A stretch of 64,000 bases of DNA from a bacterium (GCA_963674965.2 CAXXFL010000007.1:672001-736000); one strand, 5' to 3'. Counted from the stretch's first letter, positions 1 through 64,000 are shown. Notes: a model not told the origin generated them from the sequence alone. Translations and numbers: made by a program.

Positions 1-30
1 GCCTCATTGTATCAGAGTCGGAGGAAAAGA

Positions 31-1461
31 TCAATTCTCCGGGGCCCCTTCCCGAAAATCGTCGGCCATGCCAGTTATCCAATCCCGGAAATCAAGGTCC
101 ACGTCAGCGTATTTTCTTTTCGTTACTCTTTTTACGGCCTCGCCGAAGTCCATTCCCTTTTCCATGGCCGACATTATTTCCCTGAGAGAAAAGGGGCCAT
201 ACCGGGTCTCGATGTACTGCACGGCCAGAAGGCTTTCCACGTAGGCGGCCTGGGCCCCGCGCTCTCCCAAGGCCATGAAGCTTCCCTCGAGTTTTCGAAG
301 CGGCGCCGGACGCCCGAGCTTCACGAGCCTCGCCGCCAGGGCGCCCGGGTCCTCGACCTGGCCCTCGCTTCTTTGCGCCATGCCCTCGTGGAACCAGACC
401 GGGGCCTTGCCCCTGGCTACCTCATGGACCAGGGCGTGGGTGTACTCGTGGGAGATCAGTCTCTCCAGGTCCCTCGTCTTCCGCTTAAGGCCCTTGGCCG
501 GTATCCTGATCTTGCCGTCGAAGACCGCTCCCGCCCAGGCGGGCGACCTGGTCACGTCCACGAACTTCTCGTCCGCGTAAAGGATAACCGTGACCGGGCC
601 GTCGGGGAAGAAGCCCAAATCTTTTCCCACTTCCAAATAGGCGTCCTCAAGCATGAGGCCGATTACCCGGTGATTGCCAAGCTCGCCCGAGCCTTCTCTT
701 TTAATAATAAAATGTCTCGTCCTCGACTGAAGAAAGTCGCGCTCGACCCTGGCCTCCCTCTTGGCCTTCTCCAGCATCTTTGCCGCTCCCTCCTGCTCGG
801 GCTCGAGCGACAGGCTGAGGCGAAAGTACTCGACCGCCTCGTCCAGGCGGTTGTTCTCGTAACAGATGCGGCCCATGAGGTCGAAGGCCTCGGGCCGGCT
901 TCCTCCCTCCTCGACGTAAAGATCGAGCCAGTTTTCGGCCTCGTCCTTTTTCCCCTCCTTATAGGTCGAGTAGGCCATGCCCCTCAAGGCCTCCTCGTTG
1001 TCGGGCCAGTGGAAAAGGGACTCCATGAAAAAACCCTTGGCCTTAACGTGGTCGTCCTCACTGAAACTCTCCCAGCCCCGGCGGGCCAGAAGGTGGCTCA
1101 TGTCGCGACTGAAAAGGTCGTTGTAGGGGTCTTGCTCGAGGGCGCGGCTCATGAGGGAAATGGCCTCGGCGACTTTTCCCGAGTCCGCCAGGGCCAGGGC
1201 CTCGATCCGTATCTCCGAGCCGCGGTAGGGCGAATGGCCGCCAGGGTCGCCAATGCCGCTTCCCGGCTCGTTCCAGCCGGGTTCGCCTGAGGCCAAGGAG
1301 ATGAAGGGAGCGGCGTCGGATATGAGCGCGGAATTGGCCGGGGGATTTTTTTCGCGGCCGACTTTCTCATTGTCGAAATGAAAAAAATATAGCCACGCGG
1401 CCGCCGGGGGAACGAGGACCAGGGCCAGAAGCCGCGCCGAGCGCCTGAATCCGCCCGCCAT
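31..1461 (-). CDS. TPR-repeat protein with C-terminal peptidase MA-like (gluzincin) domain
   Basis: N-terminal TM helix, TPR helices, HEYTH (HExxH) and downstream WFHEGMA. Start moved to ATG at 1461 (MAGGFRRS) with a GGAAAGGA RBS. Confidence 0.75.
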   Translation of the reverse strand: MAGGFRRSARLLALVLVPPAAAWLYFFHFDNEKVGREKNPPANSALISDAAPFISLASGEPGWNEPGSGIGDPGGHSPYRGSEIRIEALALADSGKVAEAISLMSRALEQDPYNDLFSRDMSHLLARRGWESFSEDDHVKAKGFFMESLFHWPDNEEALRGMAYSTYKEGKKDEAENWLDLYVEEGGSRPEAFDLMGRICYENNRLDEAVEYFRLSLSLEPEQEGAAKMLEKAKREARVERDFLQSRTRHFIIKREGSGELGNHRVIGLMLEDAYLEVGKDLGFFPDGPVTVILYADEKFVDVTRSPAWAGAVFDGKIRIPAKGLKRKTRDLERLISHEYTHALVHEVARGKAPVWFHEGMAQRSEGQVEDPGALAARLVKLGRPAPLRKLEGSFMALGERGAQAAYVESLLAVQYIETRYGPFSLREIMSAMEKGMDFGEAVKRVTKRKYADVDLDFRDWITGMADDFREGAPEN

Positions 1462-1475
1462 GTCCTTTCCTTTTT

Positions 1476-2498
1476 TCAGTCGCCGCCGCCCGGCGGGAAT
1501 TTCATAATCCAGGGCGCGGTGTTCGGGTTGTAATCGTAGGGCTTGCCGTTGTATTGGACCGAGGATACTCCGTCGGGGTTTCCGAGCGCGAGCCGGAGGG
1601 AGCGCGAGGCCTCGAAGGCCACGGTGGGGTTTTCCTCCGGGTTCAGGATGGCCTGTCTCGGCGGGTCTTCCCCGTCGATCGAGAAGCTCACCCAGCAGGC
1701 TTCCTCCAGGGAAAGGACCACCCGGTGCCTGATGGAAGTGGCGGGAGAGGTCTCGGGCGGAGCGGAACCCCCGCCGGTGGAGGAAGGTGGGGAGCCGCAT
1801 TTTTCGCAAAGGTCCTTGGGCGGACCAAGTTCCTCCCCAAGCCTGCTGATCCAAGGATATTTGGGCACGATGGGCTCGCGTGCCGGCGGCTCGTTCGGCT
1901 CGGGCTGGTCGGGGGAGGCGCCGGCGGCTGGAGTCGAGACCCCGTTCTCCTCCACCGGGTCGGGCGTCTCGTCGGTCGCCGGTATCGAGTCCCCGGGTTC
2001 CTCCGTCGTGCCGCCGCCGCTTATTATCTCGTCCGTCGTGGGCAGGCTCGAGCCGGAGTATAGTCCCGCCCGGTCCCTGGGTTCATCGGTTTTTTTGGAT
2101 ACGTCGTCGGGCGAGTTGGCGAGCCAGAAGGCCAGGGCGCCCACCAGCACCGCGATGATCATGAAGCCTAGGAGAAGATATCTTTGCTTGGGCGCGGGCC
2201 TTTTATGAATGACGGCGGCCTCGCCCGTCAGCTCGGGGTATCGGTTTTGCACGAACGAGTCGAAACGGAGCATCACGTCGGGCACGTTAAGTCCCACGTA
2301 ATCCGAGTAGCACCGGATAAACGCCCTTACGAAGGCGAGGGGAGGGAGGGACGCGAAATCGTCCTCCTCGATGGCCTCGAGGGCTTTGAGCTTGATGCGG
2401 GTATAGGAAGCGATTTCCTCGAGGTTTATATCTCGAGACTCCCTTTCCCGCCTGAGGTATTCCCCGAAGCTGTCGCTAATATCGACTTGTGGACCCAT
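1476..2498 (-). CDS. rodZ: RodZ-like protein (HTH_25, TM helix, DUF4115)
   Basis: FGEYLRRERESRDINLEEIASYTRI...AIEEDDF...FVRAFIRCY HTH, single TM, C-terminal CWVSFSIDG...LGNPDGV. Start uncertain (2498 or 2507). Confidence 0.8.
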   Translation of the reverse strand: MGPQVDISDSFGEYLRRERESRDINLEEIASYTRIKLKALEAIEEDDFASLPPLAFVRAFIRCYSDYVGLNVPDVMLRFDSFVQNRYPELTGEAAVIHKRPAPKQRYLLLGFMIIAVLVGALAFWLANSPDDVSKKTDEPRDRAGLYSGSSLPTTDEIISGGGTTEEPGDSIPATDETPDPVEENGVSTPAAGASPDQPEPNEPPAREPIVPKYPWISRLGEELGPPKDLCEKCGSPPSSTGGGSAPPETSPATSIRHRVVLSLEEACWVSFSIDGEDPPRQAILNPEENPTVAFEASRSLRLALGNPDGVSSVQYNGKPYDYNPNTAPWIMKFPPGGGD

Positions 2499-2532
2499 TA
2501 AACCCAATATCTTCCAGCCGACCCGCGGGGGC

Positions 2533-3354
2533 TTACCTCACCACGCCGGGGCAATTATATAGACGCATGTAATCCACCGATTGTTCCGCCTCGGGCGCTC
2601 CCTCGACGATGGCGGCCTTGGAAAACTCGTCGCAGGCCTGGGCGTAATACCCGAGCCTTCCGTACTCGACGCCCAAAAGGAAATGGGGCCTGGCGTAGTT
2701 GGCCGGGCAAAGCTGGATGGCCTTTTGATAGTCGAGAATGCCTTTTCTGTTGAGGCCCTGCTTCACGGCGATCTCTCCCCTGTTGGTATAGGCGATGCAG
2801 AAGTTGGGGTTGGCCTCGATGGCCTTGTTGGCCGCGTTCTCGGCCAGGAGCAGGTCTCCCTTTTGCAGATAGGCCCAGGCGAGGTTGCTGTAGGCCTCCC
2901 AGGGCCTAAGAAAAAGCTCGTCCTCCGCGCACGTCTCAAACTGGGCGATGGCCTCGTCCCAACGCTCCAGTTCCAGGTACATGACGCCCAGGGCCATCCT
3001 CGAGTCCGTGTGCGTCTTGTCGATCTCGAGGGCCTTTTTGAACGCGTCGATCGCCTCGTATAGCTTGTGCCGCTTATGATAAATAAGTCCCATCCAATAA
3101 TAGACCTCGGGGTCCTTGGGCTTGCACTGGGCCGCCTGGGTTATGGATTTGAGGGCCTCGATGTATTTGCCGGCGTTATAGAAGTTGATCGCCTGGCCCT
3201 TCATGGCGTCCACGTACTTGGGGTTCCTGCACTCCTCCGGTTTATTGGCGTATTTCAAAGCCTTGGGGTTGCACCCGCCGGCCACCGCCGCGACGGCCAT
3301 AATAACGGCCAACCGCGACAGGACCCACGAGAAGGTCGTCGTTTTGAGCTTCAT
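2533..3354 (-). CDS. TPR lipoprotein, Tgl/PilF/PilW-like type IV pilus secretin pilotin
   Basis: Lipobox VAGGC, several TPRs, Cys-rich, directly upstream of rodZ as in pilF-rodZ neighbourhoods. Confidence 0.7.
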   Translation of the reverse strand: MKLKTTTFSWVLSRLAVIMAVAAVAGGCNPKALKYANKPEECRNPKYVDAMKGQAINFYNAGKYIEALKSITQAAQCKPKDPEVYYWMGLIYHKRHKLYEAIDAFKKALEIDKTHTDSRMALGVMYLELERWDEAIAQFETCAEDELFLRPWEAYSNLAWAYLQKGDLLLAENAANKAIEANPNFCIAYTNRGEIAVKQGLNRKGILDYQKAIQLCPANYARPHFLLGVEYGRLGYYAQACDEFSKAAIVEGAPEAEQSVDYMRLYNCPGVVR

Positions 3355-3428
3355 CTTTCCACCTCCATCACACGGCGCTCCGCATACCCCTTCAGTGCTC
3401 TCGCAAACAATATCGTCAGGGGAGGGCC

Positions 3429-4490
3429 TTACATCATGGCGAGAAACCGCACCAGTATCTCGTAGTCCTTTTTCGATATCCCCGCGGGTATTTCGACCTC
3501 GGCGGCCGCCGGCGGTGGCGTCGCGGCCCGGGGCGGGGGAGAAACGGGAGGAGGCCGCTCGTCCACTCCGCCGAGGACCTTGGCTTCCTCGGGCGTAAGC
3601 GCTTCCTCCTCGGGAACGGCCGGCTCGGGCTCCATTACCGCCTCCATGATGGGCTCGGCCTCGATGGTCTGCTCGTCGGCCGCTTCATCCTCGAGTCCCT
3701 CGAAGGCGGCCTCCACCTCGGCCGTTTCCTCGATGGCGGGAGCGGTTTCCTCCATCTCGAGGCCCTCGAGAAGGTCGTCTCCGGCGTCGAGAGGCTCGGC
3801 CTCGGCCGCCTCCGGCTCGGCCGGTCCCTCCTCGATCATCTCGAGGGCGTCCAGGGCGTCCTCCTCTGGCGAGTCCGCGCCGAGGGTCACCTCCTCGGCC
3901 TCGATATCGTCGCCGCCCAGGGTTATCTCCTCGACCCCGTCCGACTCCTGGGGGGTAAGGTCCTCCTGATCGCCCAGAACGTCAAGGTTGATCTCCTCGG
4001 CGTCCTCGCTTTCGAGGGCTATCTCCTCGGGCTCGGATTCGTCGAGAGACTCGATGACCAACTCCTCCACGTCCGCCTCTCCCTCGGCGTCGGCCGACTT
4101 CATAAAGGAGAGGTCCGCGTGAAACATGGGGGTCTCCTCATAAATGGACGCCTTTTCCTCGGGACTCTTGTCCCGAAAGCGCATGTCGTCGATCATGAAA
4201 CCCATGCTCTCGGCGAACTGGAAGGCGCTCTGGTATATGCCGCTTACCTGCTCGCCGGGGACGGCGCCCTCGCTCCATCTATAGAGCAGCCCCGTGTTCG
4301 AGTTGGCCAGGTAAAGGTAAATGTATACTTGATAATTACCCTGGTCGTAGACGGTGGAGATAAAGGCCTGGGCCGGCTCGGGCGGCCGGTCGGGCGGCGC
4401 CACCGTGGGTCGGTTAATCGAGGTATAAATATCGATTACTTCCTCCGGCCTGGTTTCAACGTGCGTCTGATTACTTTCGAGCTCAAACAT
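3429..4490 (-). CDS. Myxobacterial-type tgl-neighbourhood protein with long acidic linker
   Basis: N-domain motifs SINRPTVA..PAQAF..YIYLY..FAESMGFMID resemble the protein encoded next to tgl in myxobacteria. GGAGGT RBS before ATG 4490. Confidence 0.55.
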   Translation of the reverse strand: MFELESNQTHVETRPEEVIDIYTSINRPTVAPPDRPPEPAQAFISTVYDQGNYQVYIYLYLANSNTGLLYRWSEGAVPGEQVSGIYQSAFQFAESMGFMIDDMRFRDKSPEEKASIYEETPMFHADLSFMKSADAEGEADVEELVIESLDESEPEEIALESEDAEEINLDVLGDQEDLTPQESDGVEEITLGGDDIEAEEVTLGADSPEEDALDALEMIEEGPAEPEAAEAEPLDAGDDLLEGLEMEETAPAIEETAEVEAAFEGLEDEAADEQTIEAEPIMEAVMEPEPAVPEEEALTPEEAKVLGGVDERPPPVSPPPRAATPPPAAAEVEIPAGISKKDYEILVRFLAMM

Positions 4491-4704
4491 TTCTACCTCC
4501 GCTTGGCACAGGGTGGCCGTAAGACAAGCCACGCTATCTCATGCGTCCTTTTTCGATCAAGGACCCAGGTTACCCTAATGGAAATAATTAAATTTATCCG
4601 CTAACAGTTTAACACGTTTGGTTTTTTTATCCAAGCGTTTATTTAAACTCCATTATGGGACCAAAATAAAGCCCCCTTTTCGATCGCCATGGGCCGCCTA
4701 AAAT

Positions 4705-5628
4705 TCACTCCGTTATCATTATTTCCCGCAGCTCGCGCGCTCTCACGTCCACGTCGGCCCTGGTTGTTTCTCTTAACCTGTCCAGGCTGAAGCCCTCGAC
4801 CGTGAAGCTGGCCACGGCCGCGCCATGGATGAGGCTTTTCTTCATGCTGGGCAGACTCGCGTCGTCCATGGCCGCCAGGTAGCCGATCAGCGCTCCGGCG
4901 AAGGTGTCGCCCGCTCCGGTCGGATCGATAAGATTATCCACCGGGTAAGCGGGGGCAACTCCAATGCCCTCGCGGGTGACCAGGGTCGAGCCGTGCTCCC
5001 CGCGCTTGACGATCAGGGCCGTTTTCACCCCGTCGGCCAGGAGCCTTCGGGCCGCCCTTATCACGTTGAAGTCGCCCGTCAGTTGCCTGACTTCCTCGTC
5101 GTTTATTACCAGAACGTTGACGCGGGGCAGAAGTTCTACCAACTCCTCCCTGGCTATGTCGATCCAAAGGTTCATGGTGTCGCATACGATGAGCTTTGGT
5201 CCCGTGACCTGGTCGAGGACCTTTTTTTGCAGGCCCGGATGGATATTGGCCAGGAAAACGTAGTCGATCCCCTTGTAATCGTCGGGCAATACGGGGTCGA
5301 AGTCCTCGAACACGTTGAGCTGGGTGTCAAGGGTTTCCCGGCCGATCATGTCCGGCAGGTATCTTCCCGCCCAGTGGAAAGTCTTGCCTTTTTTTCTCTG
5401 CATGCCTTTAAGGTCCACGCCCCTTTTCTCGAGGAAATCGACGTGCTCGTCTTTAAAGTCCTCTCCCACCACCGCCACCACGCTGGGCCGGCAGTAATAG
5501 GACGTGGCCACCGAGGCGTAGGTGGCGGCCCCGCCCAGGGCCATCTCGACCTTGCCCGTTTCCGTCTCGACCGTGTCGTAAGCCACCGAGCCCACGATCA
5601 GGACCCGGGCGTCCTTGTTTTCTCCCAT
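4705..5628 (-). CDS. PfkB-family carbohydrate kinase
   Basis: GSVAYD, GGAA, INDEE and DPTGAGDTFAG signature. GGAGA RBS. Confidence 0.9.
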   Translation of the reverse strand: MGENKDARVLIVGSVAYDTVETETGKVEMALGGAATYASVATSYYCRPSVVAVVGEDFKDEHVDFLEKRGVDLKGMQRKKGKTFHWAGRYLPDMIGRETLDTQLNVFEDFDPVLPDDYKGIDYVFLANIHPGLQKKVLDQVTGPKLIVCDTMNLWIDIAREELVELLPRVNVLVINDEEVRQLTGDFNVIRAARRLLADGVKTALIVKRGEHGSTLVTREGIGVAPAYPVDNLIDPTGAGDTFAGALIGYLAAMDDASLPSMKKSLIHGAAVASFTVEGFSLDRLRETTRADVDVRARELREIMITE

Positions 5629-5789
5629 AAATTCGTCTCCTTCCCGGCGGCTCGAGGCCGCCCTGGCCGATCGCCCCTCGAGGAGCGCGGCTTGAGCCAT
5701 TTTCGCACGGCTTCTTGATATTGCAAAAGCCGGGTCCAGTAAAGCTCCGGGCTTGAATATCTTTTCCTCTCCTGTTCTAATAATCGGCC

Positions 5790-7046
<1,257 letters not shown>

Positions 7047-7135
7047 AAACGTTCCATTTTACGGCTGGAGCCAAGGCTTATCCTTGGCAAGGAAAAAGCC
7101 GTCCCCGGGCGGGTCGGCCGAAAAAATATCTTTTT

Positions 7136-8470
7136 TCAATACCCGATAAAAATGGGGTTGACGAAGAGCAGGCTCTCGGGCATGGTGGGGTCCTCGTAGG
7201 GGACCGAGTCGTCCACCGGGCCCACCACCTCGACGCGATAGAAGGCCGGGACCTTTTTCTCGCCGATCTCGTTGTCAATAAAGGACAGCTCGGTACCGTC
7301 CACTTCCTCGACCACCACTCCGTTCCTTATCAGCGTGGTCCTGCATCCGTCAACTGGATGGTCGAGGGAGAATCTGACGCGAGGCGCGGCGTCGAGCTTG
7401 ACTTCCATGCCCAGCATGACTTTCCTTTGGGCCTTGTCGCCGCCGGCCACGGACCACTCGCTCACGAAGGAGTCCTGGAAGGCCTCGCCCTGGAGGGCGA
7501 CCATGCGGCCCTCCCTCATGCATTTGTAGACCTCGGCCTCGGTGAACTCGTTCATATAGAAAAGAGTGGTGGCCACGGCCAGGGAACCCCCGAAATGGTA
7601 ATCGGCGTCCGCCGAGACCCAAAGGGGCCTGTCCCTCATGCCCACCAGGTACTCGGCCAGGACCGAGTCCCACTGGCCGCCCGGGCGGGGAACGACCTTC
7701 CATCCCTCGGGCAGGGCCGAGAATCCGGTCAGTCCCCTGAAGCGAGCGTTGTTGACGGGGGGAATGGCCATGTTGTGGACGGGGCCTATCCAGTCGTCGG
7801 GCGCCCAGTCAGGATGAACGCAATGCACGATGCCGCCGTTTTGGTCCAGGTAATCGACCAGTGCCTCGTAAGGCTCGTCGCCGTAATCCTTTTCCGGCTT
7901 AAGGGGCACCCGGTCGCTGGTGGGCATGTTTTCCAGAACTCGAGGGTCCTCGATGGCGTAGACGGTAAAGTGCTTTACCCCTCCGAGCAGCACGAGGTGG
8001 GGGAATTTGCCATGGTTCCGCAGGTGGGGAGGACTTATCTCGACGCCCTTCAACGCGATCATGTCCTGGGCAAGGGCCCTTTGCTGGATTTTCCTCAGGC
8101 GCTCGTAATATACGTCGTAGCCCACGCTTTCGACTCCTCCCCTGTCCCCGCACATATAATTGCCAAAGCATATTTTGCCTTCCCGGTGGTCGGTATAAGC
8201 CAGAATGGCCATGCCCTGGTCCTGGGCCAGGTCCAAAAGCTCGTCCGCGTCGCGTCGTCCGTCGCTGTAGGTCGTATGATTATGCAGGGAGGCCCGGGCG
8301 ACGATCCATCCGTCGCATGAATATTTTGGGGTCCTTTCCGGTTGTTTGGGCCTGGTCCCTATGGGCACGGGTTTTTTCTTTGCCGCCGGCAGGGTGCATC
8401 CATCCAGGACAAGGATGGTTGCAAGGCAAATTGTTAATGATAACGATATCTTTGGGAATTTCACAGTCAT
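7136..8470 (-). CDS. PHP-domain metallohydrolase, probable lipoprotein
   Basis: LHNHTTYSDG, TDH, VHP and ADADYH metal ligands. Signal peptide with LDGC. Confidence 0.75.
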   Translation of the reverse strand: MTVKFPKISLSLTICLATILVLDGCTLPAAKKKPVPIGTRPKQPERTPKYSCDGWIVARASLHNHTTYSDGRRDADELLDLAQDQGMAILAYTDHREGKICFGNYMCGDRGGVESVGYDVYYERLRKIQQRALAQDMIALKGVEISPPHLRNHGKFPHLVLLGGVKHFTVYAIEDPRVLENMPTSDRVPLKPEKDYGDEPYEALVDYLDQNGGIVHCVHPDWAPDDWIGPVHNMAIPPVNNARFRGLTGFSALPEGWKVVPRPGGQWDSVLAEYLVGMRDRPLWVSADADYHFGGSLAVATTLFYMNEFTEAEVYKCMREGRMVALQGEAFQDSFVSEWSVAGGDKAQRKVMLGMEVKLDAAPRVRFSLDHPVDGCRTTLIRNGVVVEEVDGTELSFIDNEIGEKKVPAFYRVEVVGPVDDSVPYEDPTMPESLLFVNPIFIGY

Positions 8471-8571
8471 TTTTCGACCCCGGAATTTTTTCCCATAATA
8501 CGTTTAATCCCGCTAATGGTCAAGTAAGATTTTCGTATGAATTGGCGGAGAGTAAGACGGACTTATTTGAT

Positions 8572-8859
8572 GAGCCTCTTGCGAAAGTCCCGCTTTAGGA
8601 GTGCGGCGGCTCGACGCCGCTTTTCTTCCGAGCGGCTTGACGCGAGGCAAGCAGGTGTATTAATAGGCCTTGTCAAGCCAAGGCCATCGAAAGCGGTCTC
8701 AAGCGACCGCACTCCTATGTCCCTATTTGTCAAGTGACCTCGAATTATTATATCGGTCCTGGGCAATCTCCTATTCGAACGCGTGGTGGTACACGGTTCA
8801 TTTTATCTTTTCGCTTCCGGACGGATCACACTCCAAAGCGGGACTTTTGCACGAGGCTC
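8572..8859. mobile_element. MITE-like non-autonomous element with ~31-bp imperfect terminal inverted repeats, containing a REP doublet
   Basis: GAGCCTCTTGCGAAAGTCCCGCTTTAGGAGTG (8572-8603) versus the reverse complement of 8829-8859, GAGCCTCGTGCAAAAGTCCCGCTTT-GGAGTG (2 mismatches, 1 indel). No credible ORF and no target-site duplication seen. Confidence 0.55.
8596..8717. repeat. Inverted REP-like doublet (GGAGTGCGG family)
   Basis: TAGGAGTGCGGCGGCTCGACGCCGCTTT (8596-8623) and inverted TAGGAGTGCGGTCGCTTGAGACCGCTTT (8717-8690). Each has an internal hairpin with compensatory changes. Confidence 0.75.
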
Positions 8860-8930
8860 GGATAGTTATGAAAACGCGCCGTCCAAATGGAGTGGCTTAT
8901 AAAATTTTGCGCGCTTGTTTTTGAATTTGA

Positions 8931-8983
8931 CAATACTCAGCCCGCGGCTCCGCCTTCCATGCATTTAATAAAGTTCATGGGCC
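8931..8983. repeat. Degenerate copy of the GGGTGGC REP-like repeat
   Basis: First 36 nt match the reverse complement of the arm ending at 22242 at 33/36 positions. Confidence 0.65.
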
Positions 8984-9165
8984 GGCTAATCTCGTACATT
9001 TTCTATTATCCATCAGGGTCCTCGCCCATTGCCGAGGAAGTTTCTCCGTAGGCTTAATTGAATTTCGCGGAGCAGGTTGTATTATTGATGTACGGAAGGC
9101 CATTCGCGGCGAAGAACGCGGCGCGGGTGAGGCTTCATTAATAACGATCGCGAGGCGGAGAATAA

Positions 9166-10293
9166 ATGAAATCCTGTAAATCATCGGGAGCGGGGGGACG
9201 GAGAAGGGACTTTCTGAGGAGCGCCGGCTCGGCGGCCGCTCTGGCGGCTTTGTCTCAGGGATGTCTTCTCAAGCAGCGGGAGGCGGGGAAGCCGCTTCAT
9301 ATGAAGAAGCGGATGAAGTCCTCTGGCGGCGGTCCTGATCCTCTTCCTCCCACTGGCGTGTTTCCGGATATTGACCCGGCCTCGGTGGGCCTGGTAGGAA
9401 TCGGGGACTCGGTGCATGAGGCGGTACGAGAGGCGGTGATGGCCGCCGGCGGCCTGGATGAGATCGAGCCTGGCCAGCGCGTTTTGATCAAGCCCAACAT
9501 TTGCGGTCCGGCCATCCGCGGCAGGTACCCTGGCCGTATCACGACCAGCCCGGAGGTGGTCCGGTCGGTGATCCGTCTTTGCAAGGAGCGGGGGGCCGAG
9601 GTGATCGTGTCGGAGCGGTCCATGATCGGGACGGAGCTGGCCTTCAAGACCTCGGGCATCGCCCGGGTGTGCCATGAGGAAAAAGTCCGCGCCTTCCCCT
9701 GGACGCGGGCCGAGTACGTCCTTTTCAAGCCGGGCAGGCGCCACTGGAGCCAGGGGTTCCGCTATCCCAGGATACTCGACGAGGTCGATCACTTTATCAA
9801 CGTCCCTCTCCTTAAAAACCATGGAGTGGGAGGGGCCGACTTCACCTGTTGCCTCAAGTCCTTCGTGGGCGTGGCCATGCCCCTGGACAGGCACCAGGAG
9901 GGACCCGACGCCCTCCATACCAACAACATCGGCGAGAAGGTGGCCGAACTGAACCTTTGCGCCAAACCCCTCATCAACATTGTGGACGCGACCGAGATCA
10001 TGGTGGCGGGGGGACCGGACGGCCTAAAAAAGAAAGCCTCCATCTGGGTGAAACCGAAAATGATTATGGCCAGTAGAGACCGGGTGGCCTGCGACTCCGT
10101 CGCTTTTGCCACGCTCAGGCTCTACGGGGCCGAAGCCGGCGTGAAGCTTCCCTACATAAGTAAAAGGCCGGGAGAACAAGTGCAGATTTACTATTCCGCC
10201 GAGTTGGGCCTCGGCCAGGCCGATCCGAGCAAAATCGAGATAGTGGACAAGGGCGTGTCCCATTTTGACGAAATAAAGTCTAACTGGCTGTAA
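9166..10293 (+). CDS. DUF362-domain protein with Tat signal, probable lipoprotein
   Basis: RRRDFL twin-arginine motif, LSQGC lipobox, VLIKPN, INVPLLKNH, SRDRVACD. Confidence 0.8.
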   Translation: MKSCKSSGAGGRRRDFLRSAGSAAALAALSQGCLLKQREAGKPLHMKKRMKSSGGGPDPLPPTGVFPDIDPASVGLVGIGDSVHEAVREAVMAAGGLDEIEPGQRVLIKPNICGPAIRGRYPGRITTSPEVVRSVIRLCKERGAEVIVSERSMIGTELAFKTSGIARVCHEEKVRAFPWTRAEYVLFKPGRRHWSQGFRYPRILDEVDHFINVPLLKNHGVGGADFTCCLKSFVGVAMPLDRHQEGPDALHTNNIGEKVAELNLCAKPLINIVDATEIMVAGGPDGLKKKASIWVKPKMIMASRDRVACDSVAFATLRLYGAEAGVKLPYISKRPGEQVQIYYSAELGLGQADPSKIEIVDKGVSHFDEIKSNWL

Positions 10294-10643
10294 TCTATAA
10301 TCATAACGCTAGGACCCCGCTACTTTCGGCGCCCGGACGGATAAAGCCGTCCGGGATGACCGATGAAAAAATGAGGTGAAATTAAAAAAATGTCGCCTCA
10401 GATTTTAACCATCTCTCGTCCATTGATATTAAATCTTTGCAAATAGTGGCCCTCCATCTTGCATTATCCATAATGGTTTTGATAGTATCGGGGCCAGAGT
10501 GTTTTTGATCGCTTATCTTCAGGGGGATTATAAGCGGCGGAAAGTAATTTGAAGGGACCTTTCGGTCCCGGGCAGTGAAACGGGTTTTTCAACGCGGGGA
10601 TTTTCAAGATTCAATCAAAAGCCGATTAAGGAGGGCATTTGCG

Positions 10644-12530
10644 ATGAAAAGGATTGGATTCGTATTAGCTTTAATCGCGGTCGCGGCCGTGTCGGTACCG
10701 GTCCTGGCCCAGACTACTCCCGAGATAGTCAATTACCAGGGCAGGGTCATGGACAACGGTTCGCCTTACAACGGACAGGGCTTTTTCAAGTTCGCCATAT
10801 GCGACGGGGCGGCCTCGAACACCTACTGGTCGAACGACTCGACCAGCGCCGCCTGCGGCGAGCCCACCAACGCGGTCAGCCTGAGCGTCAGCGGCGGCCT
10901 GTACAGCGTGGGCCTGGGCGACGCCACCCTTCCCAACATGAACGTCCTGCCCGCCTCGGTTTTCAGCGGCAGTAACGACGTTTACCTTCAGGTCTGGTTC
11001 GGCGACACCACCGCCTCCCTCGAGGCCCTCGCGCCCATGCAGCGGATCACCAGCGTGGGCTACGCCATGCAGGCCGAGAACGCCCAGACCCTGCAAGGGC
11101 TTCAGCCCAACCAGATCGGCGGCGAGCCCGACGTGGTCATAGTCGACGCGGCCGGACGAGGCGACGCGGCCACCATTACGGCCGGCCTGGCCCTGGCCGG
11201 GGCCATGCCCCCTCCCGTGCTGGTCAAGGTCATCGAGGGGACATACGTCGAGACGGCCCTGGTTATACCCGACAACGTGGCCGTAAGGTGCATGCAGCCG
11301 CAAAGCTGCGTGGTCGACGCCGTCGGCGGTCCGGCCTTTATCGCCGGCAACAATACCCGCGTCGAGGGCTTCGTGATCAGGAACGCCTTGGAGGGCGTTG
11401 TCCTTCCCCCCGGCAACGGCGGGGTCTGGATACGGGACAACCTTTTCCAGGACGACGGGATCGGCGTTTCCCTTTTAGCCGGCGTGACGGCCTGCAGCGA
11501 CGTTATCATCGAGGACAACTATTTCGATACCTTCAGCGGCGACGTGTTCCCCTTCTCCGAGGGCGTCAGAATGACCGCCGTAAACAACCTTTCCATAATA
11601 GACAACGAGTTCTTCTTCATACAGGGGCCGGCCCCCTATGGAATAAATATTTCCAACGGCGTGGGCGCTTTCATCCTTAACAACGACTTTTCCGAGATAC
11701 TCAGTCCCTCGGGCTCCGCCGCCGCCATTAACGTGGACATGATCGAGAACGTCGTCATCGAGGACAACATAGTCGCCCAATGCTCCGCCATGGACTTGCA
11801 GGGCATAGACTTCATGGGAGTCAAGACCGCCGCGGTCCGGGACAACGTCTTCCTGAAGATAAGCGGCGACTCGGTCATGGCCATCCGGGCGGCGGACTCC
11901 GACTTCGTCTCGATCGAGAACAATCAGATCATTGAAGTCAACGCCATGTATGGGTTTGGCGTGTTATTGGAAGAGGTAAGGCGGGTCCGGGTCGTGGACA
12001 ATAATATCACTTACGTCGCGCTCGCCGGCGAGTATTCCTTCAACGACTGGGCCATCAGGTACGTGGCCATGAGCCCGATGCCCATCGAGTTCCTTATCAT
12101 CAAGGACAACGTCATCACCTTCTGCAACAACGGCATTCACCTGGATTACTCCATGCCCGGACAGGAAGGCGCGGGCATGACCGACGAGCAGCTTATCGAG
12201 AGCAACGTGGTAATCAAGGGACCGGGGGAATACGGCAGGGGCATTCTGGTCGATTTCGCCCATACCTCCCAGATTCTGAAGAACAAGGTCAGAAAGTTCG
12301 AGGTGGGGATCGAGGTAGTGGGCGGAAACCCGATGTATCCTCTTGACGTCAATATCATGAGAAACGAATCCACGGGCAACGGCATGGCCGACTTGCTCAT
12401 CTCCTCGACCAGCGGGACCTTCAGGTCTTACTGGAACTACCTCAACGTTTTCCCCAAGGGCGGGATCATTCTTCCCGCCGTCCTCATCCAGAGGCAGGAC
12501 TACGACAACGCGGGCAATCTCAATCCATAA
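10644..12530 (+). CDS. Secreted right-handed beta-helix (NosD/pectin-lyase-like) protein with N-terminal VNYQGR domain
   Basis: Signal peptide, EGTYVE and repeated (I/V)xxN rungs. AAGGAGG RBS before ATG 10644. Confidence 0.75.
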   Translation: MKRIGFVLALIAVAAVSVPVLAQTTPEIVNYQGRVMDNGSPYNGQGFFKFAICDGAASNTYWSNDSTSAACGEPTNAVSLSVSGGLYSVGLGDATLPNMNVLPASVFSGSNDVYLQVWFGDTTASLEALAPMQRITSVGYAMQAENAQTLQGLQPNQIGGEPDVVIVDAAGRGDAATITAGLALAGAMPPPVLVKVIEGTYVETALVIPDNVAVRCMQPQSCVVDAVGGPAFIAGNNTRVEGFVIRNALEGVVLPPGNGGVWIRDNLFQDDGIGVSLLAGVTACSDVIIEDNYFDTFSGDVFPFSEGVRMTAVNNLSIIDNEFFFIQGPAPYGINISNGVGAFILNNDFSEILSPSGSAAAINVDMIENVVIEDNIVAQCSAMDLQGIDFMGVKTAAVRDNVFLKISGDSVMAIRAADSDFVSIENNQIIEVNAMYGFGVLLEEVRRVRVVDNNITYVALAGEYSFNDWAIRYVAMSPMPIEFLIIKDNVITFCNNGIHLDYSMPGQEGAGMTDEQLIESNVVIKGPGEYGRGILVDFAHTSQILKNKVRKFEVGIEVVGGNPMYPLDVNIMRNESTGNGMADLLISSTSGTFRSYWNYLNVFPKGGIILPAVLIQRQDYDNAGNLNP

Positions 12531-12548
12531 AGCAAGCTCCCAGCGGGC

Positions 12549-12585
12549 AAAGCGCGGGCCTTTGCGGGTCCGCGCTTTCGTTTTT
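12549..12585 (+). terminator. Rho-independent terminator
   Basis: AAAGCGCGGGCC-TTTGCG-GGTCCGCGCTTT stem-loop followed by a T run, just after the stop. Confidence 0.75.
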
Positions 12586-12840
12586 ATGGACTCGATCGTA
12601 AAATGGACCGACATGAGAAAACCAAGAAAATCCCTCTCGGCCTCATGTCCTCGAGAGAAGACCGCGGATCGAGCGTTCCTCTCCTATATGGATAGCTCCT
12701 TGCCGGCTAAAGTGTTAACATATTTCGGGGGGAAACTGAATTTCCATATTGGGGATTGAACTCCCGTTCACGGCTTGATATATAATACTACTGGCCGGAT
12801 CGGCAAGGTTTGACCGGCCGGCGAGGAAGGAGGACATGTT

Positions 12841-13065
12841 ATGAAAAGTCAGTTCTGGTCCACCATCTTGAGCTTCATTCTGCCGGGAATCGGCCAGATA
12901 TATAACGGCGACTGGCTGAGAGGGATTTTCTGGCTTATCGTGACCCCCGGGTTCTGGATAGGAAGCGGGGGCACGCTCGGCTGGATATGCCACCTCATCG
13001 CGGCTTACACCGCCTACAAGAGGACCGAGGAGATCAACCTTTTTCGCTCATACGCCGGGTTCTGA
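12841..13065 (+). CDS. Small membrane protein (TM2/DUF5683-like)
   Basis: LSFILPGIGQIYNG motif, hydrophobic, AGGAGG RBS. Confidence 0.7.
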   Translation: MKSQFWSTILSFILPGIGQIYNGDWLRGIFWLIVTPGFWIGSGGTLGWICHLIAAYTAYKRTEEINLFRSYAGF

Positions 13066-13108
13066 GATTTCTTGCAATACGGCTGTTTTATTTAATGGGA
13101 GGTTTTGA

Positions 13109-15844
13109 ATGAAAAGGCTATTTTTCGGGGGCTTCATGGCGGCCGCTCTCATGCTCGTCGGGACGGCGGCCCTGGCGGCCGACCTGCTCGCCAGCCCCTA
13201 CCAGGCGACGATAGCGGTCAAGCAGTACGAGGCCAAGCTGAAGGAAGCCGGCGTTTCACCGGACGAGCTCGAGGTGTTCTCGATAGGCCAGTCCCATATC
13301 GACGCGGCCTGGAAATGGCGCCTGTCGCAGACCCATACCAAGGTATACAACACCTACGGCCAGGCGGCCGAGCACATGGACGAGTACCCCGACTTCCGTT
13401 TCTCGGGAAGCTCTCCGCAATATTACGAGTGGCTCCTGGACGAGCACCCCGAGGTCTTCCAGAAGATAGTCGAGAAGGAGGCAAAGGGACAGTGGGAGAT
13501 CGTGGGCGGCATGTGGGTCGAGCCCGACGGCAACATGCCCGACGGCGAGTCCTTTACTCGGCAGCGACTTTTGGGCCAGCTTTTTTACAAGGAGCACTTC
13601 GGACATATCTCCGAGGTGAGCTGGCTGCTGGACAGCTTCGGCTATAACCTCAACTATCCCCAGATCGTGTCCAAGTCCGGCGCCAAGTACATGTGGACCA
13701 ACAAGCTTACCTGGAACGACACCACCATCTTTCCCTTCCACCATTTCCGCTGGCGCTCTCCCGACGGCTCCGAGGTCTTGACCTACATCTGCCAGCATTC
13801 TCCCATGCCCATGTACTTCCCCTACTCCGAGTTGGGAAAGTACAGGGACACGAGAAGGATGCTTAAGCCCGGAGCCGAGCTGGTGGCCAACTACTCGACC
13901 CCGAAACATGTCATCGACGAGGCCATGAGCCAGGACCTGGTGAACGTGATCGGCGTGTTCTACGGCCTGGGCGACGGCGGTCTGGGTCCCCGCGAGATCG
14001 AGATACGCGTGCAAGAGGGTCTGGCCCGGGAGGGATACGTAAAACCCGGAAGCGGCCTCGAGCTTTTCCAGGCCATGGAGAAGTGCAAGGACCGGATGCC
14101 GGTGTGGAACGACGAGATGTACCTCGAGTTCCATCGCGGGGTCCTAACCACCCAGGCGTGGATTAAAAGGGCCAACCGGGAGGCCGAGCAGAAGGCCAGG
14201 TCCGCCGAGACCATAAGGAGCATGCTCCAGGTGATGGGGGTCAAGTATCCTTACGAGGGCCTGAAAAAAATCTGGAAGCTCATCCTCCTCAACCAGTTCC
14301 ACGACATCCTGCCCGGGTCGTCCATACCCGAGGTCTACCAGGACGCCAGGCCCCATTACAAGCTGATAAATGACACCCTGGACGACGTGACCTTCGGCGG
14401 ACTGCGCGAGCTGTCCGAGATGATCAAGACCAACCCGCCGTCCAAGGACATGGACTCGATCCTGGTTTTCAACTCCCTGGGATGGGATCGAGACGGCCTG
14501 GTCCGGCTCGAGGTCCCCTCCGGCAAGAGCTACAAGGTGGTGGATAAAAACGGCGGCGCGGTCAAGAGCCAGGAACTCGAGCGCGAGGGCGTGACTTACC
14601 TGGTGTTCCGGGCCAAGGACGTGCCCAGCGTGGGCTACAAGACCTACTACGCCAAGGAAGTGGAGGCGCCCGCCACCGGCGAAGGCCCGGCCATAAGCGA
14701 GGACGGCGAGGGCTTCACGATGGAGAACGAGTTCGTGAAGGTCTTCATCGACAAGAAGCAGGGCTGGATCAGGTCTCTTGTCAACAAGGAAACGGGCAAC
14801 GAGTACATCCGGGAGGGGGCCAACAAGATCGGGGCTTATTACGACAAGCCCGCCGCCTACTCCGCCTGGAATATCGACAAGGACTACTTAAAGCATCCCT
14901 TCGATATACCCGAGGCCTCGAGGGTCGAGGTCACCAGCCGGGGTCCCCTTTGGAGCGAGATACTGCTGGCCCGGGAAATCGTGACCGACGGCAGGAGGAC
15001 AACCTTCGAGCAGCGCGTGAGACTGGTGGAGGGCGACCCGGTGGTCTACCTCGACCTCGACTCCGACTTCCATATGTGGGACACCCTGGTAAAGGTCGAG
15101 TTCGACACCGTGCTCCACTCGAACACCGTGGCCGCGGACGGCCCTTACCTCGTGGTCGAGAGACCCACCCATCCCCAGACCGAGGCGGAAAAGGCCCGCT
15201 GGGAAATGCCCTGCCACAAGTGGATAGACCTCTCCACCGGCGAGGGCGGGCTGGCCCTTTTAAACAACGGCAAGTACGGCTTCTCCCTCAACGAGTGGGG
15301 CACCGGCTACCGCCTCTCCGTGATCAAGGGGGCGAGATACCCCCGGGCCAACCCCGAGGCCAGGGACGTCAAGCACCATTACTACTCGTGGCCCATTCCC
15401 ACCGGCTACACCGACCAGGGAGCGCAGCATGCCGAGATGGGACTTCTGGCCCACAAGGGCGGCTGGCGCGAGGCCAAGCTGTGGGAGGCGGGCTACAACT
15501 TCAACGCGCCCATGGAGGCCATCTGGACCACGGACGGCGGGACCAAGCTGGGCGAGCGGGGCTCGTTCCTGACGGTCAACTCGAAATCCGTCTATCTCGG
15601 GTCGGTTAAAAGAGCGGAGGAGGACGGCGACCTGGTCATCCGCCTGGTCGAGGCCGCGGGCAAGGGCGACACGGCCGTGCTTCACTTCGGCGAGGGCTTC
15701 CAGGCAACGGAGGCCTCGTCCACCGACCTGCTCGAGATGCACCCCGAGACCATTCCCATCGAGGACGGGGCCATGCTGAGAGTCGGGGTCAAACCCTACG
15801 AGATCAAGACGGTCAAACTCAAGATGAACATGATCGACATGTAA
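13109..15844 (+). CDS. Glycoside hydrolase family 38 alpha-mannosidase, exported
   Basis: SHIDAAWKW, GGMWVEPD, DSFG, YLEFHRG and NQFHDILPGSSI motifs. Signal peptide. Confidence 0.92.
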   Translation: MKRLFFGGFMAAALMLVGTAALAADLLASPYQATIAVKQYEAKLKEAGVSPDELEVFSIGQSHIDAAWKWRLSQTHTKVYNTYGQAAEHMDEYPDFRFSGSSPQYYEWLLDEHPEVFQKIVEKEAKGQWEIVGGMWVEPDGNMPDGESFTRQRLLGQLFYKEHFGHISEVSWLLDSFGYNLNYPQIVSKSGAKYMWTNKLTWNDTTIFPFHHFRWRSPDGSEVLTYICQHSPMPMYFPYSELGKYRDTRRMLKPGAELVANYSTPKHVIDEAMSQDLVNVIGVFYGLGDGGLGPREIEIRVQEGLAREGYVKPGSGLELFQAMEKCKDRMPVWNDEMYLEFHRGVLTTQAWIKRANREAEQKARSAETIRSMLQVMGVKYPYEGLKKIWKLILLNQFHDILPGSSIPEVYQDARPHYKLINDTLDDVTFGGLRELSEMIKTNPPSKDMDSILVFNSLGWDRDGLVRLEVPSGKSYKVVDKNGGAVKSQELEREGVTYLVFRAKDVPSVGYKTYYAKEVEAPATGEGPAISEDGEGFTMENEFVKVFIDKKQGWIRSLVNKETGNEYIREGANKIGAYYDKPAAYSAWNIDKDYLKHPFDIPEASRVEVTSRGPLWSEILLAREIVTDGRRTTFEQRVRLVEGDPVVYLDLDSDFHMWDTLVKVEFDTVLHSNTVAADGPYLVVERPTHPQTEAEKARWEMPCHKWIDLSTGEGGLALLNNGKYGFSLNEWGTGYRLSVIKGARYPRANPEARDVKHHYYSWPIPTGYTDQGAQHAEMGLLAHKGGWREAKLWEAGYNFNAPMEAIWTTDGGTKLGERGSFLTVNSKSVYLGSVKRAEEDGDLVIRLVEAAGKGDTAVLHFGEGFQATEASSTDLLEMHPETIPIEDGAMLRVGVKPYEIKTVKLKMNMIDM

Positions 15845-15866
15845 CGATCGGACCATGAACGACAAG

Positions 15867-15892
15867 GGGCGGTCCGGGTGGCCGCCCTTTTT
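15867..15892 (+). terminator. Rho-independent terminator
   Basis: GGGCGGTC-CGGGT-GGCCGCCC followed by TTTTT. Confidence 0.75.
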
Positions 15893-16016
15893 CTTGACGC
15901 CCCGCTCGGGAGTCTCCCGGCGCCGGACGGCCAAACTTATACCAATTTTAATTTTTTCTCGCCTTGGCCGTTTTAAATCTTTTTTATTGTGATATAATAC
16001 TACGCTCGGGAGCAGT

Positions 16017-17243
16017 ATGCAGGAAGTCAAAATTATCGGGGTGGGGTTGACCCCGTTCGGGAAATTTCTCGATCGTTCTCTCAAGGACCTGGCCAGGGAA
16101 GCGGTTGAAAACGCCCTGGACGACGCGGGAGTTTCCTCGATGGACGTGCAGGCCGCCTTCGTGGCCAACAGCATGGCCGGCCTTATCACGGGACAGGAGT
16201 GCATAAGGGGCCAGGTCATGCTCCGGCCCATGGGCATGGGCGACATACCGGTCATCAACGTCGAGAACGCCTGCGCCTCCTCCACCACCGCCCTTTACCT
16301 GGCCTGGATGGCCGTGGGCTCGGGACAGTTCGACGCCGTGCTGGTCCTGGGGGTGGAGAAGCTCTACCACGCCGACCGCTCGCGAAGCTACCAGGCCATC
16401 GCCTCCAGCATGGACCTCGAGCAAATCCAGGACTGGCTCGTCATCAAGGAACAGGAACAGCAGATGAACGGCATCCGGCCCGGCCAGAAAAGGACCCGGG
16501 ACAGGAGCGTGTTCATGGACTTTTACGCCATGGGGGCCCGCGTTCACATGGCCAAGTACGGGACCACGGTCGAGCAGCTCGCGGCCCTTTCGGCCAAGAA
16601 CCATTACCACGGCTCGCTTAACCCCTACGCCCGGTATCACAAGGTCTACACGATGGACGAGATATTGAACGCGCCCCTCGTGGCGTATCCTCTCACCAGG
16701 CTCATGTGCTCCCCCATTGGCGACGGGGCCGGCGCGGCCATAGTCTGCTCGGCCGATTACGCCAGGGCCCGCGGCAAGACCGACGCCGTGAGCGTCCGCT
16801 CGATCTGCCTGGCCTCCGGCGTGGACCGCCAGGTGGAGGAACCCGACATAACCAGCCGCGTGGGCGGAAGGGCCTTCGAGCTGTCGGGCGTCGGCCCGGA
16901 GGACGTGGACGTGGCCGAGCTTCACGACGCCACCGCCTTTGGCGAGCTTTCCGCCGCCGAGGAGCTGGGGTTTTGCCCCCGGGGCGAGGGCGGCCGCTTC
17001 GCTGAGGAGGGCCACTCGAGGCTGGGCGGCAAGCTGCCCATCAACACCTCGGGCGGGCTCGAGTCGAGAGGACATCCCCTGGCCGCCACGGGCGTGGCCC
17101 AGGTGGCCGAACTGGTCAGGCAGCTACAGGGCAAAGCCGGGCTGCGCCAGGTCGAGAACGCCAAGGTGGGACTGGCCCAGAACGGCGGCGGCGCCATCGG
17201 CCTCGAGGCCGCGGTTATGGCCGTAACTATCCTTACTTGTTGA
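16017..17243 (+). CDS. Thiolase family protein (SCP2/lipid-transfer type)
   Basis: ENACASS, ELHDA and GGLESRGHPLAATG motifs. Confidence 0.9.
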   Translation: MQEVKIIGVGLTPFGKFLDRSLKDLAREAVENALDDAGVSSMDVQAAFVANSMAGLITGQECIRGQVMLRPMGMGDIPVINVENACASSTTALYLAWMAVGSGQFDAVLVLGVEKLYHADRSRSYQAIASSMDLEQIQDWLVIKEQEQQMNGIRPGQKRTRDRSVFMDFYAMGARVHMAKYGTTVEQLAALSAKNHYHGSLNPYARYHKVYTMDEILNAPLVAYPLTRLMCSPIGDGAGAAIVCSADYARARGKTDAVSVRSICLASGVDRQVEEPDITSRVGGRAFELSGVGPEDVDVAELHDATAFGELSAAEELGFCPRGEGGRFAEEGHSRLGGKLPINTSGGLESRGHPLAATGVAQVAELVRQLQGKAGLRQVENAKVGLAQNGGGAIGLEAAVMAVTILTC

Positions 17244-17344
17244 TCTTTTAACTTCTTCAACGCGCGCGTCCGTTTCATTTTCCACTTGAAGTTCCCATAC
17301 CGGCCTTTGACTGCCGGGGAAGGCCGAGCTAAAATATTGTCAAG

Positions 17345-17503
17345 CGTCAAGGTTAGCCCCTCGGGGCTGGAAAGGGAATCCGGTGAAAATCCGGAGCTGT
17401 CCCGCAACTGTAATGGAGGAGCCCGGCCCGAAACGCCACTGGGATTATCCTGGGAAGGCGTGGCCGTAAGCGAAGATACCTGAGCCAGGAAACCTGCCTT
17501 GCC
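17345..17503 (+). promoter_or_regulatory. Cobalamin (B12) riboswitch
   Basis: AAAGGGAATCCGGTGAAAATCCGGAGCTGTCCCGCAACTGT, GCCACTGG, GGGAAG and B12-box GAGCCAGGAAACCTGCC, upstream of a TonB-dependent receptor. Confidence 0.95.
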
Positions 17504-17539
17504 GCCAATGTCCTGAACCTCGCGTGAAAGGAGAAGGCA

Positions 17540-19678
17540 TTGCCCAGCGAGATTATACCTGTTGTCGAACGTATCGGGAAGTTAATCTTCATCATCCAGC
17601 CGACCGCGAAAAAGGCCCCCCTCGCGGTGGCCGCGGCCCTGGTCCTTTTATTCCTCTCGATGGCCGCCCCGGTCCGCGCCCAAGACGAGGCCTCCGGCGA
17701 GGGGGAGGAATACCTCGAGGACGAGCTCGAGATCGATCTCGACCCCATCGTGGTGGAGGGAGACGCGGTCATCAGCGAGCGGGAGGTCGAGAACCCCACC
17801 AAGTTCATGACCGTAATCGACACGTCCGACTCGAGCGGAAGGGTGGACACGGTGTCCGACGTTTTAAGCGACTCGGTGGGGGTACAGGTCAACCAATGGG
17901 GAGGCCTGGGCAGTTTCGCCACCGTCAGCATCAGGGGCTCGTCCCCCAGCCAGGTCCAGGTTTACGTGGACGGAATTCCCCTCAACCGGGCCCGGACGGG
18001 AATCGCCAACATAGGCGACCTGCCCCTCGAGGACGTCGAGTATATCGAGGTCTTCAGGGGCTTCACGCCCGCCGACTTCGGTTCCTCCGGGATCGGAGGC
18101 GTGGTCAACCTCGTCACCAAAAGCGGCAAGGAAAAATCCGCCGTCACCAGCGCGTCCTATGGAAGCTACGACACCTACAAGGCCCTGGCCTCGGCCTCGG
18201 GACCGGTCGGACCCGTCAGCGTCATGGTCTTCGGCGAGTACATGCAAAGTCAGGGGGACTACGATTACGTCAACGACAACGGCACGCCCCTCAACGCGTC
18301 CGACGACTTCGAGGAAACGAGAAGGAACAACGACTTCGCCTCCGCCGACCTGACCCTTCGCGTCTCGGGAGACGCGGGGAACTGGAAGCTGGACGCCGTG
18401 GCCATGGCCCACGACAAGGACCAGGGACTGCCGGGTCTCCAAAGCATGCAGGCCGAGCATACCCGGCTGGAGACGGACCGGCTTTCCTCCACCCTTTCCG
18501 CCCGGAACCGGGGCCTTTTGGGGGGCCGTTTCGACCTGACCCTGGCGGCCGACGGCTTCATGGAGGACCAGCTTTACGACGATCCCTACGGCGAGGTCGG
18601 GCTGGGCGGTCCTCGCAGGACCGAGAACCAGATGAGGACTTACGGCGCCCGGGCCAAGTCAACCATCCGCCTGCTGGAGGACGACCTCATCCTGACCGGC
18701 TTCACCGAGTATCGGGAGGAAACCTACCAGGCCCTGGACAAGCTGAACGGACTGGACGGCCGGCTGCAGAAAAGGGACCTTTGGACCAACGTCTTCCAGG
18801 TCGAGGCGACCGAGCCCACCGGCTTCATCACCGTGCAGGCCGCGGTTAGAAACGAGCAGTACTGGAACGACCTGGAGGGCGATCCCTTCTTCGTCTGGTC
18901 CAGCCAGGCGGGCGAGAACAAGGACTACCTGAACCTGACCAACCCGTCGGTGGGACTATTGGCCCGGCTGACCGACGACCTTCGCTTCAAGGCCAACGCG
19001 GGGCAGTACCACCGGGTCCCGACCTTTTACGAGCTGTTCGGGGACAGGGGCGTGGCCGTGGGCAACACGGACCTCAAGCCGGAAAAGGGGGTCAACTGGG
19101 ACGTGGGACTTTCCTACCGGGGCGAGGGAAACGAGGCGGTAAGCGACCCCTTCGTCGAGTACGCCTTTTTCCAGAGCCGCGTCGAGGACCTGATCCTGTT
19201 CTTCCAGAACAGCCAGCGCACGGTTAGGGCCATGAACATAGGCGAGGCCCTGATCGGAGGCCACGAGATAGCATTCGGCCTGCGGCTTTACCGTAACGTC
19301 AAGATCACCGGCAACTACACGCTGCAGAGCGCGGTGGACCTGGGCGAGGTGGACTACTACTACTACAACGCCCTTCCCCACCGGCCCATGCACGAGGCGT
19401 ACGGCAAAGTCGAGGTCCTGGCGCCCAACGACCCATTGAAAATCTGGGTGGACGGGAGCTATATAAGCGGCAACTACTGGGACCGGGCCAACCTCTACGA
19501 GGTGGAGGACAGGCGGATCGTGAACCTGGGGATAACCTGCGAGATATTCCGCCGGGACAAGCGCTTTATCGAGGTCACCCTCGAGGCCAAGAACATGACC
19601 GACGACCGCGTCTCCGACGTGGCCGGATACCCCCTCCCCGGCCGGAGCGCCTTTATCACGCTTCAGGCCGGCTTATAA
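17540..19678 (+). CDS. btuB: TonB-dependent receptor, probable cobalamin transporter
   Basis: Plug motifs SIRGS..QVQVYVDGIP, IEVFRG and GGVVNLVT, plus LKPE and GYPLPGR C-terminus. Under a B12 riboswitch. Start uncertain. Confidence 0.85.
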   Translation: MPSEIIPVVERIGKLIFIIQPTAKKAPLAVAAALVLLFLSMAAPVRAQDEASGEGEEYLEDELEIDLDPIVVEGDAVISEREVENPTKFMTVIDTSDSSGRVDTVSDVLSDSVGVQVNQWGGLGSFATVSIRGSSPSQVQVYVDGIPLNRARTGIANIGDLPLEDVEYIEVFRGFTPADFGSSGIGGVVNLVTKSGKEKSAVTSASYGSYDTYKALASASGPVGPVSVMVFGEYMQSQGDYDYVNDNGTPLNASDDFEETRRNNDFASADLTLRVSGDAGNWKLDAVAMAHDKDQGLPGLQSMQAEHTRLETDRLSSTLSARNRGLLGGRFDLTLAADGFMEDQLYDDPYGEVGLGGPRRTENQMRTYGARAKSTIRLLEDDLILTGFTEYREETYQALDKLNGLDGRLQKRDLWTNVFQVEATEPTGFITVQAAVRNEQYWNDLEGDPFFVWSSQAGENKDYLNLTNPSVGLLARLTDDLRFKANAGQYHRVPTFYELFGDRGVAVGNTDLKPEKGVNWDVGLSYRGEGNEAVSDPFVEYAFFQSRVEDLILFFQNSQRTVRAMNIGEALIGGHEIAFGLRLYRNVKITGNYTLQSAVDLGEVDYYYYNALPHRPMHEAYGKVEVLAPNDPLKIWVDGSYISGNYWDRANLYEVEDRRIVNLGITCEIFRRDKRFIEVTLEAKNMTDDRVSDVAGYPLPGRSAFITLQAGL

Positions 19679-19689
19679 GGAACCCGAAC

Positions 19690-20898
19690 ATGGCCAATAA
19701 AATAAAACTTAGCGCGGCGATCATGGCGTCGTTGTCCCTATCCATGCTCCTTTGCTCGAGTTGCCTTATTTTCCCCGACCCTCGCGGCAACCTCCCCGAG
19801 GAGGGGGGCGACAAGCCCGCGTCCGGCTTCGCCTTCGTGGCCACGACCGACTACAGCCTTTCCGGCGGATTCGGCGTGGTGGACCTTGACTCTCTCTCGA
19901 CCTACATCCCGGACGCGGTGGAGGCCTCGAGGATAGTAAGCCCGGACCCGGTGGTCAGGGTCCATGGAGACTATATCTTCGTCATCAACCGGTTCGGCAA
20001 CGACAATATTACCGTGCTCGACCGGGAGTACGGGGTGGTCAACCAGTACGCGATACCGGGGTGCGAGTTTTACGGGATCGAGTATCCGGCCAACCCTCAC
20101 GACCTGGCCTTTGTAAGCGACGACAAGGCCTACCTCACCCGCTACGGGTGCAAGGACCTGTGGATACTCAACCCGGTGACGGGAGAGCGCCTCGACTCGA
20201 TCGACCTGTACGACGAGGGATACCAGGACGCCGACGAAAGACCCGAGATGAGCGGCATGCTCCTCCACGGCGAGAGCCTCTACGTGGCCGTGCAGCTTCT
20301 CGACCGGTTCGCGCCCGGAGAAAAGTGGCCGCCCGCGGGGGAGAGCTTCCTCGTCGTCATCGATACCGCCACCGACCGGGTCGTGGCCGACGTGCTTCTG
20401 ACCGGGACCAACCCGGTCACCGACGTCGAGTACAGCGCCGAACTGGACCGCATACTGGTGGGATGCGCGGGCAAGTACTACGAGTCCGAAGACGGAGGAG
20501 GCGGCATCGAGTCAATCGACCCGGCTACGGCCATGTCCGAGGGATTTGTCATCGACGAGGAAACCATGGGAGGCGATATAGGAGATTTCGCGGTCGCCTC
20601 CGCCGAGAGGGCCTACGCCACCATTGGCGACCTGGACTTCCGATCCACCTTGATCGCCTTCAACCCCTCGACGGGGACCGTGCTTAACGACAACGTGTAC
20701 ACCTCCGCGGCCGGGTTCGTGTTGTGGGACATAGCCCTCGCCTCGAACGGCCGCCTCCTCGTGTGCGACAGGAACGCCACCGACCCGGGGCTGGTCGTGA
20801 TCGACATCAACGACTCGGACGCCCTCTTGACGCCCGGCGGTCCCATTTACCTTGGACTTCCGCCCTTTTCCATCGCCCTCGTCGAGGAGGCGCCCTAG
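19690..20898 (+). CDS. YncE-like beta-propeller lipoprotein, possible B12-binding surface protein
   Basis: Cys lipobox, FVINRFG, NPHDLAFVSDDKAYLTRY propeller repeats. Directly downstream of btuB. Confidence 0.7.
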   Translation: MANKIKLSAAIMASLSLSMLLCSSCLIFPDPRGNLPEEGGDKPASGFAFVATTDYSLSGGFGVVDLDSLSTYIPDAVEASRIVSPDPVVRVHGDYIFVINRFGNDNITVLDREYGVVNQYAIPGCEFYGIEYPANPHDLAFVSDDKAYLTRYGCKDLWILNPVTGERLDSIDLYDEGYQDADERPEMSGMLLHGESLYVAVQLLDRFAPGEKWPPAGESFLVVIDTATDRVVADVLLTGTNPVTDVEYSAELDRILVGCAGKYYESEDGGGGIESIDPATAMSEGFVIDEETMGGDIGDFAVASAERAYATIGDLDFRSTLIAFNPSTGTVLNDNVYTSAAGFVLWDIALASNGRLLVCDRNATDPGLVVIDINDSDALLTPGGPIYLGLPPFSIALVEEAP

Positions 20899-20962
20899 CC
20901 CCTAAAGCTTGACGGCCTGACCCAAGCGCGACGATTTATAGGCGGCCTCCACTATGCGCATG
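20891..20962 (-). repeat. Displaced duplicate of the Gfo/Idh/MocA 3' end (72-bp direct repeat, copy 1)
   Basis: 65/72 identical to 22386-22457. Encodes MRIVEAAYKSSRLGQAVKL*. Confidence 0.9.
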
Positions 20963-21118
20963 GCCCGGCCGGGTAACACTGGGTGACCCGTCCGGTTTCG
21001 CGGAAACCGCGCGGGTCTCGCGTAGCGGGATGGGCAGCCCGAGCCCCTGGGTGGCACATGGTCCCGAACAACAGGTAACCGTTGCCCTCAGGCGTGTGAC
21101 CTCCGGCGTAACCCATAG

Positions 21119-22153
21119 CTACCTTCCGCCGCCCATGTTTTTACCTGAGAGTGAGAAAGCCATATCAATAAATGGCCCGATTGATTTTCCGATGATGGCA
21201 GTGCCCGTATCATGAGGGGACGGGAAATTGAATTTACTTTTCGCCGCGCCATTCAGGGCAAAATCATGACCTTCAATATTGACAATGCAGAAGAGGCTGT
21301 CCCGACATTCGAGAATCACTTCATCAAAACGGAAGGGCCAGTCTCCTTCATAGTCTTGTTTTGAGATCAGCGCCGAAGGCCACGGGCTGCCTAAGACATC
21401 CTCTTTTTTCCTCTGAGTCCACTTATCCTTTGACTGTTGAAAATACTTGGCTGAACGCCGATAGTCGATTGTGCCGAACTCCTCATCCTTCATCTTGATA
21501 AAATCAGAGACTATCGAGGACATCTGCTGAAGTCTTCCGCCATGCCCGCCCAGAGTGAATTGCATCGTAATCGCCCTGCACAATCTTTCCAGCTTTGAAA
21601 TAATCTTAGCGTTCACTTTCGGATAATAGTCTCGATACAGGGCATCCATTGAGTCCCCGGTGATGTAGGGGCTTGGGTCTTCAATCGCTTTTTCAAGTTC
21701 CTCCCACTCCGCTTTTGTTTTGATGGGCGGATGCGAACTTCCCGTAACGATGTCCAGGTTGTAATACCGGGCCTTCTGACCAAACTCCGACAGGACGTGA
21801 ATGATTTTATCCAGCAAAGGGTCCGTCTTCAGATAGTCAAGATCATCGATTAAGAGCGGCTTATCGTTTGTGGAAAAATAGTCGGCCACGAGATTTTGCT
21901 TTAGTTTCTCCAAATCATGCCCAAGTTTGATGAGAAATTTCGTGTCTGGAAATTTTCCAGTTCTCGCTTCATGGACAAGGCAGAAGAAACATTTTATGAG
22001 GCGTTCAAAACCACTAGCGAGCAACAGTTGCGGAAGATGAAAGAAATCATCGCCCATGCGGATTTCCTGCAATTCACCGAACCCGGAGACAATCAGGTTC
22101 TTGGCAAGTTCCAGTTCCTCGATGAGGCACGTGGTTTTCATTGAATCGTTCAT
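21119..22153 (-). CDS. Low-GC hypothetical protein, HEPN-like motifs
   Basis: Markedly more AT-rich than its neighbours. GFERLIK, LGHDL and ARYY pattern. Confidence 0.6.
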   Translation of the reverse strand: MNDSMKTTCLIEELELAKNLIVSGFGELQEIRMGDDFFHLPQLLLASGFERLIKCFFCLVHEARTGKFPDTKFLIKLGHDLEKLKQNLVADYFSTNDKPLLIDDLDYLKTDPLLDKIIHVLSEFGQKARYYNLDIVTGSSHPPIKTKAEWEELEKAIEDPSPYITGDSMDALYRDYYPKVNAKIISKLERLCRAITMQFTLGGHGGRLQQMSSIVSDFIKMKDEEFGTIDYRRSAKYFQQSKDKWTQRKKEDVLGSPWPSALISKQDYEGDWPFRFDEVILECRDSLFCIVNIEGHDFALNGAAKSKFNFPSPHDTGTAIIGKSIGPFIDMAFSLSGKNMGGGR

Positions 22154-22184
22154 TTATTGTTCTCGATCATCGCGCCACAACGCT

Positions 22185-22383
22185 GGGTGGCACATGCATT
22201 TTCACAAAATGCATGGGTGGCGTAGCCGCGGGCTGAGTATTGCCATTTCCTAAATTACGCGCGGATTGTTTTTAGCTCCTCCACTTGAAAAAGGCCTTTC
22301 GATACGATTGGCGTAAGAAGCGATCAGCCCGCGGCTTCGCCGCCCACGCAATATTGAAGACAATATTGCATGATGGGCCACCC
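22185..22383. repeat. Inverted REP-like doublet (GGGTGGC family, REPIN-like)
   Basis: Arms 22185-22236 and 22324-22383 are complementary (TGGGTGGCGTAGCCGCGGGCTGA with TCAGCCCGCGGCTTCGCCGCCCA). Each carries its own AT-rich hairpin. Confidence 0.75.
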
Positions 22384-22396
22384 TTCGCCCTAGCCC

Positions 22397-23398
22397 CTAA
22401 AGCTTGACGGCCTGGCCCAGGCGCGACGATTTGTAGGCGGCCTCCAGAATCCTCATGTTGACCAGGCCCTCGTCAAGGCCGGGGGAGGGCGCCTTCCTGG
22501 TGGCCACGCTTGAGAGGAAACACGACATCTGCCGGTCGTACATGACCTGGGCGCAGTGGTCCTCCCGGGGGGGCAGGGCAGGATGGAAGGTCCCCATCCG
22601 CCCATCCATCTCGAGTTTCACCTCGGTGGGAAAAACCCGAGCGTAGCCCCTGGTCCCGAACAACTGGGTGCTCGCCTCGGGGCCGTCCATGTGGGGGTTC
22701 CACCAGCCGCTCTCGACCACCGAGACCACCCCGTTCTTCCATTTGATGAAAAGCACTCCCACGTCGTCAACCTTATAGTCGCCGTACCTCGTGTCAACGT
22801 GGGCGTACACGCTCGCGGGCGCCGGGTCCCCCATCAAGTAGCGCGTCGTGTCGATGGCGTGAACGCCCATGTCCACCAGGGCCCCGCCGCCGGCCAGCTT
22901 CTTGTCCACGAACCAGCCGGACGGTCCCCATAAGGCGTGGACGCCGTAGCTCTTGGTCTTGACCACGTCTCCGATCCGGCCGGACTTCACCGCTTCCCGG
23001 ACGTAGTTCACCTCCTCGTCGAAGCGCCACATGTGCCCGACCAGGACCACCCGCTTTTTGCGCCGCGCCGCCCGGGCTATTTCCATGGCCTCGGCCGCGG
23101 TCACGCTCATGGGTTTCTCGAGCAGCACGTCCTTGCCCGCCTCGATCATGGCTATCGAGTGGGGAGCGTGATACCTGTTGGGATGGGCGATGACCGCGGC
23201 GTCCACCTCCTTCCTCTTAACCAGCGCCGAGGCGGAGGTGGTGGCGTAGGGGACCCCGTATTTTTGAGCGAACCTCTCGGCCGACTCCCGGGTGCGGGCG
23301 CAGACCGCGACGATCCTGGCCCCGCAATTCTGCGCCGCCCGGGCGTGCATGTTCCCGATGAAACCCGCGCCGATGATGGCCAACCCGATTTCCTTCAT
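22397..23398 (-). CDS. Gfo/Idh/MocA family oxidoreductase (inositol dehydrogenase-like)
   Basis: IIGAGFIG, LLEKPM and GGGALVDMGVHAID motifs. Confidence 0.9.
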   Translation of the reverse strand: MKEIGLAIIGAGFIGNMHARAAQNCGARIVAVCARTRESAERFAQKYGVPYATTSASALVKRKEVDAAVIAHPNRYHAPHSIAMIEAGKDVLLEKPMSVTAAEAMEIARAARRKKRVVLVGHMWRFDEEVNYVREAVKSGRIGDVVKTKSYGVHALWGPSGWFVDKKLAGGGALVDMGVHAIDTTRYLMGDPAPASVYAHVDTRYGDYKVDDVGVLFIKWKNGVVSVVESGWWNPHMDGPEASTQLFGTRGYARVFPTEVKLEMDGRMGTFHPALPPREDHCAQVMYDRQMSCFLSSVATRKAPSPGLDEGLVNMRILEAAYKSSRLGQAVKL

Positions 23399-24408
23399 CC
23401 TTCTTCCTCCCCCGTTGAAAGCTCCTCTATTCGCTTCTCCAGTTCGGCCTGGAGGCGGCCCCTTTTCTCGCCGTCCAGCTTGATCGAGAGCGCGTCGAGC
23501 GCCTTTAGCGCGCCGCCCAAAAGGGGCGGGCAGTCCAGCGCGATCAGCCGGACGCGAGGGAACTCCGCCGCGACCGTCTCGCCTATGGCCTCGACCAGCG
23601 CCGGGTGCGAGCCTTTCTGAAGAACGCTACCGCCCAGGGCCAGGACCACGCTTTCTTCCTTGTTAAAGAGCCGCCTCATCACCGCCAGGGCCGCCTCGCC
23701 GGCCGCCTTGCCCTGGTCCTTTAAAATCTCCCGCGCCGCGCGGTCTCCCTCCGCCGCCGCCTCGAACACCAGCGGAGCCAGAGCGGCGGGATCGAGCGGA
23801 TCGGGCGAGTCGAAATACTCGCGCTCGATTATGTCCACGAGCGCCTCGAGGCCGAGCGCTTTCTTGAATTTTTCCTCCAAGAGTCCGGGGACGGACCTTC
23901 CGTCTATTCCCTTCATGGCCTCGACCAGGCCGGCCAGGGCAATGGACCCGCCGTTGGCCTTGTCGCCCGTGATCGGCCCCAGGCCCCAGGCTTTCCTTAT
24001 CCGTCCATCCGCGCCCACGCCGATGCAGTTCGAGCCGGCGCCGCCTATTAGCGCCACGCCCACGCCGTCGGGAGTGGCGGCGCGGAGGGCGAGGAGGGAG
24101 TCGTTAACCAGCTCGCTTTTTTCCGCGGGATCGATCGGCCCCAGTATCTCCTCGAATACCAGGAAGTCCTTGTCCCGGTCGGCCCCGGCCAGGCCGTAGC
24201 AGGCCGCGTCCACCTTGCCGATCCCGGCCTCCTCCAGAGCGTCGCCTATCACGCGGGCCAGGGCCTTCCGGGAAGCGGCCCGGCCTATGCCCTGGAAGTT
24301 GCATCCTCCCGCCCTCGCCAGGGACAAGACCTCGCCCGACCCGGCGGCCACGCAGGCCAGGGTCTTCGAGTTGCCGCCGTCCACGGCCAGTACTATCCGC
24401 CCGCTCAC
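23395..24408 (-). CDS. BadF/BadG/BcrA/BcrD-type sugar (GlcNAc-like) kinase
   Basis: VDGGNSKT, GLAGAD, VND and LGGSVL motifs. 4-bp overlap with the next gene. Confidence 0.85.
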   Translation of the reverse strand: MSGRIVLAVDGGNSKTLACVAAGSGEVLSLARAGGCNFQGIGRAASRKALARVIGDALEEAGIGKVDAACYGLAGADRDKDFLVFEEILGPIDPAEKSELVNDSLLALRAATPDGVGVALIGGAGSNCIGVGADGRIRKAWGLGPITGDKANGGSIALAGLVEAMKGIDGRSVPGLLEEKFKKALGLEALVDIIEREYFDSPDPLDPAALAPLVFEAAAEGDRAAREILKDQGKAAGEAALAVMRRLFNKEESVVLALGGSVLQKGSHPALVEAIGETVAAEFPRVRLIALDCPPLLGGALKALDALSIKLDGEKRGRLQAELEKRIEELSTGEEEG

Positions 24409-24423
24409 CGCGCTCTCCCCCCG

Positions 24424-25704
24424 TCAGTCCTGCATAAGCTCATGGGAGTTGGCGCGGATTTTCTCGATGGCCTCGACGATCTGCTTCATGTCCGCCTTTT
24501 TGGACAGGAGCATGGACTGGTGAAAATTGACCGACTCCTCCCGGTAGGCCCGCTCGCATACGGGCAGCTTGAAGCGGGACGGGTCGATCCGCTTCAGGTG
24601 GTCCTTGCCGAGGTTATGGCGCCTCTTGGTCAGGGGCCGGTACAAGGAGCAGTCGTTAAGGGGAACGTAGCAGGGCTCGGCCTGAAGCCCGAGCTCGAAC
24701 CCGAGGGCAAGGCGGAACTTCCATACGTCGAGTCCATCGAACGCCTCCGCGTCGTAGCGGAAGGCGAAGTTGAAGTAGCTCTGGGAGGTGGTCCGCTCGT
24801 CGCGCTTCATGGGCGTAACGCCCGGGACCTTCTCCAGGAGCCCGTTCAGATATCTGGCGTTGGCGTCCCTTTTCTTCACCTGGGCGGGCAGGCGCCGGAG
24901 CTGCTCGAGGAGCACGGCGGACTGGAAGTCGGAAATCCTGTAGTTGCCGGACTGGATAAAGTCTCCCTCCGCCCCGTACTTGCCCGAGCCCTTGTCCGAC
25001 CCGGCGTCCATCATCTCGGGACGCCTGCCGCAGTTCCGGAGCGCGTCGAGCCTCATGAAAAGGTCGCGGCTCGAGGTGGTCAGCGCCCCGCCCTCCCCTC
25101 CGGTCATGACCTTCGAGAGCTGGAAGCTGAAGCTGCCTATGTCTCCGATGCTTCCCGCTGGTTTCCCCCTCCAGGCCGAGCCGTGCTGGTGGGCGCAGTC
25201 CTCGATAACGGCCAGCTTGCGCCGCCTGGCCAGCTTCATGATCGCGTCCATGTCGGCCATGCACCCGTAAAGATGCACGGGGATGACGGCCAGCGTTCGG
25301 GATGTAATCGCCGCCTCGGCCGCCTTCGGGTCCAGGCACCAGGTATCCGGGTCCACGTCCACCAGCACGGGCACGGCGTTGACGTCGAGCACGGCCGCGG
25401 CCGTGGCCTGCCAGGTGAGGCCCGGCACGATGACCTCGTCGCCGTACCCCACGTCCAGGGCCTCGAGGGCGAGCTGAAGGCTGACCGTGCCATTGGCAAC
25501 GGACAGGGCGTATTTGCTCTGAATGAATTTCGCGAAAGCGGCGTTGAATTTTCTCTCCATGGATCCGTTGTAGGACCAGACGCCGCTCTCGAGGACCTTC
25601 CCAAGGTTCCGTCTCTCACCCTCCCCCCAGATCGGCCACTTGGGCCAGGGGTCCTTTTTCGCGTCCCTTACCGGTTTCCCGCCCTTGATCGCTAACTTGG
25701 CCAT
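24424..25704 (-). CDS. DegT/DnrJ/EryC1/StrS PLP aminotransferase, BtrR/StsC-like
   Basis: EDCAH and SFSFQLSK(PLP Lys)VMTGGEGG, with C-terminal RPLTKRRH..RIDPSRFKLP. GAGGAGG RBS before ATG 25704. Confidence 0.85.
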   Translation of the reverse strand: MAKLAIKGGKPVRDAKKDPWPKWPIWGEGERRNLGKVLESGVWSYNGSMERKFNAAFAKFIQSKYALSVANGTVSLQLALEALDVGYGDEVIVPGLTWQATAAAVLDVNAVPVLVDVDPDTWCLDPKAAEAAITSRTLAVIPVHLYGCMADMDAIMKLARRRKLAVIEDCAHQHGSAWRGKPAGSIGDIGSFSFQLSKVMTGGEGGALTTSSRDLFMRLDALRNCGRRPEMMDAGSDKGSGKYGAEGDFIQSGNYRISDFQSAVLLEQLRRLPAQVKKRDANARYLNGLLEKVPGVTPMKRDERTTSQSYFNFAFRYDAEAFDGLDVWKFRLALGFELGLQAEPCYVPLNDCSLYRPLTKRRHNLGKDHLKRIDPSRFKLPVCERAYREESVNFHQSMLLSKKADMKQIVEAIEKIRANSHELMQD

Positions 25705-25746
25705 CCAAGACCTCCTCTTCATTTTTCAGTTCATGCACCGTCTCTT

Positions 25747-27021
25747 TTATACTCGACTCTCGAGGCGAATAGCGTGAGTTTCGAGAATATCGTCCAGCAC
25801 CCTCGCCGCCGCGTCCGCGTCCGGTCCCAGCGGATGCACGGCAAGCGCGGCAATCGCGGCGTCTCGGCTGCCCTCCACCGCGGCCTTGACCGTCAGGGTC
25901 TCGTAGGACTTGACCGCGTGCATAAGTCCCTTTATCTCGAGCGGCAACCCCCCGACGGGGATGGGAGACGCGCCGCCGCGGCCGACCCGGCAATACAGCT
26001 CGACGGCCGCCTGGCCGGGCAGGTCGGGAATGGCCCCCCCGTTGAGCGTAATAAGGACCTGCTTGTCTCCCCGGTCCAGCGCCGCGGACTCGATATACTG
26101 GAGGGCCGCCGCCGAGTAGTTGGCCCCGCCTCTTTGTCCCAGTTCCTCCGGCTTCTTGTCCCGAGCGGGGTCGGCGTAAATTTTCATGAGGGCGGCCTCG
26201 ATCTCCATTACCTCCTCCGCCCGGGTCTTGGCCCTGGTCCCCTGTTTCTCGATCATGGTCCGGGTAAGGTAATAGTACCGGAGGTAATGCATGGGGACCA
26301 TGCCGAGGGCTTTGAGAAACTCGGCCGGGTACTCGATCTCCTCGAGGTTGGCGGGCCTGGCCGACGACCCGGCCCAGCCCAGGACCCGGCCGGTCACGTC
26401 CTCCCCCTTTAGCCTGACCCGTCTGACCCAGCTCAGGTGGTTGAGGCCCACGTAGTCGAGGTCCAACTCGTCTCGATCGACGCCCAGGGCCCGGGCCAGC
26501 TCGAGGTGGAAGGTAAGGGGAATATTGCAAAGGCCAACGGCCTTGACCCGCGAGTGATTAAGGACCGCCTCCGTGACAATGCCGGAGGGATTGGTGAAAT
26601 TGACCAGACCGGCCTCCGGGCAATTCCTCTCCATGGACCGGCAGATATCGAGCATGGCCGGGATAGTCCGAAGCGCCTTGGCAAAGCCGCCCACGCCGGT
26701 GGTCTCCTGGCCGATGAGGCCATGACGGGCGCCTAATAGCTCGTCCTTTTTCCGAGCCTCGGCGCCGCCGACCCGTATTTGAGCGACCACGAAATCCGCT
26801 CCGGCCAGGGCCTTTTCCAGATCAATGGTTTTCGAGACGACGGCCGCCGCCCCCGCCGCGCGCGCCATGCGCAGGCAAAAGCCGTGGACCGCCTCCAGCC
26901 TCGGCCCGTTCACGTCGTGAAGGCAAACCTCCCCGATCGAAAGCGCCTCGGCCCGGGCCAGGGCGCCCTCAAGCAGTTCGGGGGTATAGGAACTGCCGCC
27001 TCCTATGACGGCGATCTTCAT
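25747..27021 (-). CDS. GH4 6-phospho-beta-glucosidase
   Basis: MKIAVIGGGSSYTPE, GQETTGVGG, NFTNP, GLCNIP and GLNH motifs. ATGA overlap with the upstream gene. Confidence 0.9.
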   Translation of the reverse strand: MKIAVIGGGSSYTPELLEGALARAEALSIGEVCLHDVNGPRLEAVHGFCLRMARAAGAAAVVSKTIDLEKALAGADFVVAQIRVGGAEARKKDELLGARHGLIGQETTGVGGFAKALRTIPAMLDICRSMERNCPEAGLVNFTNPSGIVTEAVLNHSRVKAVGLCNIPLTFHLELARALGVDRDELDLDYVGLNHLSWVRRVRLKGEDVTGRVLGWAGSSARPANLEEIEYPAEFLKALGMVPMHYLRYYYLTRTMIEKQGTRAKTRAEEVMEIEAALMKIYADPARDKKPEELGQRGGANYSAAALQYIESAALDRGDKQVLITLNGGAIPDLPGQAAVELYCRVGRGGASPIPVGGLPLEIKGLMHAVKSYETLTVKAAVEGSRDAAIAALAVHPLGPDADAAARVLDDILETHAIRLESRV

Positions 27022-28022
27022 CTTATTCCTCGCCGGGGAAGCTCGATCTTCTCGCCGTCGGAGAAAAAAACCATCTCGGGCGTGAACTCCATCTTGATCC
27101 GGTCGCCGGGAGTCTCGGCTATGGTCCGATCCAGCGAGGAGAGCGGACTCAGTGCGACGGGCCAGGTTATGGTCGTCTCCTTGCCTCGGGCCAGGTCCAT
27201 GGAGTGGTAATAAAGGGAAACCCTCTTCTCGTCCCTGCCCGTCTTGGGCGACAGAACAAGCTCCCCCTCCAGGGCCGAGATGTTCTTGCCCGACTCGTTT
27301 CTGAGGGTCACGTCTATCTCGAGGCCGTCGCCGATGACCCACTTGCCCTCCACCGCCCGTTTCTCTATGTTCAGGATTTTCACGGCCCGGTCCAGCTTTT
27401 CCCGCACCGGCTCGTTCAAGCGCCTAGCTCGCTCCAACTCCTCGCTCTTGAGCATATCCAAAAGCTCGGGCAGGTTCGATATCTCGACCACCTTGAGATG
27501 GCCCTCCTCGGTCCCGCTCATGAGCAGCTCGATCTCGTAATCGACGTCCCGCGTTTTATCGCGGACCTCGATCACCACCGTGCGAAATTCCCCGCGCTTT
27601 CCCTTTTTCTTGATGCCCCTGAAGCTCACGTCCCCCAGGCTTTTCAGATCGGTCCCGCCGACCCGCGTTTTGTCGGCGTCATGACCCGCGCCTCCGGTGG
27701 TCACCCATTTCTCGACGGCCTCCTTGGCGCTCCTGGCGGCCAGGGGCTTGGTAAGCCTGGCCAGGCCCGAGACGATCTCGGAAAGCAGGCCGTCCTTCTT
27801 GTCCATGGAGTCGGCCACCCGGTCGTATCCCCGGCTGATGACCGAGTCGACGTCCACGTACTCGTTGAAGCCGTCAAGGTCCCGCTCGGCCGCGGCCAGC
27901 CTGATCCTCGCCAGGGCGTACTCGGGCGAGGCCTTGTAGTATCCATGCCCGAGATAGCCCAGCGCCGCCGCCGCGACGATCAGCGCGAGCGCAAGAGCGA
28001 CCTTGTTCTTTTTACTCCCCAT
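27018..28022 (-). CDS. DUF2939-like exported/membrane-anchored protein
   Basis: N-terminal TM followed by SPEYALARI..AA..D...F.EYVD. Confidence 0.6.
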   Translation of the reverse strand: MGSKKNKVALALALIVAAAALGYLGHGYYKASPEYALARIRLAAAERDLDGFNEYVDVDSVISRGYDRVADSMDKKDGLLSEIVSGLARLTKPLAARSAKEAVEKWVTTGGAGHDADKTRVGGTDLKSLGDVSFRGIKKKGKRGEFRTVVIEVRDKTRDVDYEIELLMSGTEEGHLKVVEISNLPELLDMLKSEELERARRLNEPVREKLDRAVKILNIEKRAVEGKWVIGDGLEIDVTLRNESGKNISALEGELVLSPKTGRDEKRVSLYYHSMDLARGKETTITWPVALSPLSSLDRTIAETPGDRIKMEFTPEMVFFSDGEKIELPRRGIR

Positions 28023-28201
28023 GGCGTTCCTCCCCGTCGAGTGGTCCAGCGCCGAGGCCTTTCGCGATCATCGATCTCATGGCCCATATTATTGCACGCC
28101 GCCAAGCCGCCTATCAACGCCATATGTCCCATGGCCCGTCCCTTCGCCGGAGGGTGTTCGCCATAATTGAAGCGAGGGGTTTTCCGCGTACAATAAGTAA
28201 A

Positions 28202-29197
28202 ATGGAAGATCGATACAACGGACTCGTGGAGGCCGAGTCCTTACCTCCCCCTCTTCCCGGAGCGCCGGCCGCCCAAGGCCCTCCCAGGCTGTGGCCGCAC
28301 GCGCTCCTCCTGGCGGCGACCTTTTGCACGACCGCCGCGGCGGGCTCTTACCTGGCCCACTTCGACTCCGACTTCCGTATATTCTGGGCGTCCTTCAAGT
28401 ATCGGCCCGAGTGGATACTGGACGGGCTCGCCTTCGCCATCCCGCTCATGGCCATATTGATCTCCCACGAGTTGGGGCATTACATCCTTTCCCGCCATCA
28501 CGGGGTGGACAGTTCCCTGCCTTATTTTATTCCCGGCCCCAACCTGATCGGGACCTTCGGGGCGGTGATCCTTATGAAGTCCCGCGTGCCGGACAGGAGG
28601 GCGCTGTTCGACATAGGCGCGGCCGGTCCCCTGGCCGGGTTGGCCGTGGCCGTCTTCACCATGATAGCGGGCCTTCTCACCGCCAGGACCCAGTGGTTTT
28701 TTCCCGCCTACGAGTCCAAGGACTTCGTGCTTTTCCATCCGAACTTCCTGCTCATGATCTCGAGCGCCGTCTTTCCCTCCCCCCCGCCGCCGGAAGCCCT
28801 GGGCGCGCTTCCCGGCGCCATTGACGCCGTTCCCCTTTTAAACAGCCCGCTTATCGACGCGGCCTGCGTGGGCTTTCTCGTAACCATGCTGAACCTGATG
28901 CCTATCGGCCAGCTCGACGGCGGCCACGTGGCCTACGCCGTGTTCGGAAAACAAGCCGCCTGGCTGAACGCGGCCGCCATTATCGGCCTGCTCCTTATGG
29001 GCCTGGCCTGGATACCCTGGTTCGGGCTTCTTTTCATCCTGCTGGCGCTGATGGGCAGGAAGGCTTTCACTCATCCCCCCACCCTCGATCCCGAGGCGTC
29101 TCTCGGGACCGGCAGGATATTGCTGGCGGTCCTGGTCTTCATCCTTTTTATCATGATCCTCTCCCCCGAGCCCGTGAGCGTTTATATCAGCCAGTAA
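28202..29197 (+). CDS. Site-2 protease (peptidase M50)
   Basis: HELGH, AAGP and NLMPIGQLDGGH motifs. Multi-TM. Confidence 0.9.
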   Translation: MEDRYNGLVEAESLPPPLPGAPAAQGPPRLWPHALLLAATFCTTAAAGSYLAHFDSDFRIFWASFKYRPEWILDGLAFAIPLMAILISHELGHYILSRHHGVDSSLPYFIPGPNLIGTFGAVILMKSRVPDRRALFDIGAAGPLAGLAVAVFTMIAGLLTARTQWFFPAYESKDFVLFHPNFLLMISSAVFPSPPPPEALGALPGAIDAVPLLNSPLIDAACVGFLVTMLNLMPIGQLDGGHVAYAVFGKQAAWLNAAAIIGLLLMGLAWIPWFGLLFILLALMGRKAFTHPPTLDPEASLGTGRILLAVLVFILFIMILSPEPVSVYISQ

Positions 29198-29279
29198 ACG
29201 ACCACTCCGCCGGGCCGCGCACCCGGCGGCGCCGAGGCGCGCGTAAAGCCGATGAAGGACCCACCCTCGAGATTTCCTC

Positions 29280-29315
29280 TTGCGATTTTTTCCATGTCTA
29301 CTATACTTGTACAAG
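29280..29315 (+). promoter_or_regulatory. Sigma70-like promoter with palindromic TA operator
   Basis: TTGCGA-N16-TATACT overlapping the palindrome CTTGTACAAG (29306-29315). Confidence 0.55.
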
Positions 29316-29353
29316 AAGGACATTAATTACATATAATGAAGGGAGAAACGTTC

Positions 29354-29611
29354 ATGAGGAACAGGTTTTCCATGGGAGAGGCGAGAAAGAACCTGACGGA
29401 CATCGTCGGCAGGGTTGCCTACGGGGGAGAGCGCATAGCGATCGGCCGGCGCGGCAAGGACTTGGCCGTCCTGGTTTCCATCGAGGACGCCGAGCTTCTC
29501 GAGTACCTGGAGGACAGGGAGGACGTCCGCGCCGCCCGCAAGGCGATGAAGGAGGGGGGGAAGAGCCTTGACTGGGAAGAGGCGAAAAAGAAACTCCGCC
29601 TGGACAAATGA
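29354..29611 (+). CDS. Phd/YefM family antitoxin
   Basis: SMGEARKNLTDIV..V..GERIAI.RRGK..AVLVS pattern. GGGAGA RBS. Confidence 0.88.
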   Translation: MRNRFSMGEARKNLTDIVGRVAYGGERIAIGRRGKDLAVLVSIEDAELLEYLEDREDVRAARKAMKEGGKSLDWEEAKKKLRLDK

Positions 29612-29868
29612 GCTACAAGATCGAAATCAGGCCCCGGGCGCTAAGGTCGCTCGCTAAAATCCCGGAGCCTGACCGAGGTCGTATAATAAAACGGATCGAC
29701 CGGCTTGGAGACGACCCTCGCCCGGAGGGGAGCAAAAAGCTGAAGGGGGCCGACGACCTTTACAGGATTCGGGTTGGCGACTACCGCGTGGTATATGGAA
29801 TTCGAGACGCCATTCTCACAGTACTCGTCGTGAGAGTCGCTCATCGCCGGGACGTTTACGGGAAATGA
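29608..29868 (+). CDS. relE: RelE/ParE family toxin
   Basis: PRPEGSKKLKG, YRIRVGDYRVVY and HRRDVY motifs. ATGA coupling to the antitoxin. Confidence 0.9.
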   Translation: MSYKIEIRPRALRSLAKIPEPDRGRIIKRIDRLGDDPRPEGSKKLKGADDLYRIRVGDYRVVYGIRDAILTVLVVRVAHRRDVYGK

Positions 29869-29895
29869 GGCATTGCCGAGGGAAGGAGACTTCAA

Positions 29896-30507
29896 TTGAT
29901 TTTATTCGACGAGCTTTTGGATACTCTGGACTTCAAGGCGAAGGCGGAAAAACTGGCGGCCGATTTCAGGGAGAAAAACGGCCTGGGCCGGATACACCAG
30001 CTCGGCCTCGTGGTCCCGGACGTGGAGGCGGCGGCCCTTGCTCTCGAGTCGAGGGGGCTGGGCCCGTTTTTCATCGCCTCCGGCGCCCCGGTGCTTTGGA
30101 GGGAAAAGGGCCGGGACCTCTCGTTCAAGGGAAAGCTGGGCATGGCCATGCACCGCGGGTTCGAGCTCGAGCTTCTCGAGCCGGGGGCAGGCTCGAGTTT
30201 TTACGGGGATTGCGTGGACCGGGCGGGCAAGATAGTAGTCCAGCACCTCGGCCTTCTGGTGGAGGAGGTGGACGAGTGGTCGGGCCGGCTTTCCGGCCAG
30301 GGCTGTCCGGTCCGGGTAAGGGGCCGCATCAAAACGGGCCCCCTTACGACGGACTTCGCCTACATGGACACCATGGAGGAGGCCGGCCTCGTGATCGAGT
30401 TCATAAGCTGGAAGGTCCTCGGACGCGGCTTCACGCCGCCGGGCGGGCTCTACCACGCGCTGGGCAAAGTCCAGAAGCTCACCGGCTGGAGGAGCCTTTC
30501 GACCTGA
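29896..30507 (+). CDS. VOC (glyoxalase/methylmalonyl-CoA epimerase-like) family protein
   Basis: HQLGLVVPD, ELELLEP, QHLG and VIEF motifs. Confidence 0.75.
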   Translation: MILFDELLDTLDFKAKAEKLAADFREKNGLGRIHQLGLVVPDVEAAALALESRGLGPFFIASGAPVLWREKGRDLSFKGKLGMAMHRGFELELLEPGAGSSFYGDCVDRAGKIVVQHLGLLVEEVDEWSGRLSGQGCPVRVRGRIKTGPLTTDFAYMDTMEEAGLVIEFISWKVLGRGFTPPGGLYHALGKVQKLTGWRSLST

Positions 30508-30620
30508 GATTAATGGCCGGAACAATCCTCCGGCGCGCTCTTCGTTTCTCCTCCCGACGTTTGCCGGTTGGGGTTTTGAGGGCTATGATATTTTCATAAC
30601 AATCAATAAGGAGGCTTGGA

Positions 30621-31481
30621 ATGAGAAAGATAAAACTGGGTCTGGCGCTGGCGTTGGGACTGGCGCTGGCTTTATCGACGGTGGTCATGGCGGGGGACGA
30701 CGACGTTATCGCCGAGGCGGAGAAGCTTCGGGACCAGGAGAAGTTCGAGGAGGCCAACGCCCTTTTGATGGAGCTGGCCAAGACCAACCCCGACCATCCG
30801 GACGTTTACTGGAAGATTTCCCAGAACTACTACGACATAGGCGAGAGGATCGACATCGAGAAGGACAAGGACAAGAAGCTGGACATGTACGTGAAGGCGG
30901 AGGAGTGGGCGAAGAAGGGATACGACAAGAACCCGGGGCTGGCGGACAATACCTTCTGGATGGCCGTGGGCCTGAGCCAGCAGTCCCAGACCAAGGGCAT
31001 CGCGGCCACCCTGATGTCGGACCGTACCCTGGCCAAGAAGATCGAGGACTATTATATCCAGGCTTCCCAGGCCAAGGAGTATCATTTTAAAAGCGACGAC
31101 TCGGACACGGTCTCGAGCGCTCACTTCGCGCTGGGCCAGTTTTATCGCAAGGTCCCCTCCTCGATCGTGGTGAAGATGCTTATGGGCACGAGGGGAGACA
31201 TGGACAAGTCGGTCGAGCATTGCCGGAAGGCGGTCGAGATGTACCCGAACAGCCACGAGTACAACAAGGAACTCGGGGTGTCGCTGCTTTGCCGGGACGA
31301 CGACGGGGACAAGGCCGAGGCGGCGAAATACCTCAAGAAGGTGGGCGAGCTTACGGCCGAGACGGCCCTGGACAAGATCGACCAGGAGGACGCGAAAAAA
31401 CTTCTGGCCGACCCCTCGATGGCCTGCGGATACAGCCGGGTGCAGCAGGAGGAGGTGTCCGACGACGCCTTTAAGGAATAA
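30621..31481 (+). CDS. Secreted TPR-like helical repeat protein
   Basis: Signal peptide, TPR-like helices, AAGGAGG RBS. Confidence 0.7.
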   Translation: MRKIKLGLALALGLALALSTVVMAGDDDVIAEAEKLRDQEKFEEANALLMELAKTNPDHPDVYWKISQNYYDIGERIDIEKDKDKKLDMYVKAEEWAKKGYDKNPGLADNTFWMAVGLSQQSQTKGIAATLMSDRTLAKKIEDYYIQASQAKEYHFKSDDSDTVSSAHFALGQFYRKVPSSIVVKMLMGTRGDMDKSVEHCRKAVEMYPNSHEYNKELGVSLLCRDDDGDKAEAAKYLKKVGELTAETALDKIDQEDAKKLLADPSMACGYSRVQQEEVSDDAFKE

Positions 31482-31502
31482 TTTAAGGGAGAGCGTTGCA
31501 AG

Positions 31503-31531
31503 GCGCGGGTTTTTCGGCCCGCGCTTTTTTT
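31503..31531 (+). terminator. Terminator between convergent genes
   Basis: GCGCGGGT-TTTTC-GGCCCGCGC stem-loop followed by a T run. Confidence 0.65.
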
Positions 31532-32411
31532 ATTCCTCGCCTTCCTCTTTGCTTCCCTGGTCCGGGTCGTTCCCGTCCTGGACGTCCCGCTCGGGAGGCG
31601 GTTCTTTTCCGTACTCGGAGGCCGGCTCTCCCGTCTCGCACACGGTCAGGTTCTCGTAGCCGGGGGCCTTGCCTCGGAAGGATGTACAGGTGGCGGTCTT
31701 AAACAGCAGCTCTCCCACGTAGTCCTCCTTGATACACTGGATTTGTGATGGCCGCTTTTTCCTCTTGTCGTGGTAGCGGTGACAGTCGTTGCAGTCGCCC
31801 TCCTCGTGGCACTTCACGCAGGTGTCCATTTTGAAAAGCCGCTCCATGGGAACGTTGAGGGTCCCGGCGCCGGTGCAGTGGCATTGCCAGCATTTATAAT
31901 GAGGAGGGAACCGGTGATCGGAGTGCTGGAATATCTGGCGGTCCACGTAGGAGGTTTTTCTTTTTTTCAGCCTGTCGGGATGAAAAATCGACTTCGGGTC
32001 CCGCTTCAGCCTCCGATGACAGGCGGCGCAGTCCTTCTCGTCGACGCCGCGCGAGAGGAAGGCGCCTTCCGCGTGCTCGGCGTGGCAGGTAATGCAGGGC
32101 TTGTCCATGGTGTTGTGGATGGTGTTCAGGTAACTCTTGGCGTGGCAACCGGCGGCGGCGCACGACTCGTTGGGCACCCCGGAGAAGGGCACGTGGCAGA
32201 CCATGCAGTCGGTCTTGAGGTTGGCGTGCGAGGTGGAGAGTGACTGGCCGAGGAACACGCCGGGGGACGCGACGGCCAGGTAGTATCCTCCCCACAGGAG
32301 GAAGCCCAGGGTCCAGAGGGTAAGGAACCACGAGTTCTGGACCAGCCTGATCGAGAGGGGGTCCCTGACCTCTCTTTTCCCTCCGGGTCCTCTTATATAG
32401 TGGCCGCTCAT
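31530..32411 (-). CDS. Membrane-anchored multiheme cytochrome c (c3/c7-like)
   Basis: Six CxxCH (CMVCH, CITCH, CAACH, CWQCH, CVKCH, CNDCH) plus CAAAGCH, and one TM. ATGA overlap with the upstream gene. Confidence 0.85.
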   Translation of the reverse strand: MSGHYIRGPGGKREVRDPLSIRLVQNSWFLTLWTLGFLLWGGYYLAVASPGVFLGQSLSTSHANLKTDCMVCHVPFSGVPNESCAAAGCHAKSYLNTIHNTMDKPCITCHAEHAEGAFLSRGVDEKDCAACHRRLKRDPKSIFHPDRLKKRKTSYVDRQIFQHSDHRFPPHYKCWQCHCTGAGTLNVPMERLFKMDTCVKCHEEGDCNDCHRYHDKRKKRPSQIQCIKEDYVGELLFKTATCTSFRGKAPGYENLTVCETGEPASEYGKEPPPERDVQDGNDPDQGSKEEGEE

Positions 32412-33244
32412 GACACCCTGAACCATTCGATCGAGATAATATGGACGAAGGAGAAGACCACCAGTCCGATGGTGGAGGGCACGTGGAAAAGGAGCCAGGC
32501 CTGAATCCACCACCTGAACCTCGCGTGTCGTCCCAACAAGACGAAGAGGTCGTGGGCCTCCTCGATCTTGACCGCCAGTCTCATGAATTTTTCCGACTTC
32601 TCCGGATCGAGCCCCTCGGCCCATGGACTAACGTCCGCCTCGACGGGGTCTTTGCCGACCTCGGTGCGATAAAGGGGTATGACCAACTCGTTGTAGACGC
32701 GGAGAAAAATTTCGCCCTCCTCCGAGCACAGCTCCGATATCTCCTCATGCAGCCTCGAGATGCGCTTGCAAAGATAATCGGGAATCAAAACCGTGGCCTC
32801 GTCGCGGGCCTGGGCCCTGGGCTTGTAGTACATGATGAAAAGGCCCGCCACGCCCGAGAGCACGGTCAGCGTCAGGAAAAGAAGGGCCAGGGCCGCCACG
32901 TCGTTTTGCATTTTAAAGCCGGAGTGGGCGATGATAAAGGCGAGGCTCACTATGCCGATGACGACGTGGGCGTAAAGCCACTGCTCGAGGGTGAAGGCCC
33001 TTTTATACAGCCACTGCTTTCTCATGGCGTAGGCGAAGGACATGAACATGGTGAAGGACCCGAGGCGTCCCATGGTGATTCCGAAATCCGATCCGCCCGT
33101 GTAGCCCTCCGGTCCCAGAAAGGACTTGGCCGCCAGCATGGCGCCCAGGGTCCCGACGGCGAGGACCGCCATCCAGAAGAGGCGGCTGGGCAAGCCGACG
33201 CCCCTGCTGGTCCTTACTTCACCGTTGTTACTTGTCCTCTTCAT
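32408..33244 (-). CDS. Integral membrane protein, diheme cytochrome b/ferric-reductase-like
   Basis: About 6 TM with two His-x13-His pairs (HVVIGIVSLAFIIAH, HVPSTIGLVVFSFVH). Confidence 0.7.
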   Translation of the reverse strand: MKRTSNNGEVRTSRGVGLPSRLFWMAVLAVGTLGAMLAAKSFLGPEGYTGGSDFGITMGRLGSFTMFMSFAYAMRKQWLYKRAFTLEQWLYAHVVIGIVSLAFIIAHSGFKMQNDVAALALLFLTLTVLSGVAGLFIMYYKPRAQARDEATVLIPDYLCKRISRLHEEISELCSEEGEIFLRVYNELVIPLYRTEVGKDPVEADVSPWAEGLDPEKSEKFMRLAVKIEEAHDLFVLLGRHARFRWWIQAWLLFHVPSTIGLVVFSFVHIISIEWFRVS

Positions 33245-34682
33245 AGGCCTTGATAAGGTCCTCCGGCGTCAGCACCTGCATGGCGCCGGTGGGACAGTTG
33301 AAAACGCAAGCCATGTCCTGGTAGTCGTAGCACATGTCGCACTTGACCACCACCTGGTTGAAGCGCTCGTCGATCTTTCCCGCCGCCAGTTGGCGGAGGT
33401 TTTCCTTGCCTCCGAACAGTTTGGCCAGGACGCCCTTTTTTTTCTTTTCCTCGTCCAGCTTCACCACCAGGATGTTTCCAAAGGGGCACCTTTTGGCGCA
33501 GCCCCCGCACCCATTGCAGAACTCGGTGTGATGAATCTCGCCGTTCTTGTCCCTCACGATTCCGCCGACGGGACAGAGCAGGCACTCGGGGTCCTCGCAG
33601 TGGAAGCAGGAGGTGGGCACCAGGAACCGGCCCAGTCTCGATCCCCTCCTCTCGATCCTCGCGTGTCCCCTGGTGGCCTCGCAGGCGGCCACGCAGTTGT
33701 CGCACCCGATGCACCTCTCGAGGTCCACCACCAGTATCTCGCGGGCCTGGGCCAGGCCCTTTTTCACCACGAAGCTCATGGCCTTGGACAGACGCTCGTC
33801 CTGTTCCATCTCGGCGGACTTTTCCTTCCTGTCCGTGATGGTCCGCTCGATCTCCTCCTTCACCTCCGGATATAGGGACAGAATCTCCTGGAAGTCCTTC
33901 TTGCCGACCCGAACGGCCTCCACTTCCGTCATGGCCACCACGTTGGCGCTGCGCTTCTCGTCCGCGATTAAAGCCATCTCGCCGAAGTAACTGCCGTCGC
34001 GCAAATAGGTGAGTATCTTCTCGCGGTCGAGGGGGCCCTGGCTGACCTTGACGAAGCCGCTGCGGGTGAGGTAGAGGCAGTCCCCCACCTCCCCCTCCCT
34101 GATGATGGCCTCGCCCTTCTTGAAGCTTACCAGCTCGACCTTGTTGGCCAGGGCGTCGAGGATGACGTCGGGCAGGGAGGCGAACAGGGAGACCTGGCGC
34201 AGGTGAGTGCGCAGGGAACGCTCGATGTATTTCTGATCTATCCTGTGCTTGGTCAGGGGCGAGCGGCGAAGCATCATGAGGAAGAGGCGCTTGGGTATCT
34301 GGAGCACCACGGTCCTCTCCCGGGCCTTGACCGTGGCGGTCCTCGGCTGTCCCGAAAGGGGGCCCATCTCCCCGAAGAAGTCGCCCTTGCCCAGCGTGGC
34401 CAGGGGAATGACCTTTTGGGACTGGGTCTGGGTGGTCACGTCCACCTCTCCAGCCAGTACTATATAGAAGGTCTCCTCGTAGTCGCCCTGGTTGCAGATG
34501 ACGTGGCCGACGTTGAACTGGAGAAGCAGGGCCTGGTCCGCCACCTTGGCCACCAGGTCCTTTCCCATGCCGTCGAAAAAGGGCACCCGGTCAAGAAGCT
34601 GCTCGGAGCGGAGTCCCTCCAGAAAAGGAATCTGCTGGAGTTCCTCCGCCAGTTGCGAGACGGTTTTGTTGCCTATCTCCAA
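33228..34682 (-). CDS. Tandem cyclic-nucleotide-binding domains fused to a 4Fe-4S ferredoxin (DmsB/NrfC-like)
   Basis: FGEMGPLSGQPRTA and FGEMALIADEKRSA cassettes. CIGCDNCVAAC, CFHCEDPEC, CNGCGGCAKRCP and CDMC..CVFNCP clusters. Start uncertain (TTG 34682). Confidence 0.85.
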   Translation of the reverse strand: MEIGNKTVSQLAEELQQIPFLEGLRSEQLLDRVPFFDGMGKDLVAKVADQALLLQFNVGHVICNQGDYEETFYIVLAGEVDVTTQTQSQKVIPLATLGKGDFFGEMGPLSGQPRTATVKARERTVVLQIPKRLFLMMLRRSPLTKHRIDQKYIERSLRTHLRQVSLFASLPDVILDALANKVELVSFKKGEAIIREGEVGDCLYLTRSGFVKVSQGPLDREKILTYLRDGSYFGEMALIADEKRSANVVAMTEVEAVRVGKKDFQEILSLYPEVKEEIERTITDRKEKSAEMEQDERLSKAMSFVVKKGLAQAREILVVDLERCIGCDNCVAACEATRGHARIERRGSRLGRFLVPTSCFHCEDPECLLCPVGGIVRDKNGEIHHTEFCNGCGGCAKRCPFGNILVVKLDEEKKKKGVLAKLFGGKENLRQLAAGKIDERFNQVVVKCDMCYDYQDMACVFNCPTGAMQVLTPEDLIKAYEEDK

Positions 34683-34824
34683 ATATCGCCGCCCTTTATG
34701 TCGGAGTTGGCCGCGGCCTTGGCGGCCGACCTGAAAAAACCAAAGAGGCGGACCCGCCAAAACGGGCCCGCCCCGCGCGTCGCGTTGGTATCACGCCGGC
34801 CGCGCTCGGGCCGGCGTCCAGGCT

Positions 34825-35688
34825 TCACCAGGGCGAGGGTATCTTGGCCGCCTTGGTATGGCAGGCGTAGCAGTTGTCCACCACGATCCTGGGGGGAGGC
34901 AGGGGTTTTCCCTTGTCCCAGTTCATGTCCCGAAGCTTTTTAACGACCCCGTCGTTGAAAATCTTGAGGTCGTTATAGGTCTTCTCGAAGAGGGCCTTGT
35001 CGATGGGCTGTCCGTCCTGGTTGACGTCGGGAATGTTCTTCGGAATTTCCTCGATGTAGCCCCTCAGCACCAGGAAGCAGTACAGGGCCTGGTCGTATTT
35101 TTCCTGCTGCAGCAGCGGCCCGGCCTGCTTGTAGATTTCGTAAATCTCGTGCATCAGGTGGGTGAGCACCTTGAACTTGGTGTCGATCCTGAACTCGGTG
35201 GGAATGTTATAGGACTGGTGGCAGCCCACGCAGGTCTGCATCATGGGGTCCAGTTGGCCCGCGGGCACGTCGGCCCATTTCTTGTTCTTCAGGTTCCCCC
35301 TGATCTCGGCGGAAAAGGAGTTGAGCTTGTCGATGGAAGCCACGTAGCCGGCCTTGTCGAATTTTTTCCCGTCCTGCAGCGTCTCGGGAAGCTGTTCCTT
35401 GCTCAGGTTGGTGAAGAGTTCCATGACCGCCAGGTTGGCCTCGGCCATTTCCATGTCGCCATTTTCAAACTCCTTCTTGCCCACCACGTAGCGCTCGTAG
35501 ACCTCGTGCATGTAATAGGTCAGCCACCCGTACTCGCTGGTCGGATACAACTCCTCCCCGCCTCCCTCCAGCGCCCCGTCCTTGATCTTTCCCGAGGCCC
35601 CCGGCGGAAGGCCCACCCAGGTAATTATTCCCACCGCGACCAGCGAAAACACGCATAAAGTCTTAAGCCATGAAGTCCCGTTAGTCAT
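34825..35688 (-). CDS. Exported diheme cytochrome c with two internal repeats
   Basis: Signal peptide. CVGCH and CYACH each end a helical repeat (LTYYMHEVYE / LTHLMHEIYE). Confidence 0.75.
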   Translation of the reverse strand: MTNGTSWLKTLCVFSLVAVGIITWVGLPPGASGKIKDGALEGGGEELYPTSEYGWLTYYMHEVYERYVVGKKEFENGDMEMAEANLAVMELFTNLSKEQLPETLQDGKKFDKAGYVASIDKLNSFSAEIRGNLKNKKWADVPAGQLDPMMQTCVGCHQSYNIPTEFRIDTKFKVLTHLMHEIYEIYKQAGPLLQQEKYDQALYCFLVLRGYIEEIPKNIPDVNQDGQPIDKALFEKTYNDLKIFNDGVVKKLRDMNWDKGKPLPPPRIVVDNCYACHTKAAKIPSPW

Positions 35689-35833
35689 TCGTGCATCCTC
35701 CCCGCGGGCGGTCCGATTCCACCCGTCTTAACTTTTTCGAGGTCCCCGCCGGGGGGGACCAGTTGTCCCTATTATCCAATTAATTCTAGAATCCGAGGAC
35801 TCGACTGTCAAACCTATTGGCCTATTTTTTTCT

Positions 35834-37045
35834 TCAGGGGCCGGCCGGTTTTACCGAGGCGAAGATGGAGGTCTCGTCCCATTTCTCGACGCGAAGGCGG
35901 GAGCCCTCGAGGTCGATCTCGGCCAGCCAGTCCACCACGCTCTCGGCTCCCGCCTTGGCCGTCAGGTTGAAGACCATCTCCTCGCCTCCGACCATCCCGA
36001 TCCGTACCTTTTCCACGCCGGGCGACTCGGCCAGCCTGTCCTTGAGGGTGGTCATCCTGGAATAGGACCCGAGTCCGGTCACGGTCAGCTCGATCATCCT
36101 TTCCTCTCCCGGCTTGAAAGTGGGCGTCCAGGCCACGAAAAGCTTTTCCGCCGCCTCGGAGCCGGCCATGGAGCAAACCTTTTCCATGCCCTCCAGGTCG
36201 GACACCGGCGTCCGGGCCAGGAATTGTTCCTCGTACTTGCCCGACCATATCAGCCTTTTTTTGGTCGAGTCCGCCACGGCCACGCGCAGGGTGGCCTCCC
36301 CGGTCTCCTTGTCCGCCCCCTCCTCGCCGAGACGGCTCGTTACCGCCTGGCCTATGATTACGGCCTCGCCCCCGTAAAGGCCCGAGACCGTCTCGAAGAC
36401 CCGCGTCCTTTCCTCCTCCCCCTGCGGGTTCATGATGGCGGCCACGTTCGCGCCGGGCGCGCCCCTCCTGGGGGAAACGATCTCGAAGCCGTACCTGGCC
36501 ATCTCCCTGGCCATGGCCTCCTCGCACGGGTTCATGTCCCCGGCCTGGAACCCTCCCTGGTTCCATGCGCTGTCCATGGCCGATCCGTTCATGGTCCCGG
36601 CCACGACGATAAAGACCTTGGGTATGGACCTGACCGGATAGACGGCCGCGCTTCTCATGGCGGACAGGAGCTTGTTCTCGTCCAGCTCGATCCGGGCGCG
36701 GAGGGTCAAAACTCCCTCGCCCGTTTCCTCGAGGACCGTCTCCCACGAGGTCACGTAGCTCTCGCTCGATGACGCGATCTCCTTTATCCGTTCGATCTTG
36801 TCCTTTTTCACTCCCGGCGGGACCCGGGAGTCGATAAAGTCGCGGACCGCCTTTTCCTTGGCCTCGTCCAGCGCCTTTTGCCTGGCGCCGGCCTCGTCGC
36901 CCGAGGCGATCTTGATCTTGACCTCGACCTCGACCCCTCCGCCCGGCAGCCGGACGGACTGCGCCCTAGCCGCGTCGAGGGCAAGGACCCACGAGGAAAC
37001 GATCGCCGCCCCGATAAGGATAGTAATATATCGTCGTCCGGTCAT
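35834..37045 (-). CDS. Exported protein, FlgT-N/DUF2066-like
   Basis: Signal peptide and ARQKALDEAKEKAV pattern. Downstream of dnaE. Confidence 0.5.
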   Translation of the reverse strand: MTGRRYITILIGAAIVSSWVLALDAARAQSVRLPGGGVEVEVKIKIASGDEAGARQKALDEAKEKAVRDFIDSRVPPGVKKDKIERIKEIASSSESYVTSWETVLEETGEGVLTLRARIELDENKLLSAMRSAAVYPVRSIPKVFIVVAGTMNGSAMDSAWNQGGFQAGDMNPCEEAMAREMARYGFEIVSPRRGAPGANVAAIMNPQGEEERTRVFETVSGLYGGEAVIIGQAVTSRLGEEGADKETGEATLRVAVADSTKKRLIWSGKYEEQFLARTPVSDLEGMEKVCSMAGSEAAEKLFVAWTPTFKPGEERMIELTVTGLGSYSRMTTLKDRLAESPGVEKVRIGMVGGEEMVFNLTAKAGAESVVDWLAEIDLEGSRLRVEKWDETSIFASVKPAGP

Positions 37046-37066
37046 CGCGACCCTCCTCCGGGCCCG

Positions 37067-40000
37067 TCAGGCCGCCTCCAGCCTGACCGTGCCCTCTCCC
37101 AGCAGTTCCTCCAGCGCCAGGATCAGCTCCCGGTCGGGAGTGGCCCGGTAATCGGCGGGAAGGGCCACCACCGTCTCCGACCTCCCCTGGATGACCACGT
37201 GGACCATCACCTTGGCCTTGCCCCGCCTCGATTTCAGGATGCGGCCCAAAAACTCGACCTGCTCGGGCGTGGCCAGGGGCCGGTGCATGGTGACGTGAAG
37301 GGTAAGGCTCAGCTTCTCCGGCGCCTTGTCCAGGGGAATGATCTCGCTGGCCAGTATTTTCGCCCTGTCCTCCGAGACCTCGACCCTGCCCCGTATCAAG
37401 ATGGGCCTGTCCTCCTCGGCCAAAAGGTCCCGAGCCTCCTGGTACACGCCGGCGAAGACCACCGTCTCGATACTGCCCTTCAGGTCGGTGACGGTCAAAA
37501 AGGCCATCCTTTCCTTTTTCTTGGTCAGGTGTTCCTTTTTGGCCGTGACCACTCCCCCAATCAGTATCTCCTGCCCTCCGGCCAGAAGCGGCGCCCTGGT
37601 GGTCTCGACCACGCCGTATTTCTTCATCATGTCCTCGAACCTGGCCAGGGGGTGGCCGGTGAGGTAAAAGCCCAGGGCCTCCTTTTCGTTGGCCAGGAGC
37701 TCGGTGGAGGACCAGGGATCGGCATTGGGGTAGTTCTGCTCGACGTAGTCCGATCCGCTCTCGTCTCCCAGCATGTCGAAGAGGTTGGTCTGTCCGGCCT
37801 CCCTCTCCCTCATGGCCCGCTGTCCCGAGTCGAGGGCCGAGTCGATGGCCGCCAGCATCCTGGCCCGGTCGGGCCCGAGCCCGTCGAAGGCCCCCGCCTT
37901 GATCAGGCTCTCGAGGGTCCGCCTGTTCACCCTTTTCAAGTCCGCCCGATCGCAGAAGTCCCACAGGTTCTTGTACTCTCCACCCTCGAGCCGGGCCTCG
38001 ACCACGGCCTCGACCGCGGCCTTGCCCACGTTTTTGACCGCTCCCAGTCCCATCCTGATCGAGTCGCCGAGGGCCACGAACTTCCACTCCCCGTGGTTGA
38101 CGTGAGGCTGGAGCACGGGCGCGCCCTTGTCCGCGCACTCCTTGATGTACCTTACCACCTTGTCCGTGTCCCCCATGTCCATGGTAAGAAGGGCGGACAT
38201 GAACTCGACCGGGTAACGGGCCTTGAGATAGGCCGTCTGGTAGGCGATCCAGGCGTAAACGGCGGCGTGGCTTTTATTGAAGCCGTAGCCCGCGAACTGG
38301 GCCATGTCGTCGAAGATGGCCTTGGCCTTGTCCTTGGGAATCCCGTTGGCCGTGGCCCCCGCCATGAACTTGTCCTCCTCGGCCGCCATCAGCTCGGGCT
38401 TCTTCTTGCCCATGGCCTTCCTCAGCTTGTCCGCCTCCCCCATGGTATAGCCCGCCAGCTTGACGGCTATCTCCATGACCTGCTCCTGGTAAAGAAGGAC
38501 CCCGTACGTTTCCTTGGCGATGGGCTCGAGCTCGGGCGCGCGGTAGGTGACCTCCTCCCGGCCGTGCTTTCGCTCGATAAAGCGGCGCACGTCGCCCGAG
38601 CCCAGGGGGCCCGGACGGTAAAGGGCCACCACCGCGATCATCTCCTCGAACCTGTTGGGCCGAAGCTGGGTCAGGAGCTCCTTCATGCCCGAGCTCTCGA
38701 GCTGGAACACGCCCCCCGTGTCGCCCGCCCCCAGAAGCTCGAAGACCTTCTCGTCGTCCATGGGTATCTTGTCTATGTCCAGGTCCACGCCCCGGTTCTT
38801 TTTGATCAGCTCGACGCAGTACTTGATCTGAGTCAGGGTCTTAAGGCCCAGAAGGTCGAACTTGACCAGGCCCACCTTCTCGACGCACTTCATGTCGTAC
38901 TGGGCCACCACCCCCTCCTCCTTGGGGTCCTTGTAGAGGGGCAGGTAGTTGACCATGGGAAGGTCGGATATGACCAGGCCCGCCGCGTGGGTCGAGGCGT
39001 GACGGGATATGCCCTCCAGCGCATCGGCCAGCTCGAGCAGTTCCTTGATAAGGGGGTCCTTTCTGGCGGCCTCGGAAATCTTCGGCTCGCCTTGCACGGC
39101 GTCCTTCAACTTGCTGTTCATGGGGATGAGCTTGGCCAGCCGGTCCACGTCGCCGTAGGGGACCCCCAGCACCCGGCCCACGTCCCGGACCACGGCCCGG
39201 GCCTTCATGGTGCCGAAGGTGATGATCTGGGCCACGTGCTCGGAGCCGCCGTACTTCTCGGTCACGTACTCGATGACCTCTCCCCTTCTGTCCTGGCAGA
39301 AGTCCACGTCGATGTCGGGCATGGACCTTCTTTCCGGGTTGAGGAAGCGCTCGAAGATGAGCCCGTAGGCCAGAGGGTTGAGGTCGGTGATCCGAAGGCA
39401 ATAGGAGGCCAGGCTGCCTGCGGCCGAGCCTCGTCCCGGCCCGACGGGGATTTCACTGGACTTGGCCCAGTTGACGAAGTCGGCCACGATGAGGAAATAG
39501 CCGGGGAAGCCCATGTCCTGGATGATCTTGATCTCGTAGTTAAGCCGTTTTTGGTATTCGGCTTTCCTCTTCTCGAAATGAGGATCGCTGAGCCTTATGT
39601 CCTCGATCCGCCGCTCGAAGCCCTCGCGGGTCTTCTTCTCGAAAAGCTCGTTCGGCGTCATGCCGTCGGGTATATGGAACTCGGGAAAATGAAGGCTGTC
39701 AAGGTCCCAGTCCAGGTTGCACCGGGCCGCTATCTCGATGGTGTTCGAGATCGCCTCCGGCACCTCGGCGAAGGCCTCCTTCATCTCGCCCGGGCTCTTG
39801 AAGTAGAACTCGTCCGTGCTCATGCGCATCCTTTTCTCGTCGGAAAGGTTCTTGCCCGTCTGGATGCAAAGCAGGGCCTCGTGGGCCCTCGCGTGCTCTC
39901 TCAAGAGGTAATGGCAGTCGTTGGTGGCCACGAGGGGAAGGTCAAGGCGCCTTCCCAGCGCGATGAGGCCGCGGTTGACCCGCCTCTGGTCCTCGATGCC

Positions 40001-40531
40001 GTTCTCCTGCAGCTCGAGGTAGTAGCGGCCGTTGTCGAAAATTTCCTTGAACCGGCCCGCCGCCTCGATGGCCTTTTCCTCGTCCTCGACGAGCAGGGCC
40101 TGGCACACCTCGCCCTTCAAGCAGGCCGACAAGGCGATGAGTCCCTCGTTGTGCTCGGCTATCATGGACATGTCGGTCCTGGGCTTGTAGTAGAAACCCT
40201 CGAGGAAGGCGGAACTGACTATCTTGCACAGGTTCTGGTAGCCCTTGTAGTTCTTGCAAAGGAGGACCAGGTGGTGGCCCACGGCGTCGCGGCTTTTCCT
40301 GTCGCCGGGCGCCACGTAGACCTCGCAGCCGATGATGGGCTTGATGCCCCTCTCCCTGGCCTTTTCGTAGAGGTTGACCGCGCCGAACAGGTTGCCGTGG
40401 TCGGTCATGGCCACGGCCGGCATCTGGAAGGCCTCGGCCCGGTCAAGCAGGTCCTTCAGCCTTATCATGCCGTCGAGCAGGCTGTACTCGGTGTGAACGT
40501 GAAGATGGACGAAATCCGCTACGCCGTGCAT
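37067..40531 (-). CDS. dnaE: DNA polymerase III alpha subunit
   Basis: FVHLHVHTEYSLLDG, PGRGSAAGS, MPDIDVDF, KFDLLGL and GYGFNKSHAA motifs. No intein-sized insertion. Confidence 0.97.
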   Translation of the reverse strand: MHGVADFVHLHVHTEYSLLDGMIRLKDLLDRAEAFQMPAVAMTDHGNLFGAVNLYEKARERGIKPIIGCEVYVAPGDRKSRDAVGHHLVLLCKNYKGYQNLCKIVSSAFLEGFYYKPRTDMSMIAEHNEGLIALSACLKGEVCQALLVEDEEKAIEAAGRFKEIFDNGRYYLELQENGIEDQRRVNRGLIALGRRLDLPLVATNDCHYLLREHARAHEALLCIQTGKNLSDEKRMRMSTDEFYFKSPGEMKEAFAEVPEAISNTIEIAARCNLDWDLDSLHFPEFHIPDGMTPNELFEKKTREGFERRIEDIRLSDPHFEKRKAEYQKRLNYEIKIIQDMGFPGYFLIVADFVNWAKSSEIPVGPGRGSAAGSLASYCLRITDLNPLAYGLIFERFLNPERRSMPDIDVDFCQDRRGEVIEYVTEKYGGSEHVAQIITFGTMKARAVVRDVGRVLGVPYGDVDRLAKLIPMNSKLKDAVQGEPKISEAARKDPLIKELLELADALEGISRHASTHAAGLVISDLPMVNYLPLYKDPKEEGVVAQYDMKCVEKVGLVKFDLLGLKTLTQIKYCVELIKKNRGVDLDIDKIPMDDEKVFELLGAGDTGGVFQLESSGMKELLTQLRPNRFEEMIAVVALYRPGPLGSGDVRRFIERKHGREEVTYRAPELEPIAKETYGVLLYQEQVMEIAVKLAGYTMGEADKLRKAMGKKKPELMAAEEDKFMAGATANGIPKDKAKAIFDDMAQFAGYGFNKSHAAVYAWIAYQTAYLKARYPVEFMSALLTMDMGDTDKVVRYIKECADKGAPVLQPHVNHGEWKFVALGDSIRMGLGAVKNVGKAAVEAVVEARLEGGEYKNLWDFCDRADLKRVNRRTLESLIKAGAFDGLGPDRARMLAAIDSALDSGQRAMREREAGQTNLFDMLGDESGSDYVEQNYPNADPWSSTELLANEKEALGFYLTGHPLARFEDMMKKYGVVETTRAPLLAGGQEILIGGVVTAKKEHLTKKKERMAFLTVTDLKGSIETVVFAGVYQEARDLLAEEDRPILIRGRVEVSEDRAKILASEIIPLDKAPEKLSLTLHVTMHRPLATPEQVEFLGRILKSRRGKAKVMVHVVIQGRSETVVALPADYRATPDRELILALEELLGEGTVRLEAA

Positions 40532-40566
40532 GGTTTCCCCTTTTTCGCTATTGGTTTTTTCCTCGC

Positions 40567-42183
40567 CTATTCCCACTCGATGGTGGCGGGCGGCTTGGAC
40601 GAGATATCGTAGGCCACCCGGTTGATTCCCTTGACCTCGTTAATGATCCGGTTGGAAATCCGGGCCAGGAGGGAATGAGGCAGGTCGGCCCAGTCCGCGG
40701 TCATGCCGTCAACGCTCTTGACCGCCCTGACCGCGGCCACGTACTCGTAGGTCCTCTCGTCTCCCATGACCCCCACCGACTGCACGGGAAGAAGCACGGT
40801 GAAGTACTGCCATACCTGGTCCCTTCCCTCCCAGGCCTCGATCTCCGAGGTGGTTATCTCGTCGGCCTTCCTTAATATGTCGAGCCTTTCCCCCGTCACC
40901 TCGCCCAGGACCCTCACGGCCAGGCCGGGACCGGGGAAGGGCTGGCGCCACACGATCTCGGGGGGAAGACCGAGCTCGGAGCCCACTTCCCGCACCTCGT
41001 CCTTGAAAAGCTCCCGCAACGGCTCGACCAGATCGAGGTCCATGCGCTCCGGCAACCCGCCCACGTTGTGGTGGCTCTTGATGGTCGCCGACGGACCCCG
41101 GAAGCTCACGCTCTCGATCACGTCCGGATAGAGCGTGCCCTGTCCTAAAAACTTCACGCCCGGAATCTTTTTCGCCTCCTTCTCGAAAATCTCGATAAAG
41201 GCGGCGCCTATGCGCTTTCTTTTTTCCTCCGGGTCGTATATGTCCTCGAGGGCGGTGAGGAATTTGTCCGAGGCGTCCACCGCCGCCAGCTTCAAGTGGA
41301 AGCGGCCCTTGAAGGTCTCCACCACCTTCCTGGCCTCGTCCAGACGGAGCAGGCCGTTGTCCACGAAGATGCACGTGAGCTGGTCGCCCACCGCCTTATG
41401 GACCAGCATGGCCGCCACCGCCGAGTCCACCCCCCCCGAGAGGGCCATGATAATCTTGTCCTTACCAACCTGCTCCTTGATCCGCTTCACCGAGCGCTCG
41501 ATAAAACTCTTCATGCTCCAGTCGCCCGTGAAACCCGAGACCCTGAAGAGAAAATCCCTCAGCCATTCCTTGCCCCTCGGGGTATGGGCCACCTCGGGAT
41601 GAAACTGGACGCCGTAGAATTTTCTCTCGGGGTCGGCCACGGCGGCAAAGGCGCTGTTGCCGGTGAAGGCCATGGTCTTCACGCCCTCGGGAAGGCTTTT
41701 GACTTTGTCGCCGTGGCTCATCCATACCAACTCGCCCTCTTTTTCTTCCTCGCCCCGCCCTCCTTTATGGAGGTTTTGCTGATAGTCCGCTCCCTTGCCG
41801 GAAGATTCCCCGGTCAGGTCTCCCGTCGCGTAAAAGAAGTCTCCTCCCAGTTCTGTCCTTTTAATCCTTGCCGGCCCGTACTCCCGTTTGGACGACTTTT
41901 CGACTTCTCCTCCCATCATTTTGGCGAAGAGCTGGAGCCCGTAGCATATGCCCAGCACCGGCACGCCCAGGGTGAAGACTTCCCTGTCGCAGACGGGGGC
42001 GTTTTTATCGAGCACGCTGGAGGGACCGCCCGAGAGGATGATGGCCTTGGGACCGAAGGCCCTTATTTCCTCCATGGGCATGGTGCACGGATGTATCTCG
42101 CAGTAGACCTTCAGCTCCCGCACCCGCCGCGCGATGAGCATGGTGTACTGGGAACCGAAATCGAGGATGAGCGCCTTTTCCAT
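40567..42183 (-). CDS. guaA: GMP synthase (glutamine-hydrolyzing)
   Basis: [32 protein letters not shown] and KPPATIEWE motifs. Confidence 0.97.
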
Positions 42184-42195
42184 GGACCGGCTCCT

Positions 42196-43725
<1,530 letters not shown>

Positions 43726-43849
43726 TTAAATGAGGATGGTAGACCACTACCAGCCTTTTTGCCACTCCATCAAATCCTGATATCCGGTAATTGTGAACCG
43801 TTAACGCGCCAATAACTATATATTGCACTAGATGATTACGAGATACCAC

Positions 43850-43878
43850 AATATATTGATTGACGCCCCCAATGTCAA
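43850..43878 (-). promoter_or_regulatory. Sigma70-type promoter of guaB-guaA-dnaE
   Basis: TTGACA (43878-43873)-N17-TATATT (43855-43850) in an AT-rich intergenic region. Confidence 0.65.
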
Positions 43879-44047
43879 GCGATTTTTTAAGGGGTTATTT
43901 TTTAAGGGAACCAAGATGAAGATTCATCACGAGACCTATCCGGCCAAAATCCCCAGAAAATTATAAAATCAGCGGGATCATAATAACATTATTTCTATTA
44001 TTCAATAACTTAAGCATGATATCATTATAATTTTCTCCCCGTCCCCA

Positions 44048-45574
44048 TCACCGGTACTTGGGAGCGTTGAAAGAACGGAGAAGGCAGCGGCCGAAGGCCC
44101 TGGCAAGACATTCTTTCTCATCGGGCTCAAGATTCATGAAAAGGGCCACTTTCTCCAGGGCCTTTTCCCACTCTCGCCCGGATTTCCTCACGTTCATGGC
44201 GGCCAGGTCGAGCCGATAAAGAAGAAAAGCGTGACGCGGCCGCGAGGCGGATGGGTCGTACATGAATGAGTCGGAGGAAAGTTCAGTGGTCCAGATTCCC
44301 ATGCGGGACATGATTCGAAGGGAGCTTCCCAGGGCCTTGAGGAATTCCCCCGCGGTCCCGTTCTTTCGCGCCTCGAGCGCGGCCTCTCGCCAGGGGAGCA
44401 TATCCGGCCCGGGCGCCATTTGAAGGAGGAGGCCCCAGTCGGAACCGGCCGGAGTAATCGCGGCCCGGGCCGGGATGAAGGGGACCCGCCTGTAAACAAG
44501 GGCCGGCGTCAGCTCGAGCGCCCGGGCGGCTCCGGTCCACCTGGCCTCGAGGGTCTGGTCTTCACGGAAGCGCTTGCCGCGGGGTATGAATATCTTTATC
44601 TCCTCCGGCCGCCTTATCCTTTTTATCACCCCCTCGATGGTTTCCCGGGGGACCGAGTAATGGGCGCTTACGGTAAATCCCCTGGTCTCGTAACGGTCGT
44701 ACATCGAGTTTTTCGTCCGCGCCCAGGCCATTCTGGCAACGGCCTGTTTGGCGCACTCGTACTCGGCTTTTATTCCGATCGTTTTTGCCAGGTCCCACCT
44801 TTGTTCTATCGTGATGGAGGTTTGTTTTCCGATCGGATAAGTCTTGAAGTACTGGTCCAGGAACCGGAGCCGGTCCGAGGTCGATCCGATAAAGATGGAA
44901 CTCTGATCGATTTTGGCCAGGTTGTCCAGGCGGTCCTGACGGGAGAGTCCTCCCGGCGCGTCCTTTATAAGGGCCCTTTCCAGGTCAACCAGTTTCAACT
45001 CTCCACTTGGGCTAACCATGATCGAGTCGGGCTTGAAATCGCGCTGGATCACTCCCGAGTCGTGGAGCCTCCTTATTAGCCGCGCCAGCCGCGTCATGAA
45101 CTCGCGCTTTACCCGAAGATCGATTCCCCGCGCGTGGCCGGGCCAGTTCTCGGCCCACTCCTCGAGGCTCACGTGGTCCTCCAGGTACTCCTGGACGAGG
45201 AGGTCCTCCTCGAGAAGGCCGCCGCGCGTTTTTTCCGCCATGGCCAGGTGACGGGCCGCGGGAAGACCCATGGCCTCGAGCCTGAGGCCCATCTCCCATT
45301 CCTGCCGGGTCCGGGAGTTTCGCACCGCCTGCTTCAGCCGCCGCCCGATGGCCGGACGCGAGTAGCGCTTGATAAAGACCATCCCCAAATCTCCGGCCGG
45401 CGCGGTCCAGATCGAGCGCCTGCCGTCGGTGGTCTTGATCTTTTTCGCTCTCGGGTTTTTATCGAGGCCCTTTAAGCTCCGGGCCATGGCCTCGACCTTG
45501 TCCTCGAGATCGGGCCGGACGCGCCAGGTCCACTCCCCCATCGTTACGATCTTCTCCAGCGGCCGTTTTTTCAT
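44048..45574 (-). CDS. LPS kinase (Kdo/WaaP/InaA family), with degenerate second half
   Basis: FIKRY, R.RQEW, LHDSGVIQRDFKPDS, LVDLE and DRLRFLDQY motifs. Confidence 0.7.
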   Translation of the reverse strand: MKKRPLEKIVTMGEWTWRVRPDLEDKVEAMARSLKGLDKNPRAKKIKTTDGRRSIWTAPAGDLGMVFIKRYSRPAIGRRLKQAVRNSRTRQEWEMGLRLEAMGLPAARHLAMAEKTRGGLLEEDLLVQEYLEDHVSLEEWAENWPGHARGIDLRVKREFMTRLARLIRRLHDSGVIQRDFKPDSIMVSPSGELKLVDLERALIKDAPGGLSRQDRLDNLAKIDQSSIFIGSTSDRLRFLDQYFKTYPIGKQTSITIEQRWDLAKTIGIKAEYECAKQAVARMAWARTKNSMYDRYETRGFTVSAHYSVPRETIEGVIKRIRRPEEIKIFIPRGKRFREDQTLEARWTGAARALELTPALVYRRVPFIPARAAITPAGSDWGLLLQMAPGPDMLPWREAALEARKNGTAGEFLKALGSSLRIMSRMGIWTTELSSDSFMYDPSASRPRHAFLLYRLDLAAMNVRKSGREWEKALEKVALFMNLEPDEKECLARAFGRCLLRSFNAPKYR

Positions 45575-45583
45575 TTCAGTCCG

Positions 45584-46903
45584 TTATTCCTCCGCGGCCT
45601 TTGCGGCCCGCGCCTTGATCAGCCCGGCCCAGAGCTTGGGCTCCAGGGGCGAGGCCTGAAGCGCCATCTTATAAAAGAGCCTGGCCGCCATCGCGTCTCC
45701 GTTATCGAGGAACCACCTGGCGTTCTGTCCGGGCCAGACGTAGGGTTTGTTCATGTCCCACAGGCCGCGAAGGTTTATTTTTTCGATCAGTTCCGGACGC
45801 TCGGAGACGGCGGCGTCAAGGCGGAGAAGGGTCTTCACGTACTCCATTTCCAGGCCCGGGTCCTTGGGCCGGGAAAGGAGGGGCAGGCCCCGGTGGAGGA
45901 ACAGGACCAGGTTGTCCCAGTAATATTTTCGGGATGCGGTCCTGGCGGTGAGGTTAACGTCGCCGGGCCTCTCCCGCACCTCGACCGTCAGCTCGGGGAT
46001 ATGATGGAAATCGTATTTCCCCGCCAGCCTCAGCCACATTTCCCAATCCATGGCCTTGGGCAGGTAAGGACGGAATTTGCCGACGTCCTCATAGCATTCC
46101 CTTTTCACCATGACGTTGATAATGCAGGGGTTGGTCCTGAAGAATGTCCCTTTCTCATAGGCATCCCACTTATAGTCGCGGGCCGGACCGGGAACGAGAT
46201 TGCCCTCCGGTCCCGCCTCGTATCTCACCACTCGGTAGTCCGTATAGGCCGCGGGGGCGGCGCCCGGCGACTCGAGGTAGGAGGTCGAGGCCTCGAGATG
46301 GCGGGGAAGCAAAACGTCGTCGTCGTCCAGGCCGGTAACGTATTTGCCGCGGGCCATGGCCAGTCCCGCGTTCAGGGCCTGGGCCGGGCCTTGCCTGGGC
46401 GCCATGTAATACCGGGCCCGCTCGAGGCCGGAGTTCACGACCGCTTCCCTCGCCGCCGGGTCTCCCCCGTCGTTCACCACGATGGCCTCGTAGTCGGCAA
46501 AGGTCTGGGCTTTGAGGCTGGCCAGGGCCTCGGCCAGATACGCGGTCCGGTTGTAGGTCCTGACAATGACGCTGACCAGGGGTGGACGCTCGGGAGGGGC
46601 GGCCCCATCCATGTCCTCATGGCGCCAGGCCGGGTCGAAGTCCTTGTCCAACTCGAGGGCCCGTTCCATGTAAAAGGCGTTCAGCCGAAGAACGGCCGGA
46701 ACGTTGCTTTTGTTTTTGAACCATGAAAGCAGCTCGAGGGCCTCGGGCGTTTTTTTATTCTGGTGGAGGGCGACGGCCAGGTCGTTGGCCGAGAGGGGGT
46801 CATTTCCGTGACCGACTCTGGAGAGGATTCGCAAGGCCTGGTTCCAGTCCCCGGCGCGGGCCGCGTTAATGGCCCTCTCGCGATCGTCTCCGGACGATTT
46901 CAT
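45584..46903 (-). CDS. Glycosyltransferase family 2 with N-terminal helical (TPR-like) extension
   Basis: VSVIVRTYNR, VVNDGG, LDDDD and DWEMWLR motifs. Confidence 0.85.
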   Translation of the reverse strand: MKSSGDDRERAINAARAGDWNQALRILSRVGHGNDPLSANDLAVALHQNKKTPEALELLSWFKNKSNVPAVLRLNAFYMERALELDKDFDPAWRHEDMDGAAPPERPPLVSVIVRTYNRTAYLAEALASLKAQTFADYEAIVVNDGGDPAAREAVVNSGLERARYYMAPRQGPAQALNAGLAMARGKYVTGLDDDDVLLPRHLEASTSYLESPGAAPAAYTDYRVVRYEAGPEGNLVPGPARDYKWDAYEKGTFFRTNPCIINVMVKRECYEDVGKFRPYLPKAMDWEMWLRLAGKYDFHHIPELTVEVRERPGDVNLTARTASRKYYWDNLVLFLHRGLPLLSRPKDPGLEMEYVKTLLRLDAAVSERPELIEKINLRGLWDMNKPYVWPGQNARWFLDNGDAMAARLFYKMALQASPLEPKLWAGLIKARAAKAAEE

Positions 46904-48093
46904 CGCGCCCGCCATTTATCGATTACTTCCCGGTATACGCTTTCCAGGCGGGGAAGCAGTACCTGGCCGCTGAACTCTTGTACCATCCTTTTCCTTCCCC
47001 GCTCTCCAAGCCTCGAGCGAAGGTCCGGGGCGTCGCAAAGCTTCCTCAGGGCCGCGGCCAGCGCGTCCGCGTCCCGCGGCTTGACCAGGAGTCCGCTCTC
47101 CGCGTCCGCCACCGCCTCGGGTATGCCGCCCGCGGTCGTCGCCACCACCGGCAGTCCCATGGCCTGGGCTTCCAAGGTACAGCCGGCTATGCCCTCGGAC
47201 ACGCTGGCCAGGAGGAAAACATCGGCCCGCGCCAGTTCTTCGCGCACCTCGTCACTGTCCTTTTTGCCGAGCAGGGTGACTCGGTCATGGAGGTTCAAGT
47301 CCTTTATGGCCGCCTCGATCTCGCTCCGGCCCGCGCCGCCGCCGACGATTCGGTACTCGAAATCCGCGCCGGACTCGGCCAGTTTAGCGGCCGCGTGCAG
47401 GGCGTAAAGGTATCCCTTTTGCCAGGTCAGTCTGCCCACGGTGACGATGGAGAGTTTTCCCTTGCCCCGCTTTTTGGCGGGATCGGGCTTGAAATAATCC
47501 ACGTCCACCTCGGTGGGAATGACGGCCACCTTGTCCGGGTCGCACCCAAGCTCGATCACCCTGTCCCGCAGGGGATGGGACACGGCGATGAATTTCACGG
47601 CCTTCTCGAAAAGGGGCCTATACTTGTCCGGCGACTCGGACATGGTAACCATGACGTCCGTTCCCCTGAGGTTCACCACCATGGGAACGTCGAGCATGGC
47701 GGAAACCTCGAGGTACTCCAGGCCCAGGTGCCCGTAATTGGCGTGGATGAGGTCGTACCGCTTGCTTAAAAAGGGGAGCGTCGAGTTCCAGGTCACGGCG
47801 GACCGGGCCGATCCGCGCGCCCTGACGGCGGCCGCCGCGACGCGGCCCAGCCTGAGGCCAGAATGGGCCAGTCCCCGCGTCGAGTCCTTGAGCCTCCACC
47901 GAAAGGGGTTGGCGAGCTTTTTCACCTCGAGGCCCTCGAGCCTGGAGACGAGGTCGGGGTGGACGTCCCAGGCTTTAAGCAAGCGGGCAAAGACGTCAAG
48001 ATCGTGCCCCCTCTCGATCAGGTCCGCCGCCCGGCGCAGGATGAAGGTCTCCGACGTCTCGGGAAAGGACTCCACTATAAAGGCGATCTTCAT
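46900..48093 (-). CDS. Glycosyltransferase family 4 (WcaL-like)
   Basis: FPETSETFI, VGRLTWQKG and EGIAGCTLEAQAMGLPV motifs. Confidence 0.88.
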   Translation of the reverse strand: MKIAFIVESFPETSETFILRRAADLIERGHDLDVFARLLKAWDVHPDLVSRLEGLEVKKLANPFRWRLKDSTRGLAHSGLRLGRVAAAAVRARGSARSAVTWNSTLPFLSKRYDLIHANYGHLGLEYLEVSAMLDVPMVVNLRGTDVMVTMSESPDKYRPLFEKAVKFIAVSHPLRDRVIELGCDPDKVAVIPTEVDVDYFKPDPAKKRGKGKLSIVTVGRLTWQKGYLYALHAAAKLAESGADFEYRIVGGGAGRSEIEAAIKDLNLHDRVTLLGKKDSDEVREELARADVFLLASVSEGIAGCTLEAQAMGLPVVATTAGGIPEAVADAESGLLVKPRDADALAAALRKLCDAPDLRSRLGERGRKRMVQEFSGQVLLPRLESVYREVIDKWRAR

Positions 48094-49880
48094 TCTTTTT
48101 CCTCGCCCCGATCTCCCGCCGCCAGGGCGGAGCACGACTGGTCGGCCTCGAGTATCTCTCCCCCGTTCAGAGATGACCTCCAGACCGAGCGGAAGCAATC
48201 GGGATACTTGATGGCGGCCTCCTTCGCGGCCCAGGTTTCCTCGTGATGGAACCGACTGGATATGACGTAACGGGCGCGGCTGACCCGGGCAAATTCCATG
48301 AAGGCCTCGAGGCTCAGGTCGTCCTTCATCCGGGATGACTTCACGCCCGTCAGCACCCGGGTAATCCTCGGCTTAACGCTGAGGACCACATCCTCTTTGC
48401 CGGCCAGGTCCTTGAGCTTGAGGTTAAGGTCCATGAACTCCTGAGATAAGAGCGCCTTTTTCCACCCTTCCCCGTCATCCACCCAGCCGTGAACGTTCTT
48501 GTATTTGCTCCAGTCGATTTTCGTCTCGGCCCGGCCAAGGAAATCCGGCGAGCCGAACGGCTTGGACGGGGACGCCGTGACGATCATCGCCCATTTTGCC
48601 GCGCCCGCCGCGTGAAGCGAGACCAGGACTATGAAGCAGGCCGCCAGCAGGCCGTTGGCGTAAACTCTTTTCGGCTCCCAGCCAAAGTACTTTTTCCAGA
48701 AATACTCGTCCGCCGCCCGCATGGAAAGCATGAATCCCTCGCCCGCGTAGAAGAACATGATCGGAATAAGGGGCATAAGATACCTGCTGTCCTTGGTGTC
48801 GAACAGGACGATTAAAAGGAGGTAAGCCCAGAAAAACCAGGCGGAGGCGGACCGGTTCCTTATAAGGTCCGCGAGGGCCCCGATGAATATTACGGCGGTG
48901 ATGACGGCCCCGATCTCGTTCATCCAGCCCGCGATCACGTGGCCCTCGAAGAAGAAAATCCTGGCCACGTCTCCCGTGTATTCCACCGAATCCAGCCAGT
49001 TGCCGCCGGCTATGTAGGAGGGGGCCGCCGGCACTTCTCCCCTTCCTTTAATGCCCGCTATCATGATCGCCAGGGGTATAAAGTAGGCGATTAACAGCGC
49101 CGCGAATGACGCGCAAAAGGCGATGGTCTTTTTAAGGCTCCCTTTCCATTTATCCTTGAACGGCCCACCCGAGAAAAGGGTCAGGGCCGCCGCGACCGGC
49201 ACGACCACTCCCGGCCTCCTGGTGGTCAGGGCCGCGAAACAGATTACCGCCAGCGCGGCCAGCCAGCGCGAGAAAGTCCTTGTATCCTCCCGGTACTTCT
49301 CGGCGAGGATAAAAACCCCGAATATCAGGGCGGTGAATACGGCCTCCGTCAGCACGTCCATCATATTGATAAGATACAAATGCGTGGTGGCGAAGAGAAG
49401 AGCGTACCCCGCCGCCCTTATCTCGCCGGCCCTCCGCCTGAAGTACAAATAGGACATTACAGGGGCGGCCATGGCGAAAAGGTAGACCACGAAGTGGATG
49501 TAAAGGTAATTCGGCGTCTCGTCCAGGACCCCGGGCACGAGGGCCAGGGAAAGAACGATCGAGAAAAACCCGCACATGTAGGAGTCGGCCGACCATATCT
49601 TGCGTATAAAGACCGGGTCGGTGTAGAACAGGTCGGCCAGGCTCTCGGCCTCGATAAAGGAGCGGGCGTTGGCGATATAGTAGCAGTTGTCTCCTCCCAT
49701 TCCTCCCAACTCTCCATGAATGAGGGGAAGATAAAGGAGGGCTATCCCGGCTAAAAGGGCGGGGGCGGCCCACTTGGGAAGCTTTCTTCCAGTCCAGGGA
49801 AAGGTGGAGGCGACGTAGTCCTCGGGCAATATGTACGCCCGGCCGCTCGCCGCTCCATTTTCGGCCTTTTCCGCGCTCAT
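48090..49880 (-). CDS. GT-C membrane glycosyltransferase (ArnT/PMT-like)
   Basis: GDNCYYIANARS, LTE and RYLMPLIP motifs. Many TM helices. Confidence 0.7.
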   Translation of the reverse strand: MSAEKAENGAASGRAYILPEDYVASTFPWTGRKLPKWAAPALLAGIALLYLPLIHGELGGMGGDNCYYIANARSFIEAESLADLFYTDPVFIRKIWSADSYMCGFFSIVLSLALVPGVLDETPNYLYIHFVVYLFAMAAPVMSYLYFRRRAGEIRAAGYALLFATTHLYLINMMDVLTEAVFTALIFGVFILAEKYREDTRTFSRWLAALAVICFAALTTRRPGVVVPVAAALTLFSGGPFKDKWKGSLKKTIAFCASFAALLIAYFIPLAIMIAGIKGRGEVPAAPSYIAGGNWLDSVEYTGDVARIFFFEGHVIAGWMNEIGAVITAVIFIGALADLIRNRSASAWFFWAYLLLIVLFDTKDSRYLMPLIPIMFFYAGEGFMLSMRAADEYFWKKYFGWEPKRVYANGLLAACFIVLVSLHAAGAAKWAMIVTASPSKPFGSPDFLGRAETKIDWSKYKNVHGWVDDGEGWKKALLSQEFMDLNLKLKDLAGKEDVVLSVKPRITRVLTGVKSSRMKDDLSLEAFMEFARVSRARYVISSRFHHEETWAAKEAAIKYPDCFRSVWRSSLNGGEILEADQSCSALAAGDRGEEKE

Positions 49881-49887
49881 TCTTTTC

Positions 49888-51189
49888 CTACCCGTTGAAA
49901 AGCTTGAACCACAGTTTCAACTCCGAGGGCTTGACGCAGACCGAGGCCCGAAGGGCCTCCCTCGAGGCGTCCCTTTCCCCCTCCTCCGCCAGCCGCTTGC
50001 TCAGGGCGTAGAAGATGGCGTAGTAGGGCTCGACAAGGAGTTTTCTAAGCTCGAGCCGCCGGGCGAAGAAGTTGTCCTTGTCATCCCTCACCAGGCCGCT
50101 CATGGCGCGAAGGAGCTTGTCTCCCGAGCTTCCCGCCCCCAGCATCCTGGCTCCGGTCAGGGGAAAGAACCCGTGCAGATATCCGACCATGTTCCGGTAA
50201 TAGTTATAGGGCACGTCGAAGGACCTGGTCATCTGGCTGCGGTCGGCGCGCTCCCTTTGCTCACAGGTGACTCTCGGCAGATGGTGAAGGTCGTACCTGG
50301 CCGAGAAGCGGAGAAAAAACTCCCAGTCCTCGGACCGAAGTATGTGCTCGTTATAGTATCCTATCTCGGCGGCCCTCTCCCGCTCGTACATAACGCTTAT
50401 GACCGGCACGTAGCTTTGATGCCTCATCTCGCGCCGGTCGAAGTCCACCGAATAGGGGACCTTGGTCCTTACCGTCCTCCACTCGCCGCCGTCCTTGCGC
50501 TGGAAGGCCCGGTTGGCGTCGGTATAAGCCAGCTTGGCCTCGGGGTTCGCCTGCATGAAGCCAGCCAGGGTCGCCAGGTGGTCCGGATAGAAAACGTCGT
50601 CGTCGTCAAGCTGGGCGGCGTAACGGCCCCTGCCGGCGCTTATGGCGACGTTGCGGGCGGAGCCGAGTCCGCCGTGCTCGGCGTAAACGTATCGAACCCG
50701 GGGATCGGCGAGATACTTTTCGAGGACTTCCTCGACCCGGCGGTCGCCGCCGTCGTTTACGATAAGCAGTTCCCAGTCGTCCATGGTCTGGGCCAGCACG
50801 CTCTCGACGCTCTCGGCCGTGAAGTCGCATCGGTTGTAGGTGGGCATGATCACGGTCACGAGCGGAGAGGCGACTCCCGCGCCCCTGGTTTCGAGAATCC
50901 TCGTCTCGGGCCTCGGGGCCGGAGCGGACCTTACCTTGTCCGTCTCCTCCACGTAGAAGCGGTTGATTTTCAGGAACCCGTTGCCCGGGTCCATTTCCAG
51001 GGCCCGGTCGAGCTCGGCCAGGGCCGCGTCCGCGTCGCCCAGGGCAAAGCGGCAAAGGGCAAGGTCGTTCCTTGCCGGCCAGCCGGAGGGGCCCCTCGCC
51101 TTCAGGCTGGAAAGAATTTCCAGCGCCCCCTCAAAGTCCAACTCGTCCATGGCCCGGAGGGCCTTCACGTGTTTTTCGCTTAACCTCAT
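49888..51189 (-). CDS. TPR + glycosyltransferase family 2
   Basis: TPR helix pair, VTVIMPTYNR, LDDDD and EDWEFFLR motifs. Confidence 0.85.
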   Translation of the reverse strand: MRLSEKHVKALRAMDELDFEGALEILSSLKARGPSGWPARNDLALCRFALGDADAALAELDRALEMDPGNGFLKINRFYVEETDKVRSAPAPRPETRILETRGAGVASPLVTVIMPTYNRCDFTAESVESVLAQTMDDWELLIVNDGGDRRVEEVLEKYLADPRVRYVYAEHGGLGSARNVAISAGRGRYAAQLDDDDVFYPDHLATLAGFMQANPEAKLAYTDANRAFQRKDGGEWRTVRTKVPYSVDFDRREMRHQSYVPVISVMYERERAAEIGYYNEHILRSEDWEFFLRFSARYDLHHLPRVTCEQRERADRSQMTRSFDVPYNYYRNMVGYLHGFFPLTGARMLGAGSSGDKLLRAMSGLVRDDKDNFFARRLELRKLLVEPYYAIFYALSKRLAEEGERDASREALRASVCVKPSELKLWFKLFNG

Positions 51190-51221
51190 TTTCCGTTACC
51201 TATAAAATCAAGTCCCCCGCT

Positions 51222-52328
51222 TCAAGCCCCGCCGCCGGCCTTTTCCACCAGGCCCGACAAGTAAGACTCGAGCTTAAGAATAAGTTTTTCCCCGTCCAGC
51301 TCGGTCTCGGCGTACGCTCTCGCCCGGGCGCCCAGGCGTCGGGCAAGGTCCTCGTCCTCGATAAGCCGGACAAGGGCGTCGGCCAGCGCCTTGGGGTCCT
51401 CGGGCGGGACCAGCGTCCCGTTCTCGCCGTCCGAGACCATCTCGTCGTTTCCCGGAACGTCGCTCGCCGCCAGGGGTAGTCCCGCGGCCATGGCCTCGGC
51501 CAGGGCGTTCGAGCGGGCCTCCATCCTGCTTGGAAAGGCGAAGACGTCAAGCCCCGCCAGGAAGCCGGGAACGTCATCGATGGCCCCCAGAAAAACGAAC
51601 CTCGCCAGGCCACGATCACGCGCCGTCCGCTCGAGTTCTTCCCTTTTTTCTCCCTCGCCGGCGATGGCGAACCAGGTCTCGATCCCCCTGCCTTTCATGA
51701 GGGCGGCCGCCTCGAGAAGCAGGTCGTAGCCTTTCTGGCTGACGATCCTTCCCGCCGATCCCACGATCTTTTCCCCGCTTCCCGCTCCCAGCCTTCGGCG
51801 GAGGGAGCCGTTTTTCCCGGCCCCGAACCTTTTCAAATCGACGCCGTTGGGTATGAACTCGATCCTTTCCGCCGGCATGCCCGAGCGCTCGATAAAAATC
51901 CTTTCCACGTCACGGCTCACGGCGATGAGGTGGGTCACGAAAAACCGGTAAGCCAGCCGGTCGCGCCACGATCCCTTCAGGAAAGGCCATCCTTTTCTCT
52001 GGACCCTGATCTTGATCCCGGCGGCGGCCGCCGCGGGAGCTATCACCCTCACCTCTCTTTGATCGTTTAGCAAAATCAGGTCTGGCTTCTCCCTTTTAAA
52101 ATAGAGGAAGGCCCGGACCATGGTGTAGACGTCGAGGTCGAAACTCATGGGCAGGACGGCCGCGGGCAGCCCGGCCTCGATCGCCTTTTTCGCCATGGGT
52201 CCCTCCCTGAGCAGGGTCAGTATTTGGTGACCCCTCTCCCGCAGGGACTCGGCGGTCCTGAGGTGCCACAACTCGGCCCCTCCCAGGTATGGGCAGGAGT
52301 TCACGAAGACCATCTTCATCCTTTGCAT
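51222..52328 (-). CDS. Glycosyltransferase family 4
   Basis: GGAE, IPNGVD, AGRIVSQKG and EAMAAGLP motifs. Confidence 0.88.
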   Translation of the reverse strand: MQRMKMVFVNSCPYLGGAELWHLRTAESLRERGHQILTLLREGPMAKKAIEAGLPAAVLPMSFDLDVYTMVRAFLYFKREKPDLILLNDQREVRVIAPAAAAAGIKIRVQRKGWPFLKGSWRDRLAYRFFVTHLIAVSRDVERIFIERSGMPAERIEFIPNGVDLKRFGAGKNGSLRRRLGAGSGEKIVGSAGRIVSQKGYDLLLEAAALMKGRGIETWFAIAGEGEKREELERTARDRGLARFVFLGAIDDVPGFLAGLDVFAFPSRMEARSNALAEAMAAGLPLAASDVPGNDEMVSDGENGTLVPPEDPKALADALVRLIEDEDLARRLGARARAYAETELDGEKLILKLESYLSGLVEKAGGGA

Positions 52329-52387
52329 TATAAGCGAGGAAAGGTTAGGGCCAAAGACGGCGGGGCGATCGGGCCTTCCGGCGCCTC

Positions 52388-53416
52388 TTATTTTTCATCC
52401 TCGGCGAGCTTCTCCAGTTTCCTTATCCTCTTGAACAGGTCGGGAAGCCCCTTGAGGCGGCCGTAAACTCTTTTGGCCAGAGAGAACTCCATGGCCGGAT
52501 ACCCCATCACCCTGGCGCCGGGGGCCACGTCCTCATGCACGCCCGAGCCTCCGATCACCAGCGCCCCCGCGCCGATGGTAACGTTGTCGCTGATGGTGCA
52601 GTTCCCGGAGATGATGCAATTGTCGCCGATCACCGTGCTGCCGCCGCAGGTGGTCGAGGCCAGGATGACGCAGTTCTTTCCCACCCTCACGTTGTGGGCC
52701 AGGTGAACCAGGTTGTCGATCTTGGTCCCGTCGCCCACAACGGTCGAGTCAAGCATGGCCCTGTCAACGGTACAGTTCGCGCCGATCTCGACCCGGTCGC
52801 CTATCACGACGCCTCCCACTTGCGGCTTTTTAAGGTGACCCTCCCCCGAGAGTATATAGCCGAAGCCGTCCGCTCCGATGACCGTGCCCGAGTGGATCAC
52901 GGTGGCGCTTCCGATTTTCACGCCTTTATACAAGGTGACCGAGGCGTGGACGACGCAGTCCGGGCCGATCTCGACGTCTCGGCCCAATATGCATCCGGCT
53001 CCCACCCGGGTCCGGTCGCCCACCCTGGCGCCGGACTCGATCACGGCGGCCGGGCCAATGGAGACGTCGGCGCCAAGCCGGACGTCCTCGGCGACCTGGG
53101 CGGAGGGATGAACGCCGGGCTCCGGCTTTTCCTCCGGATGGAACCAGCCCATCAGCTTGACGAAGGAGGCGTAGGGATCGGACACGATGATTTGGGGAAC
53201 GTCCTTTTCAAGGGGAACGCTAAGGATGATGGCGCCGGCCCGGCTTGCAAGGGCCGCCTCCTTGAATTTGGGACCGCCCAGAAAGCCGATCGACTCCGGG
53301 TCCGCCATCTCGAGGGAGGAAACCCGGCTGATGGAAACCTCGCCGTCGCCTCGAAGGCTTCCCTCCACCATCAGGGCTATCTCGGAGGTCTTGATCGATC
53401 TCTTGTCCGCCGCCAT
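52388..53416 (-). CDS. lpxD: UDP-3-O-acylglucosamine N-acyltransferase
   Basis: Hexapeptide repeats with GADGFGY, EIGANCTVDR and KIDNLVHLAHNV. Confidence 0.93.
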   Translation of the reverse strand: MAADKRSIKTSEIALMVEGSLRGDGEVSISRVSSLEMADPESIGFLGGPKFKEAALASRAGAIILSVPLEKDVPQIIVSDPYASFVKLMGWFHPEEKPEPGVHPSAQVAEDVRLGADVSIGPAAVIESGARVGDRTRVGAGCILGRDVEIGPDCVVHASVTLYKGVKIGSATVIHSGTVIGADGFGYILSGEGHLKKPQVGGVVIGDRVEIGANCTVDRAMLDSTVVGDGTKIDNLVHLAHNVRVGKNCVILASTTCGGSTVIGDNCIISGNCTISDNVTIGAGALVIGGSGVHEDVAPGARVMGYPAMEFSLAKRVYGRLKGLPDLFKRIRKLEKLAEDEK

Positions 53417-53477
53417 GAAAATCACCGTCCTTCCCCAACCGTTTTACGGGCGGCCCCAGCCTCGCCGTCTTGACTCG

Positions 53478-53906
53478 TCAGAACTGCCTCTCCGCGCTCG
53501 CCGGGTCCTTTTCCTTTTTATCCAGCCAGTATGTCTCGGCCTCGCGGTCTATCCTCACCCCGAGGGGGTCCTTGCCCAGGACCCTGATCATGACGCCGAC
53601 GGGAGCGAACACGATTAAAAATACCGCCACCAGAGATACCTGGAGCGCGAGCCAGGCCGCAGTTTTGACGACCTTCTCGATGATCCAGGCCGGCGGATAG
53701 AGGATTTTGGGAAGGGCCAGAGCCAGGCCCCACAAACAGGCCGAGAACAAGGCCAGATTCTCCATGCGCTCCATGTCGCCCCGAAAGGCAGCGATGACGC
53801 CGAGAAAGGCCATGGCCGCGCCCAGCCCGAACCCGAGCCGTTGTCCCTGCTCTCGGGCCTCCGGGTTTTTCCACCAACTCTTTATGGAGGTAGTAATATC
53901 CACCAA
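53478..53906 (-). CDS. SxtJ-family membrane protein
   Basis: FG, VF.PVG...R.LGKDPL and TYW..K...ERQF C-terminus. Confidence 0.7.
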   Translation of the reverse strand: MVDITTSIKSWWKNPEAREQGQRLGFGLGAAMAFLGVIAAFRGDMERMENLALFSACLWGLALALPKILYPPAWIIEKVVKTAAWLALQVSLVAVFLIVFAPVGVMIRVLGKDPLGVRIDREAETYWLDKKEKDPASAERQF

Positions 53907-53918
53907 ACCTTACGTCCT

Positions 53919-56900
53919 CTATTGTTTTCCCGCCAGCCTGGCCATGGCCATCTGGGCGCTTTCCTTGACCTTGGTTTCCTTTTCCTTGGAAAAGGGCGCG
54001 ATGGACTTTTTGGCCTTGCCCGAGCCGATCTTGCCCAGGGCGTCGATGATGTTGGATTTCATTCTGGGCGACCGATAGGATTTGACGGTTTTAAGCCTGC
54101 TTAAAAGTCCTTTGCCGGCCTCGGCCTCGAGGACCGCGATAAGGGCGTCCTCCACGGCCCCCCGCGAGGCAAGGACGCGGTTGCCGGCCTTGGCCACCAC
54201 CTCGCAGGCGGCCGTGATCACGCCGTCATCCTCGGCGGTGGGCTCGCTCTCGGGAGGCGTCTCGATAAGCTCGACCACTTTGGACAGGGTCTCGTCGCCG
54301 ATCTTGGGGAATCGGCCCAGGATGCGAAGGGCCCTTCTCCTGGCCGAGACGTCGCCGTCGGAAAGGGCCCGAAGCAGGTAGGGCTCCGCCCCGACGCCGA
54401 AGGCCTTTACGGAATAGACCAGAATCTCCTCCCTTACCCTCGGGTGCTCGTGGGTCATGTAAGTTTCCATGCTCTCCCGCAGGGCCGGGGCCTTCATCTC
54501 GCCGAGGACCATGATAAGGTTCCGGACCAGATACCAAGGCGCGGACTCGGCCGTGATTTTCTTCACGATAATGGGCGCGGCCTTGTCGCCCATGCGGGTC
54601 AGAATCTCGCAGACAAGCCGGCGCAGGCTCCTGTCCTCGGCCTCCCCCAAAAGGTCTATGAGGGGACCGGCCGCCGCCGCTCCCGCCGCGTAGATGATGG
54701 CCGCAACCCTGTCGCGGGTCCCCTTTTCCGCCTTTTCCAGGGCCTTGGCCAGCCTTTGGAGAGACCGGGGACGGGCCAGTATGGTCATGGCCTGCCTGGC
54801 GTGATGGGACCGCTGAGGAAAGATGGCGTCCTTGGTCTTGACGTGCTCGATCATGGTCCTAAACACCAGGTCGGCCGCGTCGATCTCTCCCCTCGCCGCC
54901 AGCTCGACCACTATCCTCACGTAGCGCTCCGCGGCTATGCGATAGTCTTTTTCCGTCTGGATGTTCGAGAAGTCCGACAACCTGCGCTCGGGGTCCTGGA
55001 GGAAGAAGTCCACGAACTGCTCGAGCATGACCTGGGCCCTCAGCTCGGGCGTAAGCTCGTCGAGCGTGAATACGCTCTTTCTGTAGAGGCCGATCATGAT
55101 GGAGGAGGCCGCCTCGGGCTCCTCCACCGTCAGGCGCGCGATGACCTGCCGGAGAACCTTGCTCAGTCTCGCCAGGCTTTCCTTTTGCCCCTCCTGCCCC
55201 GCCTGGACCTGGGCAAAGGTCGCCTCGAAGGTTTCCGCCAGGTATGACGCCGCCCGGTTCAGCATGGCAACGGGCGTGGCCATGACTATCTCCTGGATAA
55301 GGTCGCTCTCCGAGACCAGGTCCTGGCCCGCCACGATAAGGTCGGCCCGCAGGAGGACCTCGGCCCGCAGGAGGCCGTCCTGTATGGCCTTGAGCGCGTC
55401 CTCCACCCGCAGCGTCAGGAGGGCCATCGGGTCCTCGGAGATGGCCTCGGCCACGATGTTCAGCCTTTTGACGTCGCCCCGCAGACGGGCAAGAGACAAA
55501 TCCACCCGGAAATCCATGGTCTTGCCGCTCTTGATCCGGTCCGACTCATGGACCGGAGTGGCGTGGAATACCCCCTCCCGAAGAAGGCCGGAAGCCAGTT
55601 CCTCGGGGGTTTCCTTGCCCGGATTGAAACGGCCAAGCCTGACGATGAACTGGCGGAAGGCGTCCTCCGACAGGAAGCGGCGGAACTGGAGGCCAACGAG
55701 GCTCTTGTCCTCGAAAACCCCGACCAGCTTGACCGCCAGGGCGTCGAAACGGTCGGGCGGCATCTCGTTCTTGAGGTTGATCGGGCCCTCCACGTCCCCG
55801 TCCAGCATGTACTCCCGGACCGCTCCCGCGCTGCGAACGTATATTACTATCTCGTCCCGCCCCGCCATCACCGTCTTGAAGTCCTCGTAGAGAGCGCCCA
55901 GGATTTTATCGCCCTTGGGACCGTAGGCCTCCTCTGGAGTGACGATGAGCCGCAGCATCTTCTGGAGAAGATCGCTCAGCGCCACCAGGTCGTTGCCCGT
56001 GATCCTCTTGTCCAACTCGGACGCCTCTTCACCCGGGGCGGGGGTCTCATCGGCCTCCGTCTCCGGGCCGGGAGGGGCCTCCTCCTCGTCGGGAAACGGC
56101 GGTAGTTCGTCATCGATGGACGCTTCCTCGGCGGACGGCGGCTCGGGAGGAATTTCCTCGCCAAGGTCAGGCGGCTCGGACGGCCCCGGTATTTCCGGCG
56201 GCGCCTCCATCGCCGCTTCCGCCGGCTCTTCATCCAGGGTATCTGGAGGGGGAGCCTCCTCATCTTCCGGCTCCTCGGGCATGGAAGCAACCGGGGCTTC
56301 CTCCTCGTCTGGAAGGTCGGGAGGCAGGTCGTCTTCCACTATGCCCGGAGCTTCCGCCTCCATCTCCGCTTCCATGTCCGCCTGCACGTCGAGCGACGTG
56401 TCGGCCATGGCCGTGCTTTCGTCGGGCGGCGCGGGTTTCGAGTCGAGGGCGGAGCCGAAATTGAAGTCCAGGCCCTCGTCCGATCCATCGCCGAATTCGA
56501 GGGGAGGCGCGGGTGGAGGCGAATAGTCCTCGGCCAGCGGCGGGATATCATCTTCATCGTGATCGAGGTCGGGAAGCTCGTCCTCCTTCTCCAGGCCGTC
56601 TTCTTCCCCCGAGGGATCGGGAGGCGAGGAAGGCTCGTCCAAAAGGCCGTCCATCGCGTCTTCTTCAGCGGAAAGGCCGTCGGAGGAAATCTCCGCCTTT
56701 GATTCTTCCTCCTCGTCGCCCATGGCAATTTCCAGGCCCTCGAGTTTCTCGTCGATTAGGGCGGCGCCGTCTTCCAGGTCGGGGGCCTCAATATCCTCGG
56801 TCCCCCCCTCGAGGCCGGCCTCATCCGAGGACGGCTCCACCCCGCCCGGCTCGGCCGGGGGCTCGGCGCTTAGCTCATCGTCCGGGGGAGGAGCGGGCTC

Positions 56901-57407
56901 GACCAAAGGCTCGTCCGGCGGCTCGTCGGGAAGCTCGATCTCGATGTCGTCCAGAAAATCCTCGGTTTCCTCTTTTTTCTCCGGCTTGGATGGCGGAGGC
57001 GGAGGTGGCGGAGGTGGAGGAGGTGGAGGTGGCGGAGGCGAGACTTTTTTGGGCTTTGCGGCCTCTTCCTCCTCCTGGGCGGCCGTGTCCTCGCCCTTGA
57101 TCGATACTATCAGTTTGGACAGTCGTTTCTGAGTAAAATTCAGCCACCTGACGCCATAGGTATTGGAAGCCCCGCCTTCCCCGGTACTTACAAGTTGAAT
57201 AACCTCGGCCACGATCTCGACCGGCTTGACCCGCTCGGGTATGCCAAAGGCCAGGATAATCCTGTCGCCCTCCTTTAAGTCTTTTTTCGACTTAAGGGTC
57301 ATCCTGCCCTTGGAAAAGGTCGTCCTCGCCGCCTTGGCGAAGGCGTCTATGCTTTTGTACTTAAGGGCAATTTTTGTAAAATCAGGTTTACTCTCGGCGG
57401 CGGCCAT
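53919..57407 (-). CDS. PilZ-like domain + poly-Pro/acidic linker + HEAT-repeat protein
   Basis: N-terminal myxobacterial PilZ-like barrel pattern, 16 consecutive Pro, long D/E/P-rich region, WYLVRN and HPRVREE HEAT repeats. Confidence 0.7.
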   Translation of the reverse strand: MAAAESKPDFTKIALKYKSIDAFAKAARTTFSKGRMTLKSKKDLKEGDRIILAFGIPERVKPVEIVAEVIQLVSTGEGGASNTYGVRWLNFTQKRLSKLIVSIKGEDTAAQEEEEAAKPKKVSPPPPPPPPPPPPPPPPSKPEKKEETEDFLDDIEIELPDEPPDEPLVEPAPPPDDELSAEPPAEPGGVEPSSDEAGLEGGTEDIEAPDLEDGAALIDEKLEGLEIAMGDEEEESKAEISSDGLSAEEDAMDGLLDEPSSPPDPSGEEDGLEKEDELPDLDHDEDDIPPLAEDYSPPPAPPLEFGDGSDEGLDFNFGSALDSKPAPPDESTAMADTSLDVQADMEAEMEAEAPGIVEDDLPPDLPDEEEAPVASMPEEPEDEEAPPPDTLDEEPAEAAMEAPPEIPGPSEPPDLGEEIPPEPPSAEEASIDDELPPFPDEEEAPPGPETEADETPAPGEEASELDKRITGNDLVALSDLLQKMLRLIVTPEEAYGPKGDKILGALYEDFKTVMAGRDEIVIYVRSAGAVREYMLDGDVEGPINLKNEMPPDRFDALAVKLVGVFEDKSLVGLQFRRFLSEDAFRQFIVRLGRFNPGKETPEELASGLLREGVFHATPVHESDRIKSGKTMDFRVDLSLARLRGDVKRLNIVAEAISEDPMALLTLRVEDALKAIQDGLLRAEVLLRADLIVAGQDLVSESDLIQEIVMATPVAMLNRAASYLAETFEATFAQVQAGQEGQKESLARLSKVLRQVIARLTVEEPEAASSIMIGLYRKSVFTLDELTPELRAQVMLEQFVDFFLQDPERRLSDFSNIQTEKDYRIAAERYVRIVVELAARGEIDAADLVFRTMIEHVKTKDAIFPQRSHHARQAMTILARPRSLQRLAKALEKAEKGTRDRVAAIIYAAGAAAAGPLIDLLGEAEDRSLRRLVCEILTRMGDKAAPIIVKKITAESAPWYLVRNLIMVLGEMKAPALRESMETYMTHEHPRVREEILVYSVKAFGVGAEPYLLRALSDGDVSARRRALRILGRFPKIGDETLSKVVELIETPPESEPTAEDDGVITAACEVVAKAGNRVLASRGAVEDALIAVLEAEAGKGLLSRLKTVKSYRSPRMKSNIIDALGKIGSGKAKKSIAPFSKEKETKVKESAQMAMARLAGKQ

Positions 57408-57637
57408 TTTCCTACCTCATAATCACAATCTTTAATTATATCTTATTATTTCGGGCTTTAACAAATTGAAAAGTCAAAGTCAGCGCGGCCTTGGTCGTCA
57501 AGGGTAAAGCCCAAAGCCGAAAAGTCAAGCTTCAAGGCTTATTATGGACTTCCCCCATTTTGAAAAACTTGAGACGTACGGCTCGTGGCGGTCTGTAAAC
57601 AAATCGAGGGCCAAAGCCTGAAGGGCTTTAAATATGA

Positions 57638-57808
57638 ATAGCCGTAGGCGCCAGCCTACGGGAGGCGTGGCCGGCAATTTCTTCCCCGTCCCCGAAGGGT
57701 GCTTACCTTGCCGGGCGTAGGAAATACACGTCGCCGAGGGTCCGGCCCGTTCAGTGCCGAAGAATCTTTTAATAGCCATCCTTTCCTTAGGCTCTGGCCT
57801 ACGGCTAC
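57638..57808. repeat. Inverted GTAG-type REP doublet (REPIN-like)
   Basis: ATAG-CCGTAGGC-GCCA-GCCTACGG (57638-57661) and inverted GTAG-CCGTAGGC-CAGA-GCCTAAGG (57808-57785). Pairing extends about 35 bp. Confidence 0.7.
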
Positions 57809-58015
57809 TCAAATTCCCCCCCTTCGGGGGAGGACGGTCGCTTCCGTTTCAGCGGCGTCGGCGGCCGGTCGCGCGAGGAGAGAAGCGAGGATCGATTTTC
57901 ACTTCGCTCGACGGACAACTTGCCGATGCAAAAAGGAACCAAGAGTGAATCGGTCAGAATTGGGGGAAGTTCCTTATGTAGTCATAACGCCGGAAATAGA
58001 GTTTTCGTCCGTACA

Positions 58016-59155
58016 CTACCCTCCCGCGGCGGCGTTTTCCTTCAGCATCTCGGCGAAGGCCTCGACCCTCGTCTTGACCGGCTCGAGGCTGGCCACTCGG
58101 AAGTCGGTCTCGATCACGAGCATGGGTATGCCCTTTTTATCGAGTTCCTCCTTGATCCCCGGATAATCGATCTCCGCGATCTCGCAGAACTTCTGGACCA
58201 GGAAAATGGCGCCGTCGGCTTTAAGCTCCTCCACCCTCCGGATAAGGTAGGAGGCCCGGTTGTCGTTCTCATCCCAAATGCCGGAGAAGGGAAGGGAGCA
58301 AAGCTGCCTTTTGACCAGGGCGGTCCAGGGGTTTTCATCCTCGGCGACGCTTCTTTCCACCCATCTTCCTCCAATCACGAGGTGATCCTCGATAATGGAG
58401 ACGTCGGATTTCTCGATTATGCCTATAAGCTCGGCCGGCTCGGGTATCTTTCCCGCCACCACCACGCGCGGGCCGCCGTTCGCCTTTGCTTGTCCGATGC
58501 CATCCACGGCCTGGGACAGCATCTCCAGGCTTTTCTCGGGGGGAAGCACCATGGCTGCCCTGACCAGGTCGAAGTACTCGCTGGGAGTGATTCCATCCTT
58601 GCCCTGCCTTAGAGCGTCCCGCGCCTTTTGCAGGGCTGACCTTACCTGGTTGTACAGCTTGACGCTGTTGGATAGTATCTCGTCCGTGATCTGGACACCG
58701 GTGTATTTCGAGAGCGAGGCCGCGAGCCTTTCCAACTCCTTGAGATAATATTTCTCCACGCCGTCGGCGTTTACCCTTCTGGGGATTCGGAGGCAGTCGT
58801 AATACTCGATACTGTCCATGAACTTGAAAATAAGGTCCATGCACCTGGTGGTGTCGCACGCGTAGGGGATAATGACGCCGTCGATGAAATCGAGCTCGCC
58901 TCCCTCGGCCAGCTCGACAACTCCCCTCGAGTAGGAACAGGCGAACCCCTGCATGTGCTTGTCGGCCAGGTTAAAGGCGACTTCCTTGCCCAGGAGAGTC
59001 ACCGGGATGGCCCCCGCCGCGTGCACGAGCTCGGGCGGAACGTCGGTCAGAACGAGACCTATGGCCTTTTTGCCGCTCTCGTTCTTTATTGCCTTGATAG
59101 AGTCCTCGGGCTTTCGCCAGGCGGACCTTATTTGCTCCTTCAGACCTTCTTTCAC
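58016..59155 (-). CDS. 2-hydroxyacyl-CoA dehydratase subunit (HgdB/FldC-like)
   Basis: VPPELVHAAG, FACSY, ACD, QKFCE and TRVEAFAEML motifs. GGAGGT RBS. Confidence 0.88.
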   Translation of the reverse strand: MKEGLKEQIRSAWRKPEDSIKAIKNESGKKAIGLVLTDVPPELVHAAGAIPVTLLGKEVAFNLADKHMQGFACSYSRGVVELAEGGELDFIDGVIIPYACDTTRCMDLIFKFMDSIEYYDCLRIPRRVNADGVEKYYLKELERLAASLSKYTGVQITDEILSNSVKLYNQVRSALQKARDALRQGKDGITPSEYFDLVRAAMVLPPEKSLEMLSQAVDGIGQAKANGGPRVVVAGKIPEPAELIGIIEKSDVSIIEDHLVIGGRWVERSVAEDENPWTALVKRQLCSLPFSGIWDENDNRASYLIRRVEELKADGAIFLVQKFCEIAEIDYPGIKEELDKKGIPMLVIETDFRVASLEPVKTRVEAFAEMLKENAAAGG

Positions 59156-59176
59156 TTAATACCTCCCATTCGAGAA

Positions 59177-60070
59177 TTATGTAAACTTCACCGGCCATTT
59201 CGGCTCGAGGACCTCGGCCACGGCCGCTCCCTTCAAGGTTTTTCCCCCCATCTCGATCTCTTCGAGACGGAGGTTTCCGAACTTGGCGCCCACGTATACC
59301 TTTCCCGACTCCGCGCAGAACTCTCCCGACGTAAGCAGGCATGGCGCCGAGTCGTCGGGCACGGCCCACCATATTTTGACTTTTTCTTCGCCCAGGCTCG
59401 AGGACGCCCCCAAAAGGGGCCTGGTCAAGGCCCTCACCAGGTTATACGCGTCCCATGAGCTTGCTTTCCAGTCGATAAAGGACGATCCCTCATCCACCGG
59501 CCCCAGCGTCGCGTCCGGGTTTATGGCGAAATCTTCGGCGCCTTCCTGGTGGCCGCCAAGAAGGCTCGCCTCCTCGAGCAGGGGCAGGGTCGCGTCGGCC
59601 AGCTTTTTGTAAAGCCTGGCCGTCGCGTCGTCTTTGCCTATCCATATCGAGTTGGCCCCCATCACGCGGGCGGAGCCGTCCAGCTGATATTGGAAGAGGG
59701 TCACGCCCGTCTTTCTTTCGCCCTTGATGATGGTCCAGGGCACGGAGTCGCGCCCGAAGAATTCGGGTTTTATCGCCGGATGAGCCACGAAGAAACCATC
59801 CCCCGCGGCCTCGGCCATTTCCCTCGATACGACCTCGGGGAAATCCAGGGCGAAGACCATTTCCGAGCCGGACACGAGACCCCCGGCGTCGGCTGGGGCC
59901 ATGGACGGCGAAGACTCGGCCTCGATCCCCTTGCCGGAGCAGAATTCGAGCACGGGGACGAGATCGCCTTGCTCGCGAGTCACCACGAGCGAGACCTCTA
60001 TACCCCTTCGAAGAAGGGCCCTAAGGCCCGAGACGCCAACGTCGCCGTTGGCAAAAACAACGGTCTTCAA
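59177..60070 (-). CDS. Formyltransferase-fold protein (Fmt/ArnA-like), degenerate active site
   Basis: VPWTIIKGE.KTGVTL, IDW and NLVRALTRP..GA motifs. Confidence 0.7.
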   Translation of the reverse strand: MKTVVFANGDVGVSGLRALLRRGIEVSLVVTREQGDLVPVLEFCSGKGIEAESSPSMAPADAGGLVSGSEMVFALDFPEVVSREMAEAAGDGFFVAHPAIKPEFFGRDSVPWTIIKGERKTGVTLFQYQLDGSARVMGANSIWIGKDDATARLYKKLADATLPLLEEASLLGGHQEGAEDFAINPDATLGPVDEGSSFIDWKASSWDAYNLVRALTRPLLGASSSLGEEKVKIWWAVPDDSAPCLLTSGEFCAESGKVYVGAKFGNLRLEEIEMGGKTLKGAAVAEVLEPKWPVKFT

Positions 60071-60136
60071 ATTATTTTTTCCCTCGCCCTTTGCCAGGGC
60101 CTCAAAATAGCCGCGTCACGCGCGGCGTTACACCTT

Positions 60137-60559
60137 TCAACATTCCTTTTTACGGGTCCGCTCGCCGGGGGCCTTGGGTTTGTCCACGATGGTCTCGAAG
60201 CCCCTCTTGTTCCAGGCCGTCATTCCGCCCTTCAGCGAGAACGTGTCGCCCCCGAGATAATCGAGCATTCCCAGCGCCGCCAGGGACCTTATGCCCCGCT
60301 TGCAGACGAAAACGATCTTACCCTCGCGTCCCTTAATAAGTTCCGGCCCTTCTTGCCTGACTCGCTTAAGGGGAAGGAGTATGGCGCCGGGAATCCTTCC
60401 TTCCGTCCCCTCGTATTCATTTTTCGTTCTCACGTCAATGACGAGCGAGGTCTCGCCGGCCGCCATCCATCGGTGAAGTCCGTCAACGTCGACAACCTTG
60501 CGCCTCAGGGAGCGCAATCTTAGAAACCACGGCCATACCGACGATCCGGTTTTTTTCAC
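60137..60559 (-). CDS. Rhodanese-like domain protein
   Basis: IDVR..EY, IPGA, VCKRGIRS and LKGGMTAW motifs. Confidence 0.88.
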   Translation of the reverse strand: MKKTGSSVWPWFLRLRSLRRKVVDVDGLHRWMAAGETSLVIDVRTKNEYEGTEGRIPGAILLPLKRVRQEGPELIKGREGKIVFVCKRGIRSLAALGMLDYLGGDTFSLKGGMTAWNKRGFETIVDKPKAPGERTRKKEC

Positions 60560-61204
60560 GATAGGTCCTTTGGCCCCCGATCGGGCCTTTACGAATTATA
60601 GACCATTTTTCATGGCCGGTAAAAATCAAGTTGAGGACGGGGCAGCGAAAAACGGCGTGTCGTCCGGATGGCCCACCGGCCTCGGGATTTGATGGCGTTG
60701 GAAGAAAATCCCTTTGCCGACTCTCGGAGCCGATCTATTATCTTGCCGGCGCCGCCTTGGAAATCGTAAAGCGCGCTTATGGCGCGCGGAAAAAGAATCG
60801 ATTACCCGAGAAGTTTTGCAAGGGAACAAGCTGGACTTTCCACTTGGTTTGGGTCCGTCGAAACAAGGGAGATTATACCCCCACATGCACTGGATCCGGC
60901 AAAACCGCAGAATTTTCTTGCGGGCTAAGAGTGGAGCGTCTTGGGGATGGTCCCAAAAGGCCGCGTTGTTTTCCAATGTTCCCTTGTATTATAAGGGGCT
61001 ATTTTTTCTCGCGTTTTAAAAAAGATGATTATCCATTCGGTCAAAGGCGCGGCTTATTTTTCTAACCGTCCGGTATAATTATATTTTCCTCTTGAGAGGA
61101 ATTTAAAAAAAATATGCCAAGGGACTTGACAAGGTAATGTCCCTGTGTTAAATAGAATGTAAGAATCCGTATTGGATTCTCAAAAACTTTTAAGGAGGGA
61201 AACA

Positions 61205-61291
61205 ATGGAGTACACGACACCGACACTGAAAGAGCATGGAAAGCTGAAAACAACCGCCGCTGAGTCCACCACGGTAACCTACTACTGGTAA
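61205..61291 (+). CDS. RiPP precursor peptide, 28 aa (MEYTTPTLKEHGKLKTTAAESTTVTYYW), absent from the ORF track
   Basis: Strong SD TAAGGAGG at 61191-61198, YxxPxLxxxG RRE-binding leader motif, directly upstream of a PqqD/RRE gene. Confidence 0.85.
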   Translation: MEYTTPTLKEHGKLKTTAAESTTVTYYW

Positions 61292-61481
61292 TCGTAAGGT
61301 AGCGGCAAAAAACCGCAATGATCTGAACGGTAACTGAAAACTTATGATATAAGATCACCTTGATCGGCAGCTTGCGTTTGGACATTTATAAAAGGGATGG
61401 AGCGAGATAGTAATCCTAAACCACTCTAATCCCTTTTCTTGTCCATAAGACGGTTTTCGTTACACTAAGATCGACACCGCT

Positions 61482-61557
61482 TGAGGCAGGTTTCCTTGCC
61501 CGGCTTATAAAGCAGAGTCAAAACTCCGCTTTCAGGCTTGGCAAGGGGCCTGCTTCA
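61482..61557 (+). other. Long intergenic RNA hairpin between precursor and RRE genes
   Basis: TGAGGCAGGTTTCCTTGCC pairs with GGCAAGGGGCCTGCTTCA, continuing through GGCTT/AGGCT, AAAGC/GCTTT and GAGT/ACTC. Several G-U pairs favour the + strand. Confidence 0.6.
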
Positions 61558-61592
61558 TTCGGTTAAAACGACATGTATAACGGTATAATCCG

Positions 61593-61880
61593 ATGGAAAA
61601 ACAAGATATATTTCAAAAAGAAGACAGAATATCGTGGAAAAAAGTGGAGGATAACAAAAAGGTTATCATCCTTAACCTGGGCGATGGGGACTTCTTTTCG
61701 CTCGAGGACCAGGTAAGCATCATCATCTGGGAGCTATTGGTTGAAGGCAAGTCGGTCGGAGAAATACTCGAGAAACTGGCCCAGACTTTTTCGGGAGTAG
61801 AGGAAAAAAGACTCGAGGCCGACCTCGACGCTTTTCTCGAACGTCTGCTCGAAAAGAAGATCATCTGTAAAAGCGCTTGA
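61593..61880 (+). CDS. PqqD-family RiPP recognition element (lasso B1-like)
   Basis: 95 aa with IILNL..GDFFSL, IIWELL..GKSVGEI and DLDAFLERL...I motifs. Confidence 0.88.
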   Translation: MEKQDIFQKEDRISWKKVEDNKKVIILNLGDGDFFSLEDQVSIIIWELLVEGKSVGEILEKLAQTFSGVEEKRLEADLDAFLERLLEKKIICKSA

Positions 61881-63001
61881 GTAATAAAGGAAAAATCACG
61901 CCGGAGGATCGGGCGAGAATCCTTCTTCCCCTGCTGTTGCCCAAATCGCATGGACAGAGAAAGGATGAAGCCGAGTCGATACTGGGACAATCCGATTGGC
62001 TCAAAGCCGTGGGTGACGTGCATCTCGAGTCCGCCTTTTTTGCCTCTTTAAACGAATGGGGCCTGCTGGATAAATTGCGGCCGGAGATAAAGTCGAAGTT
62101 GGAATCGGCTTATAACGAAAACTCCGTCCGCCTTATGATTATCCAGGACCTTTTCGCCGAGGTCATAAAGACAATAAGTCCCCTTAAAAATCCCGCTCTC
62201 CTGTTAAAAGGCATCGGTTACTCTTACGAGCTTTACTCGGACCCGGCCGCCCGCTACGTGGGAGATATCGATATCATGCTGGGTCCGGACGATACCTGGC
62301 CCGCCATAGACAAGCTCACGGAAAAAGGATACCTGCGCCTGAAGCCTCCTCCCAAGAGGGGCGGGCTTATTAATATGCTGGTCTGGGCCGTGGGACTGGG
62401 GGTCCCCTATCAGCGGATGCTTCTTAAGATGAAAGGCCCCCAGGAGGAAAAGGAGACCGTGTTCGAGGCCAAGGCCGGCGGGTTGAAATTGCTTATCGAG
62501 GTACACCACGGACTGATTAATTTGCGGCCGGGCTCGGGCAAGGAAAAGGTCTTTCACGCCGAGGCGGATACGTCTTTCTCCACGCGGCCATTAACTCTGG
62601 ACGGTATAGAGGTACAGGTGCTCGACTATGAGGACGCCTTTATCCACGCCCTAAGGCATCTGGCCCTGCATCACCGTTTCATCGGTCTTCGTTGGCATCA
62701 GGACCTTGCCCTTATGCTGATCAAATGGGGCGACAAGCTCGATCCGGACTCTCTTTACGCCAAGTTCGAGAAGACCAACTCGACAAAAATACTTCGCGTG
62801 GAATTATCCATTCTGGAAGAGCTTTTCGGGTCGTCACTGTTCAAGGACCTTGACCCAGAAAAATGGTTTAAAGGCGATCTTCCCTTCGAGTACCCCTTTT
62901 ACAGGCGGGTGGCTTTCGGCGGGAAGCGCACTCCCATGCGGGAGCTTGTCAGGACCTTGTTGGCTCCAAGCTGGAAGGAAATGATCCGGACCCTCTTCTA
63001 A
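61877..63001 (+). CDS. Nucleotidyltransferase, NTP_transf_5-like
   Basis: LLLKG, Y...AARYVGDIDI, IEVHH, HLALH and WHQDL motifs. TTGA coupling to the RRE stop. Confidence 0.82.
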   Translation: MSNKGKITPEDRARILLPLLLPKSHGQRKDEAESILGQSDWLKAVGDVHLESAFFASLNEWGLLDKLRPEIKSKLESAYNENSVRLMIIQDLFAEVIKTISPLKNPALLLKGIGYSYELYSDPAARYVGDIDIMLGPDDTWPAIDKLTEKGYLRLKPPPKRGGLINMLVWAVGLGVPYQRMLLKMKGPQEEKETVFEAKAGGLKLLIEVHHGLINLRPGSGKEKVFHAEADTSFSTRPLTLDGIEVQVLDYEDAFIHALRHLALHHRFIGLRWHQDLALMLIKWGDKLDPDSLYAKFEKTNSTKILRVELSILEELFGSSLFKDLDPEKWFKGDLPFEYPFYRRVAFGGKRTPMRELVRTLLAPSWKEMIRTLF

Positions 63002-63121
63002 TCCACGAGGATGGCCTCGAAAGCTTGCCGCAAAGGATGTTTTTTGACTAACCGATCTTAACTAAAGTACAATATTAACGGTTGCCGTTTGTTAAGCGCT
63101 AGAGTAGTTTTCTTTGTCGCC

Positions 63122-64000
63122 ATGACTTCAAAAATAAAAAGATTCGTCTCCGATCCCGAGGGCAGGGTAAAGAGTATCCTGCAAAGGGGCGGTCCCGGGC
63201 AACGTTTCGACCTCTTTGGAATTCATATAAATCTTTTCACCGACTCCGAAAGGATAAGCGAGGAAGCAAGGCTTTTTTTAGGCTCACACGCGGCAAACTC
63301 GGGAGGTCGGGGATTCGACTTGTTTCTCAAGGAACTGACGGGGAAGGAAGGCGGGGAGCTTGCCGGTTCCCTGGTGGAAGAAGGCTTTAAGGCCCTACCC
63401 GTGGAGCACGGAGACCTCTTCATTACCACCGAGGGGGCCGCGCTTCTGGATACAAAAGAGAAAATCGCGGTCGGATCGGTCCTTGGCCGTCAGGAAAAGG
63501 GCGGGCCCAAAAAGGCGGCGTCAACCGTCTCCCTTTTGCATCTTCTGGCGCTGAGGATCATGGCCGGCCAGGGGTTCTTGCCCCTCCACGCCTCGGCGGT
63601 CCGGACTGAAAAAGGAGCGCTTGTCATGACCGGTGACTCAGGGGCGGGTAAGAGTAGCCTGTCCATAGCCCTTCACCGGCTGGGCATGCCCCTTTTAGCG
63701 GACGACCTGGTTTATCTTCACCTCTCGAGCGAAGGTCCCCTGGTGGGGGGACATTGCCAGCCGGCAAAACTTCTTTTATCCGACATGACTCCCGAGTTCG
63801 AGCCCCACCTGGCGCCCGAGCTCAACGCCAGGGTGGCCGGGAAAAAACTGATCGACGTGAGGTCGCTGAACCCCGAGTGCGCCAACGCGCTTTTTCCCGT
63901 CGAGGCCGTCATTTTCATCTCGAGCGAAAAGTCGGGTTCCCTCGAGGCCGCGCCTTTTTCCCATTCCGAGGCGATATTCCGCCTGCTCGATAGTTTTACC
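63122..64000 (+). CDS. HPr kinase-like P-loop kinase, partial (3' end outside window, absent from the ORF track)
   Basis: Reading from ATG 63122: MTSKIKRF...FLPLHASAV...GDSGAGKSSL...LLADDLV. Confidence 0.85.
   Translation, partial: MTSKIKRFVSDPEGRVKSILQRGGPGQRFDLFGIHINLFTDSERISEEARLFLGSHAANSGGRGFDLFLKELTGKEGGELAGSLVEEGFKALPVEHGDLFITTEGAALLDTKEKIAVGSVLGRQEKGGPKKAASTVSLLHLLALRIMAGQGFLPLHASAVRTEKGALVMTGDSGAGKSSLSIALHRLGMPLLADDLVYLHLSSEGPLVGGHCQPAKLLLSDMTPEFEPHLAPELNARVAGKKLIDVRSLNPECANALFPVEAVIFISSEKSGSLEAAPFSHSEAIFRLLDSFT

Follow-up and report, generated by a model that had tools for sequence, protein, structure and literature searches.

A nine-gene candidate RiPP operon with lasso-type leader handling, radical SAM enzymes, two kinases and a nucleotidyltransferase

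Lasso peptide clusters that bear a kinase, such as those of paeninodin (PadeK), pseudomycoidin (PsmK/PsmN) and Bradymonas (BsfK), combine, in the accounts cited here, a YxxPxL leader and a discrete PqqD-type B1 RRE with a B2 cysteine protease that resembles transglutaminases, a kinase that is HPr-kinase-like and carries His-Lys-Asp-Asp-type residues, and a nucleotidyltransferase of NTP_transf_5 type. The lasso leader is described as following a ruler of Tyr-17 with Pro-14 and Leu-12 (PMC10368454), and paeninodin-type peptides as having a conserved C-terminal Ser that is the kinase target (PMC9266682). BsfK is described as phosphorylating Ser3 of its precursor with the aid of B1 (PMC10368454), and PsmK as phosphorylating a peptide that PsmN then glycosylates (PMC9266682). 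In this study, we have explored a bacterial locus at the end of a 64,000-nt stretch of DNA (GCA_963674965.2, CAXXFL010000007.1:672001-736000; hereafter the window), in which such a leader, RRE, kinase and nucleotidyltransferase occur together with a B2-like protease. Unlike the kinase-bearing lasso clusters, it has no Asn-synthetase-like cyclase, most of its family's cores are without an acidic acceptor and all are without a C-terminal Ser, the residue at -2 by the lasso ruler would be an invariant Ala (Thr or Ile in theirs), and there are three radical SAM genes more, along with a second kinase, of the Kdo type. We consider it probable (about 0.7) that this is a nine-gene RiPP operon in which the lasso leader-handling pair works without a lasso cyclase, by the steps proposed below. 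Lasso-type leader handling joined to three radical SAM enzymes, a pair of kinases and one nucleotidyltransferase suggests a ribosomal natural product of a kind not yet described, and no account of such a pathway was found in the literature searched.

The operon begins with a precursor peptide gene of 28 codons on the plus strand (61205..61291; ATG at 61205, TAA at 61289-61291), the translation of which is MEYTTPTLKEHGKLKTTAAESTTVTYYW. The initial annotation had pointed to this ORF, unannotated until then, and to its Shine-Dalgarno sequence; the ORF is present as described, with AAGGAGG read at 61192..61198 on the same strand, 6 nt 5' of the ATG. The peptide consists of a leader part, YTTPTLKEHGKLKTTA(A), and a core part, (A)ESTTVTYYW. 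When homologous RRE genes were surveyed for the small ORF, one with the leader [YF]xxPxLKxHGKLKxxA was found in all 12 related loci that have DNA upstream of the RRE gene, the core being frameshifted in one of them (L028). Y/F-x-x-P-x-L-K-x-H-G-K-L-K is present in 10 of 10 precursors aligned, and a precursor profile search retrieved 49 further such peptides from the protein collection. Codon statistics (16 leader codons, 9 distinct sequences, 36 pairs) gave 179 synonymous against 0 non-synonymous differences over the nine invariant amino-acid columns, and differences of 107/96/290 at leader codon positions 1/2/3. Judged from these codon patterns, the leader is under purifying selection; with the recurrence of the ORF in the related loci, they show the 28-codon ORF to be a real, conserved gene, far beyond chance. 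A point against is that all other aligned precursors carry a Lys/Glu-rich N-terminal stretch of about 20 residues that the window's precursor lacks.

The second gene (61593..61880, plus strand) encodes a 95-aa RRE/PqqD-family leader-binding protein of the lasso B1 type, with a Pfam PqqD match of E 2.3e-13 (50.7 bits, cut-off 23.4). Its best NCBIfam matches are lasso PqqD chaperones, below their cut-offs, and among solved structures the family profile finds its best relative in TbiB1 (E 1.4e-8). Modelling of the RRE-leader complex, a check proposed with the initial annotation, placed the leader motif on the RRE with a value of 0.70 against 0.01 for the best of three controls, a pass that may reflect likeness to known complexes because lasso B1-leader complexes have already been solved; of the solved complexes, 116 of 157 attain the mark used, as do 2 of 215 mismatched pairs. 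At least 79% of the contacts were common to the runs, the partner pLDDT was at least 57, and the modelled contacts fell on partner residues 11-26, which are exactly TMEYTTPTLKEHGKLK, the leader motif.

In contrast to the leader, the core is where the family departs from lasso peptides. The initial annotation had placed Thr at -2 and given the core about 10-11 aa, but the residue triplet after HGKLK varies (STA, NTA, NKA, SAA and others), and conservation does not extend to Thr at -2, the usual lasso mark. If the lasso leader ruler is applied, the -2 residue would instead be the invariant Ala, which would give the window a core of 9 aa, ESTTVTYYW. Across the family, the cores range from 10 to 18 aa with 2-8 Tyr, are composed of 33% Thr, 25% Tyr and 9% Ser, and are mostly (YT)n, with Y-x-[YWF] in 48 of 50. 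The proposed YYW core therefore stands as an aromatic core, but not as a conserved YYW; the family feature is Y-x-Y/W, mostly as YTY repeats. Asp and Glu are absent from 35 of 40 distinct cores, and the sole Glu of the window's core lies at core position 1 or 2, as against the lasso acceptor position of 7-9. None of the 40 ends in Ser, the C-terminal residues being T (21), L (5), Y (3), V (3), W (2), I (2) and M, F, R and G (1 each). Because of the lack of Asp/Glu in these 35 cores and of a terminal Ser in all 40, both a lasso ring and a PadeK-type C-terminal phosphorylation are excluded; for the window's own core, both had looked impossible to the initial annotation. No Asn-synthetase-like lasso cyclase was found among the nine operon genes, those beyond the window included, or near the cluster, and none of the syntenic loci has a cyclase-like gene. 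The operon's product is something other than a lasso peptide.

Three enzymes with a likely role in tailoring follow the RRE gene. An NTP_transf_5 nucleotidyltransferase of 374 aa with a GDIDIM motif is encoded at 61877..63001 on the plus strand (Pfam E 1.9e-32, 113.2 bits, cut-off 31.2). It has 24 relatives at 39-49% identity, and its structure model (pLDDT 86.5) matches the folds of the minimal nucleotidyltransferases MenT1, TM1012, JHP933, ANT(2'')-Ia and LnuA (best E 8e-4). An HPr-kinase-like P-loop kinase begins at 63122 on the same strand, with an alternative TTG start at 63089, and is cut by the window end at 64000, the gene extending 150 nt further. Its Hpr_kinase_C match is weak (23.5 bits, under the Pfam cut-off of 33.3), the P-loop reads GDSGAGKS, and H156, K177, D194 and D195 are invariant among 7 homologues. 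These residues fit the His-Lys-Asp-Asp motif reported for lasso kinases (PMC9266682). The presence of PqqD/RRE, NTP_transf_5-like and HPr-kinase-like ORFs after the precursor, which the initial annotation had reported, was reproduced by Pfam for all three, weakly for the last. The third enzyme, a Kdo/WaaP-type kinase of 305 aa (Pfam Kdo, 41.6 bits, cut-off 21.3), lies past the window. Catalytic-type residues are invariant in the kinase and nucleotidyltransferase proteins when homologues are compared.

The operon runs on past the last base of the window (64000, plus strand) with five more genes, given here in the coordinates of L001 (G000:C7:732001-752000), which equal window coordinates minus 60000. 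In this frame, and all on the plus strand, the HPr-kinase-like gene occupies 3122-4150 and the Kdo-type kinase 4132-5049; they are followed by a 437-aa B12-binding radical SAM protein (5059-6372; Pfam B12-binding and Radical_SAM), a 165-aa lasso-B2-like cysteine protease of transglutaminase fold (6369-6866), radical SAM 1 (314 aa, 6859-7803; Pfam Radical_SAM) and radical SAM 2 (507 aa, 7808-9331; Pfam Radical_SAM). The statement that the window holds neither cyclase nor B2 protease is thus true of the window, yet a B2-like protease stands 2.4 kb beyond its end, and the suggestion to inspect the DNA past 64000 for a peptidase or radical SAM genes was answered by both, and by the second kinase too. 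The putative protease matches Pfam Transglut_core3 (27.5 bits, cut-off 26). In NCBIfam, 6 of 6 of its homologues match Lasso_biosyn_B2 and no other family, and the operon's own protein reaches 23 bits where the cut-off is 33. Cys98 and His133 do not vary among the homologues, and fold searches gave only weak transglutaminase/papain-like matches (Foldseek E at least 0.027; VIA best Z 5.3, rmsd 2.7, 82 aligned). As for the radical SAM enzymes, the B12-binding protein has ApyD (NF050148) as its best NCBIfam match (residues 19-420, 213.9 bits, equivalog cut-off 750), and radical SAM 2 has PqqE as the nearest of its solved relatives (E 6.2e-7). Since all three score far below the cut-offs of all curated families and none has a close solved relative, their reactions are not readable from homology.

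The resulting gene order (precursor, RRE, NTP_transf_5, HPr-kinase-like, Kdo-type kinase, B12-radical SAM, B2-type protease, radical SAM 1, radical SAM 2) is repeated in one Verrucomicrobiales MAG and 15 metagenome contigs, and related loci long enough to include the genes beyond the window show them in synteny, at 27-48% identity. Seven loci extend past the Kdo gene. Five of these (L013, L018, L019, L024, L026) have the order through radical SAM 1, with or without radical SAM 2; the remaining two (L022 and L023, one sequence in two records) have precursor, RRE, nucleotidyltransferase, both kinases and B2 only. No other variant is devoid of all three radical SAM genes, and the core of this one, STWQDKSGCLPGIVN, is without Y-x-Y. 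From this one variant lineage, we infer that the radical SAM trio is tied to the Y-x-Y motif. The system is rare and patchy: of 401 genomes in the MAG's phylum one carries it, and this genome's 12 closest relatives are all without it.

Several other described systems resemble parts of the operon. Like the three-residue aromatic cross-linked RiPPs (biphenomycin-like/PbsB, triceptides, darobactin/dynobactin, and the P450-made cittilin and biarylitides), it has aromatic-x-aromatic core units (YTY, YYW) and both a B12-radical SAM and SPASM/twitch-type radical SAM enzymes. Unlike them, it has no MNIO, P450 or TldD protease, uses a lasso-type leader system, and has tandem repeat units with up to 8 Tyr. 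Its radical SAM enzymes fall outside the curated families (ApyD 213.9 against 750 bits, DynA 33.3 against 450), with PbsB compared by description only; the 3-CyFE radical SAM/SPASM enzymes of triceptides, which cross-link an aromatic-x-x motif of the kind that our cores have as Y-x-[YWF], were likewise compared by description only. A second resemblance is to the in-silico-defined SynChlorMet (ScmC/D/E/F), HPr-rel-A and GeoRSP cassettes, which join a chaperone of the PqqD family to an HPr-kinase-related protein and a pair of radical SAM/SPASM proteins. NCBIfam gave weak matches to ScmC, ScmD, ScmF, HprK_rel_A and geo_PqqD, with scores far under the equivalog cut-offs (ScmC 14.6/125, ScmD 23.5/100, ScmF 30.5/400, HprK_rel_A 30.2/200), and PqqD_rel_X also stayed under its own (14.7/35). 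These cassettes are not known to have a B2 protease, B12-radical SAM or Kdo-type kinase, and SynChlorMet had no match in a full-text literature search. Finally, in PQQ biosynthesis (PqqA/D/E), a PqqD-type chaperone likewise offers a peptide containing Tyr and Glu/Gln to a SPASM radical SAM enzyme; here, unlike there, the cores are variable and repetitive, and a lasso-type leader, a protease, kinases and a nucleotidyltransferase are present. A class III/IV lanthipeptide was also considered and rejected, as the operon has no lyase or cyclase domain and none of 40 Tyr-type cores has Cys; the Kdo-type kinase does show a likeness of 50-70 residues to LanKC/LanL kinase domains (24.9 against 575 and 16.8 against 650).

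Based on these comparisons, we propose the following pathway. The precursor would be made from its own short, abundant transcript, with attenuation by the structured spacer that follows it. Its leader motif, YxxPxLKxHGKLK, would be bound by the RRE, as suggested by TbiB1 homology and the complex model. On the Tyr/Thr-rich core so held, the three radical SAM enzymes would act at the Y-x-Y/W units, and co-occurrence and precedents suggest that they could join Tyr-x-Tyr(Trp) through carbon-carbon or aryl-C-beta cross-links, put C-methyl groups on the core, or do both. A B12-radical SAM enzyme, PbsB, is described as joining the two Tyr of an engineered YTY sequence into a biaryl (PMC12257519). By analogy with BsfK/PsmK, the two kinases would phosphorylate Ser/Thr/Tyr hydroxyls, and by analogy with PsmN, the nucleotidyltransferase would attach a nucleotidyl or sugar group. 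The B2 protease, switched on by the RRE-leader complex, would then cut one residue past the invariant Ala, as the lasso ruler predicts, and free a product of 9-18 residues, mostly with Gln first (Glu in this genome). The initial annotation had proposed a lasso-type leader on a non-lasso aromatic core with RRE, nucleotidyltransferase and HPr-like kinase, which holds across the family, and had suggested a linear or aromatic-crosslinked peptide. With three radical SAM enzymes dominating the pathway, all of them beyond the DNA on which the initial annotation drew, a peptide that is cross-linked or methylated is more probable than one that is linear and only phosphorylated. A bolder version, to which we would give somewhat under even odds, is that of a new RiPP class in which lasso B1/B2 have been uncoupled from the cyclase, the radical SAM trio stitches tandem Tyr-Thr-Tyr units into a ladder made of small aromatic rings, the kinases and the nucleotidyltransferase add phosphate and nucleotide/sugar, and communities of sediment and wastewater express the peptide at a high level.

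The proposed pathway has to be weighed against readings closer to known biology. That this is an ordinary kinase-tailored lasso cluster of the paeninodin/pseudomycoidin type, with its cyclase encoded elsewhere in the genome, is very improbable. The YxxPxL leader would suit it, RRE, B2, HPrK-like and NTP_transf_5 are the accessory set of such clusters as described in PMC9266682, and this genome has four Asn_synthase matches, on contigs C1, C4 and C3, two of them (on C1 and C4) long homologues. However, these are not on C7, the contig of the operon, and neither long homologue lies beside a B1 or B2 gene; the 4.8-Mb MAG with the syntenic cluster (completeness not given) has 0 Asn_synthase matches, the three radical SAM genes occupy the cyclase's operon position in every full locus, and most cores lack the acidic acceptor of a lasso product, while none has the terminal Ser of a paeninodin-type one. 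That the peptide is the precursor of a small redox cofactor (PQQ/mycofactocin-like) and not a secreted natural product is quite unlikely. In that case, a PqqE-like radical SAM enzyme would build the cofactor from Tyr and Gln/Glu with the help of a PqqD chaperone, after which the protease would trim it and a phosphate/nucleotide handle would be attached. In favour of this, the chaperone is of the PqqD family, PqqE is the best match of radical SAM 2, the second residue past the invariant Ala is Gln, Glu or Asp in 31 of 40 cores (3-6 residues ahead of the first Tyr in most), the kinases and nucleotidyltransferase could build such a handle, and no conserved exporter adjoins the operon, a point that also counts against our main proposal. 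Yet cores that vary so widely in length and in number of Tyr are typical of secondary metabolites and unlike fixed cofactor precursors, the PQQ scores lie far under the equivalog cut-offs (PqqE TIGR02109 45.4 against 381.35, for radical SAM 2; PqqD TIGR03859 23.9 against 46), no partner dehydrogenase is conserved nearby, and the distribution is rare and patchy.

It is also unlikely that the radical SAM enzymes are the sole peptide modifiers, with the kinases and the nucleotidyltransferase serving immunity, regulation or another substrate. Their assignments do come from weak or generic family matches, and the cores offer no fixed equivalent of the Ser used by known lasso kinases (C-terminal, or Ser3 in BsfA). 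Against this, every locus has the three genes, in unchanged order, between RRE and protease, their catalytic-type residues do not vary, and the cores are full of hydroxyl acceptors; because the three are retained even in the minimal variant without radical SAM genes, they are best seen as part of the peptide pathway. Hardly credible, in turn, is that the short RNA is a non-coding regulatory RNA in which the 28-codon frame is incidental. RNA-library contigs do cover about 300 nt as one discrete stretch, the 3' part of which is highly structured, but the frame is conserved as protein (no non-synonymous change at invariant residues, an excess of third-position differences), a strong Shine-Dalgarno sequence precedes it, the leader motif docks on the neighbouring RRE in the model, and there is no Rfam match.

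The stretch covered by RNA-library contigs (61176..61486, plus strand) comprises the precursor ORF and about 190 nt of its 3' region; the contigs, of 249-326 nt and each at least 99% alike, come from RNA libraries of four studies (runs X3-X6) and, because DNA can occur in such libraries, are no proof of transcription. The X3 contig, of depth 99, ends at 61476, with terminal letters that we take to be Illumina adapter. The intergenic region from precursor to RRE gene (61292..61592, plus strand) matches no Rfam family and is structured, with a long hairpin at about 61483-61560 and a fold z-score of -5.98, none of 100 shuffles folding as well. This hairpin is possibly an attenuator or terminator, and GC-rich hairpins followed by U-runs stand at the same place in 5 of 7 relatives tested.

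The small open reading frame that the initial annotation had put forward as a RiPP precursor is present as described, with AAGGAGG at 61192-61198, ATG at 61205 and TAA at 61289-61291, and it encodes 28 residues, MEYTTPTLKEHGKLKTTAAESTTVTYYW. A Pfam scan likewise recovered the three genes said to follow it on the same strand: a PqqD-family protein, the putative leader binder or RRE (61593-61880, + strand, 50.7 bits, cut-off 23.4), an NTP_transf_5 protein (61877-63001, + strand, 113.2 bits, cut-off 31.2), and an HPr-kinase-like gene that runs off the window, has a P-loop and matches Hpr_kinase_C weakly (23.5 bits against a cut-off of 33.3). The DNA past 64000, where the initial annotation had suggested looking for further enzymes, was retrieved for the next 16 kb as part of L001 (L001 coordinates are window coordinates minus 60000), and the operon continues there uninterrupted on the + strand, with a B2-like protease, three radical SAM genes and a Kdo-type kinase. 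The HPr-kinase-like gene ends at L001 4150 and is followed, all on the + strand, by a Kdo/WaaP-type kinase (L001 4132-5049, Pfam Kdo, 41.6 bits against 21.3), a B12-binding radical SAM enzyme (L001 5059-6372, best NCBIfam match ApyD, 213.9 bits against 750), a 165-aa transglutaminase-like protein, hereafter B2 (L001 6369-6866, Pfam Transglut_core3, 27.5 against 26; sole NCBIfam match, at 23 bits against 33, the lasso B2 protease), and radical SAM 1 (L001 6859-7803) and radical SAM 2 (L001 7808-9331), both Cys-rich in their C-terminal part. Taken together with what follows, this system is probably a RiPP pathway. Directly 3' of radical SAM 2, on the same strand, lies a gene for a WD40-repeat protein of 756 aa with a hydrophobic N-terminal segment (L001 9411-11681, equivalent to 69411-71681 of the window), which is absent from the corresponding place in related loci. 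The kilobase that holds the precursor gene and spacer (61001-62000, L001 1001-2000) has a G+C content of 43.7%, against 53-65% elsewhere in the 20 kb.

In the protein collection, 24 proteins are related to NTP_transf_5 with 39-49% identity, and their alignment was used to find loci in species genomes and metagenomes. A pattern scan of 185,579 species genomes, whose outcome depends on the patterns used, returned one locus (L013, a Verrucomicrobiales MAG), and the metagenome search returned 15 (L014-L028). By tblastn with the window's proteins, the order RRE, NTP_transf_5, HPr-kinase-like, Kdo, B12-binding radical SAM, B2, radical SAM 1, radical SAM 2 recurs at 27-58% identity and is seen in five of the seven loci that reach past the Kdo gene (L013, L018, L019, L024 and L026, with L018 cut after radical SAM 1). 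One metagenome locus, L028 (1320-3040), holds a copy of the cluster that has decayed or was wrongly assembled: its precursor is frameshifted after KLK, leaving the core out of frame, its RRE is cut to 49 aa, and its NTP_transf_5 gene is reduced to the last third. The system is rare. In the MAG's phylum, with 401 genomes sampled, a profile of the NTP_transf_5 family matched one, the MAG; no copy of radical SAM 1 turned up at E <= 1e-10 in 12 genomes of the organism's own family, order or class, and among 40 relatives searched it appeared in one distant genome, with a match confined to the N-terminal part. In L018, an ORF at 55-639, about 3.5 kb upstream of the precursor, resembles by eye a further B2-type protease (...GHCWLTLNG...).

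All 12 related loci with DNA 5' of the RRE gene, L028 among them, carry, on a small ORF ending 70-430 nt upstream of that gene, the leader [YF]xxPxLK[KS]HGKLKxxA. A precursor profile (A6) run on a collection of 5.8 billion proteins retrieved 49 called peptides of 44-75 aa, annotated as 'hypothetical protein' or not at all, and a cluster look-up on eight precursors gave neither names nor accessions. Scanned by regex for more leaders of this type, the whole genome yielded no other HGKLK-type precursor. When the residues that follow HGKLKxxA are taken as the core, the 49 peptides and the window's own (50 sequences) give 40 distinct cores of 10-18 aa, composed of 33% Thr, 25% Tyr, 12% Val and 9% Ser. 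The motif Y-x-[YWF] occurs in 48 of the 50, usually as YTY, YTYTY or YTYTYTY. The initial annotation had suggested looking for conserved precursors ending in YYW; what is conserved in the core is Y-x-Y/W, mostly as YTY repeats, rather than YYW itself. The window's peptide sits in a small branch (P0222-P0225 of the collection) marked by a leader with PTL and by ...TYY[YW] at its end. The window's peptide also lacks a Lys/Glu-rich N-terminal stretch of about 20 residues that is present in all the others aligned.

The leader of these peptides appears to be handled by proteins of the lasso type. A profile of nine RREs finds TbiB1 as its best solved structure (E 1.4e-8), followed by a further two lasso B1 proteins and a chain labelled no more than 'PqqD family protein', and two NCBIfam lasso PqqD models are matched by eight and seven of the nine, under their cut-offs. 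Similarly, six of six B2-like proteins match the lasso B2 model only, with Cys98 and His133 invariant; searches of PDB sequences with B2, as a single sequence and as a profile, gave nothing significant, and fold searches with its model returned weak matches to transglutaminase/papain-like enzymes (Foldseek E>=0.027; best VIA Z 5.3, rmsd 2.7 over 82 aligned residues). When the RRE-leader complex was modelled, as the initial annotation had advised, it scored 0.70 against 0.01 for the best of three controls, a mark that 116 of 157 solved complexes attained, as did 2 of 215 mismatched pairs; contact agreement between runs was at least 79% and partner pLDDT at least 57. The confident contacts join partner residues 11-26, exactly TMEYTTPTLKEHGKLK, to RRE residues 31-42 and 64-90. 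The model supports binding of the precursor leader by the RRE, although, since lasso B1-leader complexes have been solved, its pass may reflect that likeness. The lasso spacing of Tyr-17 together with Pro-14 and Leu-12, as given in PMC10368454, places the invariant Ala at -2, the specificity position of the protease, so that cleavage would fall one residue after it, with a cut directly before or after this Ala still conceivable. This revises the initial placement of the core, which had Thr at -2: the window's core would instead be ESTTVTYYW. By the same ruler, the first core residue would be Gln in 27 of the 40 distinct cores.

The leader-handling pair of RRE and putative B2 is lasso-like, and the operon differs from lasso systems by the cyclase and the acidic acceptor. 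No Asn-synthetase-like gene lies within the operon or nearby, and Asp and Glu are absent from 35 of the 40 distinct cores; both points uphold the dismissal of a lasso macrolactam in the initial annotation. A lasso peptide made with a cyclase in trans was considered, as the genome has four Asn_synthase matches, but these are on contigs C1, C4 and C3, none adjoining the genome's two other Transglut_core3 genes, and we reject this reading as highly improbable. Phosphorylation of a C-terminal Ser, as by PadeK, had also been dismissed, and rightly so: a C-terminal Ser is described as a feature of paeninodin-type substrates (PMC9266682), and Ser is the terminal residue of none of the 40 distinct cores. 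Lanthipeptide-like dehydration was rejected, since both lyase and cyclase are missing from the operon and Cys from the Tyr-type cores. A cofactor precursor of the PQQ or mycofactocin type would be in keeping with a PqqD-family leader binder and with PqqE as the best PDB match of radical SAM 2 (E 6.2e-7, no close relative); the cores, however, vary in length and carry from 2 to 8 Tyr, and we regard this reading as quite unlikely.

That the precursor stretch would be a non-coding RNA could draw on its spacer, which folds unusually well (z = -5.98), but the codons speak for a peptide. Across the 16 leader codons of nine distinct sequences (36 pairs) there are 233 synonymous and 125 non-synonymous differences; at the nine residues that never vary (P, L, K, H, G, K, L, K, A) the count is 179 synonymous and 0 non-synonymous, and differences at codon positions 1, 2 and 3 number 107, 96 and 290. 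This pattern indicates that the frame is translated and under selection, and the RNA reading, scarcely credible, was rejected. Finally, the kinases and the transferase could act elsewhere than on the peptide, which we hold to be unlikely. The HPr-kinase-like protein keeps H156, K177 (in the P-loop), D194 and D195 in seven of seven aligned homologues, which by motif description fits the His-Lys-Asp-Asp motif that lasso kinases carry (PMC9266682). Precedents for work on peptides are BsfK, which phosphorylates an internal Ser with B1 assisting (PMC10368454), and PsmK with PsmN, where phosphorylation is followed by hexose addition (PMC9266682). The model of the NTP_transf_5 protein (pLDDT 86.5) has a minimal nucleotidyltransferase fold with an invariant G-x-G...D-I-D motif, and its best fold matches are MenT1 (E 8e-4), TM1012, JHP933, ANT(2'')-Ia and LnuA, with TM-scores of 0.6-0.67 on the target. 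Adenylylation of hydroxyl groups is an activity of several of them.

The best evidence on the substrate of the radical SAM enzymes comes from a natural variant. In L022 (6689-10992) and L023, two records of one sequence, the Kdo gene is followed directly by B2 and there are no radical SAM genes within their 12.7-13.0 kb, leaving a minimal set of precursor, RRE, NTP_transf_5, HPr-kinase-like gene, Kdo-type kinase and B2. The core of this variant is STWQDKSGCLPGIVN, with one Cys; it is the sole lineage with a core without Y-x-Y and the sole one in which the whole radical SAM trio is missing; it retains the RRE, both kinases, the NTP_transf_5 protein and B2. This joint absence ties the trio to the Y-x-Y motif. 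An acyltransferase-like ORF lies 3' of the set. None of the three enzymes reaches a curated family cut-off, and PDB sequence searches found no close relative of radical SAM 1 (best BlsE, E 1.6e-5) or of the B12 enzyme (best 9ccb, E 9.5e-20); an ESM Atlas look-up gave 'radical SAM protein' clusters only. Radical SAM 1 belongs to a family of 272 representatives at E<=1e-30 (best 38% identity) without a curated name. Some of its relatives are fused proteins of 650-1577 aa with additional radical SAM domains, and P0029, P0085, P0061 and P0174 of the collection are giant proteins of 754-1577 aa with two or three such domains; a Rosetta-stone link through the fused relatives was rejected, as BLASTP of two of them with radical SAM 2 and with the B12 enzyme aligned the generic cluster-binding region only. 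For ApyD, the nearest curated family of the B12 enzyme, beta-methyl-tyrosine formation is reported, and the B12-radical SAM enzyme PbsB makes a Tyr-Tyr biaryl bond, also on an engineered YTY (PMC12257519).

Expression of the precursor is supported, not proven, by RNA libraries. A word index found small shares of the precursor stretch in such libraries, and in four of these, each from a separate study, there was a single contig of 249-326 nt, at least 99% alike, spanning 61176-61476, 61200-61480, 61227-61475 and 61239-61486, that is, the precursor ORF and about 190 nt downstream. These contigs are uninformative on strand, ends and level, and RNA libraries can hold DNA; none covers the RRE or NTP_transf_5 genes, an absence that carries no weight. 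The contig X3 (depth 99) ends at 61476 in letters that we take to be Illumina adapter, and the other three share two differences from the window, both outside the ORF (A>G at 61388 and an extra A after 61306). All four end at or shortly before the 5' foot of a long near-perfect hairpin at 61483-61560 (GAGGCAGGTTTCCTTGCC ... GGCAAGGGGCCTGCTTC), which lies a short distance upstream of the RRE gene. Five of seven relatives tested have a GC-rich hairpin followed by a U-run at the same place, a layout that would be the usual one for a precursor made in excess over its enzymes. The spacer matches no Rfam family, with one sub-threshold hairpin match to a plant miRNA precursor model. A consensus promoter and terminator scan of the + strand at 60900-61700 listed none; by eye, TTGACA at 61126-61131 is followed, after 17 nt, by TAAATA preceded by TG.

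Neither this gene set nor (YT)n precursors are described in the full-text literature as searched, without subscription journals and supplements (bioRxiv included), and no paper there deals with PF14907 in RiPPs, with SynChlorMet or with a YTYTY precursor peptide; what came up was a 2014 mining survey, reviews and work on other classes. According to PMC7470986, some 4,000 of roughly 8,000 'lasso' RREs stand without peptidase and cyclase, some 300 next to radical SAM enzymes, and count there as false positive calls by the RRE model. In a 2023 review (PMC10885120), the lasso B2 peptidases (MEROPS C96) are described for lasso peptides only. Our results point to a family, coherent, conserved and apparently expressed, whose lasso-like RRE/B2 pair would be in the service of a different chemistry, and there is a fair chance that the product defines a new RiPP class. 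With about 60 precursor sequences, a clear substrate motif, (YT)n, and a variant tying the trio of radical SAM genes to it, the family offers a testable entry to new radical SAM reactions on tyrosine, to the role of NTP_transf_5 enzymes in peptide pathways, and to the re-use of leader-recognition modules between RiPP classes. The predicted products, rigid, Tyr-rich and cross-linked, resemble the antibiotic scaffolds biphenomycin, darobactin and arylomycin in outline, a likeness from which we claim no activity. Elsewhere in the genome, the minus strand of contig C6 (1064053-1064385; L006 1450-1959) encodes another Transglut_core3 protein that is lasso-B2-like (169 aa, E 1.2e-16); it has as neighbours, by eye, a sulfotransferase-like ORF and a beta-propeller protein, with no cyclase on the locus, which may be another cyclase-free peptide cassette.
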